Shown here piece by piece: positions 1 through 13,283 of a stretch of 13,283 nucleotides of DNA. The stretch lies in UHGV virus genome UHGV-1611552. One strand, 5' to 3'. The DNA is from a virus. Both the position numbers and the translations under genes were made by a program. The stretch's first letter is position 1, and each line of letters starts with the position of its first letter. The notes beneath the pieces are model-generated. The model made no database searches and was not told the origin of the DNA. It saw nothing but the letters and a program-made list of their open reading frames with translations.

Positions 1-205
1 GCGGGAATCCTTCCACCAACAGAATAACGCTGTACTGACCGTACTCAACGTCCATACTGTAACGCCCGGCTTCATCCGGATTTTCTGAGGCCAGCGTGTT
101 CACCACCACCGTGGTGCTGTTACGTTTTGCTTTCAGCTGGATTGTGCAGTTCTGTACCGGTTTTCCTGTGCCGTCTTTCAGTACACCTGAAATCTTTACT
201 GCCAT
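1..205 (-). CDS. stf: Side tail fibre protein Stf, N-terminal fragment (gene runs off the window edge at position 1)
   Basis: Minus-strand ATG at 205..203 preceded by GGGGTGAAT (SD-like). Hand translation gives MAVKISGVLKDGTGKPVQNCTIQLKAKRNSTTVVVN..., matching the N-terminus of lambda Stf (orf-401) as I recall it. No stop within the window, so the CDS is partial. Position 64 nt downstream of lom matches lambda. Confidence 0.8.
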   Translation of the reverse strand, partial: MAVKISGVLKDGTGKPVQNCTIQLKAKRNSTTVVVNTLASENPDEAGRYSMDVEYGQYSVILLVEGFP

Positions 206-214
206 ATTCACCCC

Positions 215-243
215 ACAAAAAAGCCCGCCTGAACCGGCGGGCT
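215..243 (-). terminator. Rho-independent terminator downstream of lom
   Basis: On the minus strand: AGCCCGCC-GGTTCA-GGCGGGCT (8 bp GC-rich stem, 6 nt loop; plus coords 222..243) followed directly by TTTTTTGT (plus 215..221). Lies between the lom stop (270..272) and the stf start (205). Confidence 0.6.
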
Positions 244-269
244 GTCATAACACTGTGTTACCTGGCTAA

Positions 270-869
270 TCAGAATTTATAACCGACACCCACGATGAAA
301 CTGTTGGTACGCCAGTCACCGCTGCCGGAGCCTTCATAAGCGACGTCAACGGCCACGGATTCGGTCGGGTTAAACTGCACGCCAGCTCCCCACGCCAGAG
401 ACGTGTTGCTGTGGCGACCGTCATCACTTCCGGTCAGCACATCGTGCGTTTTCCCCTTGTTGTCAGTTACGCGGAGATAATCCCCGGAGAAAGTCGACAC
501 ACGGCTGTAAGCCACACCCGCCATCGCATACGCGCTGAACCATTCATTCACGCGTACAGACGGCCCCGCCATCACGCTGAACCAGCGGTTACGCACGGAA
601 TCTTCATGCCAGCGGGTATCGCTGTAATGGGTCAGCTGGCGATTCTTGTCTCCTGCATAGCTGAATGACGTCACCAGCCCCAGTGTGTCCGTAAACTCAT
701 AACGGTATTTCACGTTAATCCCGTTCAGATCATCACTGCCGGGAACGTTCGTCCGGGCATGAAGATACCCCGCGCTCAGCGTGGACTGATGTTCAGACGC
801 CCATGCAGGCGCACCGGATACGACCAGACAGATGGCTGCGGACAAAATGGCTGCACAAACTTTACGCAT
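270..869 (-). CDS. lom: Outer membrane protein Lom (Ail/Lom/PagC/Rck family 8-strand beta-barrel), 199 aa
   Basis: ATG at 869..867 with GAGAGG SD about 6 nt upstream; TGA at 272..270. N-terminal signal peptide MRKVCAAILSAAICLVVSGAPAWA; C-terminus ...AYEGSGSGDWRTNSFIVGVGYKF with terminal Phe typical of OM beta-barrels. Sits immediately downstream of J as in lambda. Confidence 0.9.
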   Translation of the reverse strand: MRKVCAAILSAAICLVVSGAPAWASEHQSTLSAGYLHARTNVPGSDDLNGINVKYRYEFTDTLGLVTSFSYAGDKNRQLTHYSDTRWHEDSVRNRWFSVMAGPSVRVNEWFSAYAMAGVAYSRVSTFSGDYLRVTDNKGKTHDVLTGSDDGRHSNTSLAWGAGVQFNPTESVAVDVAYEGSGSGDWRTNSFIVGVGYKF

Positions 870-892
870 AATTACCTCTCGCTTTTCTGCAA

Positions 893-917
893 TAAAAAAG
901 GCGCCATTTCTGGCGCC
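893..917 (-). terminator. Rho-independent terminator downstream of J
   Basis: On the minus strand: GGCGCCA-GAAA-TGGCGCC (7 bp stem, 4 nt loop; plus 900..917) followed by TTTTTTATT (plus 891..899). Lies between the J stop (937..939) and the lom start (869). Confidence 0.6.
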
Positions 918-936
918 CGTATATGGGTTATAAAAT

Positions 937-3900
937 TCAGCTGATACTGATGCCTGCGGTGGCTTTCTTCATCACCACAACCAGCAAATCGCTGATACTT
1001 GCTGTGGGATACCAGTCATTTACCAGCCATGCTGACACCGAAAACTCCAGCGTCATGTGGCCGTGACCAGCTGGCATATCAATAACACCACTGTAAATCA
1101 GCGTATTATCCAGCGCGGTACGGTTATAAATTTCAGCACCATTTTTCTTCACTATCAGGCGGCATGACGAATAAATATCGTTATTCTCCCGCTCATGTTT
1201 AGCGCCGCAGAATGCCACCGCTGGAATAACAATTTGCCTGTCAAAAGGCTGATCGTCATAAATCCTGACGGTAATGGTCCCTGATGGCCACCGCTCCGGT
1301 GCCCGGGAGTCCCGCGGGAAAGCCTTACCCACTGTTTTGACAATATCGCCTTCAATCTGATTGGCTGACAGTTTCCCCTTAATCTGACAGTTCTCATTAA
1401 TCGTGACGTTGTTGAGCGTCCCGGAGTTCGCATTCACACTGCCACTGATATCCGCATTTTTAGCAGTCAGCTTTCCGTCCGGTGTCAGGGAAAATGCCGG
1501 TGGATTTCCACCGCTGGTAATGGTGGGGGCCGTCAGGCGTTTCAGGAACACGTCGTTCATGAATATCTGATCGCCCTGACCAACAAACATCGGTTTTGTG
1601 TTGCCATTCGCAGGATTAACCATCGCAATCCTGTCCGCCGCCAGCAGCACCTGACTCTGCATGCCGTCAGGGGTGTTCTCAATACCGGCACCAATACCCG
1701 CGATATAAAGGCGTCCGTCCTGCATCTGCTGCAGCTTCACAGCCCACATGCTGTTCAGGTTATTATTTGTATCAACCTGAACCTTCTGTATCTGCTGAAT
1801 TGCCGCACTCTGGTCTTCCAGTTTCTTATTGACGGTCTGCGTGATTTCATTGCTGACATCCGTAATGGACGTCCTGATTTCAGCCAGGTCAGGCGCAAGC
1901 TGACCGTTATCAATCTGCGTCCACAGCTCCTGAGCCAGATGGGTTTTCCCTATCTCGCCTTTGAAAAAATCCAGATAGCCGGATGCATCATCACTCGGCT
2001 GACCAACAGCCTCCACGAATGCCGATTTGCCAACGGTGTTCACACTGCGAACGTAAAAATAATAATCATGGCCCGGTTTGATATTGATACTGGCGGCTAT
2101 CCAGTACAGCGCCGTGCCAAGATAGCGGGCTGTGGTTTCAACCTGCCTGATATCGGTAATCCGCTTTTCCGAGAACCAGAACTCAAACTGTACCGTCGGA
2201 TCATAAACCGCAAGATGCGGCGTGGCGGTTATCTGAAAATAGCCCGGCGTCAGCTCAATCCGCGACGGCACTGCAGGTGCGGCAATCCGGAACGATACCG
2301 ATGCCGGATCGCCCTGCTGCCCCCACGCATTTACCGCCCGGACTGTCAGCCTGTAGTTCCCTGGCGCCAGTTGCGTGAAGCGGTATGTGGTTTCCGTCGT
2401 CCGGGCCGTGCTGACCAGCCGCTCACTGCCGTCATCCGCTGCCACGGTCAGGCGAAGCAGGAAGCTCACGCCCTTCACCACCTTCGGCGTGTCCCAGCGC
2501 GCCAGCACCTGATATTCCCCGCTGTCTGCGGTGACTTCGGCGGTCAGGTGCTGCACCGCTGGCGGCGTGACACCATTCACCGTGCCGCTCTGGTCGCCGT
2601 CAAAGTGCGCCCCGTTATCCACGATGGCCTCTTTTTCCGGTACATGCTGCACGGCGGTGATGGCATACGTGCCGTCGTCGTTCTCACGGATACTCACGCA
2701 GCGGAACAGGCGCTGGCGCAGCGTCGGCAGCTTCAGCCCCCATACGCTGTATTCAGCAACACCCTCAGGAACACGGCTCACTTTTACCTTCACGCCGTCG
2801 GTGACGGACTGAACCTCCACGCTGACCGGATTGCCACTTCCGTCAACCAGGCTTATCAGCGTGGTGCCGGAGGATGGCAGCGTGATTTCACGGTCGAGCG
2901 TCAGCGTCCGGGTCTGGCTGTTCACCGCCAGCACGCGCCCGCCGGTGCTGATCCCCGCATAGTCATCATCGCAGATTTCAATAACATCACCCGGCACATG
3001 GCGAAGCCCTTCGGCACCCACGCTGAAATCCACGGTCTGCGTCTCCAGCAGCTCCGTTTTAATCAGCCACAGCCCGGCGCGGTGTGCCTGCCCCCGGCTG
3101 GTACAGCCAAAGGCATCCATCTTCGTAACATTACGACCGTAACGGGCAATGGCCTGCGTATCTTCAACAAGCTCTGTCGCCGTCTCCCAGCCGTTGTTCG
3201 GGTCAATCCAGTTCACCTCAACGGCATTATGGCGGTCCTTCAGGGCGCTGAAGCTGTAGCGGAACGGCGCGCCATCATCCGGCATCACCACATTACTGCG
3301 GTTATAGGTCCACACCTTATCCGACGGTCGGTCCTGCACGAACGTCAGCGTCTGCCCGTTCCATACCGGCATACAGCGCATCGCCGAGCAGAAATCACTG
3401 AGCACATCCCACGCCTTGCGCTGTGTGGTCAGCCAGGCATTACAGGTGATGCGCGGCTCCGTGCCGCCAAAACCGTCCGGCACTGACTGGTCGCAGTACT
3501 GGCCGATGACATACAGCGCCCATTTATCCACATCCGCCGCACCAAGACGTTTCCCCATGCCGTAGCGTGGATGGGTCAGCATATCCCACAGACACCAGGC
3601 CATGTTATTGCTGTATGCTGGCTTAAACGTTCCGTCCCAGATACCGCTGTATTGCCGCGTCTGCGGGTTATAGTTCGACGGCACCTGCAGAATACGCCCG
3701 CGCAGATGATAATTACGGCTCACCTGCTGGCTGCCGAACTGCTCCGAATCCACCTGTACGCCGACCAGTGCCGTGTTCGGGTAGCACTGTTTCACATCGA
3801 TGATTTCGGTGTATGACGACCAGAGCGTTTTGTTCTGCAGCTGGTCTGTGGTGCTGTCCGGCGTCATCCTGCGCATCCGGATATTAAACGGGCGCGGCGG

Positions 3901-4416
3901 CAGGTTATCCACCACCACCGAGGCCAGATACTGCGAGGTGGTTTTGCCCTTAATGGTGATGTCTTTTTCCGTCACCCAGCCACCGTTACGTTGTATCTGA
4001 ACCAGCAGGCGGACTTCCGACGGATTCCTGTCTCCCTTTGAGGTGGTTTCCACCAGTGCCTGTACACCGAAGGTAAAGCGCAGACGGTCGATGTTTGCCG
4101 ACGTAATGGTACGGGTGATCGGCGTGTCATATTTCACTTCCGTACCCAGCACCGTCTCGGAGCCGGAGGATTCAAATCCCTCCGGCGGTGTCTGCTCCTG
4201 CTCACCGGCCCGGAACACCACCGTGACGCCGGATATATTGGTATTCCCCTCACTGTCCAGCACCGGCGTACTGTTCAGCAGCACGCTTTTTAATCCATCC
4301 ACCGGACCTTCAACCGGCCCTTCGCTGATGGCATCGATCACACTCAGCAGCTGCGTGGACTTCAGGTTGTCCTTCGCTTCGCGCGGGGTATGCCCCTTAC
4401 TGCTGCCTTTACCCAT
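937..4416 (-). CDS. J: Tail tip / host specificity protein J (central tail fibre), 1159 aa
   Basis: ATG at 4416..4414, TGA at 939..937. N-terminus [34 protein letters not shown]... matches lambda gpJ as recalled. It is the largest ORF and sits 60 nt downstream of I, as in lambda. Length differs from the 1132 aa I recall for lambda J, and the distal third appears divergent. Confidence 0.95.
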
Positions 4417-4430
4417 TCGTCATGCTCCAT

Positions 4431-4458
4431 AAACGATAAAACCGCCCGGAGGCGGTTT
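4431..4458 (-). other. GC-rich hairpin with U-rich 3' tail in the I-J intergenic region
   Basis: On the minus strand: AAACCGCC-TCCG-GGCGGTTT (8 bp stem, 4 nt loop; plus 4439..4458) then T-ATCGTTT (plus 4431..4438), followed by the J SD GGAG and ATG. Confidence 0.5.
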
Positions 4459-4476
4459 CACATAAAACATTTTGCA

Positions 4477-5148
4477 TCAGCGACCAATCACCACAACCTG
4501 ACCACCATCCCCTTCGTCTGCCGTGCTGATCTCCTGAGAGACCACCCGCGACCCCACGCGCATTTCACCGTACAGAACGGGCAGAACATTGCCCTGGGCA
4601 ACCATGTTATCCAGTGAGGAGAAATAGGTGTTCTGTTTGCCGTTATCTGTACTTGCTGCCGTGGGCGTCCTGGCTTTCGGTGCCAGCATCTGCGCCACAC
4701 CACCAAGTACCATACTGGCACCGAGAGAAAACAGGATACCGGTCATACCACCGGCCCCAATGGCTGCCCCCCATGCTGCAAGAGTGGCTCCGGCAGTAAA
4801 GAATGATCCGGCAATGGCGGCAGCCCCCAGAACAATCTGGAATACGCCCCCTGACTTGGCCCCGGCGACTCTGGGAACAATATGAATCACAGCGCCGTCA
4901 GGCAGAGTCTCATGTAACTGCGCCGTTAACCCGGACGTGCTGACGTCCCGCCCGGCAATCCGTACCTGATACCAGCCGTCGCTCAGTTTCTGACGAAACG
5001 CCGGGAGCTGTGTGGCCAGTGCCCGGATGGCTTCAGCCCCCGTTTTCACACGAAGGTCGATGCGGCGGCCAAATCGTTGTAAATCCCCGTAAAGGCAGAT
5101 GCGCGCCATGCCCGGTGACGCCAGAGGGAGTGTGTGCGTCGCTGCCAT
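4477..5148 (-). CDS. I: Tail assembly protein I, 223 aa (N-terminal ubiquitin-like domain, Gly/Ala-rich hydrophobic C-terminal half)
   Basis: ATG at 5148..5146, TGA at 4479..4477. Sequence MAATHTLPLASPGMARICLYGDLQRFGRRIDLRVKTG... matches lambda gpI as recalled. Overlaps the 3' end of K by 103 nt in a different frame, as in lambda. Confidence 0.9.
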   Translation of the reverse strand: MAATHTLPLASPGMARICLYGDLQRFGRRIDLRVKTGAEAIRALATQLPAFRQKLSDGWYQVRIAGRDVSTSGLTAQLHETLPDGAVIHIVPRVAGAKSGGVFQIVLGAAAIAGSFFTAGATLAAWGAAIGAGGMTGILFSLGASMVLGGVAQMLAPKARTPTAASTDNGKQNTYFSSLDNMVAQGNVLPVLYGEMRVGSRVVSQEISTADEGDGGQVVVIGR

Positions 5149-5789
5149 TTGTCGGTATACCTCTCTCGTTTACTCAGTTGTTCAGGAATATGGTGCAGCA
5201 GCTCGCCGTCGCCGCAGTAAATTGCGGCGTGATTCGGCACCGATGAACCAAAACAGCACAGCAGAACATCGCCCGGCTGTGCCGCTGACAACGGCACCTG
5301 ATACAGCCCTGTGGCCTCCAGATTATCCAGATAGAGATTCTGACCGTTACGCCACCAGTCATCCTCGCGATGAAAATCCGGCATCTCAATCCCCGCCAGA
5401 TGGTAAGCATCCCGGAACAGCGTGTAACAGTCCGTCACCCCGTGCTCAAAGCGCCGCCCGGTGAGATGCGGCACACAGCGGAACTTGTGAATCGCCCCCC
5501 GGCAGACCAGCCACCACGGCAAATCACTCTGCACCTGCAGCCGCCGGTCGGCCTCACTCAGCCAGGGCAGACCACCGGGGTGGCTGTGGACCAGCGCCAC
5601 AATCTCTCTCTGCATTTCTGCACTCAGCCAGTCCTCCGGCGACATCCGGAAATACTCCTCCGGCTCACCGGAGATATTCACGCAGGGAAAATATCTTTCC
5701 CCCTCCGGCGTGCTTACCACGAAGCCGCACGACTCCGCTGGCGCACATCGCCGGGCGTGCGCCAGAATCGCTGATTCTGTCTCTGTCAT
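5046..5789 (-). CDS. K: Tail assembly protein K (JAB/MPN domain + NlpC/P60 domain)
   Basis: Reading frame open from 5831 to the stop at 5048..5046. JAMM-type motif HSHPGGLPWLSEAD (HxHx7Sx2D) at about 5547..5588; NlpC/P60-like Cys in GVTDCYTLF at about 5427..5429. Two candidate starts: ATG at 5789 (247 aa, 4 nt after the L stop, weak SD) or ATG at 5645 (199 aa, the length I recall for the lambda annotation, GGAGGAG SD). The longer form is given here because it includes the region upstream of the HxH motif. Confidence 0.8.
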   Translation of the reverse strand: MTETESAILAHARRCAPAESCGFVVSTPEGERYFPCVNISGEPEEYFRMSPEDWLSAEMQREIVALVHSHPGGLPWLSEADRRLQVQSDLPWWLVCRGAIHKFRCVPHLTGRRFEHGVTDCYTLFRDAYHLAGIEMPDFHREDDWWRNGQNLYLDNLEATGLYQVPLSAAQPGDVLLCCFGSSVPNHAAIYCGDGELLHHIPEQLSKRERYTDKWQRRTHSLWRHRAWRASAFTGIYNDLAAASTFV

Positions 5790-5793
5790 GGGA

Positions 5794-6492
5794 TTACTGC
5801 GAAAGTTTGTTAATGGAAAGGAAGCCGCCAAAGTTGCCGACGTTATTGCGAAACTTACAGCCGCTCAGGCATTTGCTGCATTTATCCTTCGTGATATCGG
5901 ACGTCGGCTGATCATATTCATCCGCGACCGCCGGACCGTGATAACCGCACTCATCACCGCGATAGGTCCAGGTGCAGGTGTTGGCCAGCATGATACGTCC
6001 CGGAAAAACGGCACCGTCCGTTTCCGTCGGCGTGGACAGTACAAAAGAGGCACTCACCGCGCTCAGTTCGCTGCACTGCTCGATGCGCCAGCGGCTGATC
6101 ACCTCCTGCTCCGGATCGGCGTCACTGTTTCCGTTGACGAAGTTCACCGCATCCAGAAAACGGGCGTAAACCTTACGCCGGACCACCGTTCCGCCGACCA
6201 GACTCTGCAGATCTTCCGCCATCCCGGTGACCATACCGTACAGGTTAGAAACCGTCAGCGTGGGGCGCGTACTGGTGCCTTTGCCATTCAGTTCAAAACC
6301 ACTCCCCTGAATGGGATACGGCTGATACTGTCGCCCCTGCCAGGTGACCGGCTCACCTTTTTCGTTCTGCTCATTACAGAAAAAATAACGTTCTCCACCG
6401 ACCTCTGTCAGGTCGATTTCCCAGAGCACCACGCTGGCCGACTGCTCCGCACGGGTGCATTCATTCAGTGTTTCCTGCCGGATATCCTGCAT
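5794..6492 (-). CDS. L: Minor tail protein L, 232 aa
   Basis: ATG at 6492..6490, TAA at 5796..5794. MQDIRQETLNECTRAEQSASVVLWEIDLTEVGGERYFFCNEQ... matches lambda gpL as recalled. Start overlaps the M stop (TGATG). Confidence 0.9.
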   Translation of the reverse strand: MQDIRQETLNECTRAEQSASVVLWEIDLTEVGGERYFFCNEQNEKGEPVTWQGRQYQPYPIQGSGFELNGKGTSTRPTLTVSNLYGMVTGMAEDLQSLVGGTVVRRKVYARFLDAVNFVNGNSDADPEQEVISRWRIEQCSELSAVSASFVLSTPTETDGAVFPGRIMLANTCTWTYRGDECGYHGPAVADEYDQPTSDITKDKCSKCLSGCKFRNNVGNFGGFLSINKLSQ

Positions 6493-6821
6493 CAGTTCAC
6501 CACCTGTTCAAACTCTGCGCTGAACTCAACACGCAGCATACTGACCCGCGACGACCATTTTGCGCAGGTCACCTTTATCTGCCGCCACTCATAAGGCGGC
6601 GTCCACAGAAAGGCTTTCCAGCCCCCGTGCTCTTCCAGAAACGACTCCAGTACCGTGGCCTCCTCACGGGGGACAGAAAGCGTCACGCTGTACGTTTTCA
6701 GGTTGGCATTCAGCCCGGCAGGCGCTCGCTGAGAATAGCCATCACCAAAGCGCACCTTTCTTACAGAAGGGGCCGAAGCCACATCCATACCGGGTTTCAC
6801 TTTCCAGCGGAAGGTCTTCAT
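6492..6821 (-). CDS. M: Minor tail protein M, 109 aa
   Basis: ATG at 6821..6819 overlapping the H stop (ATGA); TGA at 6494..6492. Length and position match lambda gpM. Confidence 0.9.
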   Translation of the reverse strand: MKTFRWKVKPGMDVASAPSVRKVRFGDGYSQRAPAGLNANLKTYSVTLSVPREEATVLESFLEEHGGWKAFLWTPPYEWRQIKVTCAKWSSRVSMLRVEFSAEFEQVVN

Positions 6822-9379
6822 CGTCCACCTCCGGAGAACAGGCCACCATCACGCATCTGTGTCTGAATTTCATCACGGGCACCCTTGCGGGCCATGTCAT
6901 ACACTGCCTTCATCATCTGTGGACCTGGCAGACCATTCGTACCGTCGTTCTGAATCACCACGTTGTTGTTCTGCTCAAACCTGATACCCTCTGAACGCCG
7001 CATTTGCGCCGGACTTCCGGTGCCACCGACATAACCGCCGGTGGCATAGCCGCGCATCAGCCGGTAGAGATTTCCCACGCCAATCCGGCTGGTTGCCTCC
7101 TTCGTGAAGACAAATTCACCACGGTGAACAATCCCCGCTGGCTCATATTTGCCGCCGGTTCCCGTAAATCCTCCGGTTGCAAAATGGAATTTCGCCGCAG
7201 CGGCCTGAATGGCTGTACCGCCTGACGCGGATGCGCCGCCACCAACAGCCCCGCCAATAGCGCTGCCGATACTCCCGACAATCCCCACCATTGCCTGCTT
7301 AAGCAGAATTTCTGTCATCATGGACAGCACGGAACGGGTGAAGCTGCGCCAGTTCTGCTCACTGCCGGTCAGCATCGCCGCCATATTCTGTGCAATACCA
7401 TCAAAGGTCTGCGTGGCTGCACTTTTTACCTGCGACATACTGTCCGTGGCGCTCTCTTCCCACTCACTCCAGCCGGACTTCAGGCCTGCCATCCAGTTCC
7501 CGCGAAGCTGGTCTTCAGCCGCCCAGGTCTTTTTCTGCTCTGACATGACGTTATTCAGCGCCAGAGGATTATCGCCATACTGTTCCTTCAGGCGCTGTTC
7601 CATGGCTTCCCGCGCTGCCTGCCGGTCAGTCAGCCCCCGGTTTTTTGCATCAATGGCGGCCCGTTTTGCCCGTTGTTGCTGTGCGAATTTATCCGCCTGC
7701 TGTGCCAGCGCGTTCAGGTGCTCCTGATAGGTGACCTTGTCGCCAAGTACAGCCAGCTGGCGTTTGTACTCCAGCGTCTCGTCTTTATGCGCCAGCAGGG
7801 ATTTCTCCTGTGCGGACAGCTGGCGACGTTGTGCCGCCTCCTCCAGTACCGCGAACTGACTTTCTGCCTTCCACAAATCCCGGCGCTGCTGGCTGATTTT
7901 CTCATTCGCTCCGGCATGCTTCTCCAGCATCCGGAGTTCTGCCTGAAGCGTCAGCAGGACAGCATGAGCACTGTCTTCCTGACGATCGCCCGCAGACACC
8001 TTCACGCCGGACTGTTTCGGCTTTTTCAGCGTCGCTTCATAGTCCTTTTTCGCCGCCGCCATCAGCGTGTTGTAATCTGCCTGCAGGATTTTCCCGTCTT
8101 TCAGTGCCTTATTCAGTTCTTCCTGACGGGCGGTATATTTCTCCAGCGGCGTCTGCAGGCGTTCGTAAGCCTTCTGCGCCTCTTCGGTATATTTCAGCCG
8201 TGACGCTTCGGTATCGCTCTGCTGCTGCGCATTTTTGTCCTGTTGACTCTGCTGCTCAGCCTTCTTTCGGGCGGCTTCAAGCGCAAGACGGGCCTTTTCA
8301 CGATCATCCCAGTAACGCGCCCGCGCTTCATCGTTAACAAAATAATCATCCTTGCGCAGATTCCAGATATCGTCCGCTTTCTTAAACGCGGCCTCTGCCT
8401 TAATCAGCATCTCCTGCGCGGTATCAGGACGACCAATATCCAGCACCGCATCCCACATGGATTTGAATGCCCGTGCTGTCCTGTCTGCCCAGGTTTCCAG
8501 CGTGCCCATGTTCTCTTTCAGGCGGCGGGTCTGGTCATCAAACCCTTTCGTCGCGGCCTCGTTCGCCGCCTGCAATGCCCCGGCTTCATCGCCGGAACGC
8601 TGCAACTGAGCAACATACGCAATCTGCTCCGCCGTCACGTTATGGAACTGGCGTGCCATCGCCGTCAGCCCCGACGTCGGGTCTGTGGTCAGCTTCCCGA
8701 AGGCTTCAGCGACCTTGTCCACCTCCACGCCGGATGCAGAGGAGAAACGCGCCACACTCTGGCTGATGGACGCAATCTGAGCCTCACCGCTTACTCCCGC
8801 CTTAACCAGTGCGCTGAGTGACTCGCTGGTCTGGTTAAACGTCAGCCCTGCCGCCTGCCCGGCTCTGGACAGGACCAGCATACGATCTGCCGTCAGTCCC
8901 GCCTGATTGCCGGAAAGGACCAGCGTTTTGTTGAAATCGGACAGGGTTGAGTTGCCCTGATACCAGGCATACGCCAGCGCTCCGGTCGCCACCGCCAGCG
9001 AGGTGGCCCCCACCATCGGCAGGGTGATCGCACCGGCAAGCCCCCTGAACATGGGGATCATCCCGCCGAAGGAGTCCTTAACCTGACCACCCTGTTGCAG
9101 CAGGATCAGCCACGGACTTTGCCCGCCTGCAAGCTGCGTGGCCACGTCAGTGAACTGCGCAGGCAGCATACGCATGGCGGCTTTATACTGCCCGACGGAA
9201 ATCCCCGCTTTCTGTGCAGCCAGCGCCTGTCGGCTCAGCGACTGTTCAACGACTGCCGCTGTTTTTTTCGCATCACTTTCCGTACCGGAAAAATGACGCC
9301 TGACTCTGGCCATCTGCTCGTCAAATCTGGCCGCATCCAGACTCAAATCAACGACCAGATCGCCTACCGGTTCAGCCAT
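6818..9379 (-). CDS. H: Tail tape measure protein H, 853 aa
   Basis: ATG at 9379..9377, TGA at 6820..6818. 853 aa equals the lambda gpH length. Long charged, coiled-coil-like central region (...EAARKKAEQQSQQDKNAQQQSDTEASRLKYTEEAQKAYERLQ...), hydrophobic N-proximal segment and Gly-rich C-proximal segment. Start overlaps the end of G-T by 8 nt (ATGGCTGA), as in lambda. Confidence 0.95.
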   Translation of the reverse strand: MAEPVGDLVVDLSLDAARFDEQMARVRRHFSGTESDAKKTAAVVEQSLSRQALAAQKAGISVGQYKAAMRMLPAQFTDVATQLAGGQSPWLILLQQGGQVKDSFGGMIPMFRGLAGAITLPMVGATSLAVATGALAYAWYQGNSTLSDFNKTLVLSGNQAGLTADRMLVLSRAGQAAGLTFNQTSESLSALVKAGVSGEAQIASISQSVARFSSASGVEVDKVAEAFGKLTTDPTSGLTAMARQFHNVTAEQIAYVAQLQRSGDEAGALQAANEAATKGFDDQTRRLKENMGTLETWADRTARAFKSMWDAVLDIGRPDTAQEMLIKAEAAFKKADDIWNLRKDDYFVNDEARARYWDDREKARLALEAARKKAEQQSQQDKNAQQQSDTEASRLKYTEEAQKAYERLQTPLEKYTARQEELNKALKDGKILQADYNTLMAAAKKDYEATLKKPKQSGVKVSAGDRQEDSAHAVLLTLQAELRMLEKHAGANEKISQQRRDLWKAESQFAVLEEAAQRRQLSAQEKSLLAHKDETLEYKRQLAVLGDKVTYQEHLNALAQQADKFAQQQRAKRAAIDAKNRGLTDRQAAREAMEQRLKEQYGDNPLALNNVMSEQKKTWAAEDQLRGNWMAGLKSGWSEWEESATDSMSQVKSAATQTFDGIAQNMAAMLTGSEQNWRSFTRSVLSMMTEILLKQAMVGIVGSIGSAIGGAVGGGASASGGTAIQAAAAKFHFATGGFTGTGGKYEPAGIVHRGEFVFTKEATSRIGVGNLYRLMRGYATGGYVGGTGSPAQMRRSEGIRFEQNNNVVIQNDGTNGLPGPQMMKAVYDMARKGARDEIQTQMRDGGLFSGGGR

Positions 9380-10210
9380 ACCGGACTCCTCCTGCGATCC
9401 CTTCTGATACTGTCATCAGCATTACGTCATCCTCCGTCATGTCCGCCACATCCGGGGAAGTAGGGATAACTTCATTCCCGTCCGGGCCAAAGCGGACACC
9501 TCCGGCAAGCCCTGCCGCTTTCTGCATCAGCACATCATCTTCAGGCTCTTCGTCAGCCTCGCGCCGGTTCAGCAGACTGAAATCCAGCGGATGCATATCC
9601 GGATCGCTGAAAAACAGGCTGAGCACGGTGTACGTCAGCCCGGAAAAGTGCATATCCAGCAGAACATCATGAAAATAATGGGTACTGTAAAAGCGGTGCC
9701 AGTCGGCATACTCCGTGGATGACATCCCGGCAAGCATGGCACGCCAGTCGGGTCGCCCCATCTCACGCGCCAGTTTCAGGGCAAAACTCAGCTCACCGTC
9801 GAACACTTTCCCGCAGAAACAGGCTCTGCAGGCCCGGCGTCCTCTGCCTGTTCAGGTGCATCATTCACCACAAACTCATACATACCGGACAGCCGGTACA
9901 CCACGTTTTCAGCATGAGAAATTGCCTCCGTGGGCCAGGTGGTAAGCACTTCCTGCTCAATCTGTTTAACGGCTTCATTCATGGACGGCAGCTTTGTCTT
10001 CTGCGGATGGTTATGCCACAGGGACATCGCCACCAGAAACGCGCCGGTTCTGATGGCGTCTTCCACAGTAAACTTCCGGTTGCTGTCTGACTCCGCCTGT
10101 TCTGCCTGCCGTTTCATCAGGGCGAGATGCTCAATACGCTGCAGGGCTGACAGTTCAGAAAACGTGACGGTCACACCGTTATGTTCAAATGATTCGGTTT
10201 TCAGGAACAT
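9372..10210 (-). CDS. T: Tail assembly chaperone G-T fusion made by -1 programmed ribosomal frameshift
   Basis: Slippery heptamer G_GGA_AAG lies in the G frame at minus 9812..9806 (G codons 134-135, Gly-Lys). The -1 frame is open from the very next codon (GTG at 9806..9804) to TGA at 9374..9372, giving ...SAGK/VFDGELSFALKLAREMGRPDW.... Layout identical to the lambda G/GT recoding site. Confidence 0.85.
9788..10210 (-). CDS. G: Tail assembly chaperone G, 140 aa
   Basis: ATG at 10210..10208 with GGAGAG SD; TGA at 9790..9788. MFLKTESFEHNGVTVTFSELSALQRIEHLALMKRQAEQ...; length matches lambda gpG. Confidence 0.9.
   Translation of the reverse strand: MFLKTESFEHNGVTVTFSELSALQRIEHLALMKRQAEQAESDSNRKFTVEDAIRTGAFLVAMSLWHNHPQKTKLPSMNEAVKQIEQEVLTTWPTEAISHAENVVYRLSGMYEFVVNDAPEQAEDAGPAEPVSAGKCSTVS
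9806..9812 (-). promoter_or_regulatory. -1 ribosomal frameshift slippery site GGGAAAG (G to G-T)
   Basis: Plus-strand CTTTCCC at 9806..9812 is GGGAAAG on the minus strand, in X_XXY_YYZ register with the G reading frame, 7 codons before the G stop. Confidence 0.85.
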
Positions 10211-10225
10211 CGCTGACTCTCCGGA

Positions 10226-10966
10226 TTAACTGGCGGTGACGGTAATTTCTGCAACCGCAGCAAGTTCACCATTACCGGATACAACCGGAATGTTGACCTT
10301 GCCTGCAGCAACACCTTTCACGGTGATGGTCATACCACTGACCGACACGGTGGCTTTTGTTTTATCCGCAGACACCGCACGGAAGCTCTTGTCGGTTGCG
10401 CCTTCCGGCTGGAATGCCACGGTCAGCGTGGTGCTCTGCCCTTTCACCACCGAAGTGCTGGCAGGCGTCACGGTCATGCCGGTTGCCGCTGTTACCGTGC
10501 TGCGATCTTCTGCCATTGACGGACGTCCCACGTTGGTGACTTTCACCGTGCGGGTGATCACTTCCTTCGCCGTCACCGCTTTACCGATACTGCTGACCCA
10601 GCCACGGAACACATCGACCGTGCCGTTCGGGAAGCGGATTTTATAGGCACGGGTATCACCTTCATTAAACCACGCCAGCAGCGCCTGCTGCCCCTGCTCT
10701 CCGGGCATCCACGCCAGCGTGAAGCTGGTATCTCCGGCGGATTTCTGCCCCTGCCCGGTCGCAGTCCAGTCTGCATCTTCATCATCGAGATAGCTGTCGT
10801 CATAGGACTCAGCGGTCAGTTCGCCGGGCGTCAGGTCTTTAACTTTTGCCAGACGCGACCAGTCAACGTCTGAAAGCGGATTCGCATAAGGGTCACCGCT
10901 CCCCTTATAAACCCACAGGGTGGTCCCGGCACCTTTCACCGGCATTGTAGGATTTGGTACAGGCAT
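10226..10966 (-). CDS. V: Major tail tube protein V, 246 aa (C-terminal Ig-like domain)
   Basis: ATG at 10966..10964 with GAGGA SD 4 nt upstream, 7 nt after the U stop; TAA at 10228..10226. [36 protein letters not shown]... matches lambda gpV as recalled. An upstream in-frame ATG at 10996 overlaps U and is considered less likely. Confidence 0.9.
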
Positions 10967-10973
10967 AGCGTCC

Positions 10974-11369
10974 TCACATTTCATAGGTAATGACATAAGT
11001 CAGATCGGCTGAACTCCACAGGCCCGCATCATCGTCGCGCCGGTAGTCATAGCCGCTGGCCACCATACTGGTGATCAAATCTGACAGTGCCGGGATATCG
11101 CTCATCACCGGATAAATCCGGGACTCCATCCACGCATCCAGCTCTGAATCCGGCACCTGAGCAGGCAGGAAAACTTCGATATGCAGCTCCGCCTGCCAGG
11201 TATCGCTGTCCAGCTCTTCGCCCGTGTATTCAGCGCCGGTGAGATAAACGGCAACTGCCGGAAAATCCGCCTCATCAAAAACAGCGGGGCGACCATCAAA
11301 AAGCGTCGCCCCGGTGTCATGCTTCTCCAGTGCATCCAGTACGGCTGCACGGAGTTCAGTATGTTTCAT
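10974..11369 (-). CDS. U: Tail tube terminator protein U, 131 aa
   Basis: ATG at 11369..11367 overlapping the Z stop (ATGA); TGA at 10976..10974. [36 protein letters not shown]...; length matches lambda gpU. Confidence 0.9.
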
Positions 11370-11944
11370 CGCTTTATTACCATCCTCAGTTGATGCTGCA
11401 GCGCATAGCCCAGCTCTTTCGGAAGACGTTCACGCCGTATCCGCTCAATATTTTGTTTAAACGCCGTGGTCAGCGGCACCGCCATCGGGATTTTCACTAC
11501 ATCAATGGGGTAACGGTTTTTCCCGGCCACACGCTGCATAACATGCCACCGGCCGTTTTTCAGTTGCTGAATAAACGCGCCGGGAATACGACGGTTTCCC
11601 ACCACAAGCACGCTGCCGCCACCTTTCAGGGCTGAACGCTGCCCCTTTTTACGACGCCTGCGTCGGGACAGGACAACCCGCGCGTTACCCAGCCTGATTA
11701 CGGGCAAATCCCCCCGGTTAACTTTGATTCTGGCCTGCGGATTTTTGACCGTGGCCCTTTTCAGCCTGGCCCTTTCCTTTACCAGTTTCCGGCGTACCTT
11801 TGTCTCACGGGCAACCTGTGACGCCGACTGCGATATCGCGGATGAAGCAACGCGGTTAATGGCCATTGCGGCGGCACCAGGCACCGCCGTTTTGCTGATA
11901 CGGCTGAGGTTTTCAACGGCCTGCTCAAGACCTTTTATGGCCAT
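11366..11944 (-). CDS. Z: Tail completion protein Z, 192 aa
   Basis: ATG at 11944..11942, TGA at 11368..11366. Basic, Arg/Lys-rich protein MAIKGLEQAVENLSRISKTAVPGAAAMAINRVASS...; length and position match lambda gpZ. Confidence 0.9.
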   Translation of the reverse strand: MAIKGLEQAVENLSRISKTAVPGAAAMAINRVASSAISQSASQVARETKVRRKLVKERARLKRATVKNPQARIKVNRGDLPVIRLGNARVVLSRRRRRKKGQRSALKGGGSVLVVGNRRIPGAFIQQLKNGRWHVMQRVAGKNRYPIDVVKIPMAVPLTTAFKQNIERIRRERLPKELGYALQHQLRMVIKR

Positions 11945-11955
11945 ACATCCCCCTT

Positions 11956-12309
11956 TCAGCGGCGACGGTTAACGGCAGGCGGTACCCCCCGCCCAAGCCA
12001 GAGATGACAGCTTCCGCCATCATCCGGCGTAACCCGATCTACCCAGAAGTTTTCCTCACCGATGGTCAGCGTGTCTCCACGCCGCAGCTGCCGCACATCA
12101 TCAGTCCGGACAAACAGGGACGGGCTGGAGCCTTCAACGCGCACGCCCTGTCCGGCATAGCTGATATTTTCAGGGTCATCAAAAACACCACGTATTACTG
12201 CGCCGGACTGCTCACCGGATGTCATGGTGGCTGACGTTCCCATGTACCCGCGTATCGTTTCATCGGCGCGGGCAATGGCAGCATCGAACAGGTTATCGAA
12301 ATCAGCCAC
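11956..12309 (-). CDS. FII: Head-tail joining protein FII, 117 aa
   Basis: The first codon at 12309..12307 reads GTG on the minus strand, preceded by GGGAGG SD 4 nt upstream. MADFDNLFDAAIARADETIRGYMGTSATMTSGEQ...; length matches lambda gpFII. Confidence 0.9.
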   Translation of the reverse strand: MADFDNLFDAAIARADETIRGYMGTSATMTSGEQSGAVIRGVFDDPENISYAGQGVRVEGSSPSLFVRTDDVRQLRRGDTLTIGEENFWVDRVTPDDGGSCHLWLGRGVPPAVNRRR

Positions 12310-12320
12310 AGCGCCTCCCG

Positions 12321-12716
12321 TTATTGCATTCTGGCCAGGCCGCGCTCTGTCATTTCAGCTGCCACACCGGCAGAGACACGGAACGCCGTTCCCGGCAGCA
12401 CAAATGCCACAGCCTCATCCCGCGTGGCGTGAAGTGCATCAGTATGCAGCGTCACCAGTGCCACAACCGTGACCAGAGCAGCCGTATCAGTCACGGTATC
12501 CGTCTGCGCTGATACCACCTCATTTTCATGTCCGGTCAGCGCATTTTCCGGGCTGACAGATGTGTCCTGACCGGCAGCGTCATCCGTGTCATCAAGCTCC
12601 TCTTCCAGCTCTGCCACACGGAGCGCCAGTTCTTCTTTCGTCCCCGTCAGGCTGACATCACGGTTCAGTTGCTCACCCAGCACCTGAAGACGGGCAATCA
12701 GTTCATCTTTCGTCAT
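12321..12716 (-). CDS. FI: DNA packaging / head assembly protein FI, 131 aa from the ATG chosen here (132 aa recalled for lambda)
   Basis: ATG at 12716..12714 with GGAGGA SD, giving MTKDELIARLQVLGEQLNRDVSLTGTKEELALRVAELEEELDD.... TAA at 12323..12321. The ORF-track start at 12755 lies inside a hairpin and 2 nt after the E stop, so the downstream ATG, whose position relative to the E stop matches lambda, is preferred. Confidence 0.85.
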   Translation of the reverse strand: MTKDELIARLQVLGEQLNRDVSLTGTKEELALRVAELEEELDDTDDAAGQDTSVSPENALTGHENEVVSAQTDTVTDTAALVTVVALVTLHTDALHATRDEAVAFVLPGTAFRVSAGVAAEMTERGLARMQ

Positions 12717-12737
12717 GGACTCCTCCACAGAGAGAAA

Positions 12738-12755
12738 ATGGCCCCGAAGGGCCAT
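12738..12755 (-). other. Perfect hairpin with UUCG tetraloop between E and FI
   Basis: On the minus strand: ATGGCCC-TTCG-GGGCCAT (7 bp stem, UUCG loop), beginning 2 nt after the E stop codon and followed by TTTCTCTCT, then the FI SD and ATG. Confidence 0.55.
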
Positions 12756-12757
12756 GA

Positions 12758-13283
12758 TTACGCCAGTTGAACGGACACGAACTCATCAGGATCAGCCAGC
12801 AGCATCAGCGGTGCTGACTGAATCATGGTGAACTCTCGCGCCGGATCGCCGGATGTCTTCCAGTTTTTCGGATAACGGGGAGACGCATTAATACCCTCAC
12901 TCAATGCATCCGCATCCTGAATACAGCCATAGGTGCGCAGACCGCGTGCATGAGTGTTACCCAGCACCATCGTGTTGTCCGGCAGGAAGTTCTTTTTGAC
13001 GCCGTTTTCCACGTACTGTCCGGAATACACGACGATGGCCACATCGCCATACATTCCCTTATAAGACACCGCTTTGCCCAGGTCTTTTACCGCTGTCTCC
13101 AGTTCGGAATGAGAGCCGCGACGGGTATCCAGCTTCTCCCTGACGGCTTTGAAGGAACGGAACAGCGCCCAGCCTTTCGGGTCAAACACGATGATATTCA
13201 CCACGCCGCTGGCGTTCAGCGCGTAGGCTTCGATATCGTCGGTCGGGTCATACGTGGACTTGTCACGCTTGCTCCACTCCGTG
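12758..13283 (-). CDS. E: Major capsid protein E, C-terminal portion (N-terminus lies beyond the window end)
   Basis: Frame is open from the window edge at 13283 to TAA at 12760..12758. Hand translation of the edge gives ...TEWSKRDKSTYDPTDDIEAYALNASGVNIIVFDPKGWALFRSFKAVREKLDTRRGSHSELETAV...SVQLA, consistent with lambda gpE as recalled. The ORF-track start at 13204 is a GTG inside the gene, not the true start. Confidence 0.9.
   Translation of the reverse strand, partial: TEWSKRDKSTYDPTDDIEAYALNASGVVNIIVFDPKGWALFRSFKAVREKLDTRRGSHSELETAVKDLGKAVSYKGMYGDVAIVVYSGQYVENGVKKNFLPDNTMVLGNTHARGLRTYGCIQDADALSEGINASPRYPKNWKTSGDPAREFTMIQSAPLMLLADPDEFVSVQLA

Follow-up and report, generated by a model that had tools for sequence, protein, structure and literature searches.

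An intact lom gene of the prevalent 199-residue class between J and stf, flanked by predicted terminators, in the late operon of a lambda-like phage

The lom gene of lambda-like phages raises two related questions, namely whether it forms a private transcription unit serving the lysogen or is expressed as one more gene of the late operon, and how far the results obtained with lambda Lom may be carried over to other copies. The window analyzed here is the whole 13,283-nt stretch of the UHGV virus genome UHGV-1611552. Over its full length it consists of head-tail genes of a lambda-like phage, which form the late operon on the minus strand in the order major head gene E (its end), FI, FII, Z, U, V, G/T and H, followed by M, L, K, I, J, lom and stf, and its best phage match across the entire window is 95-96.7%. 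The original prediction had described the interval 206-936 as a terminator-bracketed moron that encodes an Ail/Lom family outer membrane protein divergent from lambda Lom. The explanation that best accounts for the whole, and that we consider probable, is that the DNA derives from a lambda-like Escherichia coli phage or prophage whose late operon has, between J and stf, an intact lom gene of the 199-aa class (termed M0 and found also in phage 434 and numerous Stx phages). The interval itself required a correction at its lower end, as the stf ATG lies at 203-205 and not at 206, and it is bounded at its upper end by the stop codon of J. The relevant features of the locus are as follows.

1..205, minus strand: start of stf (side-tail-fibre gene), with the ATG at 203-205; the first 68 codons, running off the window
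217..243, minus strand: predicted lom-stf intrinsic terminator, AGCCCGCC-GGTTCA-GGCGGGCT, then a T-run
270..869, minus strand: lom open reading frame, 199 aa plus the TGA stop, with the ATG at 867-869
270..272, minus strand: lom stop codon TGA, from the sequence
273..797, minus strand: mature Lom, a predicted eight-stranded Ail/OmpX-type outer-membrane barrel (Pfam, AF2 model, Foldseek, pN/pS)
798..869, minus strand: lom signal peptide, codons 1-24, MRKVCAAILSAAICLVVSGAPAWA, from the translation, with cleavage predicted after AWA
875..880, minus strand: lom Shine-Dalgarno sequence GAGAGG, read from the sequence, 5 nt before the ATG
894..918, minus strand: predicted J-lom intrinsic terminator, GGGCGCCA-GAAA-TGGCGCCT, then a T-run, ending 24 nt before the lom ATG
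937..4416, minus strand: J, 1159 aa, with the stop codon at 937-939
940..1332, minus strand: C-terminal receptor-binding domain of J (aa 1029-1159), Pfam PF12421 Ig_GpJ_C

Translation of the lom reading frame yields the 199-residue protein that had been predicted (MRKVCAAILSAAICLVVSGAPAWASEHQ...GVGYKF), together with its signal peptide, its barrel-type C-terminus and a Shine-Dalgarno sequence of its own, and the latter is invariant across all M0 intergenic regions. Judged by eye from the translation, the N-terminus (MRKVCAAILSAAICLVVSGAPAWA followed by SEHQ) has the features of a Sec-type signal, including an AxA site, in which MRK precedes a hydrophobic core and AWA precedes SE at the expected cut; the protein ends in the aromatic sequence GVGYKF. 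Its assignment to the Ail/Lom family was borne out by a full-length match to the Pfam model PF06316 (Ail_Lom; E 2.8e-123; 409.5 bits, the cut-off being 23; residues 1-199 aligned to all 199 positions of the model), by PHROG 108 ('Lom outer membrane protein'), which scores the window Lom at 364 bits versus 249 for lambda Lom, and by an Ail/OmpX-type fold. For this fold, a first structure model built from 20 close homologues was poor (pLDDT 58.7) and was superseded by a second AF2 model from a 33-sequence alignment covering all classes, with a mean pLDDT of 77.2 and agreement among the five models. The latter, a prediction and not a solved structure, has a helix at residues 2-18 followed by a barrel of eight antiparallel strands. 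Four elements are exposed: L1 (aa 35-48), which is disordered; the long hairpins L2 (aa 73-96) and L3 (aa 121-156), with tips at aa 82-85 and 136-140; and a short, conserved L4 (GSGSGDW). Of these, L1-L3 are specific to the class. The best PDB matches of the model in Foldseek are Ail (3qra, TM 0.73) and OmpX (1qj9, TM 0.74), with E values from 2e-11 to 5e-10.

The resemblance to bacterial members of the superfamily is therefore structural in the first place, and its functional reach appears to be limited. Yersinia Ail (3qra) and E. coli OmpX (1qj8/1qj9) share with Lom the eight-stranded barrel and the protruding hairpins (target-normalised TM 0.73-0.74, sequence E ~1e-18, ~28-31% identity), but the L2 and L3 hairpins of Lom are much longer than those of OmpX, with insertions of ~7 and ~17 residues, and Lom differs from both in its specific L4 and in being phage-borne. 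Salmonella Rck and PagC belong to the same superfamily, and the NCBIfam model for Rck is the best NCBIfam hit to Lom; however, Lom falls below the equivalog cut-offs of both Rck (113.8 vs 258 bits) and OmpX (99 vs 176 bits; NCBIfam NF011777, NF006917), so that neither a virulence function nor complement resistance can be transferred to it by equivalence.

The comparison with lambda Lom is more informative. Lambda Lom (NP_040601) has 206 aa, the length given in the original prediction, and is 44% identical to the window Lom by BLASTP and 46% in a global alignment, hence divergent and not identical. When the alignment is mapped onto the AF2 topology, identity reaches 52 of 76 residues (68%) in the membrane strands versus 25 of 90 (28%) in the extracellular parts, or 18 of 82 (22%) when L4 is left aside (Fisher p = 2e-7 for membrane versus extracellular identity); the individual loops L1, L2 and L3 are 18%, 21% and 25% identical, respectively. 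This distribution agrees with the expectation that divergence would be found in the N-terminus and the exposed loops while the C-terminal strands were shared. The two proteins are alike in locus, family and barrel core and identical in L4 and at the C-terminus, and their genes are followed by a near-identical terminator; they differ in L1, which is 8 residues shorter in the window Lom, and in the sequence of the upstream hairpin.

The description of the window gene as a variant allele could not be kept, as it places lambda at the centre of a family whose centre, according to the Pfam and PHROG scores, is the 199-aa class, which is also the prevalent one. Three classes of Lom were distinguished in lambdoid loci, M0 with 199 aa (the window), M1 with 207 aa and M2 with 206 aa (lambda), and M0 is 46-47% identical to M1 and M2. 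Class-specific DNA of the window lom was detected in 4668 of 5426 complete E. coli genomes (median 2 copies, up to 13), and the same part of lambda lom in 100 of the 5426, many of them laboratory strains. Protein clusters are similarly uneven in size, with 24,859 and 6,993 members for M0, 718 for M1 and 193 for the lambda type. Outside Escherichia/Shigella the M0 class thins fast, the best non-Escherichia match being a 69% copy in Citrobacter. The Lom proteins of phage 434 (UMO75363.1) and of lambdoid Stx, cdtI and BP-4795 phages have the same 199 aa and are 93-96.5% identical to the window protein, and their genes share its position between J and stf, its intergenic hairpins and its Shine-Dalgarno sequence. 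The window Lom is thus far from lambda Lom because lambda has a rare version and the window the version of most E. coli; in these sequence comparisons lambda Lom is the outlier of its family, and binding of LamB is not to be assumed for the window class. The exact window protein is absent from a collection of 15 billion proteins, the nearest entry being 98.5% identical with three residues different, and it represents a new combination of patches that are known separately (V16, ARTNVPG in L1, GDKNRQLTH in L2 and a C-terminal VAVDV...TNSF). A 36-mer taken from the window lom had no exact match among the GTDB species representatives. Intact and ordinary, the window lom exemplifies the commonest form of a familiar gene; annotation pipelines already name it as a routine Ail/Lom gene, and as such it matters little.

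Among 76 distinct M0 alleles the overall pN/pS is 0.17. It does not exceed 0.04 in L4 and in strands b2, b4 and b6, whereas L1 and L2, for which alternative cassettes are in circulation, have values of ~0.3. Judged by the overall value, the class is maintained by purifying selection. As a separate observation, L4 with its flanks (window 306-341, Lom aa 177-188, AYEGSGSGDWRT) is invariant across all three Lom classes and combines a high pS of 0.26 with a pN of 0.002 within the 199-aa class. This motif is not found in OmpX or Ail, and it may be a conserved functional or folding site of Lom proteins. It was also observed that many E. coli copies of Lom have 183 or 185 aa and lack 14-16 residues between the repeats RWFSVMAG and WFSAYAMAG; this deletion, present in database homologues P0034-P0067 and similar ones and corresponding to about aa 97-116 of the window Lom, removes a barrel strand, and such copies are probably dead copies in cryptic prophages.

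That lom in the window is itself a decaying passenger gene without function might be argued from the many homologues with strand-removing deletions and from the dispensability of lambda lom for plaque formation (PMC10695390), but the window copy is of full length and is matched end to end by the family model, and the low pN/pS of its class likewise speaks against decay; we regard this explanation as extremely improbable.

For the flanking regions, the claim that lom is bracketed by terminators was upheld, with a hairpin and T-run in each of the two gaps and a covarying stem upstream; the coordinates first given, 893..917 and 215..243, were off by 1-2 bases and are corrected to 894-918 and 217-243. 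The upstream stem (918 to 899) has 8 pairs closed by a GAAA loop, with -15.7 kcal/mol and z = -2.9 versus shuffles, and its T-run extends to 894, while in the downstream stem (243 to 222) G-C makes up 7 of the 8 pairs and the T-run reaches position 217. A tract of six T follows each hairpin on the coding strand, and the opposite strand has no T-run at either. In a consensus scan of positions 1-1400, three terminator-like sites were observed versus 1.3 +/- 1.1 in shuffles, and two of the three fall, on the coding strand, precisely in the two gaps of ~65 nt on either side of lom; a search of the window against Rfam detected no known RNA family. The J-lom gap was compared in 148 related loci from viral contigs, and covariation was assessed over 15 distinct intergenic sequences. 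Compensatory changes were found at 3 of the 8 pairs of the upstream stem, and 96.7% of the cells are paired; the observed score was reached by 0 of 500 shuffles, and no slid register came close. The variants that keep the pairing include GCGCC/GGCGC, GCACC/GGTGC and GCGTC/GACGC, and the hairpin that occupies the J-lom gap in lambda is unrelated. The downstream hairpin, together with the final ~25 lom codons and the beginning of stf, is near-invariant in all three Lom classes, lambda included. On these sequence features we accept that both elements are genuine intrinsic terminators, pointing in the direction of late transcription. In a minority of loci (L064, L123-L125) another sequence, TGACGGCAGATACAGC..., follows the lom stop codon and replaces the terminator-stf junction, and at least two downstream contexts therefore exist.

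An alternative is that the hairpins are mainly recombination linkers or RNA-stability elements and that lom is simply another late gene. The near-identity of the lom 3' end, the downstream hairpin and the stf start across classes is indeed the pattern of a homologous-exchange junction, and the late transcript must pass both hairpins in order to reach stf. However, the sequence of the upstream stem varies while its pairing is kept by compensatory changes, which points to selection on structure and not on sequence identity, and the T-runs of both hairpins on the coding strand only are a further argument against this reading, which appears quite improbable. The opposite possibility is that the terminators bound a private transcription unit, lom being an autonomous lysogenic-conversion moron with its own promoter active in the repressed prophage and with a product that acts as an adhesin or serum-resistance factor in the manner of Ail, Rck and PagC. 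It is favoured by the transcription of lambda lom in lysogens (PMC1151598; PMC7067206), by the reported link of lambda lom to buccal-cell adhesion, and by the equal expression, with and without induction, of a distant Lom orthologue in the Stx phage Phi24B (PMC3342100), as well as by the downstream terminator and the Ail fold. The position of the gene points in the same direction: in HK97, stf directly follows J across an unrelated 207-nt spacer with no lom between them, and since J adjoins stf there, lom can be considered an optional insert. (Phage D2 had been considered as a lom-less relative, but its junction contains Ns and looks like an assembly artefact, and HK97 was used instead. In D2 (L170, OM475427.1), positions 1118-1327, annotated as a 'host specificity protein J' fragment, join the J receptor-binding domain out of frame to a lambda-type lom 3' end with Ns between them, a fusion that looks like an assembly artefact or a deletion.) Against an autonomous unit, a consensus scan found no sigma-70-like site of at least 9/12 on the coding strand in 1-1400, and a more permissive scan, applied to the 260 nt upstream of lom in five sequences representing the three classes, gave a best score of 8/12 with no site conserved in position, although such scans can miss weak or activator-dependent promoters. 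Furthermore, the lom ATG follows the upstream T-run at a distance of just 24 nt, too short for a promoter; the base composition of lom shows no anomaly relative to its neighbours (GC 56.2% for lom, 56.4% for J and 56.8% for the window); and the scores against Rck and OmpX are below their cut-offs. A literature search for a mapped lom promoter, clouded by unrelated matches, found none. The expression of lom rises strongly late in lambda infection (PMC12366544). The moron label, used in the sense of Juhala/Hendrix for an extra transcription unit within a phage operon, thus holds for the insert position and the downstream terminator, but its expression half finds no support in the promoter scans, the 24-nt gap and the neighbour-like GC, and an autonomous moron may be entertained as a tentative possibility that we are inclined to doubt.

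For lambda Lom itself, a different role has come into view. In a PDB sequence search, entry 9wso was found to contain two chains named 'Outer membrane protein lom' and identical to lambda Lom, together with LamB (maltoporin) identical in sequence to the LamB of the J-LamB complex 8xcj, and neither J nor Stf was detected among its chain sequences; from this co-deposition, as read from the chain sequences only, we infer a complex of Lom with LamB. The entry is of direct relevance to the function of Lom proteins. A study from 2025 reported that expression of Lom protects against lambda-vir and not against T7 (PMC12366544). Taken together, the entry and the block of lambda-vir suggest that lambda Lom binds the receptor of its own phage. 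By extension, the 199-aa Lom could be a receptor-masking (self-exclusion) protein that binds another outer-membrane protein, for example OmpC, whereby lysing or lysogenic cells would be spared wasteful adsorption. Several features of the neighbouring J gene are in favour. The DNA that has diverged from lambda forms one block, at ~350-1400 of the window, which comprises the J receptor-binding domain, the gap and the class-specific part of lom, and the last 150 aa of J are 43% identical to lambda J; among 133 loci no J class is common to two Lom classes, and the 21 phage records with the lambda J receptor-binding domain are exactly those with a lambda-type Lom. These 21 records, however, are all close relatives of lambda and thus not independent, the loci were sampled by Lom similarity, and linkage of this kind arises from physical adjacency alone. 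PADLOC, which has no Lom model, returned no match. Moreover, M0 Lom adjoins at least three J classes, R0 (434 type), R2 (window) and R3, that are mutually 44-66% identical, and identical Lom sequences occur with R0, R2 and R3 domains, which rules out a strict co-variation of Lom class and J domain for the 199-aa class and argues against a partner matched to J. Phage 434 is an example, with a Lom 94% identical to that of the window and an R0 domain only 47% identical to the R2 domain of the window. A receptor-matched role for M0 Lom is not supported by these sequence data, and we consider receptor masking by the 199-aa protein to be somewhat unlikely.

Some additional observations concern the genes on either side of lom. 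The stf start matches a PHROG tail fibre family (E 1e-45) and is near-identical to lambda orf-401. Up to aa ~790, J shares ~98% identity with its lambda counterpart; farther on (window 940-1950, aa ~800-1159), a block that has diverged and contains a 27-aa insertion (aa ~800-950) is followed by an identical stretch and then by the receptor-binding domain of class R2, only ~43% identical to that of lambda J. Class R2 is also present in some Stx2a phages and in PhiR55_1, and a literature search on the receptors of the 'PhiR' phages gave nothing useful. A 515-aa open reading frame on the plus strand (window 1939-3486), antisense to J and with no Pfam match, is most likely a by-product of high GC3 in J.

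Returning to the explanation that we prefer, that of an intact M0-class lom gene in the late operon, a model of its expression can be proposed largely from lambda biology. The Lom precursor would be a Sec substrate, with BAM inserting the protein into the outer membrane. Most lom expression would come from the Q-antiterminated late transcript reading through both terminators; as stf, a late gene, lies past both of them, that transcript must cross them. In the repressed prophage, the terminators would halt unmodified polymerase and would thus insulate lom from J and stf from lom. Expression in the prophage state, if any, might depend on a weak or factor-dependent promoter that overlaps the first hairpin or lies upstream of it, a part of the model that is conjecture because no promoter was found for the window allele. 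In the least certain step, the exposed L1-L3 hairpins would bind a surface partner. For the lambda allele this partner may be the phage's own receptor LamB, with the effect of reducing re-adsorption of sister phages, while the partner of the window allele is probably not LamB, given that L1-L3 are only ~22% identical to those of lambda.

A broader proposal, which we offer although we think it unlikely, is that Lom proteins are generally receptor-masking and that the 199-, 207- and 206-aa classes differ in their hairpins because they bind different outer-membrane proteins, the 199-aa class binding a porin other than LamB. OmpC, the receptor of phage 434, is the obvious candidate for the 199-aa class because 434 carries that class. 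The receptor-masking idea is drawn from lambda only, and the Lom topology from a predicted model.

With respect to the family as a whole, the usual picture of lom as a self-contained unit expressed in the lysogen is accompanied by no visible promoter in any allele class, and results obtained with lambda (adhesion, LamB association and exclusion of lambda-vir) are not to be carried over to the near-universal E. coli copies. If the broader proposal were true, the 199-aa Lom would lower the adsorption of related phages to lysogens or late-infected cells, and what textbooks treat as a 'virulence moron', carried by ~86% of E. coli genomes, would be a phage-phage exclusion device. If the LamB-Lom structure reflects a general receptor masking, the widespread 199-aa class would offer a cheap and direct test of it.

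Follow-up and report, generated by a model that had tools for sequence, protein, structure and literature searches.

Organization of the tail locus

The window analysed here (the whole stretch of 13,283 nucleotides, from UHGV virus genome UHGV-1611552) is a lambda-type tail module encoded on the minus strand. From the head-tail joining genes (Fi/Fii) to J it is collinear with lambda, at 96.6% nucleotide identity over 11.4 kb (blastn), and the open reading frames of the window, together with the annotated neighbours in related loci, give the order ...H-M-L-K-I-J-lom-stf. J, the tip attachment protein or central tail fibre, occupies a single open reading frame of 1159 amino acids (937..4416, minus strand). 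It is followed by lom (270..869, minus strand), which encodes an Ail/Lom outer-membrane beta-barrel of 199 amino acids (Pfam Ail_Lom, E=2.8e-123) and is present as a non-lambda allele, and by the start of stf, the side tail fibre gene (1..205, minus strand), the translation of which starts MAVKISGVLKDGTGKPVQNCTIQLKA and which continues beyond the window. The stf start shares 87% nucleotide identity with that of lambda, and related loci annotate a tail fibre at this place.

A consensus scan for promoters and terminators across the J-lom region returned only terminator-like hairpins, one with a T-run in the gap between J and lom (899..918, minus strand) and one 3' of lom (222..243, minus strand). 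Phages 434 and 21 have an annotated terminator at the same J/lom position. The presence of strong hairpins on either side of lom, and the matching annotation in 434 and 21, suggests that lom is transcribed apart from the late tail operon. The scan for a sigma-70-like promoter for lom on the minus strand of the AT-rich 3' end of J found none, and the total number of sites was that expected from shuffled sequence.

The closest relative of the window in a complete genome is a prophage in E. coli 210205630 that adjoins bioA/ybhB (locus L002, 2626-4450). This is the classical lambda attachment locus, and the window may derive from a lambda-like prophage integrated there.

Comparison of J with lambda J

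J is longer than its lambda counterpart, as the initial annotation had stated (1159 versus 1132 amino acids), and the two proteins share 84% amino acid identity overall with 29 gap positions (BLASTP). The domain order of lambda J is preserved (FNIII-A_GpJ, Phage-tail_3, Ig_J, Ig_J_second, Phage_Tail_Tip and Ig_GpJ_C), with all six Pfam families scoring above their curated cut-offs, and the protein matches the solved lambda J structure 8iyk at E=0. Judging from the 97% identity of the hub to solved lambda J, the protein would form a trimeric tail-tip assembly and act as the trigger for DNA ejection.

Identity to lambda is distributed very unevenly. Residues 1-815 are 97.4% identical at the amino acid level and 96.2% at the nucleotide level, which bears out the annotated near-identity of the N-terminal two-thirds. 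Residues 831-900 are 36% identical at the amino acid level and include 28 extra residues; residues 951-1010 (including ...NANSG) return to 97% amino acid and 92% nucleotide identity and are the recognizable lambda block that had been described between foreign segments; and residues 1011-1159 fall to 42-43% amino acid and 53% nucleotide identity. Uniformly high identity to lambda J that includes the C-terminal 250 residues is thus contradicted by the alignment. The initial annotation had set the break at around residue 830. Non-lambda segments do follow from there on, but the break itself lies slightly upstream: the unbroken blastn match to lambda stops at window position ~1920, or residue ~832, whereas identity in 60-nt sliding windows declines from residues ~801-820. 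We place the breakpoints at residues ~806-821, ~945 and ~1005. In the sliding table, nucleotide identity falls from >90% to <60% within about 60-90 nt and then recovers to 93-98%, and the two genes are further distinguished by an 84-nt indel. An assembly artefact was ruled out as a source of this mosaic, as the same distal third of J is found at 100% identity in several complete genomes.

The distal part of J had also been described as AT-richer, and sliding-window GC content agrees, with values of 0.466 for 937-1200 and 0.446 for 1740-1860 compared with 0.599 for 2251-4416. This had been taken as a sign of exchange, a reading that did not hold. The drop starts within lambda-identical J, at residue ~720 (window ~2250). 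A comparable but smaller drop is seen in lambda J (0.535 for residues 721-1132 versus 0.592 for residues 1-720). The receptor-binding domain (0.493, versus 0.551 for its lambda counterpart) is the only part of J that lies clearly below lambda. Because the distal J of lambda is itself lower in GC, AT-richness does not mark an exchange; it is mostly a general trait of distal J and not a scar. We note that the GC-rich part of J contains an antisense open frame of 515 amino acids (1939..3486, plus strand). Lambda J has an equivalent antisense frame of 564 amino acids (locus L001, 10436..12130, minus strand) that is unannotated in lambda, and the frame is most likely an artefact of codon bias and not a gene.

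Modules of the J protein

To resolve the protein into modules, we aligned J in a ten-phage panel that comprised the window, lambda, 21, 434, 2G7b, PhiR55_1, PhiR46_1, vB_EcoS-640R1 (640R1), Stx2a_1447 and the prophage of E. coli 210205630 (CP015912). Domain names follow the lambda structure (PMC11101478). Residues 1-805 (2002..4416, minus strand) consist of the hub domains and two FNIII/Ig domains and are of the lambda type, with 97-99% amino acid identity to every other member of the panel except Stx2a_1447, to which identity is 74%.

Residues 806-945 (1582..2001, minus strand) comprise the alpha-helical shaft and the upper beta-prism fibre. Here, amino acid identity is 38-60% to lambda, 434 and 2G7b, and 95-100% to phage 21, PhiR55_1, PhiR46_1, 640R1 and CP015912 (99% to phage 21). 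Two shaft alleles can be told apart in the panel, a long one in the window, phage 21, the PhiR phages and 640R1, and a short one in lambda, 434 and 2G7b. Phage 21 and the PhiR phages, the tips of which differ, match the shaft block of the window at 98-100% nucleotide identity.

The long allele contains 28 residues that are missing from lambda, 434 and 2G7b, within a stretch delimited by alignment gaps at residues ~837-867 (1816..1908, minus strand). This insertion falls in a gap that Pfam leaves unassigned, between Ig_J_second (716-818) and Phage_Tail_Tip (872-1000). The corresponding gap in lambda J is the alpha-helical shaft of the solved structure, residues 809-861, which flips upon receptor binding and partly becomes beta-sheet (PMC11101478). 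The 28 residues equal four heptads, in which hydrophobic occupancy of the a and d positions is 0.75, compared with 0.15 elsewhere. A single-sequence AlphaFold2 model of residues 801-1159 places helices at 812-878 with low confidence (mean pLDDT 45.7). From the heptad pattern, the position and this low-confidence model, the insertion is predicted to be helical. We also considered that it might be a duplication, and rejected this, as it showed no significant self-similarity to the flanking sequence or to the lambda shaft (local scores 13-17).

The lower fibre, residues 946-1010 (1387..1581, minus strand), is a linker that is conserved across the whole J panel and is of the lambda/434 sequence type in the window. 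Other phages that combine the long shaft with the same tip class carry a linker of the FMNEVFLKYL... type instead. The linker includes the position equivalent to lambda amino acid 964, the fusion point of engineered gpJ chimeras. In 60-nt windows, its nucleotide identity is 93-98% to lambda versus 82-93% to the other long-shaft phages, and the linker of the window is a third, small recombination patch between two larger blocks.

The remainder of the protein, residues 1011-1159 with the stop codon (937..1386, minus strand), is the receptor-binding domain (Ig_GpJ_C), or tip, which belongs to what we call the 1A2/Sakai/PhiR55 class. Amino acid identity of the tip is 42% to lambda, 45% to 434 and 68% to phage 21, rises to 91-95% for PhiR55_1, 640R1, 2G7b, Stx2a_1447 and PhiR46_1, and reaches 100% for the E. 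coli 210205630 prophage. The fold family is narrow: of 1.84 billion cluster representatives, 139 match at E <= 1e-3. A protein homologue search with the distal 359 amino acids returned many partial E. coli and Shigella entries that are 99-100% identical and named 'host specificity protein J'.

Measured against lambda gpJ (P03749; PDB 8iyk, 8xcg and 8xcj), the protein of the window thus has the same gene position, the same plan of hub, FNIII domains, helical shaft, beta-prism and Ig-like tip, and an identical linker (lambda 923-980). It differs by a shaft that is 28 residues longer and by a tip with indels at the loop hotspots.

Module assortment and recombination

Shafts and tips are combined in several ways across the panel. 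The long shaft is joined to the tip class of the window in the window itself, in PhiR55_1 and in 640R1, and to a 21-type tip in phage 21; the short shaft is joined to the tip class of the window in 2G7b (1131 amino acids), and to their own tips in lambda and 434. The window tip therefore occurs with both shafts, the long shaft with two tip classes, and the lom type of the window with two tip classes as well. Both features expected of recombining modules, sharp breakpoints in conserved flanks and differing module combinations, were found in the ten phages. As 2G7b carries a short shaft with the window tip and phage 21 a long shaft with another tip, shaft and tip have been reassorted by recombination.

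These observations support the initial proposal that J is mosaic and that its host-range end was replaced by recombination: the nucleotide steps are sharp, the alleles are separated by the 84-nt indel, and the modules assort independently among phages. The proposal of a single 'host-range segment' held in part. Recombinational exchange stands, but it concerns the shaft and the receptor-binding domain as two modules that can be exchanged separately, with a conserved linker between them. The lom gene had been called divergent, and it does share only 44% amino acid identity with lambda lom, compared with 94% with 434 lom. The suggestion that tip and lom were exchanged together did not survive the comparison, as phage 434 has the lom type of the window and a different tip; lom type is thus untied from tip class, and there is no fixed cassette.

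Could the divergent blocks have arisen without recombination, by fast point mutation under diversifying selection in one lineage? The specificity region has been reported to evolve fast and under diversifying selection (PMC6646904), which is what such an origin would predict. Point mutation is hard to reconcile with the steep fall and full recovery of nucleotide identity to lambda over such short distances, with a shaft block that is nearly invariant at the nucleotide level among phages with differing tips, or with 2G7b, in which the other shaft is joined to the tip class of the window. Moreover, the tip has diverged to 53% nucleotide identity, that is, at the synonymous level, next to flanks at 96%, which selection on the protein alone cannot yield. 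We consider this origin very improbable. The mosaic, with its sharp junctions and differing module combinations, is therefore the product of homologous recombination within the conserved flanks and not of gradual divergence.

Exchange of the J specificity region as a module has been described before. A survey of 1207 J homologues concluded that residues 960-1132 circulate as an independent module, with four loops prone to indels, and left further indel peaks elsewhere in J unexplained (Maddamsetti et al. 2018, PMC6646904). The tip block of the window is one example of this module, and its J is an ordinary, known case. The 28-residue shaft indel is probably among the unexplained peaks of that study. 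What we add is small: the shaft indel is placed in the helical shaft that refolds, and both of its alleles are frequent and show no link to tip class. It is tempting, though doubtful, to see the two-allele polymorphism of 28 residues and four heptads as a functional tuning element. If it were one, it might adjust how far the fibre extends across an O-antigen or capsule layer, or the threshold at which DNA ejection is triggered; the variation in shaft length may instead be neutral.

Allele frequencies in E. coli

We counted the alleles in 5426 complete E. coli genomes, accepting matches over at least 80% of the query. The window-type tip was present in 3365 genomes, with a median of 2 copies and up to 10, and is 100% identical in ATCC 8739, UMNK88 and others. 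Both shafts are widespread (long, 3558/5426; short or lambda type, 2635/5426), and window-type lom was found in 4225 of the 5426 genomes. The lambda tip, by comparison, was found in 96 of the 5426 genomes (98 with any match) and lambda lom in 97, all at an identity of at least 99%. Among the matches listed for the lambda tip, laboratory K-12, B and DE3 strains make up most of the genomes. The lambda block of tip plus lom (locus L001, 12455-13400) seems essentially confined to lambda itself.

With window-type tip and lom common and those of lambda restricted to about 97 genomes, lambda is therefore the outlier. The initial annotation had spoken of a replaced C terminus in the window, and this polarity has to be reversed: the alleles of the window are typical of the population, and it is the tip-plus-lom block of lambda that is rare. 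Laboratory lambda, the tip and lom alleles of which occur in <2% of complete E. coli genomes, is an unrepresentative reference in this respect.

Receptor of the tip

The lambda tip, the C-terminal part of J, binds LamB. Phage 434 and J proteins of the phi330/WGPS6 type use OmpC as their receptor. The native receptor of phage 21 is LamB; it gained OmpC with one mutation in J, and its use of OmpF also arises by mutation. Natural gpJ C-termini have been fused to lambda J at amino acid 964 (Brodel et al., Nature 2024, PMC11338833), and this fusion point falls within the linker, which is the natural junction region of the J of the window.

Two of these chimeras, 1A2 and A8, are informative. We took their DNA from the supplement of that study as machine-read text that contains frameshift errors and used frameshift-tolerant alignment, so that all identities are approximate. 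On this basis, readable codons of the gpJ 1A2 tip are identical at 124/141 positions in the window, 134/141 in 2G7b, 90/132 in phage 21 and 59/137 in lambda. The window tip belongs to the 1A2 sequence class (approximate identity, about 88-92%), and it is not the LamB-binding allele of lambda, from which it departs in sequence and by indels at loop positions. The gpJ 1A2 protein shares its tip class and its fusion-point linker with the J of the window; it is a laboratory construct with the short shaft of lambda and a tip nearest to the 2G7b and 640R1 variants, whereas the J of the window is a natural gene. A8, the structure of which is available (9wca/9wcb), has a tip of the phage 21 class (82% to phage 21, 65% to the window) and uses OmpC (PMC11338833).

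Delivery by 1A2 reached 98.7% in MG1655 carrying EDL933 ompC (Fig. 1b source data, PMC11338833) and 5% in wild-type MG1655, which has LamB and K-12 OmpC; in a lamB ompC double mutant it was either about 2% or about 98%, according to which OmpC variant the plasmid carried, and the 1A2 and A8 chimeras jointly covered 21 of 23 OmpC variants (PMC11338833). Supplementary file 10 of that study (source data for Extended Data Fig. 2) gives the same values for 1A2 and A8 in panel C (OmpC-EDL933) as in panel B (OmpC-MG1655), apparently through a copying mistake in the deposited data.

A receptor other than that of lambda, as had been proposed from the replaced C terminus, is probable, as the tip falls in the class of gpJ 1A2, which uses OmpC and not LamB. 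By analogy with 1A2, we hold with moderate confidence that the window tip binds OmpC with a preference for certain alleles. Our confidence stops there because of loop differences within the class and because few substitutions can change the receptor. Between the window tip and 1A2-like sequences, about 9-17 of 149 positions differ, some of them in the hypervariable loops (ERENND versus EKEHTD, and VNDWY versus VNNWY); 640R1 has the ERENND loop of the window.

The J of phage 21 (OL657228, 1160 amino acids) has a long shaft like that of the window, with 95-99% amino acid identity over residues 816-950, and its tip differs by a 4-amino-acid deletion and a 6-amino-acid insertion in loops. Phage 434 (J, OL657226) has the lambda-type hub and a closely related lom; it differs from the window in its short shaft and in a tip of another class with several loop indels. 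As the OmpC-binding tip of 434 and the tip class of the window are distinct, OmpC binding appears to occur in at least two tip classes.

The tip might instead still use LamB, as in lambda and wild-type phage 21, in which case its sequence would have changed by adapting to variants of LamB or through immune or antigenic drift. All of the tips compared here belong to one Ig-like fold family (PF12421), and, after 1A2, the closest tip class for which the natural receptor is known is that of phage 21, which is natively LamB-dependent. The closer 1A2 tip, however, delivers poorly into LamB-positive MG1655 and efficiently only after the ompC allele is changed, and the low identity of the window tip to the LamB-binding tip of lambda is accompanied by indels at the loops reported as specificity hotspots (PMC6646904), which makes continued use of LamB improbable. 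Equally improbable, in our view, is that the tip uses OmpF, FadL, FhuA or some other protein of the outer membrane, or that it needs two receptors, in which case the likeness to 1A2 would not be transferable. Lambda and phage 21 can acquire OmpC or OmpF as a receptor through few mutations, and the window departs from 1A2-like sequences in loop residues. Against this, the receptor data on the 1A2 class point to OmpC, the ERENND loop recurs in 640R1 within a class that is otherwise 91-95% identical, and the joint coverage of OmpC variants by 1A2 and A8 fits tuning of the OmpC-allele preference within the class. Literature on PhiR/ECOR phages gave no receptor assignment for PhiR55_1, only a preprint on ManYZ and SNIPE; a preprint on the receptors of 255 phages deals with GpJ of the Drexlerviridae type and excluded the lambda tip as non-homologous.

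For OmpC as the receptor, the tip trimer would dock on this trimeric porin rather than on LamB, probably preferring particular OmpC alleles. Receptor binding would then set off the same refolding of the shaft and opening of the tip as in lambda, with the longer shaft adding about 4 nm of predicted helix. Taking all of the evidence together, we think it likely that J is a normal, intact lambda-type gene with a distal third built from interchangeable population alleles, and with a tip that most likely binds OmpC.

The J of the window implies no new biology. Its bearing is practical: a prophage with this type of J should not be presumed in annotation to use LamB, and the tip class predicts OmpC dependence and an allele-specific host range. 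This matters for predicting the spread of prophages, including long-tailed Stx phages that carry the same tip, and for the choice of tips in lambda-based delivery vectors. The tip class is present in these Stx phages and in the Stx1 prophage VT1-Sakai. In the latter, J (locus L006, 4001-7473) is annotated as two overlapping coding sequences, truncated through mutation, and this prophage is probably unable to make a functional tail tip.

What the first reader, a model, noticed from the sequence alone, without database searches (positions are those of the whole stretch)
4477..5789. Overlapping K-I pair encodes a JAB + NlpC/P60 protein next to a ubiquitin-like protein with an internal Gly-Gly
Seen in sequence: K carries an intact JAMM-type motif HSHPGGLPWLSEAD (HxHx7Sx2D, about 5547..5588) and a Cys-containing NlpC/P60-like motif GVTDCYTLF. 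The I gene starts inside K, 103 nt before the K stop, in another frame. The first 101 residues of I end in ...HIVPRVAGAKSGG (GG codons at about 4846..4851) and are followed by a Gly/Ala-rich hydrophobic tail. Established knowledge: comparative work on prokaryotic ubiquitin-like systems has noted lambda gpI as a beta-grasp (Ubl) protein and gpK as a JAB + NlpC/P60 protein. Inference: K may cleave I after the Gly-Gly during tail-tip assembly. As far as I know the biochemical role of this pair remains poorly defined.
Basis: partly seen in the sequence, partly recalled or inferred. Interest (0 to 1): 0.55.

Follow-up and report, generated by a model that had tools for sequence, protein, structure and literature searches.

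The report
Lambda tail genes K and I
These are the well-known tail-tip assembly genes K and I of a lambda-like phage: K is a two-headed protease and I is a tail-plug protein made with a removable ubiquitin-like cap, an idea predicted in 2006 and reported as experimentally confirmed in 2025-26, so the finding is correct but not new.

Summary
On the minus strand, K (5789..5046, 247 aa) has a complete JAMM motif and an NlpC/P60 Cys-His-His triad. I (5148..4477, 223 aa) starts 103 nt inside K in the -1 frame.

I is almost identical to lambda gpI. It has three parts:
- a ThiS/MoaD-like beta-grasp domain (aa 14-97);
- an uncharged Gly/Ala-rich hydrophobic stretch (aa 102-157);
- the C-terminal domain that cryo-EM places as the tail-tip lumen plug.

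Iyer, Burroughs and Aravind predicted in 2006 that K cleaves the ubiquitin-like domain off I. Three later sources support it: a 2025 conference report on lambda, a 2026 preprint on the F-pyocin homologues, and the missing N-terminal domain in lambda, T1 and F-pyocin structures.

My one refinement concerns the cleavage site. Among 62 diverse homologues, the conserved equivalent of the ubiquitin/MoaD C-terminal Gly-Gly is G96-A97 (in VPRVAGA), not G100-G101. A Gly-Gly pair at that downstream position occurs in only 35 of 62. The exact scissile bond is therefore open. The substrate of the equally conserved NlpC/P60 domain is also unknown.

Verdict: already known, low interest.

The parts
5046..5789 (-). 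Gene K (tail tip assembly protein K, 247 aa). An assembly factor with two peptidase domains that is not found in the virion.
   Evidence: ORF and translation. Pfam Prok-JAB plus NLPC_P60. 96-97% DNA identity to lambdoid phages annotated K/I/L/J. gpK was not detected in lambda virions by mass spectrometry or cryo-EM (PMC10721106 and PMC12617516).
5475..5789 (-). JAB/MPN+ (JAMM) metalloprotease domain of K, aa 1 to about 105. Predicted catalytic residues are E19 (5733-5735), H68/H70/S78/D81 (motif 5547-5588).
5118..5459 (-). NlpC/P60 (C40, papain-like) domain of K, aa 111-224. Predicted triad is C121 (5427-5429), H187 (5229-5231) and H199 (5193-5195).
   Evidence: Pfam NLPC_P60 at 5.8e-13, covering model positions 1-105 of 105. 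C121, H187 and H199 are invariant in 57 aligned sequences and present in 13 distant phages. The AF2 model is only moderate here (pLDDT 45-72), and no NlpC/P60 structure appeared in the listed fold hits.
4477..5148 (-). Gene I (tail tip assembly protein I, 223 aa plus stop), the precursor of the tail-tip lumen plug.
   Evidence: Pfam Lambda_tail_I at 1e-28. Matches lambda gpI chains 8iyk/8iyl/8k35/8xcg at 5.5e-139, differing only around residues 163-165.
5046..5148 (-). The 103-nt K/I overlap, with I in the -1 frame relative to K. It encodes the K C-terminal tail and I residues 1-34.
   Evidence: There is no X XXY YYZ slippery heptamer. In 12 other phages where both boundaries could be read, the arrangement ranges from no overlap to a 58-nt overlap, so the length is specific to the lambda group.
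4858..5109 (-). Ubiquitin-like (ThiS/MoaD-type beta-grasp) domain of I, aa 14-97. It ends in VPRVAGA, and the G96-A97 codons are 4858-4863.
4846..4857 (-). Short tail K98-S99-G100-G101 between the beta-grasp end and the hydrophobic stretch.
   Evidence: K98 is present in 36/62 and G101 in 53/62 homologues. A Gly-Gly pair occurs here in only 35/62, and the tail length varies from 2 to 7 residues.
4678..4845 (-). Uncharged Gly/Ala-rich hydrophobic stretch, aa 102-157, resembling transmembrane segments.
   Evidence: 56 residues, no charged residue, 45% Gly+Ala, mean hydropathy 1.2-1.6. The literature predicts two transmembrane helices and proposes outer-membrane insertion (PMC7291167, PMC10721106, PMC12617516).
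4480..4749 (-). The part of I that is resolved in mature lambda tails (aa 134-223). [quoted passage not shown]
   Evidence: The chains deposited in 9e7m cover only residues 133-222. Cryo-EM descriptions are in PMC10721106 and PMC12617516.

Best explanation
This is the K-I module of a lambda-like siphophage tail-tip operon (order M-L-K-I-J on the minus strand).

I is made as a precursor with three parts:
- an N-terminal ubiquitin-like beta-grasp domain (aa 14-97);
- a very hydrophobic Gly/Ala-rich stretch;
- a C-terminal domain that becomes the trimeric plug inside the tail-tip cone and grips the C-terminus of the tape-measure protein.

K is a non-structural maturation enzyme carrying a JAMM-type (deubiquitinase-like) zinc protease domain and a papain-like NlpC/P60 domain.

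During tail-tip assembly the ubiquitin-like domain stays on I, probably as a solubilising or steric cap for the hydrophobic stretch. Once I is docked with its partners (J, L), K's JAB domain clips the domain off just after the beta-grasp fold. The bond cut is either after G96-A97 or after G101. Only the C-terminal fragment remains in the virion.

Basis of each step:
- Shown here: domain identities, intact catalytic motifs, conservation and gene order.
- Taken from the literature: that cleavage happens, that in lambda it depends on K, and that K is absent from virions.
- Inferred: which K domain cuts, the exact bond, and the role of the cap.
For: Domain assignments:
- Pfam hits for K and I.

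Catalytic residues: those of both K domains are conserved in close homologues, and the NlpC/P60 triad is present in all 13 distant phages and the JAMM motif in 12 of them, from alpha-, beta- and gamma-proteobacterial hosts. In 10 of 10 distant phages tested, K has both Pfam domains next to an I homologue.

Literature:
- The prediction of exactly this processing (PMC1779556).
- Lambda cryo-EM resolves only gpI 134/135-223, and gpK is absent from virions.
- Lambda virion mass spectrometry found one gpI peptide at 9.87% coverage. The only tryptic peptide of that size is 202-223.
- T1 gp34 is modelled only from residue 92.
- The N-terminus of F-pyocin PA0640 is present in stalled precursor tips and absent from mature particles. 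The gpK homologue PA0639 is essential and absent from particles.
- A conference report states that gpK cleaves the Ubl domain of gpI only after gpI has engaged other tip proteins.
Against: - The direct lambda biochemistry is known to me only from a meeting summary. I found no full paper.
- My structure models of I and of the NlpC/P60 domain are low confidence (pLDDT 48 overall for I, 45-72 for NlpC/P60) because the usable alignments were shallow.
- The profile-to-ThiS/MoaD sequence matches are not significant on their own (E 0.22 to CysO, 0.0035 to MoaD).
- Nothing here shows which of K's two peptidase domains cuts I, or where.
Confidence: 0.85

Rival explanations
1. The NlpC/P60 cysteine peptidase domain of K removes the ubiquitin-like domain of I, not the JAB domain. 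The JAB domain would then only bind the Ubl, or have another substrate.
For: The Cys-His-His triad is as strictly conserved as the JAMM motif. Iyer et al. note phages in which an I homologue sits next to a K version that has only an NlpC/P60 domain. Papain-fold enzymes include many deubiquitinases (established knowledge).
Against: The JAMM motif is complete and conserved, and JAMM enzymes are the ones known to clip ThiS/MoaD/SAMP-type Ubls (the top structural hit, 5lda, is JAMM1 bound to SAMP2). The meeting report attributes the activity to K's 'deubiquitinating domain'. Iyer et al. suggest the NlpC-only versions may be degenerate prophage copies.
Confidence: 0.1
2. The ubiquitin-like domain of I is not removed. 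It stays attached but is flexible and so invisible to cryo-EM. K's proteases would act on something else.
For: Missing density alone cannot distinguish disorder from cleavage. The authors of the F-pyocin preprint raise this themselves before testing it.
Against: F-pyocin mass spectrometry detects the N-terminal region in stalled precursors but not in mature particles. Lambda virion mass spectrometry recovered only a peptide whose size fits the C-terminal tryptic peptide, although the N-domain has several good tryptic peptides. The meeting report states cleavage directly.
Confidence: 0.04
3. The 103-nt out-of-frame overlap serves a programmed -1 frameshift that makes a K-I fusion protein, in the way the nearby G/GT pair does.
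For: I is in the -1 frame relative to K. Database proteins that join K and I exist (for example P0155, P0013, P0236).
Against: No X XXY YYZ heptamer lies in the overlap. The database fusions have different junctions, as expected from random indels or assembly errors. I has its own ATG preceded by GAGAGG. In other phages the overlap is anything from absent to 58 nt.
Confidence: 0.02
4. K's JAB domain is mainly a counter-defence deubiquitinase. It would strip host Bil-type ubiquitin-like modifiers from the central tail fibre J, rather than act as an assembly protease.
Against: K is essential for tail assembly in hosts without such systems (lambda genetics as cited; F-pyocin deletion of PA0639). 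It is always encoded next to its own Ubl-bearing substrate. This could be a secondary activity at most.
Confidence: 0.05

Closest known systems
Bacteriophage lambda gpK / gpI (TAPK / TAPI of Iyer, Burroughs & Aravind 2006)
   Same: This is essentially the same thing. I matches lambda gpI at 5.5e-139 with differences only near residues 163-165. The DNA is 96-97% identical to lambdoid phages annotated K, I, L and J. The 103-nt overlap, gene order and domain layout all match.
   Different: Only allelic differences: the I loop reads TPTAAS where lambda has TPRIQT, and K has a few substitutions. No functional difference is apparent.
P. aeruginosa F-pyocin PA0639 / PA0640 and phage T1 gp34
   Same: Both have a plug protein with a removable or absent N-terminal domain. 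Only the C-terminal part is seen in mature particles. The profile of the I N-domain matches both solved chains (25vf_9 at 2.3e-16, assumed here to be PA0640 from its 200-residue length; 9l9p_A at 6.3e-22).
   Different: They are distant in sequence (phage homologues of this kind are roughly 33-36% identical). The tail after the conserved Gly differs: GSKQSG in 25vf_9 and GSKTGG in T1, against GAKSGG here.
JAMM protease + ThiS/MoaD-type Ubl pairs (P. furiosus JAMM1-SAMP2; Mec+/CysO; QbsD/QbsE)
   Same: A JAMM zinc protease is encoded next to a beta-grasp protein whose fold ends in a conserved small-residue pair, and it trims what follows that pair. The best structural matches are JAMM1 for K and MoaD, SAMP and CysO for I.
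   Different: No E1-like adenylating enzyme, no sulfur-transfer partner and no conjugation machinery are encoded in the window. The Ubl is discarded and the downstream polypeptide is the product. The terminal pair is Gly-Ala rather than Gly-Gly.
Bacterial Ubl conjugation defence systems (Bil; CBASS Cap2/Cap3)
   Different: Those are host E1/E2-driven conjugation systems. Here there is no E1 or E2, and the Ubl is a genetically fused pro-domain of a phage structural protein.

Membership tests
Lambda tail assembly protein I family (Pfam PF06805, TAPI) | N-terminal Lambda_tail_I domain above the Pfam gathering score | tested here: met
   100 bits against a cut-off of 23.8, aa 14-97.
Lambda tail assembly protein I family (Pfam PF06805, TAPI) | Gly-rich hydrophobic linker followed by the C-terminal domain that forms the tip plug | tested here: met
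   aa 102-157 are uncharged with 45% Gly+Ala. aa 133-222 align with the deposited plug chains of 9e7m at 1.8e-49.
Lambda tail assembly protein I family (Pfam PF06805, TAPI) | Gene position between K and the central fibre gene J | tested here: met
   The window order is L, K, I, J. The same order holds in all 11 distant phage loci whose records annotate these genes.
Ubiquitin-like beta-grasp superfamily, ThiS/MoaD branch | Beta-grasp fold | tested here: met
Ubiquitin-like beta-grasp superfamily, ThiS/MoaD branch | Gly-Gly at the C-terminal end of the fold | tested here: not met
   The homologous pair is G96-A97. Residue 97 is Ala in 41, Ser in 15 and Gly in 3 of 62 homologues. The G100-G101 pair lies four residues further on and is not conserved as a pair (35/62).
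Ubiquitin-like beta-grasp superfamily, ThiS/MoaD branch | Activation of the free C-terminus by an E1-like adenylating enzyme (sulfur carrier or conjugation) | tested here: not met
   No E1-like gene is in the window. The large minus-strand ORFs run as a continuous set of phage structural genes plus a lom-like gene, of which L, K, I and M were confirmed by Pfam. The host could in principle supply one, which is not testable here.
JAMM/MPN+ metalloproteases (Pfam Prok-JAB PF14464) | E...H-x-H-x7-S-x2-D zinc and catalytic motif | tested here: met
   E19, H68, H70, S78 and D81 are all present and conserved in homologues.
JAMM/MPN+ metalloproteases (Pfam Prok-JAB PF14464) | MPN fold | tested here: met
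JAMM/MPN+ metalloproteases (Pfam Prok-JAB PF14464) | Zinc-dependent peptidase or isopeptidase activity on a Ubl C-terminus | not testable with these tools
   Known only from a meeting summary.
NlpC/P60 (MEROPS C40) papain-like peptidases | Pfam NLPC_P60 domain with the Cys-His-His/polar triad | tested here: met
   49.2 bits against a cut-off of 23, with full model coverage. C121, H187 and H199 are invariant in 57 sequences.
NlpC/P60 (MEROPS C40) papain-like peptidases | Papain-like fold confirmed by structure comparison | tested here: inconclusive
Ubl conjugation systems (Bil, CBASS Cap2/Cap3 type) | E1 and E2 enzymes encoded with the Ubl and the DUB | tested here: not met
   None in the window or in the 13 related phage loci. 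The 11 annotated loci show only tail genes around K and I.

The most novel reading that the evidence does not exclude
K may be a dual-substrate maturation protease.

Its JAB domain would clip I after G96-A97, the true ThiS/MoaD-equivalent terminus, rather than after the Gly-Gly.

Its equally conserved NlpC/P60 domain would carry out a second, still unassigned cleavage. [quoted passage not shown]

Two observations make this conceivable:
- The I plug holds the gpH C-terminus in the same lumen.
- In F-pyocin the I-homologue is still uncut in mutants lacking the tube, distal-tail or tape-measure protein. That places its cleavage late in assembly, the stage at which the lambda literature places gpH cleavage (after tail assembly, before head joining).

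This is speculation. Nothing here tests it.
Probability: 0.12. Interest if true: 0.5.

Novelty: already known. Interest (0 to 1): 0.15.

Why it matters
The K-I pair is a clean example of a virus using a ubiquitin-like pro-domain and a deubiquitinase-type protease as an assembly checkpoint. It links phage tail morphogenesis to the evolutionary roots of ubiquitin processing. That story has already been predicted and, according to recent reports, demonstrated, so this window adds no new biology. The points still open are the exact scissile bond and the substrate of the NlpC/P60 domain.

Tried and rejected
(1) A pseudo-complex model. I modelled a natural K-I fusion (P0155) with AlphaFold2 to see which I residues dock at the JAB zinc site. 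The JAB part was good, but the I part and the linker had pLDDT below 50-68, and no coordinates are returned, so no docking information came out.

(2) A first MAFFT alignment mixing K and I homologues with the fusion (A2) misaligned the K sequences onto I. I discarded it.

(3) IMG/VR loci found with the I alignment were all at least 96% identical and gave no diversity. A scan with a distant representative (P0353) found nothing. I obtained diversity instead from tblastn against GenBank phages.

(4) Profile searches of the I N-domain against PDB sequences and Pfam gave only sub-threshold ThiS/MoaD hits (E 0.22 and 0.027). They are useful for alignment register but not as proof of homology.

(5) Programmed frameshifting in the overlap: rejected.

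(6) Literature searches for a full paper on gpK biochemistry or on the function of its NlpC/P60 domain found none.

(7) The GGGAAAG at 5695-5701 inside K is in the wrong frame for slippage and is at chance frequency.

Full report
WHAT IS THERE

The window is the tail-gene block of a lambda-like siphophage, read on the minus strand. The order is a lom-like gene, J, I, K, L, M, H, the G/T pair, V and upstream tail and head-completion genes; L, K, I and M were confirmed by Pfam, the rest are named by position and similarity to lambda. The 1.5 kb around the finding is 96-97% identical to many lambdoid phages whose records annotate tail tip assembly proteins K, I and L and the fibre protein J.

All the coordinates in the finding check out.
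- K runs 5789..5046 (247 aa).
- HSHPGGLPWLSEAD is aa 68-81 (5547..5588).
- GVTDCYTLF is aa 117-125 (5415..5441).
- I runs 5148..4477 (223 aa).
- The overlap is 103 nt, and I is in the -1 frame relative to K.
- G100-G101 of I are encoded at 4846..4851.

DOMAIN IDENTITIES: K

Pfam places Prok-JAB on K aa 4-98 (1.7e-13) and NLPC_P60 on aa 111-224 (5.8e-13, full model coverage).

The JAMM motif is complete: E19, H68, H70, S78 and D81. The NlpC/P60 triad is C121, H187 and H199. In 57 aligned homologues and fusions, the triad is invariant and the JAMM residues are kept in nearly every sequence that covers them (43/43 for E19, 51/52 for the others).

K itself has no solved structure. The best sequence match in the PDB is a bacterial JAB domain, 2kks, at 3e-6.

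I modelled a natural K-I fusion protein, P0155, whose K part is about 94% identical to the window's. The JAB domain came out at pLDDT 86-95. It matches:
Foldseek gives 1.7e-5 to JAMM1 bound to SAMP2.

The NlpC/P60 part was modelled only at pLDDT 45-72 and produced no listed fold hits. That domain therefore rests on sequence evidence.

DOMAIN IDENTITIES: I

I hits Pfam Lambda_tail_I at 1e-28 over aa 14-97. It is nearly identical to lambda gpI in PDB entries 8iyk, 8iyl, 8k35 and 8xcg, with differences only near residues 163-165.

My model of I alone was poor: mean pLDDT 48, and 59-68 in the N-domain. Even so, all 50 top Foldseek hits were ubiquitin-like beta-grasp proteins, including Urm1, MoaD at probability 1.0, a SAMP, SUMO and ubiquitin. 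The best E-value was only 7e-3.

After the beta-grasp comes a 56-residue stretch with no charged residue and 45% Gly+Ala (aa 102-157).

WHAT IS ALREADY KNOWN

Iyer, Burroughs and Aravind (2006, PMC1779556) described exactly this.
- TAPI has a ThiS/MoaD-like Ubl domain, a Gly-rich linker and a C-terminal domain.
- TAPK has JAB and NlpC/P60 domains.

Cryo-EM of lambda resolves only gpI residues 134/135-223, as a trimeric plug in the tip lumen holding the C-terminal coiled coil of gpH. gpK is not found in virions (PMC10721106, PMC12617516).

The lambda virion mass-spectrometry table lists one gpI peptide at 9.87% coverage. The only tryptic peptide of that size is the C-terminal 202-223. This is an inference from peptide length, not a stated identification.

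T1 gp34 is modelled only from residue 92 of 199 (PMC11945409).

A 2026 preprint on F-pyocin reports the following:
- The gpK homologue PA0639 is essential and absent from particles.

A report of an October 2025 meeting summarises work from A. Davidson's group. [quoted passage not shown] I found no full paper on this.

CONSERVATION ACROSS DISTANT PHAGES

An exhaustive search found 3,179 cluster representatives related to I. tblastn found I homologues in 1,746 GenBank phage records.

I fetched 13 loci from phages of Mannheimia, Rhizobium, Burkholderia, Ralstonia, Stenotrophomonas, Pseudomonas, Klebsiella, Edwardsiella, Salmonella, Shigella and E. coli.
- The order L-K-I-J is kept in all 11 loci whose records annotate these genes.
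- All 10 K proteins tested carry both Pfam domains.
- The NlpC/P60 triad is readable in all 13 and the JAMM motif in 12; the Shigella phage 2019SD1 copy lacks the ExCG segment that carries the JAMM glutamate.
- Where both boundaries could be read (12 loci), the K-I junction varies from a gap of 268 nt to overlaps of 1-58 nt. The 103-nt overlap is therefore a lambda-group detail, not part of the mechanism.

There is no slippery heptamer in the overlap. Database K-I fusions have different junctions. Programmed frameshifting is therefore unlikely.

REFINEMENT OF THE CUT SITE

I aligned 62 diverse I homologues, 22-59% identical to the window's N-domain.

| Position | Conservation (of 62) |
|---|---|
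| P92 | 62 |
| G96 | 61 |
| Residue 97 | Ala 41, Ser 15, Gly 3 |
| G101 | 53 |
| A Gly-Gly pair downstream of 97 | 35 |

The segment between residue 97 and the hydrophobic stretch varies from 2 to 7 residues.

Global profile alignments to E. coli MoaD and ThiS, ubiquitin and NEDD8 all place their terminal Gly-Gly on G96-A97.

A profile search of PDB sequences returned a ThiS/MoaD-family protein, CysO (4n6e_B), as the first hit outside the family. Its ...LTILPAVAG(G) aligns on ...IHIVPRVAG(A). The E-value is only 0.22, so this is informative for register and not for significance.

The Pfam domain model also ends at residue 97.

In T1, the deposited model of gp34 starts at residue 92, which by my numbering is the second Gly of its KTGG. 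That slightly favours a cut upstream of the Gly-Gly. The map is at 4.3 A, so this is weak.

My estimate is that a cut after A97 is somewhat more likely than a cut after G101. Only a mass or N-terminal measurement can decide.

MECHANISM, WITH ITS BASIS

- Shown here: the two K peptidase domains have intact and conserved catalytic residues. I is Ubl + hydrophobic stretch + plug domain. The pairing is conserved.
- From the literature: the Ubl is removed in mature particles, K is needed and is not a virion component, and cleavage is gated by assembly.
- Inferred: the JAB domain is the one that cuts. The Ubl acts as a solubilising or steric cap for the very hydrophobic stretch until the plug is docked. 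The site is G96-A97 or G101.
- Unknown: the substrate of the NlpC/P60 domain.

VERDICT

The feature is a textbook gene pair of a lambdoid phage. Novelty: already known. Interest: low.

Noticed in passing
window 4422-4470 (-), core hairpin 4436-4461, between the I stop (4477) and the J start (4416): A stable hairpin, AAACCGCC-UCCG-GGCGGUUU, followed by UAUCGUUUAU. Its free energy is -23.2 kcal/mol with z = -3.6 against shuffles. The simple terminator scan missed it because the U-run is interrupted. The phage 21 record lists a terminator among the features under the 1.5-kb K-I match (H12); I did not check that it lies at this position. It may set the I:J expression ratio.
   Followed up: partly
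window 5148, 5109 and 5049 (-): three candidate starts of I: Databases carry I as 223 aa (ATG M1), 210 aa (ATG M14) and 190 aa (GTG V34, which overlaps the K stop as GTGA). Most distant homologues begin at the M14 equivalent, right at beta-strand 1. Some close relatives have Leu at position 14, which argues for M1 in the lambda group. The 190-aa version would delete strands 1-2 of the beta-grasp and is probably a mis-call. One review analysed that truncated form.
   Followed up: partly
window 5645-5789 (-), K aa 1-48: Large database clusters annotate K as a 199-aa protein starting at M49 (MSPEDWL...), with only the NlpC/P60 Pfam domain (P0179-P0181, P0186). That start removes the JAMM glutamate E19 and hides the JAB domain. 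The 247-aa form starting at 5789 is conserved in all full-length homologues.
   Followed up: partly
K-I junction; database proteins P0155, P0013, P0236, P0188, P0135, P0204: At least 20 database proteins join K and I in one reading frame. In the six whose sequences I read, the junctions differ and some contain internal frameshifted stretches. They look like indels in prophages or assembly errors. Iyer et al. had noted one such fusion in an E. coli prophage.
   Followed up: partly
window 4651-4662 (-), I aa 163-166: The only difference from lambda gpI is TPTAAST where lambda has TPRIQTT, in the loop just after the hydrophobic stretch. Both TAAS and RTQT alleles circulate among close homologues.
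   Followed up: no
[quoted passage not shown]: The tape-measure protein has a hydrophobic Gly-rich region that resembles the I linker in composition. Its cleavage to gpH* has no assigned protease according to PMC12617516. I did not test any link to K's NlpC/P60 domain.
   Followed up: no
window 9806-9812 (-): The GGGAAAG slippery heptamer lies at the boundary of the G ORF (9788..10210) and the T-frame ORF (9372..9806). This is the known lambda G/GT -1 frameshift site.
   Followed up: no
window 937-4416 (-) and 270-869 (-): J is 1159 aa here (lambda J is 1132 aa, per PMC7291167) and is followed directly by a lom-like outer-membrane protein gene. The receptor-binding end of J may differ from lambda's. 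I did not examine this.
   Followed up: no
L084 (Shigella phage 2019SD1) 1337-2005: The K homologue of this T1-like phage lacks the ExCG segment that carries the JAMM glutamate, which its close relative Klebsiella phage K50_evo16 (L087) retains. This looks like a local frameshift or a sequencing error near the 5' end of the gene.
   Followed up: no

Follow-up and report, generated by a model that had tools for sequence, protein, structure and literature searches.

A lambda-type G / G-T programmed -1 frameshift site in the tail module of a lambdoid phage or prophage of E. coli

The G / G-T region of the DNA analysed here (13,283 nt; hereafter the window) is almost certainly an intact lambda-type programmed -1 ribosomal frameshift, carried by a lambdoid E. 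coli phage or prophage. The frameshift is genuine but ordinary, of a kind long described from phage lambda (Levin, Hendrix & Casjens 1993; Xu, Hendrix & Duda 2004, 2013, 2014, as cited in PMC5009743; further supporting literature in PMC7618472). The reading frames suggest that the lambda-type non-contractile tail module to which the site belongs is intact. The proper annotation is gene G plus a joined G-T CDS with -1 slippage at 9812..9806, not two independent genes G and T, which is how RefSeq/PGAP still annotates the closest E. coli relatives.

The G, T, H and V features of the locus are all on the minus strand (Table 1). Gene G runs from an ATG (10210..10208) to a TGA (9790..9788), with an anti-SD duplex of -6.6 kcal/mol at its start, and its product matches Pfam PF06894 Phage_TAC_2 above the gathering threshold (E=6e-59). 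The heptamer GGGAAAG lies at offset 398 in G and, as 398 mod 3 = 2, is read as GC[G GGA AAG], that is X_XXY_YYZ. Its GGA is codon 7 before the G stop, and five sense codons (TGT TCG ACG GTG AGC) separate the AAG from the TGA. The initial annotation had placed GGGAAAG in X_XXY_YYZ register 7 codons before the G stop and had named the register against the G frame as the point to check; the heptamer is in frame (offset 398, phase 2), as claimed. A G-T fusion is possible only from a -1 shift within 9851..9788, and GGGAAAG is the sole in-register heptamer in these 64 nt. The minus-strand genes of the window hold nine in-register XXXYYYZ heptamers, and of these the one at 9812..9806 alone adjoins a stop and leads into a long -1 frame; at the others, the -1 frame extends for 1-46 codons.

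Table 1 Features of the G / G-T region, in window coordinates.
Feature	Position	Strand	Basis
Gene V, major tail tube protein, 246 aa from the lambda-equivalent ATG	10226..10966	-	Pfam and lambda V identity
GGAG SD-like sequence, 8 nt 5' of the G start	10219..10222	-	Sequence and anti-SD duplex
Gene G, tail assembly chaperone gpG, 140 aa, zero frame	9788..10210	-	ORF list and translation
Complete G-T fusion coding region, 279 aa	9372..10210	-	Conceptual -1 translation
Permissive shift window, 64 nt	9788..9851	-	Upstream -1-frame stop TGA (9854..9852) to G stop
Slippery heptamer G_GGA_AAG (GGGAAAG)	9806..9812	-	Register check against gene G
T segment, -1 frame, 144 codons and TGA	9372..9806	-	Frame scan, PF06223, lambda T identity
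Candidate downstream RNA structure	9728..9798	-	MFE fold, alifold
ATGGCTGA, 8-nt overlap of the T stop with the H start	9372..9379	-	Sequence
Gene H, tape measure protein, 853 aa	6818..9379	-	Pfam and lambda H identity

The -1 frame is open from the GTG at 9806..9804 to the TGA at 9374..9372. The initial annotation had read about 144 open codons right after the slip site, with no early stop in the -1 frame; the count is exactly 144, from 9806 to 9372. In the remaining genes of the window, stops occur in the -1 frame at a frequency of 6.2% per codon, which gives P ~1e-4 for 144 open codons by chance, indicating that the long open frame after the slip site exceeds chance. The -1-frame product matches Pfam PF06223 Phage_tail_T above the gathering threshold (E=6.4e-14), and the identical 144-aa sequence is present in public collections under the name 'phage tail assembly protein T'. 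Conceptual -1 translation predicts the G-T junction ...PVSAGK-VFDGELSF..., containing SAGKVFDGELSF, and thereby reproduces the junction ...SAGK-VFDGELSF... proposed in the initial annotation. The 279-aa fusion matches both Phage_TAC_2 (6e-59) and Phage_tail_T (6e-14); a PDB sequence search with it returns no match and thus no solved G or T structure. The T stop (9374..9372) overlaps the H start ATG (9379..9377), so that the T frame ends 8 nt into H (9379..9372), as had been noted before. The SD of H (GGAGGAG) lies within the 3' end of T and forms an anti-SD duplex of -10.3 kcal/mol.

The locus is nearly identical to its lambda counterpart. Over its 839 nt, the G-T region shares 98.6% identity with lambda J02459 9711..10549. 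The 12 nucleotide differences all lie outside the heptamer and the G/T overlap, the nearest being 18 nt upstream of the heptamer. G is identical to lambda gpG in 135 of 140 residues (96.4%) and T to lambda T in 143 of 144 (99.3%); the five changes in G (L17F, Q73K, M74L, N117D, and T122A) and the one in T (A116T) are all outside the slip site. In lambda (J02459 / NC_001416; G 9711..10133, T 10115..10549), heptamer and register are as here, and so are the five codons from slip site to G stop, the 144-codon -1 frame, the 8-nt T/H overlap, and the flanking genes V and H. The identity of 98.6%, the position between V and H, and the conservation of the slip site in distant relatives thus support the lambda-type G / G-T reading of the initial annotation. 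The slip site is identical to the lambda paradigm and adds no new knowledge on frameshifting or tail assembly.

The surrounding genes are arranged as in lambda, as well. G and T are two overlapping ORFs between the tail tube and tape measure genes, in the order V-G-T-H. H matches TMP_2 (7e-70) and Tape_meas_lam_C (2e-21), is equal in length to lambda H, and shares 824 of 853 residues with it; V matches Phage_TTP_12 (1.6e-70) plus Big_2 and shares 243 of 246 residues with lambda V. In the ORF list, V (256 aa) and FI (144 aa) begin at upstream in-frame ATGs; from the starts that correspond to those of lambda, they have 246 and 132 aa. The whole window is collinear with lambda E'-FI-FII-Z-U-V-G-T-H-M-L-K-I-J. 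The genes compared (FI to L, I, and J) are full length and without internal stop, and the tail proteins among them have lambda length and 96-99% identity, except J. J has 1159 aa versus 1132 in lambda, with 84% identity and a divergent C-terminus; this C-terminus and lom are mosaic replacements relative to lambda. An apparent interruption of capsid gene E is a listing artefact, the ORF at 12758..13204 being listed as closed when its frame is open to the window edge. A promoter and terminator scan of 9200..10400 yields nothing beyond shuffle expectation.

The initial annotation had taken the site to confirm a functional tail module. The intact ORFs are consistent with such a module, but intactness does not confirm function. 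The slip site might be a passive relic in a cryptic or defective prophage, intact in sequence but no longer used. E. coli chromosomes very often carry lambdoid tail modules (the G-T region has a match in 3,704 of 5,426 complete genomes, at a median of 2 places per genome with any), many prophages are defective, and clearly decayed copies are known (L011-L013 and Shigella flexneri L113). The window covers 13 kb only, and the element could be defective elsewhere. However, decayed copies gain indels quickly, as these contrast cases illustrate, whereas here the genes FI to L, I, and J are full length, and neither the slip site nor either of the two frames is damaged. We therefore consider a relic improbable; it is in any case compatible with the identity of the site as a G / G-T frameshift signal.

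That identity is also reflected in relatives. Down to 39% protein identity, relatives have an A_AAR-containing slip site in the same place, usually 5 codons before the G stop: GGGAAAG in lambda-like loci, GGAAAAG in N15, mEp213, LLS, and many Enterobacterales, AAAAAAG in VT1-Sakai and Stx1, or GGGAAAA in Providencia rustigianii. With loci chosen by peptide patterns away from the slip site, a slip motif is found at the same position in all 90 of 90 phage/viral loci (the register upstream being broken by indels in two) and in 25 of the 26 divergent genomic loci, all but a decayed Shigella pseudogene. The invariance of the heptamer in 52 distinct sequences was discarded as evidence, as it is circular: these sequences had been selected by the motif. 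Some curated records carry the frameshift explicitly. The N15 record notes a 'slippery sequence for -1 translational frameshift', the LLS record has a joined CDS and a PRF-site feature, and the HK630 record names its product 'tail assembly protein GT'.

The same comparison bears on whether T is a separate gene with a start of its own, either GTG 9806 or an internal ATG, and the heptamer is incidental; a separate T is what most database records formally show. The first -1-frame codon after the slip site is precisely this GTG, and RefSeq lambda (NC_001416, T 10115..10549) and PGAP annotate a stand-alone CDS from it; the VT1-Sakai and mEp213 records use internal starts. However, the GTG lacks a usable RBS: the best anti-SD pairing before it reaches -4.3 kcal/mol and lies directly against the codon, whereas most real starts in the window have pairings of -6 to -11 kcal/mol. 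Relatives carry the non-start codons GCC, GCA, GTC, or GTA (Ala/Val) as the first -1 codon, yet keep the slip motif. Moreover, the annotated T start differs between records, the outcome expected if there is no real start. T is reported only as part of G-T (PMC5009743). An independent start of T is thus very unlikely. The initial annotation had called T startless; this stands in that no real start is expected, although the GTG after the slip site serves databases as a nominal start.

In lambda, G and G-T are produced by -1 PRF at ~30:1, i.e., ~3-4% frameshifting (PMC5009743; PMC3296357). Tail assembly depends on both proteins, which do not form part of the virion (Atkins et al. 2016, PMC5009743; Maynard et al. 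2012, PMC3296357), in agreement with the initial annotation, which had described them as tail assembly chaperones absent from the virion. G binds H and T binds V (PMC5009743). The initial annotation had also given the lambda ratio as fixed. Two products do arise from one site at ~30:1, but the ratio is not strictly fixed, as it shifts with the thiolation state of U34 of the host tRNA-Lys (PMC3296357).

From lambda we infer for the present locus a slip frequency of ~3-4%, a G:G-T ratio of ~30:1, and the same chaperone roles. Most ribosomes would read G (10210..9788) through to the TGA and yield gpG of 140 aa. A few percent, when holding GGA in the P site and AAG in the A site (9811..9806), would move one base back, tRNA-Gly and tRNA-Lys(mnm5s2UUU) re-pairing to GGG and AAA. 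The slipped ribosomes would resume at the GTG (9806..9804) and read 144 codons to the TGA (9374..9372), giving the 279-aa gpG-T. By homology to lambda, the G moiety, alone and in G-T, probably coats the tape measure H, and the T moiety would recruit the tail tube protein V, upon which polymerisation would begin around H. Both chaperones would be expected to depart before tail completion. Production of G-T by transcriptional slippage, with RNA polymerase stuttering on an A run, can practically be dismissed: VT1-Sakai-type relatives have a run of six A, but the run here is only 3 nt (GGGAAAG), far below the lengths that give appreciable polymerase slippage. Other genes of bacteria and phages do undergo such slippage (review: PMC5009743); however, the response of the lambda G:G-T ratio to tRNA-Lys U34 modification points to the ribosome (PMC3296357).

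The heptamer G_GGA_AAG ranks with the most shift-prone in E. coli, and gpG is listed as a true PRF cluster (PMC4066793). Taken alone, the heptamer causes no more than 0.28% frameshifting in a reporter assay in E. coli (PMC4066793 supplement), compared with ~3-4% reported for native lambda. Therefore, some context contribution must exist. No GGAG/GAGG/AGGA/GGGG-type tetramer that could serve as an SD-like stimulator occurs in the 25 nt upstream of the heptamer, and the gpG cluster is scored SD = N (Sharma et al. 2014, PMC4066793).

Downstream, a candidate RNA structure consists of an outer 8-bp helix (9798..9791 / 9735..9728), separated from the heptamer by a 7-nt spacer, around an imperfect GC-rich hairpin (9772..9757 / 9752..9737). 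Alifold on 8 sequences suggests a structure that leaves a spacer of 7 nt and includes a single compensatory pair, and one pair of the candidate helix alternates between A-U, G-C, and C-G across relatives. In the gpG cluster, a hairpin with a 7-nt spacer is scored in 51%, with ddG 0.020 +/- 0.095 (Sharma et al. 2014 Table S8, PMC4066793). The single-sequence MFE fold downstream of the heptamer is not significant (z = -1.7; 14 of 200 shuffles fold as well). On 29 distinct sequences the pair-count test is equivocal: 87.7% of cells are paired versus 85.8% in shuffles, pairs with a double change number 4 versus 3.8, and robust covariation measures are not above shuffles; the de novo consensus fold of the 29 sequences does not recover the candidate helix. 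The helix is broken in Providencia, Sodalis, and K. spallanzanii, and an Rfam scan of the whole window at gathering thresholds matches no family. The nucleotide conservation downstream of the heptamer is largely due to the invariant T motif LAREFGRPDWRAMLAGM. We therefore keep the structure as an unproven candidate, the fold, covariation, and consensus statistics being unconvincing. That helix 9798..9791/9735..9728 acts as a clade-specific moderate stimulator, raising slippage from ~0.3% to ~3-4%, is a speculative and rather doubtful proposal; if true, the helix would supply the cis-element still missing from a model system 30 years old.

Compared with other known frameshift sites, the present one is closest to lambda. 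In N15 (genes 14/15) and phi80-like phages (mEp213 and LLS), G and T are homologous at 47-53% amino acid identity and share the gene position and the alignment column of the slip site, usually 5 codons before the stop. Their heptamer is G_GAA_AAG, in which the P-site GAA re-pairs with GGA with a second-position mismatch, and the slip is therefore closer to an A-site A_AAG tetramer event. In contrast, the slip site here is a fully canonical X_XXY_YYZ. VT1-Sakai / Stx1-converting phages have a homologous chaperone pair with position and spacing to the stop as here, but G is only ~57% identical and the heptamer is A_AAA_AAG, corresponding to cluster A_AAA_AAG_25, ECs1801, of Sharma et al. 2014 (PMC4066793). 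Outside tail genes, dnaX (tau/gamma) and IS911 / IS3 likewise use tandem -1 slippage ending in A_AAG, which is read by the shift-prone E. coli tRNA-Lys (PMC4066793; PMC6924986). Their signals depend on an SD-like element 6-17 nt upstream of the motif, on a strong hairpin or pseudoknot beginning 5-9 nt downstream, or on both, with efficiencies of 15-80%, whereas at the G-T site there is no SD-like element and no significant structure was found, which fits a low efficiency of ~3-4%. In addition, the frameshift product of dnaX is the shorter one, whereas that of G-T is the longer one.

The genes in the window lie on the minus strand, and GGGAAAG occurs once in the G-T region. It begins at offset 398 within G (398 mod 3 = 2), which makes the zero-frame reading GC[G GGA AAG] TGT TCG ACG GTG AGC TGA: a canonical X_XXY_YYZ heptamer, then five sense codons, then the G stop, with GGA the seventh codon before that stop. 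The -1 frame runs from the slip site into H, and the position of the H start codon makes it share 8 nt with the T stop. Conceptual -1 translation yields a G-T fusion of 279 aa with the junction ...PVSAGK-VFDGELSF.... The initial annotation had placed the heptamer in the G register, seven codons before the stop, with a -1 frame open for about 144 codons, ending 8 nt into H, and had given the junction as SAGK-VFDGELSF. Every element of this observation is confirmed.

Coordinates of the G-T site and of the other in-register heptamers
Feature	Position	Strand	Remark
Gene G	ATG 10210, TGA 9790..9788	-	140 aa, zero frame
Slippery heptamer GGGAAAG	9812..9806	-	X_XXY_YYZ register
T segment, -1 frame	GTG 9806..9804 to TGA 9374..9372	-	144 open codons
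Overlap of T stop and H start (ATG 9379)		-	ATGGCTGA, 8 nt
Other in-register heptamers	11648..11642, 11600..11594		gene Z
Other in-register heptamers	7646, 7076		gene H
Other in-register heptamer	6385		gene L
Other in-register heptamers	4039, 1969, 1321		gene J

Across the window's other genes, 6.2% of -1-frame codons are stops, so the probability of 144 stop-free codons is ~1e-4. Upstream of the GTG, a TGA closes the -1 frame at 15 codons. Therefore, a productive -1 shift is possible only within 64 nt (9851..9788), which contain exactly one in-register heptamer. The minus-strand genes hold nine in-register XXXYYYZ heptamers, the G site included. The other eight, inside tail genes, look like chance occurrences, since each lies far from a stop and a -1 shift there would run into a stop codon after 1-46 codons. 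The -1-frame product matches Pfam PF06223 (Phage_tail_T; E = 6.4e-14), and G matches PF06894 (Phage_TAC_2; E = 6e-59). Separately, the end of K and the start of I share ~100 nt in different frames (5046..5148), as in lambda (K 14276..14875; I 14773..15444), and long open -1 frames from codons near the K end are due to this overlap.

The comparison loci were chosen by DNA similarity or by peptide patterns without the slip site, so their slip sites can be compared without circularity. A slip motif is present at the homologous position in 90/90 phage or viral loci and in 25/26 divergent genomic loci (Escherichia albertii, Trabulsiella, Citrobacter, Enterobacter, Kluyvera, Klebsiella, Sodalis, and Providencia), with protein identities as low as 39%. 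Lambda-like phages carry G_GGA_AAG; N15 and phi80-like phages and most other Enterobacterales, G_GAA_AAG; VT1-Sakai and Stx1 phages, A_AAA_AAG; and one Providencia, G_GGA_AAA. The heptamer lies 5 codons before the zero-frame stop in most loci and 0-1 in some. All clades share the invariant A-site core A_AAR, which tRNA-Lys reads. G_GAA_AAG is used by most non-lambda relatives (loci L003, L007-L009, and L112-L136); re-pairing of P-site tRNA-Glu with GGA gives a second-position mismatch, and this heptamer has been described as unfavourable for slippage (PMC6924986). Because only A_AAR is conserved in all clades, a slip by a single tRNA-Lys (tetramer-type) is the probable mechanism in these phages.

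A scan of genome contigs also returned lambda G-T at ~99% identity in low-coverage (~1x) contigs from unrelated genera (L093-L110: Neobacillus, Oceanobacillus, Pseudomonas, Kitasatospora, Shewanella, Chromatium, Leeuwenhoekiella, Paenibacillus, Enterococcus, Pseudoxanthomonas, and others). Several of these contigs are ~48.4-48.5 kb, as long as the lambda genome. Such hits almost certainly reflect contamination of public assemblies by lambda DNA used as a control or spike-in rather than prophages.

Three IMG/VR contigs (L011, L012, and L013) and a Shigella flexneri prophage (L113, CP182557) provide a contrast, with G or T broken by indels. They contain stops in G or T, yet the GGGAAAG sequence persists; they are decayed prophages or poor assemblies. 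The window copy of G-T has no such indels. The element as a whole may be a defective prophage, only 13 kb being in view, which would leave the identity of the site unchanged. The intact tail ORFs are consistent with the functional tail module claimed in the initial annotation, but do not prove function.

Initiation of T independently of G is the formal annotation in many records, but is contradicted on three counts: the T start lacks an RBS, annotated starts differ between records, and homologs have non-start codons at the GTG position. T had been called startless; it does have a nominal GTG as its first -1 codon, but indeed no RBS. Transcriptional slippage as the source of G-T is implausible, as the A run is only 3 nt and such slippage is inconsistent with the tRNA-modification dependence in lambda (PMC3296357).

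Public annotation of T is inconsistent (NC_001416, NZ_CP073624, AP000400, and JQ182733). RefSeq lambda and PGAP start T at the GTG inside the slip site, and the VT1-Sakai and mEp213 records use internal starts (proteins of 102 and 90 aa). The frameshift is marked explicitly in only a few, curated records: N15 (misc_feature 'slippery sequence for -1 translational frameshift'), LLS (joined CDS and PRF-site feature), and HK630 ('tail assembly protein GT'). The practical value of the site lies in its correct annotation as a joined G-T CDS, with little interest beyond that.

No SD-like sequence is found within 25 nt upstream of the heptamer. On the downstream side, an MFE fold of 113 nt shows a candidate 8-bp helix (9798..9791 with 9735..9728) that begins 7 nt past the heptamer and has a GC-rich hairpin inside it; compared with shuffles, this fold has no significant advantage (z = -1.7; 14/200 shuffles as good). 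Alifold on 8 relatives reproduces the helix with one compensatory pair. Across 29 distinct sequences, 87.7% of cells pair vs 85.8% in column shuffles, double-change pairs (4) equal the shuffle mean (3.8), a de novo consensus fold does not recover the helix, and the most divergent members break it. Most nucleotide conservation in this stretch is explained by the invariant T motif LAREFGRPDWRAMLAGM encoded there. Sharma et al. (2014) came to the same view of their gpG cluster, in which 51% of members have a 54-nt hairpin at a 7-nt spacing and stability exceeds background by 0.020 +/- 0.095 kcal/mol/nt (PMC4066793, Table S8). As G_GGA_AAG gives 0.28% frameshifting bare, 3.8% with moderate IS911 stimulators, and 43% with the IS3 pseudoknot (PMC4066793), a context effect probably operates in the native site.

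The mechanism proposed here is that of lambda, and the identical cis signal supports it: when GGA occupies the P site and AAG the A site, a minority of ribosomes would slip one base 5'. New pairs would form between tRNA-Gly and GGG and between tRNA-Lys (anticodon mnm5s2UUU) and AAA, and the slipped ribosomes would continue in the -1 frame beyond the G stop. In lambda, ~96% of ribosomes keep frame (PMC3296357), hence a G:G-T ratio of ~30:1, which is crucial for tail assembly (PMC5009743; PMC7618472). G binds the tape measure protein H, both on its own and as part of G-T; the T part attaches to the tube protein V, whose polymerisation it nucleates (PMC5009743). The virion contains neither chaperone (PMC5009743), in agreement with the initial annotation. 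Its statement that both are made at a fixed ratio stands for the two products (PMC5009743) but not for 'fixed', as frameshifting increases and phage yield falls when tRNA-Lys U34 is hypomodified (PMC3296357). With these minor caveats, its interpretation is supported.

The 839-nt G-T region is 98.6% identical to lambda J02459 / NC_001416 9711..10549, where G (140 aa), T (144 aa), and the beginning of H are annotated. None of the 12 substitutions falls in the heptamer or the G/T overlap, the closest being 18 nt upstream; five change G (L17F, Q73K, M74L, N117D, and T122A) and one changes T (A116T). The region is matched in 3,704/5,426 complete E. coli genomes, and the exact T protein belongs to a public cluster of 3,114 members, 'phage tail assembly protein T'.

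Over its full length, the window follows lambda 6635..18002 collinearly, with 96.6% identity. Its genes are E' (truncated at the window edge), FI, FII, Z, U, V, G, T, H, M, L, K, I, and J, after which come a diverged lom and the beginning of stf. From FI to I, all genes but K were compared: each is exactly as long as in lambda, is free of internal stops, and encodes a protein 87-99% identical to the lambda one. Mosaic replacement is limited to the C-terminal part of J and lom, which suggests a receptor specificity other than lambda's LamB. Collinearity is lost at 937..1920 (3' part of J, minus strand) and 270..869 (lom). J has 1159 aa vs 1132 in lambda, with a C-terminal receptor-binding part ~79% identical in nucleotides or unalignable; lom has 199 aa, 45% identical. 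The window is distinct from lambda itself. At whole length it is matched best by E. coli prophages (98.6%) and by lambdoid phages such as PhiR46_1, ev099, and Chlobot (95-97%). The site is the textbook lambda G / G-T case, already known, in a close lambda relative.

Follow-up and report, generated by a model that had tools for sequence, protein, structure and literature searches.

A short GC-rich RNA hairpin stands directly behind the major capsid gene E of a lambda-like phage, and the aligned relatives indicate that such a hairpin is universal behind gpE-family capsid genes, which is the comparative addition of this analysis. The conserved unit, as the same comparison shows, is a hairpin in a conserved position and not a terminator, given that its sequence, loop and tail all vary among lineages, and these alignments show that both purifying and compensatory selection act on the hairpin as RNA. 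Its proposed function is held more tentatively. The E-FI hairpin may block 3'-5' exonucleases and so stabilise the D-E message upstream of it, as one of several punctuation hairpins of the late operon, a proposal to which somewhat less than an even chance is given.

The window, which is the whole stretch of 13,283 nucleotides analysed from the virus genome UHGV-1611552, covers the late morphogenetic genes of a lambda-like phage or prophage of Escherichia coli, encoded on the minus strand. Over its full length it is 95-96.6% identical to lambda-like phages (e.g., PhiR46_1, Chlobot and ev099), and its genes are ordered E (3' part), FI, FII, Z, U, V, G/T, H, M, L, K, I, J and lom. The E gene of the window is 92-99% identical to lambda-like phage genes annotated 'major capsid protein E', and lambda E is placed equivalently. 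Lambdoid late genes are expressed as a single long RNA from pR' by a Q-modified, terminator-resistant RNA polymerase. The E-FI junction is composed of the following elements, listed in the direction of transcription:

12758..13283, minus strand: 3' part of the major capsid gene E, which continues past the end of the window; its stop codon, TAA, is at 12760-12758.
12749..12755, minus strand: 5' arm of the hairpin, AUGGCCC, which holds an ATG (12755-12753) in frame with FI.
12745..12748, minus strand: UUCG tetraloop closed by a C-G pair, assigned from sequence and fold.
12738..12744, minus strand: 3' arm of the hairpin, GGGCCAU, assigned from sequence, fold and pair counts.
12729..12737, minus strand: pyrimidine-rich tail, UUUCUCUCU, an imperfect U-tract assigned from sequence.
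12720..12726, minus strand: Shine-Dalgarno sequence of FI, GGAGGAG, 11 nt past the hairpin and partly paired with UCCAU in a predicted mini-helix.
12321..12716, minus strand: FI coding sequence (DNA packaging chaperone), with its AUG at 12716-12714 and a product starting MTKDELIARL; lambda FI is annotated at the equivalent ATG.

In the minus-strand RNA the E stop codon UAA is followed by UC and then by AUGGCCC-UUCG-GGGCCAU at 12755-12738, a 7-bp stem with 5 GC pairs and a 4-nt loop. The initial annotation of this DNA had described the hairpin exactly, including its minus-strand letters, its distance of 2 nt from the E stop and the in-frame ATG at 12755. Within the hairpin, CCC-UUCG-GGG (12751-12742) has the Watson-Crick stem and the C-G closing pair that define a C(UUCG)G tetraloop. 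Folding of the minus strand gave the same structure, with -12.3 kcal/mol (z = -3.3) for the isolated 18-mer and the hairpin present in both the MFE and the centroid structure of its 76-nt context. In a 421-nt context, the inner five pairs were predicted with probabilities of 0.98-0.99.

By dinucleotide shuffling, perfect 7-bp GC-rich tetraloop hairpins are expected about once per window, and about five times if loops of 3-8 nt are allowed. The E-FI hairpin by itself is thus not significant, because roughly one per 13 kb would arise by chance. Four of the seven distinct perfect hairpins of the window (at least 7 bp) lie in its ~3.6% of intergenic sequence, an enrichment for which the binomial estimate is ~5e-5. 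Placement and conservation are what decide the significance of the E-FI hairpin. The chance expectation is compatible with a reading in which the hairpin has no function of its own and is a palindrome that arose by chance, or else a feature of the DNA (for example a cruciform, a site bound by a protein, or a recombination junction where the head-shell module meets the head-completion module). In favour of the DNA-level variants, similarity between the lambda type and the phage 21 type ends near the E/FI junction, where matches cover the E part only. This reading is nonetheless highly improbable in the light of the comparative evidence.

The comparison drew on 450 related loci, whose sources were phage records, contigs of IMG/VR and bacterial genomes taken one per species. 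Usable sequence 3' of the gpE-family capsid gene was available at 423 loci, which reduced to 111 different sequences with 40 different core hairpins. A GC-rich hairpin was present in 111 of the 111 distinct sequences, beginning anywhere from just inside the stop codon to ~22 nt past it, with a median energy of -13.4 kcal/mol and a weakest value of -9.6 kcal/mol. All 40 hairpin types therefore lie at or below -9.6 kcal/mol, a level reached by 4.5% of control windows (70 nt of upstream coding sequence from the same loci), and this difference argues against a hairpin without function. Furthermore, at least ten unrelated stem sequences occupy the post-E position (5' arm/3' arm):

xxGGCCC/GGGCCxx: lambda, N15, phi80, Kluyvera, Trabulsiella and others.
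CGGGGGC/GCCCCCG: phage 21.
CGGGAGC/GCUCCCG: a compensatory variant of the phage 21 stem.
UGGCGAGC/GCUCGCCA: a further stem class.
UCAGGGC/GCCCUGA: Cedecea.
GCACCACGGUC/GGCCGUGGUGC: Trabulsiella guamensis.
CGUGGGAC/GUCCCACG: a further stem class.
GAAGGGCC/GGCCCUUC: a further stem class.
AGGGGCC/GGCCCUU: a further stem class.
UGGUCCC/GGGGCCA: Erwinia.

Two observations were made on the loci themselves. In Shigella flexneri CP182557, the gpE homologue is seemingly disrupted, with an early in-frame stop counted from the start of the match, and the hairpin downstream of it, with a UUAG loop, is still intact; this locus is probably a decaying prophage. In addition, roughly three dozen assemblies from unrelated bacteria (Pseudomonas, Shewanella, Kitasatospora, Paenibacillus and Akkermansia among them) carry gpE at the identity that lambda itself has to the window protein (~94% at the amino-acid level), frequently on contigs that are short and of low coverage or that measure ~48.4 kb. 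These look like lambda DNA contamination or spike-in and not like prophages.

Covariation was examined by counting pairs in an alignment of 40 distinct sequences of the lambda/N15 family. The inner five pairs (GGCCC) are invariant in this family and are uninformative on covariation, since they never vary. At the outermost position, A-U and G.U pairs are each found in 13 sequences and G-C in 11; at the second position, U-A is found in 25 and C-G in 6. Cells able to pair amounted to 96%, compared with 33-56% when the 3' partners were slid by 1-3 columns, and the covariation score was matched or exceeded in 0 of 500 shuffles. Where close relatives differ by a single base in the stem, the change is a transition that still allows a G.U pair in the sense RNA (e.g., A-to-G at 12755 in the lambda type; GCCUCCG, GUCCCCG and GGGGGU in the phage 21 type). 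The same variants would give A.C mismatches on the opposite strand, which indicates that the selected object is the sense-strand RNA and speaks against both a DNA palindrome and an antisense RNA. Compensatory changes and the unrelated replacement stems likewise argue against absence of function.

Several candidate explanations were rejected on these and related grounds. A chance palindrome or DNA cruciform was discarded on conservation and on the sense-specific G.U pairs, and a terminator acting on the antisense strand was discarded because the complementary hairpin has a CGAA loop and no U-tail. An RNase III site was also rejected, given that RNase III needs roughly two helical turns and a 7-bp stem falls far below this length.

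The initial annotation had named conservation and covariation of the stem among the means of checking its interpretation, and the stem is indeed conserved, its outer pairs covary and unrelated stems have replaced it at the same position. The interpretation is supported in part, namely as to selection for a sense-strand RNA structure; the UUCG loop and the in-stem AUG are not conserved. The loop, which had been stressed, is replaced in close relatives by UUAG (11 loci), UUCU (2) and UUCA (1), and other lineages carry UGUC, AUUC, UGUU, UUUC, GCAA, GCGA, CACG, GAAAU, UAAAU or longer loops, with loops of 5-7 nt included. Extra-stable loops recur on unrelated stems. UUCG is found, closed as C(UUCG)G, on the Cedecea prophage stem, UCCG or UGCG loops occur in several lineages as well as in the I-J hairpin, and GNRA loops occur in two lineages. 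High stability therefore seems to be favoured without being obligatory, as UNCG and GNRA loops recur on stems of unrelated sequence.

The in-stem ATG at 12755, which had been pointed out as in frame, lies in the reading frame of FI and 39 nt upstream of its start (ORF 12321..12755), but the corresponding codon is GUG, CUG, GCG, CCG or ACG in relatives. An N-terminal extension of FI from this ATG was rejected because there is no upstream Shine-Dalgarno sequence, the codon varies and the annotated ATG has the strong GGAGGAG. In the phi80 record (JX871397), FI (469-921) starts at the in-stem GTG, and in HK225 FI (505-921) starts at the downstream ATG; the E-FI intergenic sequences of the two phages are identical. 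The upstream FI start of phi80 is probably an annotation artefact.

The tail is no better preserved. Among relatives it spans sequences from UUUUUUCUGG to CUGGAGGA, AUACCCAG and GAUUAAUA, and CUGGAGGA has no U-run. These tails bear on the reading of the hairpin as a weak (leaky) intrinsic terminator or attenuator, at which some polymerases would stop after E and transcription of FI and downstream genes would be lowered. A consensus scan does list the hairpin as terminator-like (7-bp stem, 5 GC pairs, tail TTTCTCTCTG), and orthologous hairpins are labelled 'putative rho-indep. transcription terminator' in the N15 record and 'rho-independent terminator' in that of HK225. The tail of the window itself has 5 U in 8 positions and a borderline terminator score of ~+8, which is a rough value given that a d'Aubenton-Carafa-type formula was used in approximate form and with modern energies. 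By this approximate measure 12 of the 40 hairpin types score above zero. However, most lineages have a degenerate U-tract or none, and the score is negative in the remaining 28 types, including lambda (-3.5) and, clearly so, N15, phi80 and phage 21. Furthermore, the late genes are transcribed by a terminator-resistant polymerase, and the tail genes, among them that of the abundant major tail protein V, all follow the hairpin with no further late promoter, so that only negligible termination would be tolerable. The Q-modified polymerase, the downstream tail genes and the unconserved U-tract together make termination unlikely as the primary role. The partial-terminator role suggested by the initial annotation is thus weakened, although the borderline, slightly positive score of the window's own tail is in its favour, and the evidence argues against the 'terminator' label of the databases as a description of the main function of the hairpin.

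A post-transcriptional role fits best, because the RNA structure is strictly kept regardless of sequence, loop and tail. Three roles had been put forward for the hairpin, namely a 3' stabiliser, a partial terminator and an attenuator of translation into FI, and of these the 3' stabiliser fits best. Two features are those expected of a stabiliser: a stable hairpin lies directly 3' of the more abundantly expressed cistron within the same transcription unit, and structure is kept in preference to sequence, with compensatory changes in the sense RNA. In the proposed mechanism, Q-modified RNA polymerase would read through hairpin terminators to produce a late transcript of ~22 kb, and the hairpin would therefore form only once the RNA has left the polymerase. 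The transcript would then be cut downstream, for instance by RNase E in the single-stranded U/C-rich tail, and the GC-rich stem would stall the 3'-5' exonucleases PNPase and RNase II, both of which are impeded by stem-loops. The D-E capsid message would thereby outlive the message of FI and the downstream genes and could supply the hundreds of capsid subunits needed per virion. On unmodified polymerase, the hairpin and its imperfect U-run might act as a weak intrinsic terminator, which would be a side property.

Several considerations weigh against an exonuclease barrier, among them the spacing to FI and the I-J hairpin described below. Sampson and colleagues (PNAS, 1988) reportedly attributed the differences in yield among lambda late proteins mainly to translation initiation, which would leave little for mRNA stability to explain. 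In addition, each terminating ribosome should partly melt a hairpin of the lambda type, since it lies only 2 nt past the E stop.

The position of the hairpin relative to FI offers another line of interpretation. In 38 of the 39 types with a locatable FI start, 17-26 nt separate this start from the end of the stem, whereas the gap between the E stop and the stem varies from -2 to 22 nt. The constraint may thus relate to FI and not to E, because the stem-to-FI spacing is the steadier of the two. The main stem never takes in the Shine-Dalgarno sequence of FI in the relatives examined. In the lambda type, a weak mini-helix, GUGGA/UCCAU, is predicted between 12728-12724 and 12719-12715 (pair probabilities ~0.7), and it covers part of the Shine-Dalgarno sequence and the AUG of FI. 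In the N15 type, a UCC(A) that directly follows the E stop might pair with UGGA of the Shine-Dalgarno sequence around the main hairpin. Such predicted helices may, on marginal support, be a means to keep FI translation low or to couple FI to termination of E.

These features underlie the reading of the hairpin as a putative translational insulator, or element of the FI ribosome-binding context, which would stop ribosomes that have finished the heavily translated E from sliding on and re-initiating and would set a low rate of FI initiation, with a stable hairpin placed immediately beyond the footprint of a 30S subunit at the FI start. The narrow stem-to-FI distance, which is kept whatever the stem, is consistent with it, as are the exclusion of the Shine-Dalgarno sequence from the main stem, the mini-helix of the lambda type and the anti-Shine-Dalgarno-like UCC(A) of the N15 type. 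However, a distance of 17-26 nt is also expected from simple compaction of a tail, a Shine-Dalgarno sequence and a spacer, and similar hairpins follow D, I, J and lom without an evident step in expression like that from E to FI. The auxiliary helices are moreover weak (3-5 bp) and not conserved between families. An insulating role is regarded as quite unlikely.

The exonuclease-barrier proposal extends to the other junctions of the late operon, at which the hairpins are as follows:

4439-4458, minus strand: I-J hairpin, AAACCGCC-UCCG-GGCGGUUU, followed by UAUCGUUUAUGGAG and the J start.
900-917, minus strand: terminator-like hairpin behind J, GGCGCC-AGAA-AUGGCGCC plus UUUUUUAUU.
222-243, minus strand: terminator-like hairpin behind lom, AGCCCGCC-GGUUCA-GGCGGGCU plus UUUUUUGUG.
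J02459 6097-6118 (lambda): D-E hairpin, GGCCGC-CUGU-GCGGCU, then UUUUUUU, in the 55-nt D-E gap.

Intergenic gaps of at least 40 nt in the window are all filled by hairpins (E-FI, I-J, post-J and post-lom). The I-J hairpin lies between the I stop at 4479-4477 and the J start at 4416 on the minus strand, and it shares its stem with lambda; the loop is UCCG in the window and UGCG in lambda, both of the UNCG class. In the late operon of lambda, gaps of at least 40 nt all hold a hairpin as well (D-E, E-FI, I-J, J-lom and lom-orf401), and the remaining late junctions in current records are at most 15 nt long or overlapping. The old J02459 record also has a 148-nt gap between L and K, which was not counted as real because this stretch is coding in the window (ORF 5046..5831). 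Late-operon spacers thus seem to exist only where a hairpin stands. D and E are the two proteins most abundant in the virion, and the genes of both have a hairpin directly 3', but a rule that a hairpin marks an abundant protein is not general, since the I-J hairpin follows a low-copy gene.

A broader proposal is that the post-D, post-E and post-I hairpins, with those behind J and lom, are sequence-independent punctuation that cuts the late transcript into segments of differing stability. It is plausible but doubtful. If it were true, mRNA decay, and not translation initiation alone, would set the ratios of capsid to accessory proteins in lambdoid phages. In a variant suggested by the constant spacing of 17-26 nt to FI, the hairpin may bar ribosomes from re-initiating from E into FI. 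If the hairpin shapes the E:FI ratio, a post-transcriptional layer would be added to the textbook account of how lambda obtains capsid subunits by the hundred and just a few assembly factors from one transcript, and a compact, portable part would be available for tuning gene ratios in synthetic operons.

The E-FI hairpin is already known as a sequence feature of a familiar kind, and mechanistically it is nothing new. An identical 18-nt hairpin is found in lambda (J02459) at 7163-7180, again 2 nt after the E stop, where the record leaves it without annotation; within the E-FI region only the tail differs, being UUUUCUCUCU in the window and UUGUUUCUCU in lambda. N15, phi80 and HK225 have GUGGCCC-(AUUC or UGUC)-GGGCCAC at the equivalent place, and mEp237 is counted among the phages with an orthologous E-FI hairpin. 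Searches of Rfam with the whole window gave no match at the gathering threshold, and a permissive scan of 12600-12900 returned chance-level matches only (14-16 bits against gathering thresholds of 35-45). Among the full-text papers searched, also for the hairpin sequence itself as DNA and as RNA, none dealt with the E-FI hairpin or reported an experimental test of its function.

Hairpins of the form (X)2-8CUUCGG(Y)2-8 are common in the intergenic regions of many phages, where they have varied functions that include transcript stabilisation (PMC8948821, summarising Tuerk et al., 1988). The E-FI hairpin shares the loop, the closing pair and the intergenic site with these intercistronic C(UUCG)G hairpins, whereas the tetraloop is not required at the E-FI position. 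A second comparison is with intrinsic terminators, such as T-phi, which stands behind the major capsid gene 10 of T7. The shared features are a GC-rich hairpin and a U-containing tail right after the major capsid gene, and the post-J and post-lom hairpins of the window have the same intrinsic-terminator design. However, the U-tract is imperfect at the E-FI junction and absent at many orthologous positions, and the operon is Q-antiterminated and read through. In the malEFG, puf and pap mRNAs, the segment upstream of an intercistronic hairpin is stabilised by it. Like the malE-malF REP, Rhodobacter puf and pap hairpins, the E-FI hairpin is a stable stem-loop 3' of the more highly expressed cistron; it differs from REP elements in being unrelated to them in sequence and in consisting of one short 7-bp hairpin.
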